In this document: positions 1 to 21,140 of the stretch, in pieces | How positions within the stretch are numbered: the first letter of the stretch is position 1 | Layout of the letters: each line of letters starts with the position of its first letter | Assembly (NCBI GenBank): GCA_028285545.1 | Contig: JANQPA010000119.1 | Span: 1-21,140, forward strand | Source of the DNA: Saprospiraceae bacterium | GTDB lineage: Bacteria; Bacteroidota; Bacteroidia; Chitinophagales; Saprospiraceae | Direction of reading: 5' to 3' | DNA length: 21,140 nucleotides | The notes under the pieces: generated by a model | Told to the model about the DNA's origin: nothing | The model's input: only the letters and a program-made list of their open reading frames with translations | The model's database searches: none | Made by a program: the position numbers and the translations under genes

Positions 1-64
1 TACCAGACTACCAGACTACCAGACTACCAGACTACCAGACTACCAGACTACCAGACTACCAGAC
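1..64. repeat. Perfect tandem array of the 8-bp unit TACCAGAC (8 copies), truncated by the window start
   Basis: Direct reading: taccagac repeated 8 times from position 1 to 64, then tactat. The same octamer family recurs at 17976-18046 and as a solo near 15785. Confidence 0.9.
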
Positions 65-198
65 TACTATAACCCCATACTTCACTCCCTTCATTTCCCT
101 TTTCACTACAATGAAATGTTTTTAGGAGGAAAGGTATTGCATCTTTGGGGTGTTAATAACCTCAATAACCTTATTTAAATCAAAATAAACCAAACCAA

Positions 199-684
199 AT
201 GAAAAATTCAATCTTAATTTTAGCAGCCATTTTTTCAATTAGCTTATTCACTTTCAGTTGTCAAAAGGAGGATGTTACTTCCAAAGAAGAAAATACAGAA
301 CACTTTTTCAAATGTAAAATGGATGGGCAGGATTATGTGATCAAAGGTTCCGTACTGGCCTATGGTGTAAAATGGGACACTGATTATGCCGTTTATGGTG
401 TTTCAAATCTTAATGCCGATCAGGCTATGTATGTAAACATTAGCGATGACCTAGGTGTAGGCACCCATCAGTTGGATGATTTGGATACTTATGCTTTAGT
501 TTCATTAGCAGATGGTAGTGCCTGGAGTACCTACTGGGGCGACGGTTCAGGTACAGTCACCATTACGGAAAAAACAGTTACCGGTGTTCGAGGAACTTTC
601 TCTTTCACAGTTTATAATGCAGATGATATCAATGAAAAAATGGAGATTACTGAAGGATCTTTTAATGTAGCTTTTAGAGAATAA
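199..684 (+). CDS. hypothetical small lipoprotein (161 aa)
   Basis: N-terminal signal peptide with a lipobox-like Cys (LFTFSC-QKE). The mature part is beta-rich (Y/V/T/G-rich). Followed by a strong hairpin plus T-tract. Confidence 0.7.
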   Translation: MKNSILILAAIFSISLFTFSCQKEDVTSKEENTEHFFKCKMDGQDYVIKGSVLAYGVKWDTDYAVYGVSNLNADQAMYVNISDDLGVGTHQLDDLDTYALVSLADGSAWSTYWGDGSGTVTITEKTVTGVRGTFSFTVYNADDINEKMEITEGSFNVAFRE

Positions 685-695
685 AAAGTTTTGAA

Positions 696-740
696 AATAA
701 GTAGTCGTCGGAGACGGCTACTTATTTTATTATTTTATTT
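696..740. terminator. Rho-independent terminator hairpin shared by the convergent genes 199-684(+) and 722-1237(-)
   Basis: aataagtagtcgtc-gga-gacggctacttatt forms a 14-bp stem with one mismatch, followed by ttattattttattt. Confidence 0.7.
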
Positions 741-1237
741 ATCTCATTTACCAATTCCTCCTCAGTCTTACCCACATTTTCTATTCTAAAATCAGTTTTC
801 CGGTTCATTTTTCTGACCGCTTCATTGATTTGTAAAACCTGATCATCAGAAACATTGATATGAATAGATTGATCTCTGCTTTTAACTCTTTGCAGACACA
901 ATTGGGCTGGCACTTCAATACCTATTGTGATCAAATTAAAATCTGATTTAAGGTTTTGATACATTTTTTCAAAAAAAGGAGTCAGGCCTGTTGATTCAAA
1001 AACAATCTCATCCAGATTTTCCAGTGATTTTCTAATTCCTCCTTCGATGGCAGCAAAAACGTCTCTGAGATAATCTTCATTATTTATACTACGATCTTTT
1101 TTCACGGCTTTTGCCCAATCCTCAACTCTCAAAAAAGTTATTCCAAAATGTCGATCCATTAGAGTGCCAATAAATGATTTTCCGCTTCCTTTAGGACCAA
1201 TCAGTAGGTATATTGTTTTTGATGGATGGAGTTTCAT
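722..1237 (-). CDS. P-loop NTPase / small AAA-type kinase-like ATP-binding protein (171 aa)
   Basis: Walker A motif GPKGSGKS near the N-terminus. The size and layout match small nucleoside or shikimate/gluconate-kinase-like P-loop proteins. Confidence 0.75.
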   Translation of the reverse strand: MKLHPSKTIYLLIGPKGSGKSFIGTLMDRHFGITFLRVEDWAKAVKKDRSINNEDYLRDVFAAIEGGIRKSLENLDEIVFESTGLTPFFEKMYQNLKSDFNLITIGIEVPAQLCLQRVKSRDQSIHINVSDDQVLQINEAVRKMNRKTDFRIENVGKTEEELVNEINKIIK

Positions 1238-1252
1238 TTTCGATAATAAAAA

Positions 1253-2554
1253 TTAAAAAGGTACGAGTGAATTATCTTTGAAAGGGATGTTCTTACTTTT
1301 TAGTTCAAACTTTTGAATTTCGCCATAGTCGGTAAAAATGAACTTAACAACTTTGAGAGCTCCTATTTTTTCCCTGTGTTTATGTTTGAAAACTTGTTTT
1401 GTGCCCACTTGGATAGACAACTCACTTTTTTCATTTGAAATCTCTACAGGAAACGAATGGTCAAAATTATAGGAGAGATTTGAGAGGTCATTGGTTTTAC
1501 CAGAGATGACCTCGTTCCCACATTTTATTGCTGTGAGTCCATGGCAGCCCTCAAAGCTTATTGGTATTCGCATCGCACCCATTTGACCTTTTAGAAGAAT
1601 GTCTACTTGATGGCAGGTTTTTCGTAAAGGGTCGGCGTAAATTTTAAGTTGGGTACTTAATTTAAAATGATCTCCAGATACTTTTTCCAGGGATTTATTG
1701 GATAGGGTAAATACAGGAAATATTTCCCTTTCATCTTGTAATTGATATTTGCTTTCTAATTGTTTAGAAATAGAAAGGTAATTCGGTCCAACAAAATCAG
1801 ACCTGTTAACATAAATAGGATTAGAGTCAAAGGAAGACTTCATTATAAGACCATGCCATTCGGGAGTTGTTATGTGAACAAACTTTTTGCTTAGTATTTG
1901 ATTGTCTTTTGTTAAAATTTTGGCCTCATGAAAATCTGGATAAAAATAGGTGCCGGTGTAATAGCTTTTGGAAGGGTCAAGAATTGTTCGCTCATAGGGG
2001 TTCCAGGAAAGTTCTATAGACAGTTCCTGATTTATTTTTTTTATATCATAATTAAATCCTATGGTTGCGGGTATTCCCTCAGCTTCCTCTTTTTCCGGAT
2101 GAAATGATATCAACTGTGACAGCTCTTTTTCATTCGTTAATACCATCCAGGCAGCTGCCATACCGACCATTATTATTAAAAATAAAAAGATGAGTCCTTT
2201 TTTTAGAGGACTTGTGGAATTGCCCTTGGGCACTGAAGGTTGTGATCTTTTGAAGTCATGCCAACTTTCAAAATCGATGGCCTGTGCCAGGGCATCCAGT
2301 GTTTTAATCTGTGGGGTTCTTTGATTCTGATCTGACCAAATTCTTCGCAAGGTAGCTGTACTAAGTGCGATTCCTGATTTTTCGAATACTCTTTTTTTTA
2401 AGTATTCAAAATCCCGCTGGGTAAGGACTTCACCGTGTAGATTTAAACTTAGAGCAATATTCTTTTTGCAAATTTCCAGATACTGGGCATCGCTCCAACC
2501 CTGTCTTTGATCCACTTGCAAAGGTTTTGAAAAGGATTTGAAAACCATGATCAT
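1253..2554 (-). CDS. membrane-anchored XRE-family HTH transcriptional regulator with a ~300-aa extracytoplasmic domain (433 aa; true start may be Met3 at 2548)
   Basis: N-terminal Cro/C1-type HTH signature (SGIALSTATLRRIWSDQNQRTPQIKTLDALAQAI). One hydrophobic TM helix (GLIFLFLIIMVGMAAAWMVL), then a large C-terminal domain with no recognisable motif. Confidence 0.65.
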   Translation of the reverse strand: MIMVFKSFSKPLQVDQRQGWSDAQYLEICKKNIALSLNLHGEVLTQRDFEYLKKRVFEKSGIALSTATLRRIWSDQNQRTPQIKTLDALAQAIDFESWHDFKRSQPSVPKGNSTSPLKKGLIFLFLIIMVGMAAAWMVLTNEKELSQLISFHPEKEEAEGIPATIGFNYDIKKINQELSIELSWNPYERTILDPSKSYYTGTYFYPDFHEAKILTKDNQILSKKFVHITTPEWHGLIMKSSFDSNPIYVNRSDFVGPNYLSISKQLESKYQLQDEREIFPVFTLSNKSLEKVSGDHFKLSTQLKIYADPLRKTCHQVDILLKGQMGAMRIPISFEGCHGLTAIKCGNEVISGKTNDLSNLSYNFDHSFPVEISNEKSELSIQVGTKQVFKHKHREKIGALKVVKFIFTDYGEIQKFELKSKNIPFKDNSLVPF

Positions 2555-2607
2555 CCAATTTTATTCTGCAATTGCACACCTTGCCTAAAAATAAATAAAA
2601 TAGAAGA

Positions 2608-3765
2608 ATGAAAACACTTAACTGTTATTTTATGGCATTGGGCATTTGTTGTATGTGTGTCAATGTCCAATTTGCGCAAACTTTAAATCTTAAATGGAAA
2701 AAAAATGTTGGAGAAAGAATCATTGCCGCTCCTTTAACCCATGAGGGGAAGATTTTTATTGGGGATGAGGCAGGTGTTTTTTTTGCTTTGGACCTAAAAA
2801 CGGGAACGGAAAGATGGCGTTACCAAACGAATGGTAATATCCAAGCCAAAGCCCTTTTGGTAGAGGATCATGTTTTTTTTGAGTCAGCTAATAAGTTTTA
2901 TCTCCTGGATGGCGCTACCGGAAAGCAAAAATGGGTGTTCGATTCTAAAATGAAAGCCTTTAATTTTAAATATCAGGATAGGGAATATCCTTATAAAATT
3001 GATCCTTATGATGATAAAAGATCAATAGGCACTTATCATGATGGAAAAATTTTTGTGGGATGCGGAAATGGCTCCCTTTATGCTTTAAGTGCTTCCTCGG
3101 GAAAGGTGGAAATGAAATTAAAGACTATTGAGTCTTCACCCATTCGTTCCTCTCCCTATATCCATGATGATAAACTATATTTTGGCGATTGGAACGGCAT
3201 GGTATATTGTTATGATTTAGAAAAAAAAGAGTTGTTGTGGACTAAAAAAACATATCGCGGAGGAAAGCCTTACGGCACCTTTGGAGGAGTAGTTTCTGAA
3301 TTCTTAGTACATGATGGGTTGCTTTTTTTTGGTGCCCGGAATTATATGCTGAATACTTTGTTGGCCGATTCGGGTGAAAAAGAATGGACTTATACCGATC
3401 CGCAAGGGGGGTGGATGATTGGTGACCCGGTGATATTTAAGGACACCTTATACCTTGGTGGTTCTGATAATCTTAGCATGTTTGCTTTTAACCCGGCTAT
3501 AGGTCGAATTATTTGGAAGCAAAAGGGTGGTAAGAATATTTATACAAAGCCAGTGGTTAATGAAAAATATCTCATTTATACAGCAGGTAATGGTTATGAT
3601 GCAAAAGATAGTGGGAAAATCTTTTTGCTGAATCGTAAAGATGGAAAAGTGATAGATGAAATGGAGACACCTATGGGAATATTTTCTTCTCCTGTATTAG
3701 TAGAGGATCAGATTGTTTTTGGGTGTTATGATGGCAATGTGTATTGCTTGAGCTTGAAAGAATAG
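2608..3765 (+). CDS. secreted PQQ-like beta-propeller repeat protein (385 aa)
   Basis: Signal peptide ending in VQFAQT. Repeated blade motifs typical of PQQ/BamB-like propellers: GKQKWVF, GNGSLYAL, GMVYCYDLEKKELLW, DGNVYCLSL. Confidence 0.8.
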   Translation: MKTLNCYFMALGICCMCVNVQFAQTLNLKWKKNVGERIIAAPLTHEGKIFIGDEAGVFFALDLKTGTERWRYQTNGNIQAKALLVEDHVFFESANKFYLLDGATGKQKWVFDSKMKAFNFKYQDREYPYKIDPYDDKRSIGTYHDGKIFVGCGNGSLYALSASSGKVEMKLKTIESSPIRSSPYIHDDKLYFGDWNGMVYCYDLEKKELLWTKKTYRGGKPYGTFGGVVSEFLVHDGLLFFGARNYMLNTLLADSGEKEWTYTDPQGGWMIGDPVIFKDTLYLGGSDNLSMFAFNPAIGRIIWKQKGGKNIYTKPVVNEKYLIYTAGNGYDAKDSGKIFLLNRKDGKVIDEMETPMGIFSSPVLVEDQIVFGCYDGNVYCLSLKE

Positions 3766-3786
3766 TTGTTTTATATAACTGTATTA

Positions 3787-3874
3787 TACCCTTTAGGTGT
3801 CTGGAATTCAACATTTATGTTGAAAATTGTATACCAACCGGCTAAAGCCTGTTGTCCAGACACCCTAAAGGGTA
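3787..3874. repeat. Long imperfect inverted repeat (about 19-bp arms, about 50-nt loop with nested small palindromes) between convergent genes. Likely a bidirectional terminator or REP-like element.
   Basis: taccctttaggtgtctgga (3787-3805) pairs with tccagacaccctaaagggta (3855-3874), with a single-base bulge. The loop contains caacatttatgttg and ggctaaagcc palindromes. Confidence 0.6.
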
Positions 3875-3901
3875 TAGTACAATTACAATTAATATAGGGG
3901 A

Positions 3902-5599
3902 TTACATTTTTTTATACACCGCATGAGGATCGCTATTCACCAAAAAACCATCCTGCTTGAACTGAAGGAATGCAGTAGTCTCATATTTTATATTCCAGGT
4001 CATAAACTCATTTTCTCCTATGGGAATGAGAAAGGCTTCAAACCTTTCGGGAATATAATAGGGGTGGAGAGCTATTCGCCCATTGGGTATGCGGGTAGCT
4101 CTAAGGAGGAAGGGGCCATTCTCAAATTTTAATTCCATGAAAATTTGTATTTCCAATTCGCCTTGATAAAAATAGGGGCGTTTGTGTAAGATTTTCATGC
4201 TCTTATATTTTCCATATCCCGCTTTTAATTGATTCCAAACGCTGCTATACTGAACTTTGAATCGATCGAATAAACCTTCAAAAAATACATCCTTTAGAGG
4301 TTCAAAATCATTCCTGTTGATATGATCTATAGTAAATTCAAGTTGATCATCCTTTTCTGAAGCCCATTTTTCTTCATCAGGGAATAAAAGATTTCTGATT
4401 AGCTTGGTATCGGTTGTTCTTAGTTTAATTTGGTTAGAAATTTTGCCTGCTGAAATGTTAGCACTTGAATTACCAATTTGATATTTTCCGAAGTGTTTTT
4501 CTAAATTCACTGCACTAGCCTTATATGGAGAACTAGGAGGAAACTTGGTATAACCACCAAAAACAATAGACTCAACTTCTTGCATAATGTTCTCATGCCG
4601 AAGAGTCTCATTCATATTGGTATTGCCAAGGAAAATAACTACTAAATCTTCTTCTACAAAATGATAGAAACCAGTGACCATACCCAACCAACTATCATAA
4701 CCACCGTGATAAATCAATTGAGTACCACGAATGGTTTTTCGGACATTCCAACCGTAGGCATAATTATCCTTCTCAACTTTTAATAATTTTTGCTTTGATT
4801 TTTCAGTCAATAATTTATTAGAATGAAAAATTAGCTGATACCATTTATACATATCTTCGACGGTGGACAGGGTTACTGTAAATGGCCAGCTGAGTGGATT
4901 AGAAGACAATTTTAAGTCTGTATTAGAAACAGGCCAGTCCATGTATTGAGCTACCTGACCTTTTTTCCATTTTATGGATTTATTACCGGTATACCTCATC
5001 CCATTGGGTTTGAAGATATCTTCCACCAAAAACTGGATTCTAGGCTTTCCGGTTTTCAACTCAATAATTTTTGCTAAAATATCATAGCCAAAATTGGAAT
5101 AGCTAAAGGTCGTTCCAGGCTTATATTCCAGATCCTTTTCCAGCACTTTTGCAATAAATTGAGAGAAACTCAAATCTCTGTATTCTTTGTTATCCCAGTA
5201 AGCATTTCTCAATCCAGAAGTATGAGTTAATAATTGATGAATAGTAATTTCGGATTTATCTGTTGGGACATTAGACAAATGATCATCAATTTTATCATTA
5301 GTATTTAGAAGTCCCCTTTGTTCTAAAGTTAATATAGCCACAGCTGTGAACTGCTTCATAATGGATGCAATAGAATAGGCAGGCATTGAATTTAGAGTAG
5401 CTTCTTCGTTTCCGTAATTATTTTTAAAAATAATACCCTCCTTATTCCCAATGAGTAAACTTCCTGATAGGCCAAAAGCTTCCAGCTTTTTGAAATAGGT
5501 ATCAATAGCTTTGGCTGAAGAGGGAAGCGCATCTTGAGCAAAGGTATTTGTATGTACCAGGCATAGGGTGACCACTAAAGTAGTGACAAACTGCTTCAT
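3902..5599 (-). CDS. beta-lactamase-family serine hydrolase (PBP4/AmpC-like fold) with a ~200-aa C-terminal extension (565 aa)
   Basis: Signal peptide. S-x-x-K motif (ASIMKQF), Y-x-N motif (YSNFGY) and HGG (KTG-equivalent, HGGYDSW), correctly ordered. An extra C-terminal domain of unknown function follows. Confidence 0.85.
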   Translation of the reverse strand: MKQFVTTLVVTLCLVHTNTFAQDALPSSAKAIDTYFKKLEAFGLSGSLLIGNKEGIIFKNNYGNEEATLNSMPAYSIASIMKQFTAVAILTLEQRGLLNTNDKIDDHLSNVPTDKSEITIHQLLTHTSGLRNAYWDNKEYRDLSFSQFIAKVLEKDLEYKPGTTFSYSNFGYDILAKIIELKTGKPRIQFLVEDIFKPNGMRYTGNKSIKWKKGQVAQYMDWPVSNTDLKLSSNPLSWPFTVTLSTVEDMYKWYQLIFHSNKLLTEKSKQKLLKVEKDNYAYGWNVRKTIRGTQLIYHGGYDSWLGMVTGFYHFVEEDLVVIFLGNTNMNETLRHENIMQEVESIVFGGYTKFPPSSPYKASAVNLEKHFGKYQIGNSSANISAGKISNQIKLRTTDTKLIRNLLFPDEEKWASEKDDQLEFTIDHINRNDFEPLKDVFFEGLFDRFKVQYSSVWNQLKAGYGKYKSMKILHKRPYFYQGELEIQIFMELKFENGPFLLRATRIPNGRIALHPYYIPERFEAFLIPIGENEFMTWNIKYETTAFLQFKQDGFLVNSDPHAVYKKM

Positions 5600-5629
5600 T
5601 TTTTTTGATTTTTATAGATTAAAAAGAGA

Positions 5630-5675
<46 letters not shown>

Positions 5676-5694
5676 ATATTACATATAACTCCCA

Positions 5695-6645
5695 TCATTT
5701 CGATTCATCAATCAATATACTTTCACTTAAGTCAATTGCTTGTCCATTATAATCAGTAGTCCAACCAAACTTGACCTTAAAAGAACCTTCTCTGGCAACG
5801 TTGACAATAATATTACTGGCGATATCAGTTCCTGGAATGCTCATCGTAATTTTAAAATCCCGGACCAGGAACAATTCTTTTGTTTTTCTTTTCTTTTGAT
5901 GGTGGACCCTGTACCAATAATCGATCCCAGCTTTTTTGGCTAATTCATAGACTCTTCTGAAATCCGATTCCGTAGAATATTCATTCAGGGTGAACACTTT
6001 TTCTGTGCTGTCAACTTTTGATTGATCTGAATCAGAATTTAATATTAAATCCCTCTCTTCAGGATTAGACTTTTGAGTTGCAGAGATTTTCTCCTCTACT
6101 TTTTGGCTGTTTTCTATTTCGAAAAGATCTGCAGTTTCGGTAAAAAAAGACTGTGGAAGGTCCCTAAAAGTAATTTTTGTTCCCGAGTTCATATTGTTAG
6201 TTAGGGTATCGGTATCAAGAGAGATAAGGAAGGTATCAATTTGCTTTCTTTTGTCATCATTAGTATTTCTAGGCTTTTCTTTAGGTCCATCTTTTACTTG
6301 ATCAGCTACTTTTCTGTCTTCTAATTCTATTTTTGGCTCATTTCCCTGAGCAAGGATTATTTTGGTATTATCGGAGTATACGTCGGTTATGGTTTCTTTA
6401 TTGAGGTTCTGATTATTTGTATTATAGCTCAGAAATACGGTGGTACCAATTAAAACTGCGGTGCTTGTAATAAAAAGGCTGGTTTTATTAATTATATTTT
6501 TAAAAATTCCGTTGCTCCATTTAGTTATTCCTCCTCCGGATATGCTTGTAGAAAATCTTTTGCTTACCTCATCGAAAGAAAGCTTGGGCTCCTGCGATTT
6601 AGCAGACTGAAATAATTCATCTAGTGGGCGCTCTCTTTTATTCAT
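5695..6645 (-). CDS. putative anti-sigma factor (single-pass membrane protein, 316 aa)
   Basis: The ATGA start/stop overlap with the upstream ECF sigma gene indicates translational coupling. A short cytoplasmic N-terminus is followed by one TM helix (SLFITSTAVLIGTTVFLSY) and an extracytoplasmic domain. Confidence 0.7.
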   Translation of the reverse strand: MNKRERPLDELFQSAKSQEPKLSFDEVSKRFSTSISGGGITKWSNGIFKNIINKTSLFITSTAVLIGTTVFLSYNTNNQNLNKETITDVYSDNTKIILAQGNEPKIELEDRKVADQVKDGPKEKPRNTNDDKRKQIDTFLISLDTDTLTNNMNSGTKITFRDLPQSFFTETADLFEIENSQKVEEKISATQKSNPEERDLILNSDSDQSKVDSTEKVFTLNEYSTESDFRRVYELAKKAGIDYWYRVHHQKKRKTKELFLVRDFKITMSIPGTDIASNIIVNVAREGSFKVKFGWTTDYNGQAIDLSESILIDESK

Positions 6646-7166
6646 GACGGATTATTTTTATTTAATTGGGAAAGAGGAGCAGGGTTCAGTAGCTGAGTCA
6701 GTTTTTTTCGGCCCCGCACAAGCCTTTGTTTTACCACAGAAATAGAAACATCATGTAATTCAGCAATTTCTTTAATAGAAAAACCTGTAATTTCAAATAA
6801 AATGAGGCTCTCTTTTTGAGTTTCAGGAAGCTTAGCAAGAGCTTGATAGAGCAGGTGAACATCAGCATCCCTATCCGTACGAATATCACTTGATACATTC
6901 AAAATCTGTTCACTATCGTGATAGCTAAGCTCTTTTTTTTTCTTATTATAATTTGATAGTACCCTGAGGCAAATGCTAAATAAATAGGAAAGAAATGCTT
7001 TTTCTGATTTTAACTCGTGAAACTTTTGGAAGGCAATAACCAGGGTGTCATTCATCAAATCACCGTACTCCATTTGTCCAAACACCCTTGCCCTGCAAAA
7101 ACGTTCAAATCGGTCATGAACCGGTTTGTAGAGTGATAAAAATTTCTTTTGCCTTTTAGTGTTCAT
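6642..7166 (-). CDS. RNA polymerase ECF-type sigma-70 family sigma factor (174 aa)
   Basis: Region 2 (DLMNDTLVIAFQKF) and region 4.2 HTH (FSIKEIAELHDVSISVVKQRLVRGRKKL). The size is typical of ECF sigma factors. Confidence 0.85.
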   Translation of the reverse strand: MNTKRQKKFLSLYKPVHDRFERFCRARVFGQMEYGDLMNDTLVIAFQKFHELKSEKAFLSYLFSICLRVLSNYNKKKKELSYHDSEQILNVSSDIRTDRDADVHLLYQALAKLPETQKESLILFEITGFSIKEIAELHDVSISVVKQRLVRGRKKLTQLLNPAPLSQLNKNNPS

Positions 7167-7238
7167 CTGTAATACTGCTTACTTACTGTAGTAGGTGTAG
7201 TAAAGTAGCAAAAAGTGACATTTAGCGGCAAATTTTTT

Positions 7239-9464
7239 TTAACCATGATCCTTTTCTATAAGACAGGTGTGGCAGCCATCATAACCTCGCTTAATAGCTC
7301 TATCTAATTGACTAAAGGCTATTTTATTTTTGGAAGACATTTTAGACACCCAGGGGCAATTCTTTCGATGCACCTCCTTGGTTCTTCTATTGGCTACAAA
7401 AGGAAAACGCCCTACATTCAGGCGTCTGGTGATTCTTCCCATTTCAAAACCACCTATTTTTTGAATAACTGCTAAATCAAAAGCTCCATCTGGAGTATCT
7501 TCCGGTAAAATGATTTTCAAGGAGGCCTGGATAATATCGCTACTTTTGAGTTCCATATTTTTTATTCTGGAAATACGGGAAGGTTTAACAGCCAAAAAAT
7601 GATATTTAGTAGAAGTTCTTTTCACTTGGATGTGTTCAAAAGTAGCTTGCTTGGTTAATCGATTTAATATTTTTAATTCTACCTCCGTACCTTCAGGAAG
7701 ATCTGTTAGATCTAAGCTTAGATCGCTCTTCAGACTTGTTCTTCGCCATCCTTGGATTAGGAAAGAGAAGTTTATGAGAGAGCCTGCAAAAATATCTTCC
7801 ACATCAAAATTTTTCCAGGTAACATTATTGCTTTCGCGGATGAGGTTTCGAAAATCATCAAGGCTTCGAATCCTGGAAAGATCAGGCTTGTCTTCTGTGG
7901 TCGTTCCAATTACTCCTACAAAACAATAGTGCCCAATAGCAGGGGCATTATTCCATCTCAAAGGGCCTACCACCCTAAATTCACCAGGTAATATATCATT
8001 GGCGGAAAGGGTACCTATTAAATTCCAGGAGTTAGGAGTGGGTAGTGTAGAGGGCATGGTCCAGTAGATGTCAATTTCTGCATCATCCTTTTGATAGCCT
8101 CGGTTTTGAAGCCGAGTGTAGATAAAATTACCTTGGCCTTCTTCCAGGGATTCAAAATGATGATCCTCAAATCGAGTAATCATATTGCCTAAAGCCTCTT
8201 GTGGGTTTACCAATTCTTGTCGAAAATGATTAATGTCCGGGCTCCTGGATAGACCACCATCTGCTAAAGGTTCCTCCCCTGTATCCTTTAAATTATCTCG
8301 AATGAATATATCGGAGGGGAGTTGTACGATCTCTATACAAAATTGGATTAAAGCAGCTGAGATCTCATCAATTACTGCTTCCCTTTCAGGCGAGGCGGGA
8401 GCAAACCCATCTCCAGTCTCAAGGGTGAATCCATGAACTTTTCTTAAAAATGGATTGACATAGCATCGGCTGTTGACATAATCCTGAGAGGTGCCTGTAG
8501 TAGGGGCAAGATCTACCGCCCTTTGAACAATATAACTTTTTCCTCTTACTTTGAGAATAGCCATTCGCATACTAATGCCCAGATTGACTCTCAGGAGGGT
8601 ATCTGCAGGATTAACATACTCTTTGTAACTGTCTCCTTCAGCCCCCATCTGTCCATGAAATTCAGTATTGCGAAAGTTCATATCTGGATTGGTGGTTTGA
8701 ACCTCATCAATTCCCCAATCATATAGAATTAATTGGCCGGAGCTATGAATATCAATAAAGAAGCTGATATTGGGATTGTCATCAAGAATCTGAACTACAT
8801 TTTTCGTTTCAGGTTCCGATGCGGCGCTGGGACCTATGTATCTACTGTTATCTGTTTGTTCACTACTATTTCTTCGAGCTGTTGGAGATAAATAATTATT
8901 AAAATCCCATAAAAAATCAAAATTTCTATTGATGTCGACTCCAAAGGTTCCATCACCATTATTCCGTCTATTTTTTCTCCATTTTGGACGCTCCTCTTCC
9001 GTTGCGGAAAAATGCCTGCCGTCAGGATTGGCCAGTGGGAATACAAAAATGTCCAATTGAGATACGATGGTTTGGATTTGTTCTGCTGTAAATTCATTTT
9101 CGTTAATGGTGATGCCTTCATTATTTTGATATGCATTGACCAAAATATTCATAAAATGAATGAGCGCATCAGGAGGCATCATTTCATTGCCGTGTATACC
9201 GCCTACAAAATAAACACCGACTCTTCCAGGGCCTGATCCATCTGCAATTTTTACGGCCTGGCAACGTCGTCCTTCATGGGTTCGGTGTGGTAAAAAGATG
9301 GGACTAGCCAGATGTGAAAACCTTTGGGTAACACGATCCATTTCTCTTTTAAAGTCGCTGACGCTTAAGTACATAGGTTTGGGATTTTTAACTTGTTTTA
9401 ACCGACTGAAGTCGGTTTTCCAGACATCCTGAAGGATATAGTACAGTATTAAGGGATTTCTCAA
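7239..9464 (-). CDS. M14-family zinc carboxypeptidase with a large C-terminal region ending in an Ada-like Zn-ribbon tail (741 aa). No signal peptide is evident.
   Basis: Zn-binding HxxE (GGIHGNEMM), second His ligand (FIDIHSSGQ) and catalytic Glu (HGFTLETG), in M14 order. The last ~50 aa (VHRKNCPW...NKIAFSQLDRAIKRGYDGCHTC) match the spacing of the Ada N-terminal zinc-binding motif. Confidence 0.8.
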   Translation of the reverse strand: MRNPLILYYILQDVWKTDFSRLKQVKNPKPMYLSVSDFKREMDRVTQRFSHLASPIFLPHRTHEGRRCQAVKIADGSGPGRVGVYFVGGIHGNEMMPPDALIHFMNILVNAYQNNEGITINENEFTAEQIQTIVSQLDIFVFPLANPDGRHFSATEEERPKWRKNRRNNGDGTFGVDINRNFDFLWDFNNYLSPTARRNSSEQTDNSRYIGPSAASEPETKNVVQILDDNPNISFFIDIHSSGQLILYDWGIDEVQTTNPDMNFRNTEFHGQMGAEGDSYKEYVNPADTLLRVNLGISMRMAILKVRGKSYIVQRAVDLAPTTGTSQDYVNSRCYVNPFLRKVHGFTLETGDGFAPASPEREAVIDEISAALIQFCIEIVQLPSDIFIRDNLKDTGEEPLADGGLSRSPDINHFRQELVNPQEALGNMITRFEDHHFESLEEGQGNFIYTRLQNRGYQKDDAEIDIYWTMPSTLPTPNSWNLIGTLSANDILPGEFRVVGPLRWNNAPAIGHYCFVGVIGTTTEDKPDLSRIRSLDDFRNLIRESNNVTWKNFDVEDIFAGSLINFSFLIQGWRRTSLKSDLSLDLTDLPEGTEVELKILNRLTKQATFEHIQVKRTSTKYHFLAVKPSRISRIKNMELKSSDIIQASLKIILPEDTPDGAFDLAVIQKIGGFEMGRITRRLNVGRFPFVANRRTKEVHRKNCPWVSKMSSKNKIAFSQLDRAIKRGYDGCHTCLIEKDHG

Positions 9465-9922
9465 TTTTTATTCAGATCCTCGCAATCCTCTGTTTCCACA
9501 GTATAAGCTAAGTTAACAATCTTCCAGGAGCCATCTAGTTTCATCAGGGAAAATACATCGATCCCGCAGTGAGAAAATTGGCCATTAATTATGAATTTAT
9601 AGGGCACCCAGGCTGAAGCTATGTTCTTATGAATCTTTATGTCAAAACTTATTGCCTCCTCTTTAACAGATGGCAAAGAATGGAGTCTGTTTTTATCATC
9701 ATAAAAAAAACGCATGGCTGCCTTTTGTAAACCATCCTGTTTTCTCATGGACCAGATTTGGCCATCTAAGTCCAGGGTGCTTTTTAAGAGGTTGGTATCT
9801 TTTTGTTCTAGCGATTGGAAGAATTGAAGGATGACATTTTTGATGGATTGTTCGTCGGTGGAGTTTTGGGCATGGCCTATTATTCCCGTAAATATGAAAA
9901 TTAGGAGTAGTATTTTTTTCAT
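9461..9922 (-). CDS. secreted NTF2-like / SnoaL-like (lumazine-binding-like) family protein (153 aa)
   Basis: Signal peptide (FTGIIGHAQ). The C-terminal cone-fold signature (ASAWVPYKFIINGQFSHCGIDVFSLMKLDGSWKIVNLAYT) is typical of NTF2-like DUF4440/lumazine_bd_2 proteins. A 4-nt overlap with the M14 gene suggests co-transcription. Confidence 0.7.
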   Translation of the reverse strand: MKKILLLIFIFTGIIGHAQNSTDEQSIKNVILQFFQSLEQKDTNLLKSTLDLDGQIWSMRKQDGLQKAAMRFFYDDKNRLHSLPSVKEEAISFDIKIHKNIASAWVPYKFIINGQFSHCGIDVFSLMKLDGSWKIVNLAYTVETEDCEDLNKN

Positions 9923-9946
9923 GGGTATTTATGCGAGAATTGATTT

Positions 9947-10189
9947 TCATTTATCCTCTCTTAGATTTTCTTCATTTAGCTTACCTAGTTCTTGGTTGAT
10001 CTCATCGGAGATTTCCTGAACTTCATCAGAGGTAGCTTTACTTTTGGAAACAAGTGTTTTGTATTTGATTAAATCTAAAAGCTCTTGTATGTCAGATAAT
10101 TCAATAAGACCTTTAGGGATGGATATGATTAATTCATTTGGATTGTTTGTAATCTTCATCTTGTCTACTTTTATTCTAACAATTACCAT
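9947..10189 (-). CDS. hypothetical small acidic protein (80 aa, or 70 aa from the internal Met at 10159)
   Basis: The ORF fits exactly between flanking genes. The sequence is charged and helical-looking. No recognisable motif. Confidence 0.35.
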   Translation of the reverse strand: MVIVRIKVDKMKITNNPNELIISIPKGLIELSDIQELLDLIKYKTLVSKSKATSDEVQEISDEINQELGKLNEENLREDK

Positions 10190-10291
10190 TCTAAAGGAAA
10201 AGTTCCTTTTTACGCAGAACTAGTAATATACTTGGATTTTTCGTGAAATCAAAGGGAGAGAATTCTATTCAAAGTTTGGATAGTGGCACTC

Positions 10292-10690
10292 CTATTCTAA
10301 AAGATGATTATCAATATATTCATTAATATAATTAATAATTTGATTTTGTTCTGTTGTTCTAAACTCAGTTTTTTCAAAAAAACAATTTGGAGGCCAAATT
10401 AATTGCTCTTTAATTGCAATAGTTCTTAATTCTCTCCAATCTTCTCTTTTAGTATTCTGAAAGGCCCAAATTCGCCATTTAACAATTCTAAAACTCCACC
10501 AAATCCAAGCTGAAATTATTCCTAGCATCATTCCAACTATCATTCCTAAATCAGTATAATCTTTAGATAAAATTTTGGGCGCAAGAATGATTGACCCTAG
10601 TGCAAAGATTGAGATAATTATGGCAACTGGAATGTTTACCGTTGTTTGCCCAACGCTAATTACTTTATCTATTGTTTGATATTGTTTCAC
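10292..10690 (-). CDS. hypothetical small membrane protein with 2 TM helices (132 aa)
   Basis: Two clear hydrophobic helices (IPVAIIISIFALGSIILAP and LGMIVGMMLGIISAWIWWSF). Same strand and immediately downstream of the giant ATPase gene. Confidence 0.6.
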   Translation of the reverse strand: MKQYQTIDKVISVGQTTVNIPVAIIISIFALGSIILAPKILSKDYTDLGMIVGMMLGIISAWIWWSFRIVKWRIWAFQNTKREDWRELRTIAIKEQLIWPPNCFFEKTEFRTTEQNQIINYINEYIDNHLLE

Positions 10691-10799
10691 TATGATAAAA
10701 AACTACCCTTTGAGCTATAAAAAAATTATGTACACTTTCATATTAAAATACTTTGATTCAATTTCTTTTATTACTCATTTAACCAAACTACTACTAGTC

Positions 10800-13700
10800 C
10801 TACTTCTTTTGATTTTTCTCAATCGCCTCCTTAATTCCTTCTACACCATCCGTAAAGGCAGACAACTGAGCAATCACCTGCCCCATCGGATTATTGGCAT
10901 CTACTCCCTTAAAGAGTTTGTTTTTATTGAAGGTCTTTTTAATTTCTTCCCATCTGGATTTTTCTTCCTCAGAGATCCAACCTAACATTTCCTTCAATTT
11001 TAACAAGTTGGCTTCTGCATCTGCCGTCAGCGTTTGTGCTTCGCCTTCATAGTGATCCAGGATAAGGGTTTGCAATTCCTGATCATTGAGGATAGGGACT
11101 ATTTTTTCTGCCAATTTATTCATGTCTCGATAAGAGCCTTGTAATTTAAAAGCGGGTTCTGTTCTATATTCATCAGACATGGCAGCTGAGCGGATGTATT
11201 CTTGGTTGACGGTAAGGATAGTATCCCTTACCAGTAATAGTTTACTTAAAACAGCCAGATATTCATTTGTATCTTCGGCACCATATTGTCCTTCAAACTC
11301 GGCACCATCCCTTGAGCCTGTTTCTGCAATTTTGATGAAGGTATACACATCCTTCATGTTTTTCCCTGCCAGGCGATTCAAGCTCGGATTAGAAGTCAAT
11401 GAGTTTTCAATATAACTCATCTTGAAGGCATCAGCAGTTTCTCCTATGATATCACCGAGGTTGTAAATATCTGCTCTGTTGGCAAGCATATCAGGAATTT
11501 GGAATTTAGCACCACTTTCGGTGTAGGGATTACCTGCCATAACTACGCAAAATCTTTTGCCACGCAAGTCATAGGTTTTACCTATTCCATTATAAACACC
11601 CTCAATTTTTCGCTGGGCATCACATAATGAGATGAATTTCTGTAAAAATTCAGGGTTGCAATGTTGGATATCGTCCAGGTATAACATAATATTATCGCCC
11701 ATCTCCAGGGAAAGATTGAGTTTGTTCAATTCTTTACGTGCGGCCATGCTTGGAGCATCCTCTGGAGCCAGAGAAGTGACTTCATGTCCAATAGCTGGGC
11801 CGTTTATTTTTACAAAGATCAAACCCAAGCGATTGGCAATATATTCCATCAATGTGGTCTTACCATAGCCAGGAGGTGATATTAGTAGTAACAAGCCCAT
11901 TCGATCGGTCCGTGTATCTTCTCCAACTGTTCCCAATTGTTTAGCAAAATTATTACCAAAAATAGGTAGGTATACCTTGTCAATTAGTTGATTGCGAACA
12001 AATGAACTTAGTACTCTAGGCTGAAATTCATTCAACTGTAACTTCTGACGATACTCTTCGTTCAGTTGTTTTTTTAGCGAGCTATAAGCTTCAAATTGTG
12101 GGCAAGCTTCTGTAGTGAAGTGCTCCAATTTATCCATAAACTGATGGAAGTCAAAAGCGTAAGTCCCATTTTCTAAAACGGCATGATCCCCATGAAAACC
12201 CATTAATTGAGCTTGGGTGGGAGTGTCAATTATTTTACTTTTTTCTAAATCCCCTGCCATAATCAACATACTGGCTTCATCAAGATAGGCCCATAGGTTG
12301 GCCTCTTCTATTTGTTCAATATAAGCTTGAAGCCATCTGCGAATAAGATTGAATTGTGGTCTGGACTGGCCATCCAATTCTTTAACAGAATTATTGAAAA
12401 TGGTGACGGCTTTTTTCTTTTTGATAAAGGCCTTAAAGTCCTTGCTTAGATCTACGGCCTCTTTACTGGCTACAAAATGCTCGGACCGGGCTAATTCCTT
12501 GAACAAATAATTGGCAACCCTAGAAGCTAATGCTTCAGGAAAAAGTCTAGATTCTCCTAAAAACAGGCCGATTTCCTGACTTAACTCTTCAATTAGATAA
12601 TCAAACTCATGAGTGTCTGGAAAAACTTGTAAAATTACTCCGGCACTTTTAAGTTGATTGTTTAGTAAGATCTTTCGTTCTTTTTTAGCAAAAAATAGCC
12701 AAAACAGCTTTCCACAAGCTCTTACCCTGGGCGTGAAATATAACAGATCCAGTCGATCCGAAAGATCCACTAATTGAGCTAAGATTTTAGCTGCATCCTC
12801 ATCATGGATACCTTTGGTATACCCTTCCTCATATCGGTTGGCAGCAAATTCCTGAACCAAGGGCAGAAGATCTTTTTTATTTTTCTTTAATACCTTTTGA
12901 GATGCTGTTTGATATATCTGAAAGGCCAGGTATTCTGATCGGTATACTTGATTATTTTCAGAAACCAGACTTTGATTCCAAACTTCTTTAGTGTCTAAAA
13001 ATCGAGGATCCTGGATGGGCTCATAAAATTCGGTGCCTGTTAAATGGAAACTCATTCCTCCATTATCTCTTACAATGGTCAATTCCAGCGGCTGGGTATT
13101 AACAGAAAACTGGTGTTTTCCCAATTTCATTACATTAGCGCCTCCAACATACAAATCCTGACGATCTCTCAATTGCCTTAAAGCCTCTTCCCTGAGGGAT
13201 TTGAGTCTTGTTTGAATGCCACCTGCTTTGTTGCTATCATCTTGTTCATTCAGATCGCGAATGATATCCCGAACTTTATCAACCATAAGGTCGGATGCAA
13301 AGAAGCTGTTTATTTCATTAATTTCTTTGAAAGCAGCGGTTCTTTTTTGTATCCCTTCCAGGATTCTATTTGCGGCATTTTGGAGAGCTGCTGTCCTGTT
13401 GTTTCGGGCTTCTACCAATGCATTTCTTCTGGTTTCAAAAGCACTGTAAACCTCTTCTCTTTTTTCTGCCAATGAGGTAGTGAATTCAGGGATTTCCACA
13501 AAGCGACTTTCCAGCTCCTCTAGTTGAACCATTAATTTGGAGAGGTACTCATCACATTTTTGTGGATTATCAGATACTTCCAAAAAGTTGATAATGCTTT
13601 GATCCAGTAGGCGCATCTGGGCATTAAATTCTGCTCCGGCCTCTGTTTTTGCCAGATGATCTTTTTTGCGCTTAATAGCTGCTTTGACCTGATTAAGGCG

Positions 13701-15695
13701 AGTAAATAGTACAGAGATATTATCAATGATGCGGGTACTTTGGGTGGCATCTTCGATTTTTAGATTACTGACAATCTCAATTAATAATTCCAGTTCAGTA
13801 CCAATTTGATTGGCACACTCTTCTAATTCGTTGGCTTTTTTGGCCGTATTTAGATCTTTGATTTCAGCCTCTCGGGCCTCAATTTTTTTATCATAGGGTA
13901 ATAATGCTTCATCTTGTAATAAAAATGAAATACATCCCTCGGATAATTGCTGACTATTGGTATCAATCTCCTCCTCCAGATGAGTGATGGTTTCGGTATT
14001 GGCATAGGGAAGATCCTTCAGACTAATTACCTCTCCACGTAATTGCCGCAGCTCAGCCAGAATTGTAACAAATTGGTCGACAGAGTCAAAAGATTGTCTG
14101 CGTATTTGATCAAATAAGTTTTGGGCATGGATTTGAACCTGGTTAATTTCCTCCTGGGTTTGTTTCTGACTTCTGACTTTCTTTTCATAAGCATCAATAG
14201 CGGCATTAGCTGTTTCTCGGATATCCGCCAGCGGCTCATTTAGCTGAAAAGTAGAAGCATCATTTAACCAATAGTAGGAATCGATGACATCGGTACATTT
14301 TTTTACCAGGTCATCATATAAATCAGCATAATTATCTTCTTTGCTGCTTAGTACCAGAATTTCCGTACATTCTGCCATGGCCCGAACAATGTCCTTATTG
14401 CCAATTTTGTACAGGTAAGAGTTGGTATGCTCGGACGGAACTTCTTCGCCGGCTACAAAAGGAGTTTGCCAGATTTGAATGACATGATGCTTGATGGGAT
14501 CTTCCTCAGATCGAAAATAACACAATTCTCCACCGGGAAATAGGGTGAAACCATTGCAAAGGATAGGGGTTTCGACCTTTTGTTCAATTACATTATAGTG
14601 CAATAAAACATAAATACCCTTCTTTTTATCGTAAAAAACATAGAGATAATCTTCACCATTGGGCGACACGATGCGCTTTTTAAAAAGCTTATTGCGCATA
14701 TCAGGATCGAAGATCTTGTACTCCCCGGTTTTTAGATAATAGCCATTGGCAAAAATTAAACCATGCTCATCCGGGAGCAGAACACCCGAATCTTCCAGGG
14801 AGTCAATGCGCTGCACTTCCTGCATTTTTTCATTAAAAACAAAATATCGATATTCCTCCTGGTAGGGACGAATTTTTAGGGCAATCAAATTACCCAGGTT
14901 CGCATATAAATACTCTGCATCATCAAGGGTCTGGTCCTTATATTCCACATCCTCACTATAAATACCTCGGCCATCCTCTGTATTATCTTCTACCTTAATG
15001 GTTAAATCGCCACCTACTGTTTCTACAAAAACACGATCAAGAACAGACACATGAGGATGATCTCCTTTTTTGTGATCATCACGTCCTAGTCTTTTCCATT
15101 TGAATTCATGTTGCTGAGGAAAACGAACCTCATGATCGGATCGATTATCAATATATTGAATGCCTTCATCGGTGATCAACCATTTGAAGGTTTTAAAATC
15201 ATCTCCTTTTTCCGTTAAATGGAATACCATATATAGGTAAGAACCTCTTTGAGAAAAACGAGCGAAGTAGGCATCCTTATAGTACCGATAAAGATTGGTG
15301 AAGTCCAGTTGAAATTTTTCATCGTCAAGAATGGACAAATCTTTTTCTACAAAACGCTGCTCTTTAAACTCATAAATGCTGAATACATCCTTGAGTTGAA
15401 TTCCTGAGCGAAGTCCCACATGCACATTATAGCCAAAGACACAGTTATTGCCAATGGCTACAATATCCCTGGCAATACAATAATTGCTAGTGTTGACACG
15501 GTCAGTAGCAATCAATTGTGTTTCTATGGCACCAAAAACTTCCTTTCTTGCACGATTCAATTCCTGCATCCGTTTCCTCAATTCAGTGGCTTGCGCATCG
15601 AGGCGGTTGCGAATTATTTCATAGGTGCCACTTTCTAGTTGTGGGTTGTGTTGTGTAGTATCTTGGATATTGCTTGACATTTGAAATGTATTCAA
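10800..15695 (-). CDS. giant multidomain protein (1631 aa): beta-rich N-terminal domain, then a long coiled coil, then an alpha-helical region, then a C-terminal MoxR/dynein-type (AAA_5-like) AAA+ ATPase
   Basis: The uninterrupted 4.9-kb ORF begins at a TTG at 15695; the first ATG is at 15680 (MSSNIQ...). Walker A LISPPGYGKTT is encoded at 11856-11870 and Walker B MLYLDDIQH follows. The VVMAGNPYTESGAKFQIPDMLANRADIY segment gives the sensor and arginine pattern of MoxR/McrB/dynein-like AAA+ domains. Heptad-rich E/K/L/Q segments are at about 13000-14100. Confidence 0.85.
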   Translation of the reverse strand: MNTFQMSSNIQDTTQHNPQLESGTYEIIRNRLDAQATELRKRMQELNRARKEVFGAIETQLIATDRVNTSNYCIARDIVAIGNNCVFGYNVHVGLRSGIQLKDVFSIYEFKEQRFVEKDLSILDDEKFQLDFTNLYRYYKDAYFARFSQRGSYLYMVFHLTEKGDDFKTFKWLITDEGIQYIDNRSDHEVRFPQQHEFKWKRLGRDDHKKGDHPHVSVLDRVFVETVGGDLTIKVEDNTEDGRGIYSEDVEYKDQTLDDAEYLYANLGNLIALKIRPYQEEYRYFVFNEKMQEVQRIDSLEDSGVLLPDEHGLIFANGYYLKTGEYKIFDPDMRNKLFKKRIVSPNGEDYLYVFYDKKKGIYVLLHYNVIEQKVETPILCNGFTLFPGGELCYFRSEEDPIKHHVIQIWQTPFVAGEEVPSEHTNSYLYKIGNKDIVRAMAECTEILVLSSKEDNYADLYDDLVKKCTDVIDSYYWLNDASTFQLNEPLADIRETANAAIDAYEKKVRSQKQTQEEINQVQIHAQNLFDQIRRQSFDSVDQFVTILAELRQLRGEVISLKDLPYANTETITHLEEEIDTNSQQLSEGCISFLLQDEALLPYDKKIEAREAEIKDLNTAKKANELEECANQIGTELELLIEIVSNLKIEDATQSTRIIDNISVLFTRLNQVKAAIKRKKDHLAKTEAGAEFNAQMRLLDQSIINFLEVSDNPQKCDEYLSKLMVQLEELESRFVEIPEFTTSLAEKREEVYSAFETRRNALVEARNNRTAALQNAANRILEGIQKRTAAFKEINEINSFFASDLMVDKVRDIIRDLNEQDDSNKAGGIQTRLKSLREEALRQLRDRQDLYVGGANVMKLGKHQFSVNTQPLELTIVRDNGGMSFHLTGTEFYEPIQDPRFLDTKEVWNQSLVSENNQVYRSEYLAFQIYQTASQKVLKKNKKDLLPLVQEFAANRYEEGYTKGIHDEDAAKILAQLVDLSDRLDLLYFTPRVRACGKLFWLFFAKKERKILLNNQLKSAGVILQVFPDTHEFDYLIEELSQEIGLFLGESRLFPEALASRVANYLFKELARSEHFVASKEAVDLSKDFKAFIKKKKAVTIFNNSVKELDGQSRPQFNLIRRWLQAYIEQIEEANLWAYLDEASMLIMAGDLEKSKIIDTPTQAQLMGFHGDHAVLENGTYAFDFHQFMDKLEHFTTEACPQFEAYSSLKKQLNEEYRQKLQLNEFQPRVLSSFVRNQLIDKVYLPIFGNNFAKQLGTVGEDTRTDRMGLLLLISPPGYGKTTLMEYIANRLGLIFVKINGPAIGHEVTSLAPEDAPSMAARKELNKLNLSLEMGDNIMLYLDDIQHCNPEFLQKFISLCDAQRKIEGVYNGIGKTYDLRGKRFCVVMAGNPYTESGAKFQIPDMLANRADIYNLGDIIGETADAFKMSYIENSLTSNPSLNRLAGKNMKDVYTFIKIAETGSRDGAEFEGQYGAEDTNEYLAVLSKLLLVRDTILTVNQEYIRSAAMSDEYRTEPAFKLQGSYRDMNKLAEKIVPILNDQELQTLILDHYEGEAQTLTADAEANLLKLKEMLGWISEEEKSRWEEIKKTFNKNKLFKGVDANNPMGQVIAQLSAFTDGVEGIKEAIEKNQKK

Positions 15696-15735
15696 GTTTT
15701 CAAGTTAGCAAGTTTTCAAGTTAACTTGCTAACTT
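15691..15735. promoter_or_regulatory. TTCAAGTT x4 tandem octamers overlapping a perfect 13-bp-stem hairpin, in the 5' region of the giant ATPase gene
   Basis: Four octamer copies: ttcaagtt, ttcaagtt, agcaagtt, ttcaagtt. aagttagcaagtt (15702-15714) pairs with aacttgctaactt (15723-15735), loop ttcaagtt. A T-tract follows on the plus strand (ctaggcttttt). Confidence 0.6.
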
Positions 15736-15862
15736 CTAGGCTTTTTGGAAAGATCTGATCTTCCTAAATTGTTCATGGCAGCCCTAGACTACCACGAACA
15801 AAACAATATGTCTCTATTTATCTCATGGCGCGATAGCGACATATATCTCTATCTGTCTCTTT

Positions 15863-17953
15863 TTACAAAACTTCAGCGGCTTTCTGGTCACCCATGCCCA
15901 GGGATTTGACCATGGCACGGATGTTATCGATGGTTGATTGCTGACTATCATTGGCCTTATCGCTCAATTTAAAGAGCAGGGCTGAGATGGTCAGGTTTTT
16001 GATGTCATCAGAAGTGACTCCCATTTGTTTGACCAGTTGGCGAAGACGACTTAGCAGACCACTATGACCATTCGAGCCATTTCCATGGATCAGGGCATTT
16101 TTTATCTGACTAAGCTGTTCGCTGCTTCCGATCAAGCCATCAATGGTTTTACCACGATTGACTGCATTGAGGATGCTGTTTACAAATTGCATTTCTCCAC
16201 CGACGATATCGATGTTGGCATTTTTCAGAGCTTCTGCTAAGACTGTAGCCTGTGCCTGTGCCACATCTTTTTGTACATTGATGTGTGCCAGTTCGATTTC
16301 TTTTTCTTTCTCCAGGCGAAGTTTAAACTCTTCATGGTCTTTACCTACACCATCTAGTTTTTGCATAGCAACAGCTTTCAACTCGACACCTTTGGCTTCG
16401 GCGGTATATTTTTCTTCCATCACTTTAGCTTCTACCAAACCTTGTTTTTCCATGGCATCGGCTTTTACTTCAATACCTTTAGCTTCAGCCTGGGCTTTTT
16501 TCTCCAGGACATTAGCTTCAAGATTACCCTCTAACTCCTTCGCTTTAGCTTTCGCTTCAATCACCTGAGCTTCGGAAAGACCGATGGTAGCCTCTTCAGC
16601 TGCTTTGGCTTCGGCAGATATTTTTCGAGCATCAGCCTCTTTCTCGGCAGCATTTTTTTGAGCTTCTGCTTCAATCAATAGTGTCTGAGCTTTTATTTCA
16701 GCAGCCAATTTCTCGGCTTCAGCTGCTTTTTCCTGCTCAATTACGGTAGATTCACCTACGGCTTCTGCTTCAATAACTGTCTTTTGCTTTAAACGTTCGG
16801 CCTCTGCCAGGACACGGGTATCTTTGATGCGCTCTTCTTCTTCTACCACCTTTTTCTCTACCATGATTCGATCTCTAATTACATCCTGGATATTTTTCTT
16901 TTCTTCTTCAATGGCCTTTTCTTTTTCAATTTCGGCCAGAGTTACGATTTTTTCACGCTCTGTTTGTTCCAGAGCACGATCTTTCTCTACTCTTTCAGTC
17001 TCGACCGCTTCAGTACGTTCTTTATTTTTGGCAGCTACGATAACCTGACGCAATTTATTTTCTTCCAAGATGGCCAATTCCTCTTCTGTTTTTATGCGTA
17101 CAGACTCTGATCGAAGACGCTCTTCTTCATTGATTTTGGCAATCTCTGCTCCTTCACGCGCTTTAATGTTGGCGATTTCTCGCTTTTGGCGTTCTTCTTT
17201 TTCTGCTAACTGACGCTCATATTCCAGAATAGCTTCACGAGCTTCTACATTCTGCTCTTTGAGTGTTTTCTCTTCTTCCCGACGGATGAAGTTTGCTTTT
17301 ACTTTTTGCTGAGCTGTTAGTTCGGTGATCTTTTTGATACCTTCGGCATCCAGGATATTACTTTCTTTGAGGTAGTTAATATCCGTTTGTTCTAAATAAT
17401 CTATGGAGCAATCGTCTAATACATAACCATTCAAATCTTCACCAATAGTACTTTGAATTTCTTGATTGAAATTTTTTCTATTATCGTATAGTTCAATGAA
17501 ATCGAAGCGTTTCCCAACTGTTTTAATGGCCTCCGAAAATTTGGCCTCGAATAATTCTCTTAATGTGTCAGAGTCAGAAGCTCTTTGGCATCCAATAGAC
17601 TGAGCAACATTTTTGATGTCTTGTGTATCTTTATTAATTCTAACGAAAAATACGACTTTTATATCTGCACGTATATTATCCTTACATATCAAACCATCCT
17701 CTTTCATTCGAACAATTTCGATTGTTTTTATTGAAAGATCCATTGTCTCATACATTTCAATAACGGGAATGACTAAAAGCCCATTCTCAAAAGCAACTCG
17801 AGTTTTACGAGCACCTGTAGCAATGATTGCTTTTCCTTGAGGAACTTTTTTATACCATCGAGCAATGGCAATGCAGATAGCAAAGAAAAATACAGCTAGA
17901 ATCACCCCTAAAGTGATCCATACATTTTGAAAAATCGTTGCTAATAATATCAT
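15863..17953 (-). CDS. flotillin-family SPFH/band-7 protein (YqiK/FloT-like), 696 aa, with an N-terminal membrane anchor and a very long Glu/Ala/Lys-rich coiled coil
   Basis: N-terminal TM helix (ITLGVILAVFFFAICIAIARWY). SPFH domain (GKAIIATGARKTRVAFENGLLVIPVIEMYETMDLSIKTIEI...). About 330 aa of EA-repeat coiled coil. A C-terminal flotillin-like tail. Confidence 0.9.
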   Translation of the reverse strand: MILLATIFQNVWITLGVILAVFFFAICIAIARWYKKVPQGKAIIATGARKTRVAFENGLLVIPVIEMYETMDLSIKTIEIVRMKEDGLICKDNIRADIKVVFFVRINKDTQDIKNVAQSIGCQRASDSDTLRELFEAKFSEAIKTVGKRFDFIELYDNRKNFNQEIQSTIGEDLNGYVLDDCSIDYLEQTDINYLKESNILDAEGIKKITELTAQQKVKANFIRREEEKTLKEQNVEAREAILEYERQLAEKEERQKREIANIKAREGAEIAKINEEERLRSESVRIKTEEELAILEENKLRQVIVAAKNKERTEAVETERVEKDRALEQTEREKIVTLAEIEKEKAIEEEKKNIQDVIRDRIMVEKKVVEEEERIKDTRVLAEAERLKQKTVIEAEAVGESTVIEQEKAAEAEKLAAEIKAQTLLIEAEAQKNAAEKEADARKISAEAKAAEEATIGLSEAQVIEAKAKAKELEGNLEANVLEKKAQAEAKGIEVKADAMEKQGLVEAKVMEEKYTAEAKGVELKAVAMQKLDGVGKDHEEFKLRLEKEKEIELAHINVQKDVAQAQATVLAEALKNANIDIVGGEMQFVNSILNAVNRGKTIDGLIGSSEQLSQIKNALIHGNGSNGHSGLLSRLRQLVKQMGVTSDDIKNLTISALLFKLSDKANDSQQSTIDNIRAMVKSLGMGDQKAAEVL

Positions 17954-17975
17954 GACTGTTGTTTTTTGGGTTGAA

Positions 17976-18046
17976 TGGTAGACTGGTAGGCTAGTGGTCT
18001 GGTAGTCTGGGAATATTCCCTAATACTAGACTACCAGACTACCAGC
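17976..18046. repeat. Inverted array of the TACCAGAC octamer family: about 4 reverse copies (tggtagac, tggtaggc, tagtggtc, tggtagtc), a spacer containing the 12-bp palindrome gggaatattccc, then about 2.5 forward copies (agactaccagactaccag). Sits in the NfeD-flotillin intergenic gap.
   Basis: Direct reading. ctggtagtctgg (17999-18010) is the exact reverse complement of ccagactaccag (18034-18045). Confidence 0.85.
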
Positions 18047-18054
18047 ACACCATA

Positions 18055-18708
18055 CTACTTTTTCTCAATTAAATAATATTTATCATCCTCTGTTTTGCCA
18101 ATGATGATGGCTTGTTCCCCAGATGATATGGGGTCTTTGTCGTTTTCAGTTTTTACATTTATTAAGTTAGGGGTGTCGTCAATCAGTACTTCAGCCTGTC
18201 CAAATTTGGTAGCACTGGCCGGTAATTTGAGCCTGCATTCCATTCCAACATAATCAATTGCCTCAGCAGTCGTATCTAATCGCTTAAAAACAGGAATTAA
18301 TGGAGTGCTCAATATTTTGGCAACTACTAAATTTACAAATAGAATAGGAATAAACATAGCTAAGGCAAAAAGAGCACTTCCTTGTCCAATGTAATAATTA
18401 CTCAGGATAGACAAAACCCAACCACTCATGGCCACAAAGGTGATGATAACCATAAAGGGCATTTTACCGAAATTAAAGAAGTGAAGTGTTCCAGCCAGCC
18501 AGCCAGTTGTGGTCCCAGCTTCCACATCTGCATCTACATCCACATCTGCGTCAAGATCAATATCGGCATCAATGTCAAAATCCAAATCGAAAGAACTCAA
18601 ATCAATCGCCCCCAGGATAACAGATAGCCAATAAAATATGACCAGCAGTAATAAAATAGTGTAAAATAAATTTACAGGTAAAAAAGCAACCTGGAGTAAT
18701 TCTTGCAT
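18055..18708 (-). CDS. NfeD/YqiJ-like inner-membrane protein (flotillin partner) with a C-terminal OB-fold and an unusual Asp-rich repeat (217 aa)
   Basis: Multiple TM helices. A C-terminal beta-barrel-like tail (GQAEVLIDD...AIIIGKTEDDKYYLIEK) is typical of NfeD short homologues. The DLDFDIDADIDLDADVDVDADVE acidic repeat sits after the first TM. The position immediately upstream of a flotillin gene mirrors yqiJ-yqiK. Confidence 0.75.
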   Translation of the reverse strand: MQELLQVAFLPVNLFYTILLLLVIFYWLSVILGAIDLSSFDLDFDIDADIDLDADVDVDADVEAGTTTGWLAGTLHFFNFGKMPFMVIITFVAMSGWVLSILSNYYIGQGSALFALAMFIPILFVNLVVAKILSTPLIPVFKRLDTTAEAIDYVGMECRLKLPASATKFGQAEVLIDDTPNLINVKTENDKDPISSGEQAIIIGKTEDDKYYLIEKK

Positions 18709-18761
18709 AGTTGATTCTTTTTATTGAAAAATTTTTGTCGAAGACAAAAACTTTTCAATAC

Positions 18762-18974
18762 CTATAAAATGTTTTCATGGATCTTTTGCTTCATGCCAAT
18801 AGTCATATAAAGGATTGATCCAATTAAAGGTAGAAAAATAATCAAAAGTAACCAGATAACCTTATCGCTATCTCCTTTAAAATCAGCTCTAATTATGTCT
18901 ACAATACAATATATCCATAATACGGTACAGCCGATACCAATAAGAAGAATGAATAAGACAAATAATGCTGCCAT
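18762..18974 (-). CDS. PLDc_N-domain small membrane protein (70 aa)
   Basis: Two TM helices with the characteristic KVIWLLLIIFLPLIGSILYM motif of the PLD-nuclease N-terminal mini-protein family. Confidence 0.75.
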   Translation of the reverse strand: MAALFVLFILLIGIGCTVLWIYCIVDIIRADFKGDSDKVIWLLLIIFLPLIGSILYMTIGMKQKIHENIL

Positions 18975-19442
18975 TGTGGTTTGTTTTAAGTTTAAAAAGT
19001 TTTTTGAACCTTAAGAGTTTTCAGCATCCAATACTGAAACTTTAAAAAGTTTTTTTAAGGGTGTTAAGTGGTGGTGTTTTAAGTCAGTAAAGAAAGTGGC
19101 AATGCTGCCCTTTCTTACTGCTTCAATAATTAATCCTGAAATTTGGATTGATGTTAATTGTATTCAATTGGATTGTTTCATTTAATTTTTTGGATACCCT
19201 AAAAATGCTGTGTAGGAGAGCATTTTGCTACTTTTGTCGTCGAAAATCTTTAAAAATCCGACCAAAGATTAACAAAGCTATAACGTATATAAGAAGAATG
19301 ATTTTGCCTTTAGAGACTTTGAATAATTATTGTAAATGTATTGTTATTGGGATGAAATTGGGGATACTTGCTAAGGATTAGGCCCTAAAATTGATTTTTG
19401 ACACTGATTTACACGGATTGGCACTGTTTTTTACTATTTACC

Positions 19443-20300
19443 TTACTCGGGTTTAAAAGAAACACTTACTACAGAACTAGTATTAAAAAAGCCAAGGGCT
19501 CCGTTGCTTATATTTCCTTTTACATTGGCTGGTGTAGAAGGAAATAAGGTGCCTCGCCATTCTGTTTCCATAAATAAAGATCTTAGGTACTCATAATAGG
19601 AATCTGAAAGGTTGTATTTTTTCTGAATCACATGAAAGCTAGGATTAAAACCATAAAAATGAGGGATCTCAAAATTTAAAAGACCATTTACTTCAATATT
19701 TGAATGGGTGAAGTAGGTGAAACGATAGGTAAGTGGAGGAAAAACGTCTACACCAACCTGTAAGCCACGCCTGCTGATATCTACCTCAAAGGGCAGGGAA
19801 TCAATATTTTCCTGGATCACAAACAACTCCCATTTATTAGCCTTAGTAAATCCAAATTGATGACGTCTGTACTCTAATTCTCTAAACGCACGATCTTGAT
19901 TAAAACTGATGGGCTCAAATTCAGTGGGTAGTGATGGCATGGTATCGGTGGCCATATAGATATTGTCTTCATATTGAATTTCCAAAGTATAAACTCTTCC
20001 AGGGATTCCTTGAATGCTATCTGTAAAATAATGACCTGGTTGTTCTTCCTGTAATGAATAGGTATTTAAGCCATCACTGATTGTCAAAAAAGCGCCACTA
20101 ATCATTCGATGGGATGAAGTATCATTAAAAAAGCCGCTAGAAGAAAGGCTTACTTCGTGTTTTTTAAATTCATTGGAGATTTGTCCGTCTACCACTAGTA
20201 ATTGATTATTAGAGCTTGGTTCTAATTCAATTTCCTCTACACATGAATTAAAACATAGACATAAAATAATAAGGCTAATGAATTGTACTTTTCTCATCTT
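19443..20300 (-). CDS. DUF4249-family lipoprotein (about 285 aa; start at Met14 MRKVQF rather than the upstream Met at 20339)
   Basis: Lipoprotein signal (LIILCLCFNSC). The length and C-terminal NISNGALGFFNTSSV pattern are typical of DUF4249 proteins that follow TonB-dependent receptor genes in Bacteroidota. Confidence 0.7.
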   Translation of the reverse strand, partial: KMRKVQFISLIILCLCFNSCVEEIELEPSSNNQLLVVDGQISNEFKKHEVSLSSSGFFNDTSSHRMISGAFLTISDGLNTYSLQEEQPGHYFTDSIQGIPGRVYTLEIQYEDNIYMATDTMPSLPTEFEPISFNQDRAFRELEYRRHQFGFTKANKWELFVIQENIDSLPFEVDISRRGLQVGVDVFPPLTYRFTYFTHSNIEVNGLLNFEIPHFYGFNPSFHVIQKKYNLSDSYYEYLRSLFMETEWRGTLFPSTPANVKGNISNGALGFFNTSSVVSVSFKPE

Positions 20301-21140
20301 AAAAACTGAAATTATAGGATAAAGAAGGAAATATTCCACTCACATAAGTTTTAAAAGCTCCAACATCTAGTGGATTGGGTATATTATCTGTTCCTTTTTC
20401 TTTTTTCGGTAAAATATCTATTGACAAAGTATTCTTTCGGTGGTAAACATTATAAATTGTGAAAACCCAGTAAGCAAGGCGGTCCTTTTGTTTCTTATTT
20501 TTCCCATTTAAAGTAATCGAAAGATCTAGGCGATGGAAGGTTGGTAGCCGTTGTGAATTTCGATCTCCATAAAGTGGAATGATGGTGTTTTGATATTCAA
20601 AACTGCCAATGGGAAGGGTGGTGGACCTCCCGCTAATCAACTGCCAATTTAAAGCAAACTCCCATCTTTTTTGCGTTTTATAATTCAGCCATAATTTTGC
20701 TGCATGTGGTTGATCATAATAGGTAGGATAGGCGCGCCCATCATTTATGTTTCCGATTTCTCTCAGGGACCGGCTGTAGGTGTAACTTAAAAAACCATTA
20801 AATGGCCCGCTCCTTTTTTGGAGCGTGAGTTCCAGTCCATAAGCCTTTCCTGAACCAAATCTAAGCTCGCCTTCGATAAAAGGGTTTTGAAGCAATTGGG
20901 CGTGGTCTCTAAAATCAATTTGTTGATGAAGCCATTTAAAATAGCCTTCAACGGACCACTGAAGATTGTTGTTGGTGTTTTTTTGGGTAAAACCAAGTGA
21001 TAATTGATCGGCCGTTTGAGCTGGAATATTGGGGTTGGAAGGCATAAAGGTATAGAAGGCATTAAATGCAGTAGTAGTATTCCGAAGTTGATAAATATAT
21101 TGGGCCATACGACTATAACCACCGTTTAACCAGGCATTCG
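20299..21140 (-). CDS. TonB-dependent outer-membrane receptor, C-terminal portion only (the gene continues beyond the window end)
   Basis: Beta-barrel-like alternating pattern, an aromatic-rich sequence and a terminal LSYNFSF ending in Phe (canonical OMP C-terminus). The frame appears to stay open to the window edge. The gene lies immediately upstream of the DUF4249 gene. Confidence 0.7.
   Translation of the reverse strand, partial: NAWLNGGYSRMAQYIYQLRNTTTAFNAFYTFMPSNPNIPAQTADQLSLGFTQKNTNNNLQWSVEGYFKWLHQQIDFRDHAQLLQNPFIEGELRFGSGKAYGLELTLQKRSGPFNGFLSYTYSRSLREIGNINDGRAYPTYYDQPHAAKLWLNYKTQKRWEFALNWQLISGRSTTLPIGSFEYQNTIIPLYGDRNSQRLPTFHRLDLSITLNGKNKKQKDRLAYWVFTIYNVYHRKNTLSIDILPKKEKGTDNIPNPLDVGAFKTYVSGIFPSLSYNFSF

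Follow-up and report, generated by a model that had tools for sequence, protein, structure and literature searches.

Tandem arrays of an 8-nt unit in a Saprospiraceae-like contig: probable slippage-generated repeats and a candidate operon-internal stem-loop

Why should one 8-nt unit, TACCAGAC, stand between genes as a perfect tandem array at one end of a contig and again, about 18 kb further on, as two opposed arrays that can fold into a hairpin? The window, i.e., the whole stretch of DNA analysed here, is a complete Saprospiraceae-like contig of 21,140 nt, which begins within the first of these arrays. Tandem arrays of 7–8 nt units have been known in bacteria since 1990, the year in which the cyanobacterial heptamers named STRR were reportedly described by Mazel; sensu stricto, the STRR are the heptamers CCCCAGT, TTGGTCA or CAACAGT of heterocystous cyanobacteria. 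To our knowledge, there is no accepted mechanism or function for such 7–8 nt arrays. The octamer sites of the window are probably long simple-sequence repeats generated by slippage, one of which (1-67) expanded in place, while the other (17976-18058) would act as the stem-loop of an operon.

The octamer sites of the window

At the start of the window, Tandem Repeats Finder (TRF) reports a period of 8, 8.4 copies and 100% matches at 1-67, a little more than the eight copies at 1-64 given in an earlier note on this DNA, and since the contig begins within the array this is its minimum extent. A 12-mer of 1.5 TACCAGAC units, allowing up to 2 mismatches, has 13–15 matches in the window compared with ~0.7 (0.74) expected, and none of 100 shuffles reached 13. 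With the exception of a single solo, all these matches fall in the sites 1-67 and 17976-18058. The latter is the inverted array with a palindromic hairpin recognised in the earlier note, its right limit now moved from 18046 to 18058; its left arm is in the TGGTAGTC sense and its right arm in the TACCAGAC sense, and both are degenerate. The two sites have only the unit in common. The solo, formerly listed as a third site of the family, is a 12-mer with two mismatches whose coordinates are really 15784-15795; with ~0.7 such matches expected in each of eight registers, it does not exceed chance. Every one of the three sites lies between genes, just as had been noted. In total, TRF finds four arrays with three different units in the window (Table 1). 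A coding reading of the repeat (the C-rich strand has an open YQTTRLPD frame) was rejected for the window, its sites being intergenic, and may apply to a few loci elsewhere, such as L059.

Table 1. Repeats and neighbouring genes of the window
Feature	Position	Strand	Remarks
Direct tandem array (TACCAGAC)x8.4	1-67	+	perfect; truncated by the contig start
DUF6252 lipoprotein-like gene	199-684	+	
(CTTTCTA)x6.1	5633-5675		array of the same class with a different unit; perfect; between two co-directional genes
DUF3686/AAA gene	10800 to ~15680		1,626 aa; cassette member
TTCAAGTT-type array, period 8/16	15691-15723		array of the same class with a different unit; folds as a stem-loop immediately before the likely true ATG (~15680) of the DUF3686 AAA gene
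Solo 12-mer CTAGACTACCAC (ctagactaccac)	15784-15795	+	1.5 units, 2 mismatches; not counted in the family
Flotillin-like Band_7 gene	15863-17953	-	cassette member
Intercistronic spacer with stem-loop	17954-18054	-	101 nt, between the YqiJ/NfeD-like and flotillin-like Band_7 genes
Left arm, G-rich on the + strand	17976-18010		TGGTAGAC TGGTAGGC TAGTGGTC TGGTAGTC TGG; 4.4 copies, 77% matches
Central palindrome GGGAATATTCCC	18009-18020		forms the apical stem and a 4-nt loop
Right arm, C-rich on the + strand	18024-18058		TACTAGAC TACCAGAC TACCAGCA CACCATAC TAC; 4.4 copies, 79% matches
YqiJ/NfeD-like (DUF1449-like) gene	18055-18708	-	cassette member
PLDc_N gene	18762-18974		cassette member

The direct array is located 132 nt upstream of the ATG of the DUF6252 gene, with its C-rich strand as the sense strand of that gene, whose product has a lipoprotein-like signal peptide, as read straight from the ORF sequence. 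Orthologues of the gene, with 65% identity, are present on four contigs, L080–L083, and their upstream regions can be aligned with positions 50-201 of the window. At the position of the window array, L080 and L083 lack an array and carry a single proto-unit, CTACCAACATCC(GG)ACTAC: in place of the array and the TACTATAACC that comes after it, the relatives have one CTACCAACATCC(GG)ACTACTGTAA, and in the alignment with L080 and L083 the window array shows as an insertion at the CTACCAAC...GACTAC proto-unit. Since these relatives hold just one proto-unit there, the alignment indicates that array 1-67 is a lineage-specific expansion in place of a native proto-unit, not an inserted element. Closer to the ATG, the window and its relatives share the block GCATCTTTG..GT.AAT.ACCTCAA, which is presumably regulatory, and the array sits upstream of this conserved block. 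An exact-protein look-up with both genes adjoining the array returned no further contig.

The flotillin cassette and its stem-loops

The hairpin at 17976-18058 has a different setting. The four cassette genes of Table 1 occur in identical order, at 74–77% protein identity, in L074–76, L077 and L079, and the cassette is also syntenic in L073, a second assembly of the same organism; the genes beyond its far side vary among the relatives, which leaves a discrete 18-kb unit with no other support. Homologues of the 217-aa YqiJ-like protein are named DUF1449 or OB-fold protein and come mostly from Saprospiraceae. Judged by this synteny, the hairpin sits within a conserved operon-like cassette, between its YqiJ-like and flotillin-like genes.

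This position bears on the suggestion of the earlier note that the first and last octamer sites bracket about 18 kb, including the flotillin and AAA+ genes, as footprints of a mobile or recombination boundary. The positions are true, and the bracket has no biological meaning, as one of its ends falls inside a cassette of four genes whose synteny is kept in three related lineages. The sites might still be considered the ends or footprints of a mobile or recombined 18-kb segment, or elements of the REPIN/MITE kind that a transposase has spread, given that they share one unit in opposite orientation and that a similar GTGATTGGTAGTC end opens several of the hairpin copies in the MAG 'bacterium Yes70-08'. 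However, array 1-67 aligns as an expansion in place, the flanks of octamer arrays are unrelated from locus to locus, and the window contains no terminal inverted repeats, target duplications or transposase gene, which contradicts a mobile origin and leaves it extremely unlikely. REP and REPIN sequences are imperfect palindromes of 20–40 nt with a conserved GTAG head, scattered as near-identical copies; the 8-nt unit is non-palindromic and its flanks differ. Likewise, in comparison with REP, BIME and REPIN elements, the window hairpin is built of two opposed tandem arrays instead of one palindromic unit of 20–40 nt, and lacks conserved flanks. For annotation and island calling, the octamer sites are simple-repeat arrays and should be ignored.

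On the gene strand, the RNA of 17976-18058 is predicted to fold as a single stem-loop, long and imperfect, of -47.4 kcal/mol (z = -7.09), a stability that none of 200 shuffles attains. The outer end of the right arm overlaps the TAG stop (18055-18057) of the YqiJ/DUF1449-like gene, so that the stem begins at the UAG stop codon itself. Past the stem the gene strand reads UUCAACCCAAAAAAC, with no U-run as an intrinsic terminator would have; a T-run comes after the stem on the antisense (+) strand only. Consensus promoter and terminator scans called neither this site nor array 1-67, and an Rfam scan of the window gave no matches at the gathering threshold. The variant units in the two arms do not match each other, so either selection for arm pairing is weak or the structure is young. 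L073, the one further assembly that covers the hairpin locus, is identical to it and may derive from the same sample.

The spacer between the YqiJ-like and flotillin-like genes measures 56 nt in L074, 92 nt in L077 and 147 nt in L079, and the octamer is absent from all three. Each of them nonetheless folds into a stem-loop beginning 1–2 bases past the stop codon (z = -2.7, -2.1 and -2.8, respectively), and the stem-loop is followed by an A/C-rich leader, CAAACAACAGUC-AUG, which is the same in the three relatives. Much the same is seen in the next spacer of the cassette, between the flotillin-like and DUF3686 genes: L074 has a perfect palindrome of 25 bp (z = -11.5), L077 a different stem (z = -5.5), and the window a stem made from the TTCAAGTT-type repeat at 15691-15723 (z = -3.6). 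At these orthologous spacers the stem-loop sequences are thus mutually unrelated and the position is kept. Since the gene strand has no U-run after any of the cassette-spacer stems, a read-through stem-loop is more likely here than a terminator.

Because the relatives keep unrelated stem-loops in the YqiJ–flotillin spacer, the most likely role of 17976-18058 is that of an operon-internal RNA stem-loop that would set the ratio of two products. Such a structure would protect or process the upstream segment of the transcript and in this way adjust the YqiJ:flotillin ratio, sense transcription not being terminated. Operon-internal stem-loops are known to set transcript ratios in Clostridium cellulolyticum (PMC4423207), and the window hairpin resembles these selective RNA processing and stabilisation stem-loops in its operon-internal position immediately past a stop codon and in its lack of a U-tract. 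In this NfeD-like/flotillin pair, a hairpin built of arrays holds the spot at which relatives keep stem-loops of other sequence. The ORFs of the window are of the kind usual in Bacteroidota, with DUF4249, an ECF sigma factor, an M14 peptidase and a beta-lactamase-family protein among them.

The octamer family in other genomes

With three perfect TACCAGAC units as the probe, the family was found in 72 places in a collection of species-representative genomes (185,000 genomes) and in 52 places in metagenome contigs, counts that refer to TACCAGAC alone and are not relative to composition-matched octamers. A scan of viral contigs gave 2 near-identical loci only. Among the Saprospiraceae, carriers are Lewinella, Neolewinella, including two type strains, and a MAG of 36% GC; N. 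persica DSM 23188 and N. agarilytica DSM 24740 are cultivable. Carriers are many in the Chloroflexota (Anaerolineae, Ardenticatenaceae, Chloroflexus, Ca. Leptovillus). The Planctomycetota are represented by one MAG with arrays on 7 contigs, an unclassified MAG has 10 such contigs, and further carriers belong to the Muribaculaceae, Crocinitomicaceae, WOR-3 and Nitrospirota. The GC content of the octamer loci ranges from 0.33 to 0.64, and that of the carrier genomes from 36 to 64%. With the octamer loci elsewhere the window shares nothing except the repeat. Searching the literature for the octamer in each of its registers brought up nothing relevant.

To what extent the octamer is one unit among many was seen in a TRF census (period 5–12, at least 3 copies) of 607 kb around the 72 genomic hits. 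It yielded 327 arrays, 130 of them with period 7 and 143 with period 8, the latter including the 72 ascertained ones; the arrays other than these 72 represent more than 150 different units. In some carrier genomes the density reaches about one array per kb, and the 223 kb of the metagenome loci show a similar pattern. Relatives of the window also bear other units, such as TGGAACCC x7 and, in L077, a CGAAGGA/TCCTTCG pair. The earlier idea of a genome-specific interspersed repeat holds in so far as arrays are dispersed within genomes, on up to 12 contigs in one MAG; it fails on specificity, as several phyla and more than 150 units are involved.

Relative to genes, 64 of the 72 octamer arrays lie outside ORF calls, which were crude (the longest non-overlapping ORFs). 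At these loci the array is 5' of a neighbouring gene in 44 cases and 3' in 42; with respect to the neighbour, the C-rich strand is sense in 50 and antisense in 36, and the 5' arrays are divided into 28 sense and 16 antisense. There is thus no 5'/3' bias and no strand bias among the 72 loci. The enrichment in 5' regions that had been proposed as a check is absent, which counts against a promoter-specific role. The distribution can be accommodated by a model in which 7–8 nt arrays would arise and change length in place through strand slippage during replication or repair, and would survive only between genes, since an 8-nt unit breaks the reading frame.

Change of length was observed directly at one locus. 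Six metagenome contigs from different samples represent the same locus, extending from a methyltransferase gene to a STAS gene, with flanks that are 99.4–100% identical over 1.4 to 7 kb. The number of octamer copies is 11 in L104, 12 in L121, 6 in L123 and 13 in L132, and it is at least 13 in L090 and at least 15 in L131, both of which are cut by contig ends. The array is 120 nt upstream of the STAS gene, whose sense strand is the C-rich one. Copy-number variation of the kind asked about in the earlier note is thus shown for the unit, and the STAS locus is a clean example of copy-number hypervariability on an identical background; the TACCAGAC unit is hypervariable at this sister locus and, by extension, would be so at the sites of the window. 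Hypervariability also accounts for assemblies that stop within such arrays: the contigs L030 and L050 break off after an array of 55 nt, the window likewise ends in its own, and array 1-67 is long or heterogeneous enough to end an assembly.

Could changes in the copy number of array 1-67 switch or tune the DUF6252 gene? A slipped-strand phase-variable promoter was among the explanations first offered, and the slipped-strand part of it agrees with the 6, 11, 12 and 13 copies found at the STAS locus, which is comparable in position. The lipoprotein-like nature of the product and the break that the array causes in the assembly are in keeping with it as well. The promoter switch itself finds no support: the array is 132 nt from the ATG, beyond the block shared with the relatives, and lies neither inside an ORF nor between promoter hexamers, as a contingency locus would; L080 and L083 manage without an array, and the 72 loci are evenly placed 5' and 3' of genes. 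A phase-variable promoter is therefore regarded as improbable, and slippage between genes, with no such switch, stays the preferred reading. Contingency loci, the phase-variable simple repeats known from host-adapted pathogens, share with the octamer a copy number that is hypervariable against a near-identical background. They differ in having units of 1–5 nt instead of 8; the hosts of the octamer are free-living, and its arrays, situated outside ORFs and promoter spacers, have no bias towards surface genes or 5' positions.

Among the known repeat classes, the closest is that of long simple repeats (LSSR) and STRR. According to the summary in PMC4679880, Mrazek described in 2007 long simple repeats with units of 5–11 nt, heptamers dominating, and with co-workers suggested that they originate from slippage of a polymerase whose footprint is ~7 nt. 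The octamer arrays agree with this class in head-to-tail iteration, intergenic location, the multitude of arrays and units, and changes by whole units, the last seen at the STAS locus; like the LSSR/STRR of Mrazek, Guo and Shah (2007), they are perfect, intergenic and dispersed, with many unit families in large genomes of non-pathogens. They differ in having octamers instead of heptamers as units, and Saprospiraceae, Chloroflexota and Planctomycetota instead of heterocystous cyanobacteria as hosts, so that an octamer in a Saprospiraceae-like contig does not belong to the STRR sensu stricto. Comparable repeats, of the type (GATAGRA)n, have been described in Chloroflexus (PMC6749651).

The GGGAATC/GGGGAYT heptamers of Xanthomonas and Nostoc (PMC4692102) are likewise intergenic, occur singly or as convergent pairs capable of forming stem-loops, and vary in length, GGGAATC arrays differing between species; the pair at 17976-18058 is convergent in the same manner. 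These heptamers are found near the end of the upstream ORF, and transcription of either strand is possible (PMC4692102). Unlike GGGAATC, TGGTAGTC has no GGG run and hence no G-quadruplex, and both strands of a direct octamer array are predicted by DNA folding to be unstructured. TAACTGA, known from marine Beggiatoaceae, Cyanobacteria and Bacteroidetes (MacGregor 2015, PMC4679880), is another example of one short unit common to distant phyla, with no evident mechanism of transfer; its arrays are long in Bacteroidetes, and other heptamers occur in the same spacers. In the Beggiatoaceae genome TAACTGA is placed in forward orientation a few nt before start codons, a bias that the octamer does not have. 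The TACCAGAC arrays are thus a new unit, with a new host range, within the known class of 7–8 nt arrays.

The conserved core and the orientation of pairs

Substitutions within the arrays are rare in GACTA and frequent in the last two or three bases. Counted as independent locus-by-base events, positions 1–8 of the unit have 33, 23, 22, 38, 17, 48, 58 and 63 events in the genomic set, the core bases A2, C3 and A5 having 17–23 in comparison with 48–63 at positions 6–8 (chi-square 55, p ~1e-9). In the metagenome set the numbers are 25, 22, 20, 17, 17, 23, 48 and 28, which replicates the trend in part, positions 7 and 8 being the most variable (p = 2e-4). Counts of variant units are inflated by the amplification of variants; the trend survives in the per-locus counts. 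Moreover, among independent octamer arrays of the same genomes ~6–7 out of 44 read GACTAYNN, compared with ~0.7 expected. Any mechanism must explain this 5-nt conserved core with its variable tail, and slippage leaves it unexplained, as it does the recurrence of the same octamer in several phyla, in genomes of 36–64% GC.

A binding-site array is one reading that would address these two points: a DNA- or RNA-binding factor would read the GACTA (TAGTC) core every 8 nt, and the arrays would be kept for regulation or for nucleoid organisation. Position-dependent substitution that spares the core, the independent GACTAYNN arrays and the occurrence of one unit across phyla speak for it, and binding partners have been proposed for the heptamers of Nostoc and Beggiatoaceae. 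On the other hand, no candidate protein was found, the absence of an orientation or position bias with respect to genes is contrary to a strand-specific RNA role, and each of the more than 150 coexisting units would require a factor of its own. On balance, binding-site arrays are held to be unlikely, and slippage remains the probable origin.

The second feature that pure slippage leaves unexplained is the orientation of inverted pairs. Octamer pairs are found only as 5'-(TGGTAGTC)n-(GACTACCA)m-3', i.e., the G-rich arm precedes the C-rich one. The ratio of this configuration to the opposite one is 28:0 at ~20 genomic loci and 9:0 in the metagenome contigs, or 37:0 together; four additional G-rich-first pairs were noticed by eye. 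The detector does recover a synthetic pair of the opposite type, and ordinary perfect hairpins in the same loci, used as a control, have no such bias (22 vs 14). For pairs of other units of 6–9 nt, the 5' arm has more G than C in 23/24 and 9/9 cases (32:1). Each configuration reads identically on both strands, and for this reason the direction of genes or of replication cannot favour either. Rho avoidance was considered as the cause and rejected, as direct arrays do not avoid having the C-rich strand as sense. The GGGAATC pairs of Xanthomonas are reported to be always convergent (Rehm et al. 2015, PMC4692102), and since other units obey the rule too, it appears to be general for the 7–8 nt repeat class. 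This all-or-none orientation, seen in two collections and with many units, has to be explained by any mechanism.

Active addition of repeats has been considered in this connection. G-rich repeats of 7–8 nt would be added at broken 3' ends, which are then rejoined, leaving single arrays or head-to-head pairs like fused telomeres. This would fit the exclusive G-rich-first order beside unbiased ordinary hairpins, the convergent pairs of Xanthomonas, the arms of unequal length with non-matching variant units, and the sharp peak of unit length at 7–8 nt. We know of no enzyme that adds 7–8 nt repeats at DNA ends, and none was found here. In addition, array 1-67 looks like a native proto-unit that has expanded, and a copy number that changes by single units agrees with slippage. 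Nor is a simple snap-back variant supported by DNA folding, in which all strands had a minimum free energy of 0 and the G strands only ~1 kcal/mol lower ensemble energy, that is, slightly more self-structure. Active addition is thus judged very improbable. A broader proposition, that the arrays are the trace of an active polarised process common to distant phyla, consisting either of G-strand 3'-end synthesis and joining or of a factor that reads GACTA, is quite improbable too; if true, it would account for pair orientation, the preference for 7–8 nt, the core/tail pattern and the recurrence across phyla. Slippage, taken as the mechanism on the strength of expansion in place and changes by whole units, is preferred to both.

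It may be added that inverted pairs are located between convergent genes in 7/30 cases, compared with 51/303 in the background, a weak enrichment.

Arm order and unit of the octamer array

In the inverted pairs built from TGGTAGTC and GACTACCA, the octamer in its two opposed senses, the G-rich arm lies 5' and the C-rich arm 3' in 37:0 cases, counted over the fetched loci (L001-L137, collected around array matches or relatives of window genes) together with window 17976-18058. Pairs of other 6-9 nt units in the fetched loci have the same order (32:1), and hairpins there that are not built from arrays are without orientation bias (22:14). As the inverted-pair configuration is identical on either strand, neither gene direction nor replication direction can cause the arm order. 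Among octamer units, a GACTA core is kept and the last 2-3 bases are variable; GACTAYNN is a frequent unit of separate octamer arrays within the same Chloroflexota genomes.

Copy number and settings of the array

At a single locus recovered from several metagenome samples, with genes for a methyltransferase and a STAS-domain protein on either side, the octamer is present in 11 (L104), 12 (L121), 6 (L123), and 13 (L132) copies, and in at least 13 (L090) and at least 15 (L131), while the flanks in all six are 99.4-100% identical. In another locus, L133, positions 1-2141 are a long-period tandem repeat with the array inside it: a unit of about 700 nt occurs three times, each copy containing (TGGTAGTC)x3 with near-identical flanks. 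The viral collection yielded only two matches, the IMG/VR contigs L084 and L085, near-identical to each other; in both, (GACTACCA)x3 is flanked on one side by a TTGACA...TATATG stretch that resembles a promoter and on the other by a gene's ATG.

Other elements of the window

Features of the window and related loci
Feature	Position	Size or unit	Setting
Tail-variant octamer units	arrays in L001-L137	GACTACCA, GACTACCC, GACTACTC, GACTATCA and others	
DUF6252-upstream block	139-170; L080 4950-4985; L083 200-235	GCATCTTTG..GT.AAT.ACCTCAA	upstream of DUF6252 gene
Long hairpin	3776-3885	110 nt	between two convergent genes
Heptamer array	5633-5675	(CTTTCTA)x6, perfect	between beta-lactamase-family gene start (3902-5599, -) and 316-aa ORF stop (5695-6645, -)
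Half copy of long hairpin	9400-9445	46 nt, 83% identical	downstream of lumazine-binding-like gene
Four-gene cassette	10800-18974		
PLDc_N		70 aa	cassette
YqiJ/DUF1449 NfeD-like		217 aa	cassette
Flotillin-like Band_7		696 aa	cassette
DUF3686+DUF7902+AAA		about 1,626 aa	cassette
TTCAAGTT-type array	15691-15723	period 8/16	immediately upstream of DUF3686 gene

The heptamer array belongs to the repeat class of the octamer arrays, with a different unit. The TTCAAGTT-type array folds into a 13-bp stem (z = -3.6). The mechanical TTG start of the DUF3686 gene at 15695 is probably five codons too long, the true start being an ATG at about 15680; in L073, a second assembly of the same organism, the gene is called at 1,626 aa. 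The cassette is conserved in several Saprospiraceae-like genomes (L074, L077, L079), and both its internal spacers contain stem-loops.

The block upstream of the DUF6252 gene is conserved in the relatives L080 and L083, where it reads TTTGTGACGTAATTACC, a putative CRP/CRE-like sequence. In L080 a gene for a cNMP-binding regulator lies two genes away.

Long hairpin and small palindromes

Terminal inverted repeats of 22 nt (TAACTGTATTATACCCTTTAGG / CCTAAAGGGTATAGTACAATTA) bound the long hairpin, which resembles a MITE or a bidirectional terminator; the 137 fetched loci contain no copy of it. Small perfect palindromes (AGAAACCAGGTTTCT..., ACCTTCCCGAAAGCT..., AGACCTGACAGGTYT...) are dispersed over several sites within the same genomes, at loci L037, L060, L012, and L072 ('bacterium Yes70-08') and at L020 and L040; these genomes are also rich in short tandem arrays.

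Follow-up and report, generated by a model that had tools for sequence, protein, structure and literature searches.

An Ada-like His-Cys3 domain at the C-terminus of a leaderless M14 carboxypeptidase from a Saprospiraceae bacterium, and the portable module to which it belongs

The stretch of Saprospiraceae DNA analyzed here (21,140 nucleotides of contig JANQPA010000119.1, hereafter the window) harbors a gene coding for a 711-aa protein composed of an M14A carboxypeptidase head, two Ig/CARDB-like beta-sandwiches and a tail of 56 residues, in this order. The gene lies close to an ECF sigma gene and to a gene coding for a putative anti-sigma protein. The features are the following, in window coordinates:

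5695-6645: putative anti-sigma protein (from the ORF list), with no Cys/His motif of its own
6642-7166, same strand as the carboxypeptidase gene: ECF sigma gene (Pfam), beginning 72 bp downstream of the carboxypeptidase gene
7239-9374, minus strand: complete CDS of the carboxypeptidase, 711 aa plus stop (from the ORF list, the database copy P0001 and the N-termini of homologues); the stop codon is bases 7239-7241
8325-9344, minus strand: Peptidase M14 (A/B-type) catalytic domain (PF00246, E 1.1e-47)
7785-8324, minus strand: beta-sandwich 1 (aa 351-530), with an invariant R-D-N-L-x-D-x-G-x-E-P ... S-P-D-I motif
7410-7784, minus strand: beta-sandwich 2 (aa 531-655), ending in ...GRITRRLNVG
7242-7409, minus strand: ADA_N-like tail (aa 656-711), with a predicted Zn(His-Cys3) site and a net charge of +10
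7356-7370, minus strand: codons H669-R-K-N-C673, His669 and Cys673 aligning with Cys38 and Cys42 of Ada
7263-7274, minus strand: codons C701-H-T-C704, the two Cys aligning with Cys69 and Cys72 of Ada

The minus-strand ORF 7239-9464 has a translation that ends in ...FPFVANRRTKEVHRKNCPWVSKMSSKNKIAFSQLDRAIKRGYDGCHTCLIEKDHG*, identical to the peptide quoted in the original prediction. The start codon is the ATG at 9374, homologues beginning at the equivalent MPYLNV..., and the public copy of the protein (P0001) has 711 aa and is 100% identical to that of the window; the gene was therefore taken as 7239-9374 and not 7239-9464. No Pfam family corresponds to either of the two beta-sandwiches, as judged from a Pfam search of the protein and of its module relatives.

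An M14 carboxypeptidase without a signal peptide had been predicted at this locus, and both parts of this assignment hold. The head matches Peptidase_M14 (PF00246) with 163.5 bits against a cut-off of 21.6 (E 1.1e-47), and the zinc and catalytic residues of the family are all in place (H61-x-x-E64, N149-R150, H210 and E319). The nearest solved structures are carboxypeptidases A4, A, B and T (E 1e-22), A4 being the best match with an alignment that starts at mature residue 8, and the N-terminus of the protein lies about 8 residues ahead of the equivalent of the mature A4 N-terminus. Such a start of the alignment implies the presence of neither a pro-domain nor a leader; no pro-domain was found in the alignment to solved carboxypeptidases, and a hydrophobicity scan of the 711-aa protein detected no signal peptide and no hydrophobic leader. 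The protein is best explained as a leaderless, cytoplasmic zinc carboxypeptidase of the M14A type. It shares its catalytic domain, including every zinc and catalytic residue, with the M14A carboxypeptidases A4, A, B and T, but is devoid of the signal peptide and pro-domain typical of A/B-type enzymes and carries a C-terminal extension of 360 residues that is not found in the solved ones. Several homologues are named MpaA (murein tripeptide amidase) at JGI; equivalence to MpaA was rejected, the match to the NCBIfam equivalog NF007897 reaching 12.6 bits against a cut-off of 157. Searches of NCBIfam and PADLOC with the tail, with the C-terminal half and with the entire protein yielded nothing relevant, indicating that the gene is not a recognized component of a defense system and that no small domain named by NCBI covers the tail.

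The tail was originally proposed to resemble the N-terminal zinc domain of Ada, with a His in place of the first Cys. A direct hmmscan of the last 70 residues against PF02805 (Ada_Zn_binding) reaches 15.2 bits (E 0.022) and does not attain the gathering score, 23; at E<=1 this model matches only 11 of the 33 homologous tails, and a phmmer search of the PDB with the single tail sequence gave no match. Profile searches were based on an alignment of the 33 homologous tails (A1), in which His23, Cys27 and Cys58 are invariant and Cys55 nearly so. The tail is thus common to the orthologues, a point on which the original prediction had been made to depend, and its ligand pattern, H-x3-C-x27-C-x2-C, can be followed as far as Streptomyces, Methanothrix and one genome of Promethearchaeota. 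Against all PDB sequences, the A1 profile retrieves Ada chains only (E 0.14-0.33), and hhalign aligns A1 with residues 1-91 of E. coli Ada at a probability of 89.9% (E 1.7e-6, 49 columns). This alignment pairs the tail His with Cys38 of Ada and the three Cys with Cys42, Cys69 and Cys72, the four ligand positions of Ada being occupied here by His669, Cys673, Cys701 and Cys704. The topology of the tail, beta-beta-(short helix)-beta-helix-CxxC, is that of the ADA_N-like / Ada_Zn_binding superfamily (PF02805; ECOD X-group), and a Foldseek search against viral models retrieved phage proteins named 'Metal binding domain of Ada'. When 1.84 billion proteins were searched with the A1 profile, 4222 cluster representatives were matched at E<=1e-3 (best E 8e-58); the best matches outside the family, P0133, P0134 and P0141 among them, pass PF02805 with E values from 1e-33 to 1e-17, and 62 of the 122 best matches pass it at 1e-4. 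Conservation, profile searches, structure and transitivity together indicate that the tail, although divergent, very likely does belong to the superfamily of Ada N-terminal zinc domains. The proposed resemblance is borne out, whereas the PF02805 search that was meant to check it falls short for the tail itself and succeeds for its closest relatives (E 1e-33). The direct Pfam test alone would have wrongly dismissed the relationship, which needed structure and transitive profile searches to be recognized.

In Ada, Cys38 accepts the methyl group from a methylphosphotriester, and its methylation turns on DNA binding electrostatically (PMC5934668, PMC10957082); the ECOD paper gives the older acceptor assignment, Cys69 (PMC12353581). 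All 33 aligned tails have a His at the position equivalent to Cys38. Among 283 related domains from the top 150 A1-profile matches, the first ligand is His in 278 and Cys in five, a tally biased towards the query profile. The nucleophilic Cys38 that defines a functional Ada is therefore replaced, and the likeness to Ada lies in the fold and the metal site, not in the repair chemistry. From its sequence, the tail is very unlikely to carry out Ada methyl transfer, as a His at this position could not act as methylphosphotriester acceptor, and the repair chemistry appears lost. The tail also differs from the N-terminal domain of E. coli Ada (N-Ada10; PF02805; PDB 1u8b, 1eyf and 1adn) in being C-terminal and attached to a peptidase, whereas the Ada domain is N-terminal and followed by HTH and methyltransferase domains. 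Neither an AraC-type HTH nor an O6-alkylguanine methyltransferase domain is present in the window protein, where Pfam finds only Peptidase_M14 outside the tail, which forms the last 56 residues. The conserved ligands make a Zn(His)(Cys)3 site with bound zinc plausible, and a neutral His would give the metal center the same net charge as in methylated Ada, so that the tail may resemble the DNA-binding 'on' state.

The closest sequence relatives outside the family (E down to 8e-58) are tandem His-type repeats (for example P0133, P0134, P0215 and P0274, from secreted and SNase proteins), with which the tail shares the motif [FY]-[IV]-G-N-x-x-[ST]-x-x-x-H-x3-C ... G-[FY]-x-x-C-x-x-C. In these proteins, which have a signal peptide or a membrane anchor, 2-7 copies of the His-type Ada_Zn_binding domain follow one another with Pro/Ala-rich linkers in between, and their ending is 'PC..C.P' as in Ada, whereas the window protein has one copy only, which packs behind a beta-sandwich and ends in 'GC..CL.E.D.G'. 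A duplicated tail domain is present at the end of some family members (P0138 and P0143). The tandem His-type repeats are already captured by the Pfam model, and the tail is a further, more divergent branch of the known Ada fold. Fusions of the domain to SNase account for 8 of the 122 top matches, and it is also found with Endonuclease_NS_2 and with an MBL nuclease-type (metallo-beta-lactamase-fold) domain. Many of the relatives sit in secreted or cell-wall proteins (PMC12353581). Pei et al. (2025) place ECOD ADA_N-like domains at the C-terminus of Cwp27, ComEC, ArfC, LGFP-repeat proteins and ribosomal protein L4 in Gram-positive bacteria; no peptidase figures among these examples, most of which are secreted or membrane proteins from Firmicutes and Actinobacteria (PMC12353581). 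The window tail, in contrast, sits on a leaderless peptidase module distributed from Bacteroidota to archaea, and its His-Cys3 set is intact and not 'deteriorated'. A literature search on the domain names turned up only this ECOD reclassification paper. To judge from the literature searched, no description seems to exist of an intact His-Cys3 set on a peptidase lacking a leader, of the constant double-sandwich module that follows heads from many peptidase clans, or of the wide, patchy spread of this module.

The sandwich-sandwich-tail module is also present, at 42-56% identity, behind Gln_deamidase_2 (PF18626), C13 and astacin heads besides M14. A scan of one genome per species added M4 (with FTP/PepSY propeptides), S8, M28, C1 and M36 heads as well as heads of unknown family. 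With at least nine peptidase or protein-modifying heads other than M14, it is a portable C-terminal module of many unrelated peptidases. The 103 genome loci belong to Bacteroidota, Chloroflexota, Myxococcota, Desulfobacterota, Acidobacteriota, Actinomycetota, Planctomycetota, Nitrospirota and candidate phyla, and also include Methanothrix and a Promethearchaeota genome. Paralogues that differ in their heads are often arranged in tandem (L005, L006, L035, L069 and the contig of P0027), and a stand-alone propeptide-like ORF comes after the S8 versions. Beyond these tandem paralogues and propeptide-like ORFs, an all-against-all ORF comparison of 83 loci revealed no neighbor conserved across taxa. 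In the predicted structure, pLDDT values of the tail are high next to sandwich 2, a sign that the two may form a fixed unit, and the extreme C-terminus, C-L-P-E-x-D-T-G, is strongly conserved. We rejected a reading of this terminus as a T9SS C-terminal domain or a sortase-like LPxTG signal, since there is neither a Sec leader nor a trailing membrane segment; the occurrence of the family in archaea and Gram-positive bacteria also contradicts it. By hydrophobicity scan of the N-termini, no signal peptide was found in any module-bearing protein examined. The fusion of a zinc-type tail to a leaderless M14 peptidase had been called odd from the outset, and it is indeed unusual.

The vicinity of an ECF sigma/anti-sigma pair had also been pointed out; the ECF sigma gene is real (6642-7166), but the neighborhood is not conserved in homologues. 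It is lacking around the Flavivirga orthologue, around P0009 and in most of 80 genome loci; in L003, an ECF sigma/RskA pair lies two genes away from the astacin version. A promoter and terminator scan of the intergenic region gave a background level. A functional link with the ECF sigma factor was rejected because the contexts of the orthologues (Flavivirga, P0009, the astacin version and the contig of P0027) and the 83-locus comparison show no conserved neighbor, and the adjacency is probably incidental. Identity of the tail with a zinc-binding anti-sigma (ZAS) domain was likewise rejected from its H-x3-C-x27-C-x2-C spacing, C-terminal position and Ada-like fold, ZAS domains being N-terminal and helical with an H-x3-C-x2-C motif.

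We propose that the tail could be a non-catalytic, structural Zn(His)(Cys)3 binding module that would hold the enzyme to a polyanion. A cytoplasmic location would make the phosphate backbone of DNA or RNA the most probable ligand. The tail might represent a permanently switched-on version of the Ada electrostatic switch, its His mimicking the methylated state of high DNA affinity, and the module would bring unrelated peptidases to a common location or substrate. Several features point to the binding of an anionic polymer: the tandem arrays, the nuclease fusions, the basic tails (net charge +10 here and +3 on average in the family, with acidic bodies of mean charge -32) and the polybasic C-terminal stretches (+5 to +12) that stand instead of the tail in 13 of 21 tail-less relatives. 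The tail charge is near zero or negative in some members (-1 in L004 and in the Streptomyces loci L065 and L081, -2 in L017). Two residues of Ada, Arg45 and Arg71, reportedly contact DNA according to the paper describing 1u8b; their positions are occupied by Ser and Thr in the tail in the hhalign alignment, which counts against the DNA-binding reading. No nucleic-acid-related gene was found among conserved neighbors in the ORF comparison of the 83 loci, and we know of no reason for tethering a carboxypeptidase to nucleic acid. In the secreted and cell-wall relatives, a polymer of the cell envelope might be bound instead of DNA, which also speaks against the proposal. On balance, we give roughly even chances to a non-catalytic tail tethering the enzyme to a polyanion, most likely nucleic acid, a far less secure conclusion than the fold of the tail and its lost repair chemistry.

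Other explanations differ widely in probability. A fortuitous similarity between a small zinc-finger motif and a short C-terminus rich in Cys and His would fit the weak, sub-threshold Pfam E value of 0.022 and the empty single-sequence PDB search, but it is effectively refuted by the Ada-like fold, the A1-profile matches, the hhalign result and the relatives that pass PF02805, and is extremely improbable. Nearly as improbable is the idea that the tail still works like Ada in sensing or repairing alkylated DNA, with one of the remaining Cys accepting the methyl group and alkylation damage being coupled to proteolysis. A role of ADA_N-like domains in sensing alkylated DNA is put forward as a speculation by the ECOD authors, who cite as acceptor Cys69, conserved here (PMC12353581), but later structural work puts the acceptor at Cys38 (PMC5934668, PMC10957082). 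At this position stands the His of all 33 tails and 278 of the 283 related domains; moreover, the AraC-type HTH and the O6-methylguanine methyltransferase domain are missing, and many relatives of the tail domain are secreted.

Less remote, though unlikely, is a redox- or zinc-sensitive switch, in which oxidation or metal loss at the Zn(His-Cys3) site would unfold the tail and regulate the peptidase, possibly in connection with the ECF pair. Cys-rich zinc sites can sense redox, H-x3-C is superficially like the H-x3-C-x2-C of zinc-binding anti-sigma factors, and ECF sigma genes lie 72 bp downstream on the same strand here and near the astacin version of L003. The spacing and the Ada-like fold, however, are not those of the helical anti-sigma domain; a Cys/His motif is lacking in the putative anti-sigma protein (5695-6645), ECF genes are absent next to the Flavivirga orthologue, P0009 and most of the 80 loci, and the domain is abundant in extracellular, oxidizing contexts. 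A more serious competitor, which we regard as possible but less probable than the polyanion tether, is that the tail and the two sandwiches form a dockerin-like module for protein docking or oligomerization, bringing different leaderless peptidases together on one protein scaffold or in one compartment, nucleic acid playing no part. In its favor are the single constant C-terminal module behind at least ten enzyme heads, the paralogues with different heads that share a locus (L005, L006, L035, L069 and the contig of P0027), the conserved terminal C-L-P-E-x-D-T-G and the high pLDDT of the tail beside sandwich 2, suggestive of a fixed unit. Against docking, no candidate scaffold gene is kept next to the family across taxa, the association of the His-type domain with secreted nucleases and linker-separated arrays is more typical of polymer binding, and the polybasic tails of the tail-less relatives indicate an anionic ligand.

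A broader version of the tethering proposal, which is speculative and which we consider rather doubtful as a whole, would regard the module as an undescribed, horizontally mobile targeting tag carried by leaderless M14, C13, astacin, M4, S8, M28, M36, C1 and protein-glutaminase enzymes, an intracellular counterpart of dockerins or of secretion C-terminal domains. Often encoded in clusters and sometimes with stand-alone propeptide-like inhibitors, these enzymes might be concentrated on nucleic acid or another polyanion by a His mimicking methylated Ada, for example in a programmed-cell-death or anti-invader system of bacteria and archaea with complex lifestyles.

To our knowledge, Ada itself is the only functionally studied member of the Ada N-terminal zinc domain family. 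The tail belongs to a very large His-Cys3 branch of it (4222 cluster representatives at E<=1e-3), devoid of the repair cysteine and apparently serving as a repeatable binding module on nucleases and proteases. Identifying its ligand would annotate thousands of proteins. The branch could also show whether the methylation switch of Ada is reproduced when the ligand at position Cys38 is neutral. An unannotated module on normally secreted protease families, all leaderless here, also poses a puzzle as to where such enzymes are active and what keeps them from doing harm. The missing signal peptides are an oddity in themselves, the head families being typically secreted enzymes.

Family members can stand side by side in the same genome. 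Two to three paralogues sharing one C-terminal module (the double beta-sandwich followed by the His-type Ada-fold tail), with differing enzyme heads, lie in tandem at the genome loci L005, L006, L035 and L069 and on the JGI contig encoding the database protein P0027, and L006 carries three of them consecutively. The head pairs found among these tandem paralogues are PF18626 with C13, S8 with M4, and M36 with M28.

Some neighbouring genes recur with particular heads. An NHL/beta-propeller-like protein of about 230 aa is encoded next to PF18626- or C13-headed members at five loci from different phyla, and on the contig of P0027 a 228-aa gene likewise lies between the two paralogues:

L005 1672-2523, NHL/beta-propeller-like gene
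L007 7093-7785, NHL/beta-propeller-like gene
L019 4438-5196, NHL/beta-propeller-like gene
L023 4485-5204, NHL/beta-propeller-like gene
L024 4510-5196, NHL/beta-propeller-like gene

Long C13-headed members are preceded by an ORF of about 120 aa at the five loci below and at others. These ORFs carry the motif VFVDL-P-x-NW-H-C and share homology with roughly the first 130 residues of the protease; the only one checked against Pfam (L012) matched no family.

L011 4084-4467, ORF ahead of the C13-headed member
L012 4188-4550, ORF ahead of the C13-headed member
L014 1483-1986, ORF ahead of the C13-headed member
L015 4341-4751, ORF ahead of the C13-headed member
L021 4277-4666, ORF ahead of the C13-headed member

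Each S8-headed member is directly followed by an ORF of 115-157 aa that shares homology with the propeptide-like N-terminus of that protease; the one example checked has no Pfam family. The products of these ORFs may act as stand-alone inhibitors or chaperones.

L032 7108-7461, propeptide-like ORF after the S8-headed member
L034 4944-5417, propeptide-like ORF after the S8-headed member
L037 4797-5162, propeptide-like ORF after the S8-headed member
L039 7081-7497, propeptide-like ORF after the S8-headed member
L040 7109-7522, propeptide-like ORF after the S8-headed member
L041 7094-7441, propeptide-like ORF after the S8-headed member

The tail itself varies. H-x3-C is replaced by H-x4-C at L019 and L024, and the second ligand Cys by Tyr in the database protein P0012. 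A divergent M14 subgroup (P0021, P0023 and P0024) is missing the standard C-x2-C pair: P0021 ends with C-x3-C, and in the other two just the last Cys of that pair remains. At L066 and L070, from candidate-phyla genomes, M4-headed relatives have a C-terminal DUF3892 domain (Pfam match obtained for L066 only) instead of the Ada-fold tail. Outside the family, P0133, P0134, P0135, P0136 and P0141 are short secreted proteins consisting almost entirely of three to six His-type Ada-fold domains in tandem, with Pro/Ala-rich linkers between them. In P0215, P0274, P0180 and P0209, two to four such domains accompany a staphylococcal-nuclease domain.

ORF and Pfam analysis identified the following genes around the peptidase gene in the window:

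1253-2554 (-), 433-aa ORF, no Pfam match at E<=0.001
3902-5599 (-), secreted beta-lactamase-family protein, 565 aa, after the putative anti-sigma gene
5695-7166 (-), ECF sigma factor (174 aa) and putative anti-sigma factor (316 aa)
10800-15695 (-), DUF3686, DUF7902 and AAA domain protein, 1631 aa
15863-17953 (-), SPFH/Band-7 protein, 696 aa

The 316-aa protein, encoded downstream of the ECF sigma gene with a 4-bp overlap, is a single-pass membrane protein and likely the anti-sigma factor; it matches no Pfam family, and a Cys/His zinc motif is absent from its sequence. Immediately upstream of the peptidase region, the gene of the 1631-aa protein, whose DUF3686 match (“ATPase involved in DNA repair”) has an E-value of 5e-183, adjoins the SPFH/Band-7 gene, and the two may form a conserved gene pair.

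What the first reader, a model, noticed from the sequence alone, without database searches (positions are those of the whole stretch)
10292..18974. Candidate four-to-six gene membrane cassette: PLDc_N mini-protein, NfeD/YqiJ-like, flotillin (YqiK-like), giant AAA+ protein, plus two small downstream genes
NfeD-SPFH gene pairs (yqiJK, yuaF-floT) are established. Here the pair is extended in the same orientation by a PLDc_N mini-membrane protein upstream and a 1631-aa AAA+ coiled-coil protein downstream. A 2-TM 132-aa protein and an 80-aa acidic protein follow. The intergenic gaps of 100-180 bp carry structured repeat elements rather than obvious terminators, which leaves open coordinated but attenuated expression. 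If the linkage is conserved, the flotillin scaffold is coupled to an ATP-driven partner, which I do not know to be described for bacterial flotillins.
Basis: inference. Interest (0 to 1): 0.75.

Follow-up and report, generated by a model that had tools for sequence, protein, structure and literature searches.

The report
Conserved flotillin operon with giant ATPase
A membrane-scaffold gene pair (YqiJ-like plus flotillin) is followed in bacteria of at least six phyla by a 1,600-residue ATPase gene; this link was already reported from comparative genomics but has never been tested experimentally.

Summary
The six ORFs are real, at the stated coordinates, all on the minus strand. Only three form a conserved unit: a YqiJ/NfeD-like membrane protein, a YqiK-type flotillin and a 1,626-1,631-aa soluble protein (beta-propeller DUF3686, long helical region, MoxR-like AAA+ domain).

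In 65 genomes from six phyla with enough flank, 59 have the flotillin directly upstream of the giant gene on the same strand and one has it adjacent but divergent. Nearly all of these also carry the YqiJ-like gene.

The PLDc_N mini-protein is kept only in the closest relatives found (giant protein 78-83% identical). The 132-aa and 80-aa genes are not conserved even in those.

The linkage is not new. Ravi et al. (mSystems 2024, PMC11237479) described this operon, often preceded by CesT/Tir-PspA, as part of the phage-shock envelope-stress network. The window holds their "abbreviated" form. I found no experimental work.

New here:
- the linkage counts;
- a recurrent stem-loop just after the flotillin stop codon across phyla;
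- frequent insertion of selfish genes at that spot.

The likely function, which is inferred, is ATP-driven remodelling of a cytoplasm-facing flotillin (and PspA) scaffold. The instance is ordinary; the module is understudied.

The parts
18762..18974 (-). 70-aa PLDc_N mini-protein with two TM segments. It is a lineage-specific first gene of the cassette.
   Evidence: Pfam PF13396, 47.2 bits; two TM-like segments. It is conserved directly upstream of the YqiJ-like gene in L081 (80% identity) and L082/L083 (72%), with three different upstream neighbours. It was not found in L001-L080.
18722..18760 (-). AT-rich hairpin with an 18-bp stem between the PLDc_N and YqiJ-like genes
   Evidence: Inverted repeat I8, 94% complementary; MFE -17.7 kcal/mol, z -6.19.
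18055..18708 (-). 217-aa YqiJ/YuaF-type NfeD-like membrane protein: TM segment, acidic (D-x)n repeat, two TM segments, C-terminal beta-rich domain
   Evidence: Profile of 29 orthologues against E. coli YqiJ: hhalign probability 96%, E 3.4e-9, full length. Pfam YqiJ_N scores 19.3 bits in this protein, and 12 of 29 orthologues match. TM segments. It sits upstream of the flotillin in 56 of the 57 loci counted.
17984..18052 (-). Long hairpin made of two inverted arrays of the octamer GGTAGTCT/AGACTACC, in the YqiJ-flotillin gap
   Evidence: MFE -40.5 kcal/mol, z -6.91; tandem arrays at 17976-18010 and 18024-18058. The motif has 13 matches in the window against 0.48 expected. No Rfam family reaches threshold.
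15863..17953 (-). 696-aa YqiK-type flotillin: N-terminal membrane anchor, SPFH domain, long Glu/Ala/Lys-rich coiled coil, conserved C-terminal region
   Evidence: Band_7 E 8e-12. BLASTP against E. coli YqiK: 30% identity over 439 aa, E 4e-48. One TM-like segment at residues 13-31. Orthologues next to the giant gene are at least 43% identical to each other across phyla.
15702..15801 (-). Three stem-loops (15769-15801, 15748-15764, 15702-15735) in the flotillin-giant gap. The first carries one GGTAGTCT copy; the last overlaps a (TTCAAGTT)x4 tandem.
   Evidence: MFE -46.6 kcal/mol, z -4.92; tandem repeat. Relatives L081 and L082 have unrelated but equally strong hairpins at the same place. The signal is general across 61 loci.
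10800..15680 (-). Giant soluble ATPase, 1626 aa from the ATG at 15680 or 1631 aa from the TTG at 15695. In ORF numbering: N-terminal helix, beta-propeller (DUF3686, residues 38-475, DNA 14271-15584), long helical region including DUF7902 (residues 596-678, DNA 13662-13910), a small beta domain, a helical domain, a MoxR-like AAA+ core (about residues 1261-1460, DNA 11316-11915) and a C-terminal helical bundle.

Best explanation
The window carries one instance of a widespread three-gene membrane module: a YqiJ/NfeD-like 3-TM protein, a YqiK-type flotillin, and a giant cytoplasmic protein with a beta-propeller, a long helical region and a MoxR-like AAA+ domain (Pfam DUF3686 family, which NCBI names 'DNA repair ATPase'). 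It is the 'abbreviated' form of the PspA-associated envelope-stress operon described by Ravi et al. 2024. It lacks the CesT/Tir-PspA dyad and the divergent HTH-S24 regulator that precede the trio in many Flavobacteriia and Cytophagia. In this Saprospiraceae-like subclade a PLDc_N two-TM mini-protein sits in front instead. The 132-aa and 80-aa genes downstream are unrelated neighbours.

**Shown:** gene identities, conserved order and orientation across six phyla, co-divergence of the three proteins, intact ATPase motifs, absence of a TM segment or protease domain in the giant protein, and structured intercistronic hairpins.

**Inferred mechanism:** The flotillin, anchored by its N-terminal hydrophobic segment and organised with the YqiJ-like partner, assembles a cytoplasm-facing SPFH cage or patch on the inner membrane. 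The giant ATPase oligomerises through its MoxR-like AAA+ ring and docks through its propeller and helical arms on the flotillin coiled-coil cap, or on PspA polymers encoded here or elsewhere. It then uses ATP to assemble, disassemble or reshape that scaffold, or to extract clients from it, during membrane stress. The stem-loop after the flotillin gene probably lowers expression of the giant gene relative to the scaffold, so few motors serve many scaffold subunits.
For: - **Linkage.** 59 of 65 loci with enough flank have the flotillin upstream on the same strand, plus 1 divergent; 56 of the 57 counted also have the YqiJ-like gene.
- **Extended operon.** Between 24 and 29 loci carry HTH-S24 | CesT_Tir_1 -> PspA -> YqiJ -> flotillin -> giant, confirmed by Pfam. 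This matches the literature row for Dokdonia; L075 is a Dokdonia locus with the same gene string.
- **Co-divergence.** Mantel r is 0.87 for giant-flotillin and 0.81 for giant-NfeD, with 0 of 2000 permutations as high.
- **Strong constraint.** Giant proteins are at least 45% identical pairwise over about 1,600 aa across phyla. The AAA+ core has 0.83 mean column conservation, and the Walker A/B, sensor and Arg residues are invariant.
- **Topology.** The giant protein has no TM segment; the flotillin has one N-terminal anchor followed by RWYKK.
- **Hairpins.**
- **Promoter hint.** The only Bacteroidetes-type -7 box in the cassette's intergenic DNA lies upstream of PLDc_N (weak evidence).
- **Precedent.** SPFH scaffolds working with AAA+ machines are established for HflK/C-FtsH and prohibitin-m-AAA (named in PMC2636767).
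Against: - No experiment exists for any member. I found no paper mentioning DUF3686, and none pairing 'DNA repair ATPase' with flotillin.
- Physical contact between flotillin and the giant protein was not tested.
- In many genomes unrelated genes sit between the flotillin and the giant gene, and a strong hairpin follows the flotillin gene. The two may therefore be separate transcription units.
- Five of 65 giant genes have no flotillin nearby.
- Walker B is Asp-Asp rather than Asp-Glu, so the ATPase may be a slow switch rather than a processive motor.
- MoxR ATPases usually work with a VWA partner, and none is present here.
Confidence: 0.6

Rival explanations
1. The giant ATPase is functionally tied to the locus but does not act on flotillin. 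It remodels PspA (ESCRT-III-like) polymers or other membrane clients, and the flotillin/YqiJ pair only provides the membrane platform. Alternatively, the two are separately transcribed units of one stress regulon.
For: CesT/Tir-PspA precedes the trio in 24-29 loci. A strong stem-loop and inserted genes often separate the flotillin and giant genes. A 2025 review notes that no Vps4-like ATPase is known for bacterial PspA (PMC7619361).
Against: The flotillin is present next to the giant gene far more often (60 of 65) than PspA (about 29 of 65). The window and its relatives have no PspA in the locus. Giant and flotillin distances correlate tightly (r 0.87).
Confidence: 0.25
2. One reading: a six-gene co-functional cassette comprising PLDc_N, NfeD, flotillin, the giant protein, the 132-aa membrane protein and the 80-aa acidic protein.
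For: All six genes are on the same strand with short gaps. No sigma-70-like or Bacteroidetes -7 box stands out in the internal gaps.
Against: The 132-aa and 80-aa genes are missing from L081, L082 and L083, where HAD_2 or CarboxypepD_reg genes follow the giant gene. The 132-aa protein has a single distant homologue among 5.8 billion proteins. The gaps flanking these two genes lack the structured elements seen upstream. PLDc_N is absent from L001-L080.
Confidence: 0.07
3. The cassette is an anti-phage or other conflict system, in which a membrane sensor or effector is coupled to a large NTPase.
For: It pairs a large ATPase with membrane proteins. An HTH-S24 (LexA-like) regulator lies next to the extended form. 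Selfish genes are often inserted in the locus. The flotillin C-terminus gives a weak iSTAND hit (18.7 bits, below cut-off).
Against: PADLOC gives no hit for five of the six proteins. The giant protein has only a zero-stretch P-loop match to mad8. The surroundings are housekeeping genes rather than a defence island. Conservation is very high and uniform across phyla with a fixed architecture, which is unlike fast-evolving defence genes.
Confidence: 0.05
4. The giant protein is a DNA repair ATPase, as NCBI and Pfam name it, and its position next to the flotillin is incidental.
For: Only the names: 'DNA repair ATPase' and 'ATPase involved in DNA repair'. There are also weak P-loop hits to RuvB.
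Against: No DNA-binding, nuclease or SMC-type domain was detected. The RuvB hits cover about 45 residues of the P-loop. The best structural matches are MoxR-type remodellers. The gene context is membrane proteins in 92% of loci.
Confidence: 0.02

Closest known systems
PspA-associated CesT/Tir + YqiJ/YuaF + band-7/flotillin + beta-propeller-coiled-coil-AAA+ operon (Ravi, Anantharaman et al., mSystems 2024, PMC11237479; example ANH61663.1, Dokdonia donghaensis)
   Same: It has the same three core genes in the same order and orientation. The same giant-protein family is involved: L075 from Dokdonia sp. carries the DUF3686 protein in the gene string listed in the paper's supplement. The paper explicitly mentions abbreviated operons with only the flotillin, YqiJ/YuaF and, in some cases, the AAA+ ATPase.
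   Different: The window has no CesT/Tir, no PspA and no HTH-S24 regulator. A PLDc_N two-TM mini-protein precedes the trio here. The paper mentions a full PLD/HKD hydrolase in some Proteobacteria, not this mini-protein. The paper gives no linkage counts, no AAA+ clade assignment and no experiments.
E. coli yqiJ-yqiK and B. subtilis yuaF-floT NfeD-flotillin pairs
   Same: A YqiJ-type 3-TM/OB protein is followed by a flotillin with an N-terminal anchor, an SPFH domain and a long coiled coil. The flotillin is 30% identical to YqiK, and the NfeD profile matches YqiJ over its full length.
   Different: No giant ATPase follows yqiK in E. coli K-12; small sib/ibs genes and hldE follow instead. The flotillins linked to the giant gene form a tighter group, at least 43% identical across phyla.
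HflK/C-FtsH and prohibitin-m-AAA protease supercomplexes
   Same: An SPFH-family scaffold is functionally coupled to an AAA+ machine at the membrane. This is the best functional analogy.
   Different: FtsH is a membrane-anchored AAA+ protease enclosed by a periplasm-facing cage. Here the ATPase is soluble, has no peptidase domain, has a MoxR-like fold and is about 1,600 aa long, and the flotillin faces the cytoplasm. It is an analogue, not a member.
MoxR-family AAA+ remodellers (CbbQ, NorQ, RavA)
   Different: There is a roughly 1,250-residue N-terminal extension and no VWA partner gene in the locus. Walker B is DD rather than DE. Sequence identity is only 14-17%.
Vps4-ESCRT-III
   Same: The hypothesised logic is the same: an AAA+ ATPase recycling a membrane-bound polymer. 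PspA, an ESCRT-III relative, is in the extended operon.
   Different: No MIT domain was detected, and the ATPase belongs to a different AAA+ group.

Membership tests
YqiJ/YuaF-type NfeD proteins | N-terminal multi-TM region homologous to YqiJ_N | tested here: met
   There are three TM-like segments. Pfam YqiJ_N scores 19.3 bits, below the 23-bit cut-off, in this protein, and 12 of 29 orthologues match at E<0.01. The orthologue profile against E. coli YqiJ gives hhalign probability 96%, E 3.4e-9 over 187 columns.
YqiJ/YuaF-type NfeD proteins | C-terminal OB-fold (NfeD) domain | tested here: inconclusive
   The hhalign alignment extends through the C-terminal beta-rich region of YqiJ. However, Pfam NfeD matched only 1 of 29 orthologues, and no structure was predicted for this protein.
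YqiJ/YuaF-type NfeD proteins | Encoded directly upstream of an SPFH gene | tested here: met
   This holds in the window and in 56 of the 57 loci counted.
Bacterial flotillins (YqiK/FloT, SPFH2) | SPFH/Band_7 domain after an N-terminal membrane anchor | tested here: met
   Band_7 scores 46 bits against a 23.6-bit cut-off, at residues 36-185. A TM-like segment covers residues 13-31.
Bacterial flotillins (YqiK/FloT, SPFH2) | Sequence homology to a named flotillin, extending into the coiled coil | tested here: met
   BLASTP against E. coli YqiK: 30% identity over 439 aa, E 4e-48.
Bacterial flotillins (YqiK/FloT, SPFH2) | Match to a solved flotillin structure, or to a Pfam family specific to flotillins | tested here: not met
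   The Pfam scan returned no flotillin-specific family for the window protein or for 20 orthologues; only Band_7 and a sub-threshold iSTAND hit appeared. The profile search of PDB sequences found nothing. The single-sequence search found only a weak QmcA hit. This is a sensitivity limit and does not contradict membership.
DUF3686 giant AAA+ family ('DNA repair ATPase') | Full-length DUF3686 domain plus DUF7902 | tested here: met
   PF12458 scores 609 bits over profile positions 1-448 of 448. PF25472 scores 84 bits.
DUF3686 giant AAA+ family ('DNA repair ATPase') | C-terminal AAA+ domain with intact nucleotide-binding motifs, in a protein of about 1,600-1,900 aa | tested here: met
   Walker A GYGKT and Walker B LDDIQH are invariant. 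The fold is confirmed. Full-length family members are 1,600-2,036 aa long.
DUF3686 giant AAA+ family ('DNA repair ATPase') | A role in DNA repair, as the name implies | tested here: not met
   No DNA-related domain was found by Pfam or NCBIfam beyond P-loop-only hits to RuvB. The gene context is membrane proteins. Biochemistry cannot be tested here.
PSP-associated flotillin-AAA+ operon (Ravi et al. 2024) | YqiJ/YuaF, band-7/flotillin and beta-propeller-coiled-coil-AAA+ genes in one directional cluster | tested here: met
   Shown. The propeller and helical architecture comes from the AF2 model and Foldseek.
PSP-associated flotillin-AAA+ operon (Ravi et al. 2024) | CesT/Tir-PspA dyad in the operon (the full form) | tested here: not met
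   No PspA or CesT gene occurs anywhere in the 21-kb window. The dyad is present in 24-29 other loci. The window therefore fits the paper's 'abbreviated' form.
HflK/C-FtsH type SPFH-AAA+ protease complex | The AAA+ partner is membrane-anchored and carries a protease domain | tested here: not met
   The giant protein has no TM segment and no peptidase family by Pfam.
MoxR AAA+ family | MoxR-like ATPase fold | tested here: met
MoxR AAA+ family | Partner VWA-domain protein encoded nearby | tested here: not met
   No VWA domain appears in any window ORF or among the conserved neighbour clusters.
Known anti-phage defence systems (PADLOC) | Match of the component proteins to defence-system models | tested here: not met
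   Five proteins have no hit. The giant protein has only a P-loop fragment match to mad8 (24 bits, no stretch passing on its own).

The most novel reading that the evidence does not exclude
The DUF3686 giant ATPase is the missing ATP-driven recycling or remodelling factor for bacterial flotillin cages and PspA (ESCRT-III-like) polymers. It would be a MoxR-derived functional analogue of Vps4/FtsH that docks on the cytoplasmic flotillin cap. The stem-loop after the flotillin gene would set a scaffold-to-motor stoichiometry.
Probability: 0.3. Interest if true: 0.8.

Novelty: new member of a known kind. Interest (0 to 1): 0.45.

Why it matters
Bacterial flotillins are widely studied as organisers of membrane microdomains, yet how their assemblies are built, reshaped or recycled is unknown. 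A 2025 review of bacterial ESCRT-III-like systems states that no Vps4-like ATPase is known for PspA and that the band-7 partners have undetermined roles (PMC7619361). The three-gene module is under very strong constraint: the 1,600-aa ATPase is about 50% identical across six phyla. It therefore offers a concrete, genetically tractable candidate for an energy-dependent step in flotillin/PspA biology. Culturable carriers include Dokdonia, Tenacibaculum, Hymenobacter, Pontibacter and Flavobacterium. It also shows that the database name 'DNA repair ATPase' is probably misleading. This particular locus adds only a lineage-specific PLDc_N variant.

Tried and rejected
- **Literature.** Searches for 'DUF3686' and for 'DNA repair ATPase' with flotillin gave 0 papers. 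Hinderhofer et al. 2009 on SPFH operons mention no ATPase partner for SPFH2.
- **Databases with no useful hit.** PADLOC. Rfam at E<=0.1 gave only sub-threshold miRNA-hairpin chance hits on the octamer hairpin. The NCBIfam hits were weak, far below each model's cut-off. PDB sequence searches gave P-loop-only hits to p97 for the giant protein, one weak QmcA hit for the flotillin and nothing for the flotillin profile.
- **Rosetta-stone fusion.** P0136 looked like an NfeD1b_N-DUF3686 fusion. Its contig is a 5x long-read assembly in which the giant gene is also split in two, so I treat it as an artefact.
- **Promoters and terminators.** The sigma-70 and terminator scan did not differ from shuffles: 36 against 31 promoter-like sites and 11 against 7.8 terminator-like sites, with none in the gaps. 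The Bacteroidetes -7 box scan found a single site, upstream of PLDc_N. This is weak evidence.
- **Identifying the source record.** The look-up of P0001 failed because the protein is not on record in that index.
- **Small genes in other loci.** Homologues of PLDc_N, the 132-aa and the 80-aa proteins were sought in 83 loci by phmmer and tblastn. Only PLDc_N was found, and only in L081-L083.
- **Six-gene cassette.** I considered and rejected it for lack of conservation.
- **DNA repair and defence readings.** I rejected both for lack of any supporting domain or context.

Full report

| Gene | Coordinates | Evidence |
|---|---|---|
| PLDc_N mini-protein, 70 aa | 18762-18974 | PF13396, 47 bits; two TM segments |
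| YqiJ/NfeD-like protein, 217 aa | 18055-18708 | three TM-like segments, an acidic D-x repeat, a beta-rich C-terminus |
| Flotillin, 696 aa | 15863-17953 | Band_7, 46 bits |
| Giant protein, 1631 aa | 10800-15695 | DUF3686 609 bits, DUF7902 84 bits, AAA 27 bits |
| Two-TM protein, 132 aa | 10292-10690 | no family |
| Acidic protein, 80 aa | 9947-10189 | no family |

The database copy of the giant protein starts at the ATG at 15680 and is 1626 aa. The YqiJ_N Pfam match of the 217-aa protein is below cut-off (19.3 against 23 bits). However, a profile of 29 orthologues aligns with E. coli YqiJ over its full length (hhalign 96%, E 3.4e-9). The flotillin is 30% identical to E. coli YqiK over 439 residues (E 4e-48). 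The best hits of the giant protein come from Saprospiraceae and other Bacteroidota.

**Is the linkage conserved?** I aligned 12 homologues of the giant protein and used the alignment to fetch loci from one genome per species. Of the stretches scanned, 586 encode a relative, and the best 80 were kept. They span Bacteroidota, Planctomycetota, Desulfobacterota, Verrucomicrobiota, Kiritimatiellota and Hydrogenedentota.

- I searched all ORFs of these loci with the window proteins and counted.
- Among 65 loci with at least 3.5 kb upstream, 57 have the flotillin less than 3 kb upstream on the same strand. Two more (L062, L078) overlap the giant ORF by a few bases. One (L068) has the pair adjacent but divergent. 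Five lack it (L016, L020, L045, L063, L073).
- Of the 57, 56 also have the YqiJ-like gene in front of the flotillin.
- Eight further loci with truncated flanks still show the flotillin at the contig edge.
- A genome has only a handful of SPFH genes, so this is far from a chance distribution.
- The three proteins co-diverge: Mantel r is 0.87 for giant-flotillin and 0.81 for giant-NfeD.
- Both large proteins are strikingly conserved. The minimum pairwise identity across phyla is 45% for the giant protein and 43% for the flotillin.

**Extent of the cassette.** Clustering of all neighbouring genes shows three further recurrent partners upstream of the YqiJ-like gene in 24-29 loci, mostly Flavobacteriia and Cytophagia:
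- a divergent HTH_3 + Peptidase_S24 regulator;
- a CesT_Tir_1 protein (PF22550, 189 bits);
- PspA (148 bits).

Four loci also have a DUF4178/DUF350/spermine-synthase operon downstream. None of these genes is in the window.

The window's PLDc_N gene is found only in the closest relatives recovered, L081 (giant protein 83% identical) and L082/L083 (78%). There it again sits directly before the YqiJ-like gene, although the next gene upstream differs in all three cases: DUF4249 in the window, a 58-aa ORF plus DUF2202 in L081, and a peroxiredoxin in L082. This is modest evidence that it belongs to the cassette in this subclade.

The genes after the giant gene differ between these relatives: HAD_2 in L081, overlapping the giant stop codon, and CarboxypepD_reg in L082. 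The 132-aa and 80-aa proteins have no counterpart there. The 132-aa protein has one distant homologue among 5.8 billion proteins. The conserved unit is therefore three genes, four in this lineage, not six.

**Already described.** Ravi, Anantharaman and colleagues (mSystems 2024, PMC11237479; preprint 2020) report an operon that combines:
- CesT/Tir-PspA;
[quoted passage not shown] - a 3-TM YqiJ/YuaF protein;
- in some Proteobacteria, a PLD (HKD) hydrolase.

They add that abbreviated operons with only the flotillin, YqiJ/YuaF and sometimes the ATPase are more widely distributed. Their supplementary row for Dokdonia donghaensis lists the gene string that I find in L075 (Dokdonia sp.) around the DUF3686 protein, so it is the same family. 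I found no experimental study. A 2025 review still lists band-7 partners of PspA as having undetermined roles and says that a Vps4-like ATPase appears absent from bacteria. The coupling of flotillin to an ATPase is thus known from comparative genomics and untested at the bench.

**The giant protein.** Two AF2 models built on 43-sequence alignments have pLDDT 80.5 and 82.0. In numbering from the ATG start, they give:

| Region | Residues |
|---|---|
| N-terminal helix | 17-49 |
| Beta-propeller | 55-405 |
| Very long helices | 422-838 |
| Small beta unit | 851-888 |
| Helical domain | 914-1142 |
| Short beta/helix linker, alpha/beta AAA+ core and C-terminal helical bundle | remainder |

- Foldseek finds only generic propellers for the N-terminus, such as the DCAF1 WD40 domain and tricorn.
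- For the ATPase region Foldseek gave a mix of RuvB, NorQ, CbbQ, MCM and ClpX.
- Walker A (GYGKT, 1276), Walker B (LDDIQH, 1340; Asp-Asp, which from my own knowledge resembles DnaA), N1389 and R1407 are invariant.
- The AAA+ core is the most conserved part, with 0.83 mean column conservation.
- The protein has no TM segment and a net charge of -57.
- The propeller domain alone finds 758 clusters at 50% identity in 1.8 billion representatives. Full-length members are uniformly 1,600-2,036 aa, so the architecture is fixed.
- Nothing supports the database name 'DNA repair ATPase'.

**Intergenic elements.** The three gaps inside the four-gene unit fold far better than shuffles (z -6.2, -6.9 and -4.9). 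The two gaps beyond the giant gene do not.
- The YqiJ-flotillin hairpin (-40.5 kcal/mol) consists of inverted arrays of the octamer GGTAGTCT. The same octamer forms a perfect 8-copy tandem at the contig end (1-67) and occurs once more in the flotillin-giant gap. There are 13 matches against 0.48 expected.
- No Rfam family fits, and no canonical terminator or sigma-70 promoter lies in the gaps.
- Relatives L081 and L082 have unrelated but equally strong hairpins directly after the flotillin stop.
- Testing this generally, the 90 nt after the flotillin stop are more stable than random 90-nt windows of the same locus in 61 loci (median z -1.56; 38% below -2). The 90 nt after the NfeD stop (median +0.28) and after the giant stop (+0.17) are not.
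- The same gap often holds inserted genes: IS200-like Y1 transposases, GIY-YIG, DUF559 and DMP19.

A stem-loop between the scaffold and the motor is thus a recurrent feature. It could be a partial terminator, an mRNA-stabilising element or simply a REP-like landing site.

**Mechanism.**
- *Shown:* a conserved, co-diverging trio of a YqiJ-like membrane protein, a flotillin and a soluble MoxR-like ATPase with large propeller and helical appendages, frequently joined to PspA.
- *Inferred:* the flotillin/YqiJ pair builds a cytoplasm-facing SPFH assembly. The ATPase ring docks through its propeller and helical arms and uses ATP to assemble, disassemble or reshape that assembly (or PspA polymers), or to extract clients, under envelope stress. 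This would be analogous to FtsH with HflK/C, m-AAA with prohibitins, and Vps4 with ESCRT-III.
- I give about 0.9 to 'conserved functional module of the PSP/flotillin envelope network'. I give about 0.4-0.5 to direct remodelling of the flotillin scaffold.
- The main rival is that the ATPase acts on PspA or other clients, with the flotillin only as a platform.
- Defence-system and DNA-repair readings have no support.

**Verdict.** The six-gene extent and the claim of novelty are not supported. This locus is a new member of a computationally described but experimentally untouched operon type, with a lineage-specific PLDc_N variant. Interest is moderate: the instance is ordinary, but the module is a good entry point into how bacterial flotillin/PspA scaffolds are energised.

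Noticed in passing
window 1-67; 17976-18058; 15784-15793: The octamer TACCAGAC/GGTAGTCT forms a perfect 8.4-copy tandem at the very start of the contig. It forms two inverted 4.4-copy arrays that make the -40.5 kcal/mol hairpin between the YqiJ-like and flotillin genes. One further copy sits in a hairpin of the flotillin-giant gap. There are 13 matches against 0.48 expected. It is probably a dispersed genome repeat that also broke the assembly. It is not enriched in the other loci (at most 3 exact copies in any of them).
   Followed up: partly
L001-L080: the 90 nt after each flotillin stop codon: Across 61 loci from several phyla, the sequence right after the flotillin stop folds more stably than random windows of the same locus (median z -1.56; 38% below -2). 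The sequences after the NfeD stop and the giant stop do not. The hairpin sequences are unrelated between genomes.
   Followed up: partly
Flotillin-giant gap in L002, L075, L048, L074, L008, L003, L009, L012: The gap between the flotillin and the giant gene is a frequent insertion site for unrelated small genes. These include IS200-like Y1 transposases (L002, L075), GIY-YIG (L048), DUF559 (L074), DMP19 plus DUF3997 (L008), and genes of unknown function. Y1 transposases are known to target hairpins, which fits the structured gap.
   Followed up: partly
L085 6001-13100 (protein P0136): There is an apparent fusion of an NfeD1b_N (protease-type NfeD) domain to DUF3686. The contig is a 5x long-read assembly and the giant gene is split into 1345 + 982 aa, so the fusion is probably a frameshift artefact. 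If real, it would be a Rosetta-stone link between NfeD and the giant ATPase.
   Followed up: partly
window 11660-11677 (Walker B, residues 1340-1345 of the 1631-aa ORF): Walker B is LDDIQH (Asp-Asp instead of Asp-Glu) and is invariant in 43 homologues. From my own knowledge it resembles the IDDIQF of DnaA. This hints at a slow, switch-like ATPase.
   Followed up: no
window 10292-10690 and 9947-10189: The 132-aa two-TM protein is nearly an orphan, with one 38%-identical homologue among 5.8 billion proteins. The 80-aa acidic protein has no family hit and was not searched further.
   Followed up: partly
L014, L023, L041 and L066, downstream of the giant gene: In four loci a DUF4178 / unknown / DUF350 / 7TM-spermine-synthase operon follows the giant gene. 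This is the polyamine-linked PspA context also described by Ravi et al. 2024.
   Followed up: partly
window 5633-5675; 15691-15722: Two further short tandem repeats occur. (CTTTCTA)x6 lies near the overlap of the 3902-5599 and 5695-6645 ORFs. (TTCAAGTT)x4 straddles the giant gene's alternative start codons.
   Followed up: no
window 5695-7166: An ECF sigma factor (6642-7166) is followed by a 316-aa ORF with no Pfam hit, possibly an anti-sigma factor. It lies about 3 kb downstream of the cassette on the same strand. It is not present in the relatives' loci, so it is probably unrelated.
   Followed up: no
window 18975-19442: A 468-bp non-coding stretch lies upstream of PLDc_N. It holds a direct repeat AA(G/C)TTTAAAAAGTTTTTT(G/T)AA (18988-19008 and 19038-19058). 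It also holds the only Bacteroidetes-type -7 box (TAGCTTTG, at 19280) found in the cassette's intergenic DNA. It is a candidate promoter/operator region.
   Followed up: no

Follow-up and report, generated by a model that had tools for sequence, protein, structure and literature searches.

What does a giant protein with a single ATPase module do when its gene lies directly behind that of a flotillin? The question arises from the window, that is, the whole stretch of 21,140 nucleotides from a Saprospiraceae bacterium analysed here, in which an earlier note had pointed out a giant ORF at positions 10800 to 15695. The ORF is real, as 10800..15695 on the minus strand is a single intact frame with a stop-free translation. 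In the TTG-started ORF, codon 6 (the ATG at 15680) is probably where translation begins; this position was taken as the start because the database protein P0001, 100% identical to the ORF product, has 1626 aa. The plus-strand ORFs 10692..10985 and 13212..13475 overlap the giant gene and were rejected as spurious, and an Rfam search of the window matched nothing. The gene and the regions of its product are as follows, with residues numbered along the TTG-started ORF unless stated otherwise:

10800..15680, minus strand: giant DUF3686-family AAA+ ATPase (1626 aa, 187 kDa, pI 5.2, without a TM segment)
15534..15638, minus strand: N-terminal 35-residue helix ahead of the beta domain (residues 20-54; AF2 helix 15-49 in model numbering)
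14271..15584, minus strand: DUF3686 domain with a beta-propeller-like fold (residues 38-475)
13146..14228, minus strand: helical, coiled-coil-like stalk containing DUF7902 (residues ~490-850)
13662..13910, minus strand: DUF7902 (residues 596-678; Pfam E=9e-24)
11991..13145, minus strand: middle region (residues ~851-1235; AF2 pLDDT about 87-95)
11016..11990, minus strand: AAA+ module of the MoxR/dynein/midasin clade (residues ~1236-1560)
10803..11015, minus strand: C-terminal helical tail (residues ~1561-1631; AF2, last ~40 residues of low confidence)

Judged by its sequence, the protein is a textbook member of the Pfam DUF3686/DUF7902 family, and it is predicted to be soluble and cytoplasmic. 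DUF3686 (PF12458) scored 609 bits against a cut-off of 25, with the full profile (1-448) aligned to residues 38-475, and DUF7902 (PF25472) scored 84 bits against a cut-off of 26, so the earlier statement that the protein could not be assigned to any family does not hold; the operon to which it belongs has also been published. More than 4700 homologues share this Pfam architecture. The DUF3686 N-domain was found in 628 clusters at 50% identity (E <= 0.001) and, among the 150 best matches listed, every full-length one carries it at the N terminus of a protein of 1600-1930 aa. No identity with a well-characterised family of known function emerged, and the literature search found no biochemical study of the family.

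The NCBI family name, 'DNA repair ATPase', would, like the Pfam name, place the giant ATPase in DNA repair. The name is attached to PF12458 and has been copied into annotations; a weak similarity to RuvB, limited to the P-loop, and the position of recJ three genes downstream in Pseudomonas aeruginosa could be read in the same direction. However, Pfam, NCBIfam and the fold search revealed no nuclease, helicase or DNA-binding domain, and NCBIfam returned P-loop fragment matches only. The RuvB and p97 matches, the only ones given by PDB sequence searches with either the single protein or a 94-sequence profile, span just ~35-45 residues around the P-loop, and the conserved partners of the ATPase are membrane proteins. 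Literature searches on the family (by its Pfam names, and by its NCBI name in connection with flotillin or SPFH proteins) and on flotillins together with MoxR returned nothing relevant, and no tie of the family to DNA repair. We find no support for the label and regard a repair function as highly improbable.

The domain order proposed in the earlier note (propeller-like N terminus, helical stalk, helical region and a single AAA_5-type ATPase) was right. The N-terminal domain, described there as propeller-like and beta-rich, has ~28 strands arranged in four-strand groups. Residues ~490-850 contain few Pro/Gly and aromatics and are charge-rich and heptad-like by composition and a crude heptad scan, so a coiled coil is plausible here; its length would be nearer 350 aa than the ~400 aa first claimed. 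Helices at either end of the stalk are visible in two AF2 models of the terminal regions, and the comparison of the stalk with the PDB gave nothing meaningful (TEX12, E=0.046). The AF2 model divides the middle region into a small beta domain that is conserved (KLGKHQFSVNTQ...HLTGTEF), a bundle of helices, another small beta element and a long connecting helix. The AAA+ module is the best-conserved part of the protein and residues 1000-1200 are the least conserved; the middle region also includes invariant residues.

The motifs of the ATPase module lie as follows:

11853..11876, minus strand: Walker A PPGYGKTT (residues 1274-1281)
11661..11684, minus strand: Walker B LYLDDIQH, with DD (residues 1338-1345)
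residues 1384-1390: VVMAGNP, containing the presumed sensor-1 N1389
residues 1404-1409: LANRAD, containing the arginine-finger candidate R1407

Across 94 homologues from two phyla, all four show no or almost no variation. The Walker A, Walker B and VVMAGNP motifs picked out by eye are thus present as described. Walker A fits GxxGxGK[ST] (as SPPGYGKT), and the whole protein has one P-loop only, in agreement with the single AAA+ domain claimed. N1389 and R1407 are invariant in the 94 aligned sequences; we take them to be sensor 1 and arginine finger from their position in the model and from comparison with MoxR sequence patterns. The lid carries a sensor-2 candidate, R1523, and the sensor-2-like GSYR is invariant. 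The module had been placed at the extreme C terminus, but ~220 residues, comprising the lid and the helical tail, come after the arginine-finger region.

In the fold search of the AF2 model, the closest matches of the module were CbbQ, dynein, NorQ and midasin; in structure, its alpha/beta core with lid most resembles the modules of MoxR, dynein and midasin. A beta-hairpin lies between Walker B and sensor 1 (model residues 529-542, corresponding to ORF residues 1363-1376) and, together with the GNP...R pattern, is shared with the MoxR class (CbbQ, NorQ, RavA, MoxR) and with dynein/midasin AAA_5 domains. Pfam AAA scored 27 bits against a cut-off of 21.2. The module differs from MoxR/AAA_5 proteins in several respects: sequence identity is ~15%, the AAA_5 profile is just at its cut-off (22.0 bits against 22, E=1.8e-4; precomputed AAA_5 matches exist in many homologues but not in all), Walker B has DD and not DE, and no VWA partner gene lies beside the giant ATPase. 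MoxR proteins are also about 270-500 aa in length, whereas here the module is preceded by an N-terminal extension of 1250 residues. No VWA domain, a lack already remarked on in the earlier note, was found in any window ORF of at least 80 aa or, in other phyla, among those neighbours that were annotated or scanned with Pfam. A STAND NTPase, an identity raised by the hhhhDD Walker B combined with a repeat domain, was discarded, with no STAND family in Pfam or NCBIfam and with MoxR, dynein and Clp as the fold-search neighbours instead.

In 94 of 94 aligned sequences the Walker B motif, LYLDD, has Asp1342 in place of the catalytic Glu, a departure from the hhhhDE pattern. Active MoxR, dynein and p97 motors have DE where this motif reads DD, and fast hydrolysis is therefore not assured. 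The protein might then be a nucleotide-dependent switch or a structural tether rather than a motor; its long stalk and propeller would turn it into a part of a membrane skeleton or a scaffold bound to the flotillin lattice, and ATP binding, with hydrolysis slowed by the DD motif, would only gate assembly. The invariance of DDIQH, the ~1200 of 1626 residues that form non-ATPase, scaffold-like domains and the mild mutant phenotypes reported for neighbouring genes would all fit. On the other hand, conservation is strongest in the ATPase module, the invariant sensor-1 Asn, arginine-finger candidate and GSYR favour selection for a working inter-subunit site, and the nearest structures, CbbQ, NorQ and dynein, are active remodellers. 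We consider a switch or tether unlikely.

The following elements lie upstream of the giant ATPase, on the same strand:

18762..18974, minus strand: PLDc_N two-TM protein, 70 aa (Pfam PLDc_N E=2.2e-12), 53 bp upstream of the YqiJ-like gene
18055..18708, minus strand: YqiJ/YuaF (short NfeD)-like membrane protein, 217 aa (YqiJ_N E=0.0013, weak and below the Pfam cut-off)
15863..17953, minus strand: flotillin-type SPFH protein, 696 aa (Band_7 E=8e-12)
15681..15862, minus strand: flotillin-ATPase intergenic spacer, in which a short hairpin and a direct repeat (agcaagttaacttgaaaacttgct / aacttgaaaacttg) can be read

The flotillin gene had been reported as adjacent, and it indeed lies 182 bp upstream of the ATPase gene. 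Its product has a TM segment within residues 1-36, an SPFH domain at 36-185 and a long Glu/Ala/Lys-rich helical region; the flotillins encoded ahead of the giant ATPase in other phyla share 34-47% identity with it over >580 aa. The sole STAND-related match that we obtained, a sub-threshold iSTAND, is located in the flotillin tail. In a hydropathy scan the YqiJ-like protein showed ~3 hydrophobic segments, a loop that is acidic and rich in D, and a soluble C-terminal domain; identity to its counterparts in Pseudomonas, Proteus, Vibrio and Nonomuraea is 22-26%. PDB searches matched the flotillin only weakly, to QmcA, and the YqiJ-like protein to nothing. Among the loci, only the two closest relatives (L001 and L003) carry the 70-aa PLDc_N ORF, at the same place as here; it may head the cluster in this clade. 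No intrinsic terminator was detected in the flotillin-ATPase spacer or between the three core genes, while the promoter and terminator scan of the window did not exceed the shuffle expectation, the sigma-70 consensus being of doubtful relevance in Bacteroidota. Downstream, the ORFs 10292..10690 and 9947..10189 were dismissed as parts of the system, with no Pfam match and no counterpart in related loci.

The association between flotillin and ATPase, which the earlier note had put forward from this one locus, is widespread. Among the 68 Bacteroidota loci with enough flanking sequence to judge, a flotillin gene lies directly upstream of the ATPase gene in 63 and a YqiJ-like gene in 61; five loci with adequate flank (L007, L021, L024, L026 and L033) have no flotillin upstream. 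The adjacency was also present in all eight loci examined from Proteobacteria, Actinobacteria, Deinococcota and Bacteroidota, and flotillin and ATPase diverge in parallel across loci. The full triad of YqiJ-like protein, flotillin and ATPase appears in pQBR103, Streptomyces, Deinococcus, P. aeruginosa, Proteus, Vibrio and Nonomuraea. In other lineages the module is often larger, with CesT/Tir-PspA added upstream and a PLD gene added downstream. Pseudomonas and 34 loci of Flavobacteriaceae have a PspA gene upstream, Aquimarina has the order CesT_Tir_1-PspA-YbjQ-YqiJ-like-flotillin-ATPase, and in P. aeruginosa and Vibrio a PLDc_2 gene directly follows the ATPase gene. By tblastn, no similarity to PspA or YjfI was detected anywhere in the 21-kb window; PLDc_2 similarity was absent from the window and from every Bacteroidota locus, the upstream PLDc_N peptide being the only related element.

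An operon of YqiJ/YuaF, Band-7/flotillin and a beta-propeller/coiled-coil/AAA+ ATPase had already been described by comparative genomics (Ravi et al. 2024, PMC11237479), with Dokdonia donghaensis as the example and a full form that includes CesT/Tir-PspA. The role proposed there, inferred from genomes, is ATP-dependent sub-membrane dynamics, with which the putative membrane-microdomain remodelling machine of the earlier note is in agreement. The three core genes of the window have the same architectures and order, all on the minus strand, and the Dokdonia and Aquimarina loci of the present analysis belong to the same system. The window differs in having the 'abbreviated' form without the PspA dyad, which that work also mentions. 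The ATPase is not mentioned in a 2009 paper on SPFH evolution or in a 2026 paper on P. aeruginosa SPFH proteins.

The P. aeruginosa orthologue is, by gene order, PA3728/PA14_16190, renamed BacE in 2024; its identity as the DUF3686 protein was deduced from the gene order in L084 and the 'ATPase' annotation rather than from an accession match. The window and P. aeruginosa proteins are collinear over their full length, with 41% identity over 1633 aa and the same Pfam architecture, and both genes directly follow YqiJ-like and flotillin genes. BacE is encoded by the last-but-one gene of the bacABCDEF operon. In contrast to that operon, the window lacks CesT/Tir (BacA) and PspA (BacB) upstream and PLD (BacF) downstream, and its cluster is headed by the 70-aa PLDc_N membrane protein. 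In P. aeruginosa the ATPase gene is co-transcribed and co-regulated with those of PspA and flotillin, as bacABCDEF is transcribed as a unit and BacB-F are up 6- to 13-fold in a bacA mutant (PMC10948618). PA3728-PA3732 were induced together in all phage-infected samples (PMC12041424) and co-induced in another proteome (PMC13637947). Deletion of paFlo3, the P. aeruginosa flotillin, has almost no phenotype (PMC13086221), and a pa3728 transposon mutant grows normally and serves as a neutral control (PMC12599236).

The induction by phage could suggest an anti-phage or abortive-infection module, in which flotillin and ATPase sense infection at the membrane and the PLD protein, where present, acts as effector. 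Copies on megaplasmids such as pQBR103, a patchy distribution, the PLD-family gene that comes next in some Proteobacteria and GIY-YIG ORFs near the Aquimarina locus point the same way. However, induction by phage is expected of a Psp-type envelope-stress operon in any case, and in P. aeruginosa the protein cluster, with 3222 member sequences, occupies a fixed locus beside recJ and lasB. PADLOC-DB v2 gave the ATPase only a P-loop match to mad8, with 0 passing stretches, and gave the other three proteins nothing; tblastn found no homologue among 50,697 phage records, and the neighbours in the window are housekeeping or envelope genes that do not form a defence island. A defence role seems improbable.

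Other SPFH assemblies have AAA+ partners: FtsH in the case of HflK/C, and the m-AAA protease in that of prohibitin. PspA and Vipp1 are members of the ESCRT-III superfamily, and archaeal and eukaryotic ESCRT-III polymers are recycled by the AAA+ ATPase Vps4. By analogy, the present system couples an SPFH scaffold gene, and in many lineages also a PspA gene, to an AAA+ gene; it differs in that the giant ATPase has no protease domain, TM segment or MIT domain.

The most likely role of the giant ATPase would be that of an ATP-driven remodeller of flotillin and PspA assemblies in membrane stress. Taken as a whole, the explanation that we prefer (a DUF3686 orthologue, encoded by the last gene of a membrane module and recruited by SPFH proteins as an ATP-driven remodeller) has in our estimate a probability of roughly 55%. 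The gene closes an inherited membrane module, (PLDc_N)-YqiJ/NfeD-like-flotillin-ATPase, in which the flotillin and the YqiJ-like protein would form an SPFH assembly at the inner membrane, on its cytoplasmic face. Propeller and stalk would recruit the ATPase to this assembly, and may be a built-in adaptor in place of the VWA partner usual for MoxR ATPases. The protein would oligomerise via its AAA+ module and would spend ATP on the assembly, disassembly or other remodelling of flotillin and/or PspA (ESCRT-III-type) polymers or clients under envelope stress.

Several observations count against a remodeller. The window has no PspA or PLD hydrolase gene and five Bacteroidota loci have no upstream flotillin; the DD Walker B, the near-null paFlo3 deletion and the normal growth of the pa3728 mutant weigh on the same side. 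A bolder version of the remodeller, which we put forward as tentative and rather doubtful, is that the DUF3686 ATPase is the partner, missing so far, that consumes energy for bacterial flotillin and PspA/ESCRT-III assemblies. As a functional analogue of Vps4 or FtsH, this MoxR/dynein-clade motor, equipped with a propeller adaptor of its own and a long stalk, would disassemble or reshape membrane-repair polymers after stress.

The window itself does not establish a new principle, as the Pfam entries and an NCBI name exist and the operon was described in 2024; its value is that of a well-dissected example for which motif coordinates and confident domain models are available. Much work has been devoted to bacterial flotillins and PspA-type proteins, and a large conserved AAA+ protein inherited with flotillin in at least four phyla (Bacteroidota, Proteobacteria, Actinobacteria and Deinococcota) is an obvious candidate for an energy-coupling activity. 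The bac operon of P. aeruginosa, for which links to biofilm formation and virulence have been reported, offers a tractable orthologue. If the analogy with Vps4 and FtsH is true, it would give a concrete biochemical activity to bacterial flotillins, which are known for their weak deletion phenotypes.

The giant ATPase of the window belongs unambiguously to a Pfam family, with matches to DUF3686 ("ATPase involved in DNA repair"; 609 bits, residues 38-475), DUF7902 (84 bits, residues 596-678), and AAA (27 bits), together with AAA_5 at exactly its cutoff (22.0 bits). The earlier note had described the protein correctly except for minor points (start codon and C-terminal position), and its reading of the architecture and of the link to an SPFH gene stands, but its view that the protein fits no family has to be abandoned. 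A word-indexed search retrieved >4700 homologs with the same three-domain signature, most of them labeled "DNA repair ATPase" by NCBI; the nearest, none exceeding 83% identity, come from metagenome-assembled genomes of Saprospiraceae and other Bacteroidota. Exhaustive phmmer searching of the N-terminal domain against 1.84 billion cluster representatives (E ≤ 0.001) gave 628 hits, and as all full-length matches among the best 150 were 1600-1930 aa long with the domain at ~30-480, it appears to be confined to one architecture. By tblastn, full-length homologs (96-99% coverage, 35-50% identity) were also found in plasmid-collection records from Hymenobacter, Proteus, Nonomuraea, Pseudomonas fluorescens (pQBR103), Photobacterium, Halomonas, Vibrio, Streptomyces, and Deinococcus.

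The ATPase gene and its surroundings in the window are as follows:
10800..15695 (-), ATPase ORF, 1631 codons
15863..17953 (-), flotillin, 696 aa, with an N-terminal TM segment and a Band_7/SPFH domain (E=8e-12)
18055..18708 (-), YqiJ-like protein, 101 bp upstream of the flotillin gene, 217 aa, roughly 3 TM segments, weak YqiJ_N match
18762..18974 (-), PLDc_N membrane protein, 70 aa, two TM segments (PLDc_N, E=2e-12)
10292..10690 (-) and 9947..10189 (-), two small ORFs

As a database copy with 100% identity to the product (P0001) is 1626 aa long, the ATG at 15680 is most likely the real start of the ATPase, which is an acidic protein (187 kDa, pI 5.2) in which a hydropathy scan found no segment of membrane-spanning length. 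The flotillin gene lies 182 bp upstream on the same strand, and no intrinsic terminator was called by the scan between the YqiJ-like, flotillin, and ATPase genes. Within the flotillin-ATPase spacer, a short hairpin and direct repeat at 15700..15745 (- strand reading, agcaagttaacttgaaaacttgct then aacttgaaaacttg), not called as a terminator either, has a possible regulatory role. Flotillin residues 615-692 match Pfam iSTAND below threshold (E=0.0024, 18.7 bits, cutoff 24), probably by chance; the ATPase might nonetheless dock at this C-terminal tail. The PLDc_N ORF, 53 bp upstream of the YqiJ-like gene, is found in the same place only in the two closest relatives (L001 and L003) and may provide the cluster of this clade with an additional membrane protein.

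The remaining ORFs of the window (M14 carboxypeptidase, lumazine-binding-like, ECF sigma factor, beta-lactamase-family protein, PQQ-type propeller, kinase-like P-loop protein, and DUF4249) have no evident link to the cluster and contain no VWA domain. A 316-aa ORF (region 5695..7166) that lacks a Pfam match is likely an anti-sigma factor; its start shares 4 bases with the gene of the ECF sigma factor (6642..7166, -). At the opposite end of the window (19443..21108, -), a 269-aa ORF without a Pfam match precedes DUF4249. Just 3' of the ATPase gene is a low-GC patch (10001..11000; GC 0.31 versus about 0.38 elsewhere), and the two small ORFs in it have no Pfam match and no counterpart among the 87 related loci.

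Two AlphaFold2 models were obtained from a 94-sequence alignment (Bacteroidota and Proteobacteria). The N-terminal model (ORF residues 6-495; pLDDT 88.6, pTM 0.87) consists of a 35-residue helix, about 28 strands arranged by fours, and helices running into the stalk. Foldseek matched it exclusively to propellers (E down to 3.5e-7, probability 1.0), with TM-scores of only 0.2-0.43; thus, the modeled blades are of propeller type, though this propeller-like domain is far from any solved propeller. The stalk (residues ~490-850) has few Pro, Gly, and aromatic residues and many charged ones, is heptad-like in a crude scan, and had no relative that we could find in the PDB. The C-terminal model (ORF residues 835-1631; pLDDT 87.4, pTM 0.74) starts with a small conserved beta domain and a helical bundle, continues with a second small beta element and a 37-residue helix, and ends with an AAA+ alpha/beta core with its lid and a helical tail. 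The AAA+ motifs are (ORF numbering):
1274-1281, Walker A, PPGYGKTT
1338-1345, Walker B, LYLDDIQH
1389, sensor 1, N in VVMAGNP
1407, arginine-finger candidate, R in LANRAD
1523, sensor-2 candidate, R in QGSYR

These motifs of an AAA+ module of the MoxR/dynein clade are invariant or nearly so in the alignment, and conservation along the protein peaks in the ATPase block (mean column identity 0.85-0.88). The module is C-terminal, as first noted, but not at the extreme end, because some 220 residues lie beyond the arginine finger. Compared to MoxR and dynein motors, the catalytic Glu of Walker B is replaced by Asp in every aligned DUF3686-family sequence. This invariant DD leaves room for a slower, switch-like ATPase cycle, an unlikely reading but the main rival to that of a remodeler.

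Linkage to YqiJ-like and flotillin genes is conserved. Among the 80 Bacteroidota loci fetched, the 68 in which 3.2 kb or more of sequence precedes the ATPase gene were counted; the flotillin gene is upstream on the same strand in 63/68, and both it and the YqiJ-like gene are in 61/68. The triad (~200, ~700, and ~1600-1750 aa) recurs in pQBR103, Streptomyces, Deinococcus, P. aeruginosa, Proteus, Vibrio campbellii, and Nonomuraea. Across phyla, identity to the window proteins is 34-47% for flotillin and 38-43% for the ATPase (58% and 52% in Aquimarina), a parallel divergence such as a co-inherited module would show. Linkage to PspA is frequent, with a full-length PspA/IM30 gene just upstream in 34 Flavobacteriaceae loci and both Pseudomonas loci; the Aquimarina order is CesT_Tir_1-PspA-YbjQ-YqiJ-like-flotillin-(small ORFs)-ATPase. 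No PspA, YjfI, or PLDc_2 was found in the window. The pQBR103 megaplasmid of P. fluorescens SBW25 (L081, 1..13190) carries the entire extended cluster (YjfI-PspA-rhomboid-DUF2491-DUF350-DUF1190-glutathionylspermidine-synthase-like-YqiJ-like-SPFH-ATPase), and therefore the module is horizontally mobile.

Several loci contain additional genes. The flotillin-ATPase gap reaches 0.5-3.8 kb in many Flavobacteriaceae; in Aquimarina (L027), it holds four small ORFs (8313..9780), one coding for a GIY-YIG protein, and the ATPase gene is followed by two more GIY-YIG ORFs whose Pfam scores are identical (15096..15964), a pattern suggestive of small selfish or mobile elements inserted around the operon. 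In both V. campbellii (L086, region 12834..14612) and P. aeruginosa (L084, 13260..13952), the ATPase stop codon lies within a few bases of the start of a PLDc_2 gene of about 230 aa. The former adds a TelA (toxic anion resistance) gene, and a Streptomyces plasmid locus (L082) has a TerD gene about 4 kb away, a hint of a broader association with Ter/Tel-type membrane-stress genes. Another lineage-specific partner could be encoded in Nonomuraea (L087, 12703..15747) by a 1014-aa ORF without a Pfam match, which shares about 90 bases with the end of the ATPase gene and has the same orientation.

A PspA-flotillin-AAA+ operon has been described from comparative genomics by Ravi et al. 2024, with a PLD hydrolase added in some Proteobacteria, more widespread "abbreviated operons" without PspA, and Dokdonia donghaensis, whose genus is also among our Bacteroidota loci, as a supplementary example (PMC11237479). 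The window, unlike the full operon, lacks PspA, as in the abbreviated form. With its Pfam entries, NCBI name, and computational description, the family is already known, and specialists in the Psp or flotillin field would not find the locus surprising. The P. aeruginosa locus, named "biofilm-associated cluster", reads in L084 DUF2170 (BacA/PA3732), PspA (BacB/PA3731), a 213-aa protein (BacC/PA3730), a 688-aa protein (BacD/PA3729 = PaFlo3), the 1746-aa DUF3686 protein, PLDc_2, YaeQ, RecJ, and M4 peptidase. Its place in this gene order identifies the DUF3686 protein as PA3728/PA14_16190, given as "ATPase" in a review table and renamed BacE in 2024 (PMC10948618). Co-transcription and co-regulation are established for this one species: bacABCDEF is one transcript by RT-PCR, and a bacA mutant has BacB to BacF up 6- to 13-fold (PMC10948618); phage infection induces PA3728-PA3732 together (PMC12041424), and a further proteome shows a joint increase of these proteins (PMC13637947). 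Growth is normal in a pa3728 transposon mutant (PMC12599236), and deletion of the PaFlo3 flotillin has almost no phenotype (PMC13086221); our literature search found no paper testing the ATPase itself.

A role in a defense system is improbable, and the "DNA repair" of the family label is very improbable. The two readings have little in their favor: there was no PADLOC match, tblastn with the ATPase gave no match in phage records, Pfam, NCBIfam, and fold searches detected no nucleic-acid-related domain, and the partners of the ATPase are all membrane proteins. Most likely, the protein is a cytoplasmic, oligomerizing AAA+ remodeler, which flotillin/YqiJ assemblies on the inner side of the membrane would recruit. 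Its targets under envelope stress would be polymers of flotillin and/or PspA, or the clients of these, with the propeller and stalk standing in for the VWA adaptor normally used by MoxR ATPases. Comparable assemblies have AAA+ partners, namely, HflK/C with FtsH, prohibitin with the m-AAA protease, and ESCRT-III with Vps4, and the proposal rests also on these parallels. What keeps the family a good target is that it could provide the energy-dependent step still missing from the dynamics of bacterial flotillin and PspA.

Follow-up and report, generated by a model that had tools for sequence, protein, structure and literature searches.

A tandem octamer repeat and perfect hairpin in the flotillin–ATPase spacer of a Saprospiraceae bacterium: a possible counterpart of cyanobacterial STRR hairpins

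The octamer array and its hairpin

The stretch of DNA that we analyzed (the window, 21,140 nt in all) carries a gene for a flotillin-like SPFH/Band 7 protein (Pfam Band_7, E = 8e-12) directly followed by a gene for a large ATPase. Both are part of a conserved PLDc_N–NfeD-like–flotillin–ATPase cluster whose four-gene order is the same in relatives; in most of the loci that could be scored for it, the flotillin gene immediately precedes the ATPase gene. The spacer between the two genes contains four tandem octamers that overlap a perfect inverted repeat (Table 1). An earlier note on this DNA described the element, as read on the mRNA strand, as lying in the 5′ UTR or translation-initiation region of a 1631-aa gene. 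Our analysis supports the position and revises the start. The 1631-aa ORF begins at a TTG (15695) within the octamer array, whereas the gene call on record, the Pfam DUF3686 domain beginning at residue 33 and the N-termini of the orthologs all favor the ATG at 15680. With this start the ATPase has 1626 aa, 10 nt separate the end of the array from the start codon, and the array is intergenic, lying between the ATG and the flotillin stop codon (starting at 15863).

Table 1. Features in and around the flotillin–ATPase spacer (positions are those of the window).
Feature	Coordinates	Strand	Description
Likely ATG start codon	15678..15680	-	1626-aa DUF3686/DUF7902/AAA ATPase gene (10800-15680)
A/U-rich leader	15681..15701	-	21 nt (GAAAACUUGAAUACAUUUCAA); hairpin-to-AUG stretch; last 1.4 repeat units plus 10 nt
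Four tandem octamers	15691..15722	-	mRNA-strand reading AACUUGAA, AACUUGCU, AACUUGAA, AACUUGAA
Focal hairpin (hairpin 3)	15702..15735	-	Perfect 13-bp stem, 8-nt loop; -55 to -22 relative to AUG
Hairpin 2	15748..15764	-	GGAAGAUCAGAUCUUUCC; weak, -4.4 kcal/mol; in MFE structure
Hairpin 1	15770..15800	-	14 bp including 3 G·U pairs; in MFE structure
Whole flotillin→ATPase spacer	15681..15862	-	182 nt; three stem-loops and an internal 19-nt duplication (direct repeat)
Flotillin-like SPFH/Band 7 protein gene	15863..17953	-	696 aa; upstream of ATPase gene
Inverted octamer arrays (TGGTAGTC / TACCAGAC)	17976..18058	-	~30-bp hairpin in NfeD-like–flotillin spacer

The octamer repeat and its hairpin are real and non-random. 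Tandem Repeats Finder reported the array with a period of 8, 4.0 copies, 83% matches, a score of 50 and the consensus TTCAAGTT. The copies read, in order, TTCAAGTT, TTCAAGTT, AGCAAGTT and TTCAAGTT, which bears out the earlier description of four octamers with one variant and identifies the variant as copy 3. We estimated chance expectations from 300 dinucleotide-preserving shuffles of the whole window. Arrays of four octamers with at most 2 mismatches occurred 3 times in the window and in 0 of the 300 shuffles, and CAAGTTNNCAAGTT with at most 1 mismatch had 4 matches against 0.19 expected. The TTCAAGTT unit occurs in the window at the focal site only. Composed of head-to-tail units in the 5-11-nt range and longer than expected by chance, the array resembles STRR and long simple sequence repeats in these respects. 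It is not a long uninterrupted perfect tract of the phase-variable type; only 2 adjacent copies are perfect.

An inverted-repeat search recovered the hairpin as previously claimed, with a perfect 13-bp stem and an 8-nt loop that is itself an octamer copy. The two 13-nt arms (15702-15714 and 15723-15735) are 100% complementary; the tail of copy 2 and all of copy 3 form the left arm and copy 4 forms the loop, and the stem remains perfect even at the variant dinucleotide. Only this one perfect inverted repeat of at least 13 bp with a loop of 3-12 nt is found in the window, against a mean of 0.01 per window in the 300 shuffles. A 61-nt RNA containing the element has a predicted MFE of -17.5 kcal/mol (z = -5.7), with pairing probabilities of ~1.0 in the hairpin. 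With G/C at 4 of its 13 pairs, the stem is AU-rich, and it is followed by GAAAACUUGAAU / GAAAACUU, a tail without a U-tract. Sense and antisense strands fold with equal stability; because the stem is perfectly Watson-Crick paired, the hairpin does not indicate which strand it acts on. We also considered a switch between pairing registers and rejected it, the shifted register reaching -7.6 kcal/mol against -16.8 for the focal one. Searches of Rfam with the element returned no match at gathering thresholds and, when relaxed by E-value, only miRNA-hairpin noise (E >= 0.036) scoring far under the gathering scores.

Of the three stem-loops in the expanded spacer, whose overall fold has z = -5.4 to -5.9, the focal hairpin lies nearest the start. 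Hairpin 1 folds better as sense RNA (-21.2 kcal/mol) than as antisense (-9.0). A scan for terminators on the - strand between 15000 and 16500 found none, and no U-tract follows any of the three spacer hairpins on the gene strand. At other positions, such as 685-745, the window has canonical terminator-like hairpins whose tails are U-rich. The gene strand of the spacer has no sigma-70-like or terminator-like site and no exact match to the Bacteroidetes -7 motif TANNTTTG; its sole two-element promoter pairing, CTTG-N18-TACATTTC, stops 3 nt short of the ATG. Downstream of the hairpin, the leader contains no Shine-Dalgarno-like sequence, and its positions -21 to -17 are predicted to be unpaired. 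The CUUGA of the last repeat unit is predicted to pair weakly with the UCAAG of codons 2-3, around the AUG.

Orthologous spacers keep a hairpin and change its sequence

The octamer repeat and the focal hairpin are missing from the five closest orthologous loci (L003, L004, L141, L142 and L006; 78-83% amino acid identity, with 83% for L141, 82% for L142 and 78% for L006), in which the gene is otherwise unchanged and the corresponding spacer carries, in each case, a different hairpin. Absence with the gene unchanged is one of the outcomes that the earlier note had named as refuting its reading, and it speaks against the dedicated regulator envisaged there. Where the window has a spacer of 182 nt, those of L003, L004 and L006 measure 52-69 nt. 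The single hairpin of close relatives probably corresponds to hairpin 1, because an ATATTG...CAAT foot, compared by eye, is common to both. The one other assembly with the locus, L001 (Logan SRR20820731), is identical to the window over the spacer.

Most orthologs have a strong stem-loop in their flotillin→ATPase spacer, and its sequence is unrelated. Across 54 orthologous spacers of 25-350 nt, the median MFE z was -3.8, with z < -2 in 76% and a hairpin of at least 10 bp in 65%; all spacers of the seven closest relatives are structured (z about -4 to -11). The NfeD→flotillin spacers, which served as an internal control, are short and unstructured (median z of 0), and coding-region controls had a mean z of -0.08. 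The sense RNA folded better than the antisense in 34 spacers vs 22 (p = 0.04). The spacer sequences are not alignable (36% column identity), and the joint conservation of sequence and structure found in known riboswitch leaders was not seen among them; conservation is limited to there being some hairpin. We do not regard the element as a ligand-sensing switch. The spacer shares with protective intercistronic stem-loops a stable fold, co-directional flanking genes and a conserved position, but the focal hairpin itself is not conserved. Further, the strongest hairpin in the orthologs is usually close to the flotillin stop codon and away from the ATPase start.

A similar arrangement of a hairpin, a repeat-derived leader of ~20 nt and the AUG recurs in L143 and in L100, L110 and L127, where, as in the window, the hairpin ends 19-21 nt before the AUG. 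The heptamer arrays of L100, L110 and L127 end 1-6 nt before the ATPase AUG, and a canonical terminator lies upstream of the repeat. A fixed spacing of ~20 nt is not a rule of the family, because the last hairpin lies anywhere from 8 to 157 nt ahead of the AUG, a broad distribution. Nor did we retain the idea that tandem repeats are linked to the ATPase start in a gene-specific way. Periodicity of 6-9 nt before the start was significant in 4 of 72 orthologs from few lineages, and the loci with heptamer arrays are three related, distant ones; with so few independent lineages, the link is not statistically secure. A candidate homology between the focal hairpin and that of L143, suggested by eye from the short similarity TAGAAGTT(T)AGCA, is not supported by the alignment.

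Related repeats in the window and in other bacteria

Tandem 7-8-nt arrays, often together with an inverted copy, seem common both in this genome and among relatives. Tandem Repeats Finder located further ones in the window at 1-67, 5633-5675 and 17976-18010/18024-18058, giving 5 in its 21 kb, and there are 3 in L003. The focal array had been counted as the third short tandem repeat in a 5′ region; several repeats do lie upstream of starts, but the count was too low. The inverted arrays at 17976-18058, recovered by both Tandem Repeats Finder and the inverted-repeat search, belong to the same class as the focal element and fold into a hairpin with an MFE of -46.9 kcal/mol (z -8.1); their TACCAGAC unit is present at 3 sites in the window. 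Inverted-array hairpins are also present in L003 (4706-4779) and L143. In ~185,000 genomes, the source genome not among them, TTCAAGTT arrays form 53 heterogeneous stretches. Two Haliscomenobacter matches to TTCAAGTT were set aside because they are coding (N-terminus MKFQVFKFSS) and unrelated to the focal element. Of 57 TTCAAGTT arrays in other genomes, 13 adjoin an inverted-array hairpin, compared to 0.15% at control positions, and hairpins composed of a direct and an inverted array are found in several unrelated phyla.

Repeat hairpins have long been known from cyanobacteria, whose genomes carry many STRR arrays. In Nostoc/Anabaena, STRR hairpins lie in the spacer of hupS and hupL, and higher transcript stability or translational coupling has been proposed as their role (PMC2670836). 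The focal element shares with them the short tandem units, the location between co-directional genes and the capacity to form a hairpin, but STRRs are heptamers of filamentous cyanobacteria, whereas here the unit is an octamer and the host, as judged by the names of homologs (Saprospiraceae, Lewinella), an uncultured Saprospiraceae-like member of the Bacteroidota; it is not an STRR in the strict sense. TAACTGA heptamer direct repeats near start codons, known from Beggiatoaceae, Cyanobacteria and a few Bacteroidetes, have a suggested but untested post-transcriptional role (MacGregor 2015, PMC4679880). Like them, the focal array is an intergenic, forward direct repeat a few nucleotides upstream of a start codon without a Shine-Dalgarno sequence. 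It differs in unit length and sequence (AACUUGAA on the mRNA strand) and in having only 4 copies, and nearly all sets in that study are direct, whereas here an inverted copy generates a perfect hairpin. Long simple sequence repeats with 5-11-nt units are over-represented in some non-pathogens, and polymerase slippage is given as their cause (Mrazek et al. 2007, as cited in PMC4679880); the class is defined statistically per whole genome, whereas membership is judged here from local density in 21 kb.

Two other kinds of RNA hairpin offer comparisons. Protective RNA structures shape operon stoichiometry (PMC5927463), and, like the spacer structures described here, protective intercistronic stem-loops are stable, lie between cistrons and are conserved in position (PMC5927463, PMC4423207). 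The known cases set unequal mRNA levels and were established from transcript-end and half-life data, whereas ours are read from sequence and predicted folds; in addition, many of the E. coli protective structures are inside coding regions (PMC5927463, PMC4423207). A Rho-independent terminator is likewise a stem-loop downstream of a gene, but this identity was rejected given the AU-rich stem, the GAAAACUUGAAU tail in place of a U-tract and the negative scan of the - strand.

Possible roles of the hairpin

Our preferred reading, which we hold only tentatively, is that the element is a lineage-specific, non-terminating intercistronic RNA stem-loop built from a short tandem repeat, a Bacteroidota octamer analogue of the cyanobacterial STRR hairpins. 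As 7-8-nt arrays are common here and the spacer is structured throughout the family, an STRR-like hairpin would have joined a spacer in which a stem-loop, though not its sequence, is retained. Local duplication may have produced the four AACUUGAA-type units, with a 13-nt inverted copy placed just 5′ of them, and several other spacers, here and in relatives, may owe their 7-8-nt arrays, which often have inverted partners, to the same process. The flotillin and ATPase genes would be co-transcribed, as the absence of recognizable promoter and terminator motifs between them suggests. The transcript would then form the stable stem-loop at -55 to -22, without a U-tract, and the remaining direct units would provide the A-rich leader, mostly open. 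Together, the three hairpins could uncouple ATPase expression from that of the flotillin, presumably the more abundant product, by blocking exonucleolytic decay or marking a segment boundary. The focal hairpin could also prevent upstream RNA from base-pairing with an initiation region that lacks a Shine-Dalgarno site. We infer a function at the RNA level, as well as any effect on stability or translation. A putative post-transcriptional role of the focal hairpin is plausible because most orthologs have a strong stem-loop in this spacer and the repeat-plus-hairpin layout recurs in L143 and L100/L110/L127. Bacteroidetes initiation regions have low structure from -20 to +20 and make no use of Shine-Dalgarno pairing (PMC6847099), and the edge of the focal hairpin, at -22, is just beyond this zone. 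The focal hairpin may nonetheless add nothing to what hairpin 1 provides, and its perfect pairing could be a mere trace of a recent inverted duplication.

The array and its inverted copy could instead be neutral leftovers, without effect on expression, of a spacer prone to slippage and duplication in a repeat-rich genome, a reading that we regard as rather unlikely. Consistent with neutrality, the closest orthologs do without the element, the spacer is much longer than those of L003, L004 and L006 and contains another internal duplication of 19 nt, many nearby 7-8-nt arrays have differing units, and the stretches of TTCAAGTT in other genomes fit, by our own estimate, a general background of octamer arrays. 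Mere debris does not account as readily for a spacer that is structured throughout the gene family, for a layout that recurs in distant loci or for a stem that is perfect at the variant dinucleotide. Slippage could also have a function, as proposed in the earlier note, if gain or loss of octamers altered spacing or register and switched the ATPase on and off. The length of the unit is not divisible by three, the element is in a 5′ region and longer perfect arrays exist elsewhere in the window. Such a phase-variation switch is, however, highly improbable because only two adjacent copies are perfect; the array is outside the ORF and not between recognizable promoter elements, the shifted register is 9 kcal/mol worse, and L001 has the same spacer sequence. 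Moreover, the host is an environmental member of the Bacteroidota and the gene belongs to a housekeeping-type cluster rather than encoding a surface antigen.

We also consider it improbable that the element is the site of a translational regulator, with the start-adjoining repeats binding an RNA-binding protein or small RNA, or the hairpin occluding and exposing the initiation region. The end of the array so close to the AUG, the predicted pairing of the last unit with codons 2-3 and the start-adjoining heptamer arrays of L100, L110 and L127 are consistent with such a site, as are the role proposed for start-codon heptamer repeats, including those of Bacteroidetes (MacGregor 2015, PMC4679880), and the tuning of Bacteroidetes initiation by mRNA structure (PMC6847099). 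But the orthologs share no conserved sequence, periodicity is significant in very few of them and the alternative register of the hairpin is far less stable; the lack of an Rfam family and the absence from the five closest loci leave the dedicated translational regulator or riboregulator of the earlier note unsupported. A role in DNA or transcription seems, if anything, a little more doubtful. The spacer would then hold a non-canonical flotillin terminator and an internal ATPase promoter built partly from the repeat (CTTG-N18-TACATTTC), or the array would serve as an operator. This candidate promoter weakly matches the Bacteroidetes -33/-7 layout, with one mismatch per element; U-rich-tailed hairpins are found in 16 of 57 orthologous spacers, and L100, L110 and L127 have their canonical terminator. 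However, the three hairpins of the window lack a following U-tract on the gene strand, an mRNA made from this promoter would have no leader, unlike most transcripts of F. johnsoniae (PMC6847099), and sites repeated every 8 bp do not fall on the same helical face.

A bolder and quite doubtful proposal is that tandem 7-8-nt units with an inverted partial copy are a distinct, widespread gene-boundary device, perhaps a tunable initiation module in the Bacteroidota. The direct A-rich units would offer a ~20-nt structure-free landing pad, the inverted copy would place a hairpin where the ribosome footprint begins on its 5′ side, and gain or loss of units would heritably tune expression. If so, the layout shared by three lineages (the window, L143 and L100/L110/L127) would reflect convergent selection rather than coincidence.

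The lesson of this locus is one of caution: the repeat is real, but it is probably no dedicated switch. Our preferred reading, an intercistronic stem-loop, places STRR-like repeat hairpins, known mainly from cyanobacteria, in Saprospiraceae-like Bacteroidota as well. If the intergenic stem-loops set the flotillin:ATPase ratio, the cluster would be a simple case of operon stoichiometry controlled by fast-evolving RNA structure, in a phylum that initiates translation without Shine-Dalgarno pairing.

A repeat-derived hairpin upstream of the ATPase gene

The earlier note had described four octamers, one of them a variant, overlapping a perfect 13-bp stem whose loop is itself an octamer copy. Tandem Repeats Finder (period 8, 4.0 copies, 83% matches, score 50), an inverted-repeat search and sequence shuffles all confirmed this description. 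The two perfect 13-nt arms (15702-15714 and 15723-15735) lie 8 nt apart; the left arm comprises the tail of copy 2 and the variant copy 3, copy 4 makes up the loop, and an inverted copy, complementary to the variant AG dinucleotide as well, supplies the right arm. Against a chance baseline of 300 dinucleotide-preserving shuffles of the window, we observed one perfect inverted repeat with arms of 13 bp or more and a loop of 3-12 nt (mean of 0.01 per shuffled window) and three four-copy octamer arrays (none in any shuffle); matches to CAAGTTNNCAAGTT with at most one mismatch numbered four, versus 0.19 expected. Further, a 61-nt segment of the gene-strand RNA folds at -17.5 kcal/mol (folding z-score, z = -5.7). 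The focal repeat hairpin is real and non-random.

Features of the focal spacer, its gene cluster and the other arrays of the window
Feature	Position	Description	Basis or context
Focal octamer array	15691-15722	plus strand reads TTCAAGTT TTCAAGTT AGCAAGTT TTCAAGTT	sequence
Focal hairpin	15735-15702	stem-loop, mRNA strand	predicted fold
Hairpin 2	15764-15748	stem-loop, mRNA strand	predicted fold
Hairpin 1	15800-15770	stem-loop, mRNA strand	predicted fold
Large ORF		DUF3686 + DUF7902 + AAA ATPase	Pfam
Flotillin-like SPFH protein	15863-17953		same strand, upstream of ATPase
NfeD-like protein	18055-18708	217 aa	same strand, upstream of ATPase
PLDc_N protein	18762-18974	70 aa	same strand, upstream of ATPase
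TACCAGAC array	1-67	x8.4, perfect	contig end
CTTTCTA heptamer array	5633-5675	x6.1, perfect	GUAGAAA on mRNA strand
Inverted TGGTAGTC / TACCAGAC arrays	17976-18058	~30-bp hairpin, z = -8.1	between NfeD-like and flotillin genes

The mechanical open reading frame (ORF) of the ATPase opens at a TTG (15695) within the focal repeat. We favour the ATG at 15680, based on the recorded gene call (1626 aa), a Pfam domain starting at residue 33 and the N-termini of orthologs. With this ATG as the likely start codon, the array ends 10 nt upstream of it. The position-based idea of the earlier note is supported in part, as the array does lie directly 5' of the ATPase start; its specific riboregulator and switch readings are unsupported.

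Homolog names place the host near Saprospiraceae (Bacteroidota). The four-gene order of the window recurs in relatives, and flotillin immediately precedes the ATPase gene in most scorable metagenomic loci. Many Bacteroidota (retrieved loci L003-L143) share the conserved series PLDc_N (70 aa), NfeD-like, flotillin and ‘DNA repair ATPase’ (about 1620 aa), which spans 10800-18974 in the window; its NfeD and flotillin genes are tightly spaced or overlapping, and its ATPase gene stands behind a long structured spacer.

Structure of the flotillin–ATPase spacer

The spacer separating flotillin from the ATPase gene is 182 nt long and folds on the mRNA strand with an overall z of -5.4 to -5.9. Counted from the AUG, the focal hairpin covers -55 to -22; positions -21 to -17 are predicted to be unpaired. 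The CUUGA of the last repeat unit is predicted to pair weakly with UCAAG in codons 2-3, so that a small hairpin encloses the AUG (15673-15696, minus strand; CUUGA-AUA-CAUU-UCA-AAUG-UCAAG; pairing probabilities up to 0.97) and, if it forms as modeled, could lower initiation. A predicted 15-codon upstream ORF (MNNLGRSDLSKKPRS; 15729-15776, minus strand) runs from the 3' arm of hairpin 1 into that part of the focal hairpin that forms its 5' arm, where it ends.

By the earlier note, absence of the element from orthologous loci with an unchanged gene would count against its reading; the octamer repeat is indeed absent in the closest relatives (L003, L004 and L141, 83% aa identity; L142, 82%; L006, 78%). 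Every one of them carries a different strong hairpin or hairpins in this spacer: a single hairpin nearly fills those of L003 (54 nt) and L006 (52 nt), the 69-nt spacer of L004 contains a 25-bp palindrome, and the spacers of L141 (284 nt) and L142 have z of -10.4 and -5.5, respectively. The spacers were not alignable. At L143 (GCA_038530915.1, 70% identity; 327-415), a different octamer array, GTTTAGNN x4, precedes an inverted CTAANNNN array, and the two fold into a long hairpin (z = -4.2), with 20 nt left between its end and the ATG. Among 54 orthologs with spacers of 25-350 nt, the median z was -3.8, with z < -2 in 76% and a hairpin of at least 10 bp in 65%. Coding-region control windows had a mean z of -0.08, and the spacer that separates NfeD from flotillin at those loci, our internal control, is usually shorter than 25 nt and, when longer, unstructured (median z 0).

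Since the ortholog spacers are structured yet differ, the conserved feature is positional: some stem-loop between flotillin and the ATPase gene, not the focal sequence itself. The spacer hosting the focal hairpin is a structured region conserved in position. The sense fold beats the antisense in 34 spacers versus 22 (p = 0.04), a modest preference that, together with the reliance of hairpin 1 on G·U pairs (-21.2 kcal/mol sense versus -9.0 antisense), points to an RNA-level feature. A U-rich tail follows a hairpin in just 16 of 57 spacers; the majority are therefore not canonical terminators.

Three distant orthologs (45-47% aa identity) carry TCTAACA-like or ATCAAAC-like heptamer arrays that end 1-6 nt before the ATPase ATG (L110, 3948-3994; L127, 3452-3499; L100, 3969-4024), and in each of them a canonical terminator (stem plus T-run) follows flotillin. 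A predicted hairpin precedes the array in L110 and L100 and ends 19-20 nt before the ATG, matching the arrangement seen in the window (21 nt) and in L143 (20 nt); the L127 counterpart, with one mismatch, is marginal (z = -1.97).

Short tandem arrays in the window and in other genomes

Five 7-8-nt arrays are present in the window. The CTTTCTA array precedes a 565-aa gene, 33 nt from its ATG (5599); it is uninterrupted and therefore far more slippage-prone than the focal array. The TACCAGAC unit (reverse complement GTCTGGTA) occurs at three separate spacers (1-67; 17976-18058, where the hairpin overlaps the stop codon of the NfeD-like gene; and 15788-15795, as one copy inside hairpin 1) and looks like a dispersed family resembling the short tandemly repeated repetitive sequences (STRR) of cyanobacteria. 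Within the cluster, each of the three spacers between genes is structured (z = -5.0, -8.1 and -5.4), unlike the other co-directional spacers of the window. Two long hairpins lie between convergent genes, one at 677-745 (z = -6.0) with A-rich and T-rich flanks that resemble a bidirectional terminator and the other at 3789-3871 (z = -8.0). This genome thus does have hairpins in terminator positions, and they differ from those inside the cluster. Period 7-8 arrays are concentrated among the close relatives of the window (87 loci, 0.99 Mb); L003 has three 7-8-nt arrays, including an inverted CGAAGGA / TTCGACC pair that folds (z = -5.0).

A TTCAAGTTTTCAAGTTNNCAAGTT scan of about 185,000 genomes, the source genome not among them, returned 53 stretches from very diverse phyla. 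An inverted AACTTG-type array lay within 120 nt of 13 of the 57 arrays found, versus 0.15% at control positions; the pairing of a direct array with an inverted copy thus recurs and is no peculiarity of the focal locus. The partnered arrays are mostly intergenic, several between convergent genes, and fold into periodic hairpins. Loci from unrelated phyla (Verrucomicrobia, Kiritimatiellia; L026, 863-990, and L060, 7318-7435) have xxCAAGTT arrays followed by inverted AACTTGxx arrays that fold into long periodic hairpins, with small internal loops between 6-bp helices (z = -7.0 and -7.6). Two Candidatus Gracilibacteria MAGs carry at least seven separate TTCAAGTT arrays apiece (GFS_7187: L011, L017, L027, L045, L048, L054; GL52: L020, L024, L029, L030, L041, L053, L056), and the conserved flanks that some arrays share between both MAGs suggest a repeat family in that lineage. 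The TTCAAGTT x3 arrays of two Haliscomenobacter MAGs (L009, 7007-7037; L051, 4603-4633, minus strand) are coding, specify the N-terminus (MKFQVFKFSS...) of a predicted protein and have no relation to the window element.

Possible origin and role of the repeat hairpin

The focal feature is an intergenic short-tandem-repeat hairpin of the STRR or long-simple-sequence-repeat type, a known kind, with octamer units and a Bacteroidota host. In our best reading, local duplication would have produced the hairpin, which may now serve as an additional, start-proximal stem-loop between cistrons, in a spacer that, across the family, would have the task of placing RNA structure between flotillin and the ATPase gene. 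In other bacteria, intercistronic structures of a protective or insulating kind are an established source of unequal cistron levels (PMC5927463, PMC4423207), and the hupS–hupL STRR hairpins have long been suggested to act as such (PMC2670836). Bacteroidetes ribosomes ignore Shine-Dalgarno sequences. What tunes initiation in this phylum is low structure between ~-20 and +20, together with upstream adenines (PMC6847099). At -22, the end of the focal hairpin falls just outside that stretch, and the leader formed by repeat units is rich in A. Flotillin and the ATPase would be co-transcribed, and the hairpin may affect stability or translation.

The element could instead be neutral debris, a possible though doubtful explanation that would fit two findings: the nearest relatives lack it, and the spacer is prone to duplication. 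The heptamer arrays and hairpin directly upstream of the ATPase ATG in L100, L110 and L127 would suit the site of a translational regulator, in the sense of MacGregor's TAACTGA repeats (PMC4679880), but significant periodicity upstream of the start in only 4 of 72 orthologs and a broad hairpin-to-AUG distance across the family make this unlikely. Less probable still is a non-canonical terminator with an internal promoter, or an operator array, as good motifs for either are missing: none of the three hairpins of the focal spacer is followed by a U-tract, neither a terminator nor a sigma-70-like promoter came up in a gene-strand scan of the spacer, which also lacks the Bacteroidetes -7 motif TANNTTTG, and the sole two-element promoter candidate there is a weak CTTG-N18-TACATTTC ending 3 nt before the ATG. 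An Rfam search returned nothing. The slippage-based switch envisaged in the earlier note is highly improbable, given that only two perfect copies are adjacent, that the shifted hairpin register is 9 kcal/mol worse and that the only other assembly is identical.

In the best reading, the focal element is a duplication-born stem-loop between flotillin and the ATPase gene. Direct arrays more widely often come with an inverted counterpart, and repeat hairpins of this kind might tune initiation that is independent of Shine-Dalgarno sequences.
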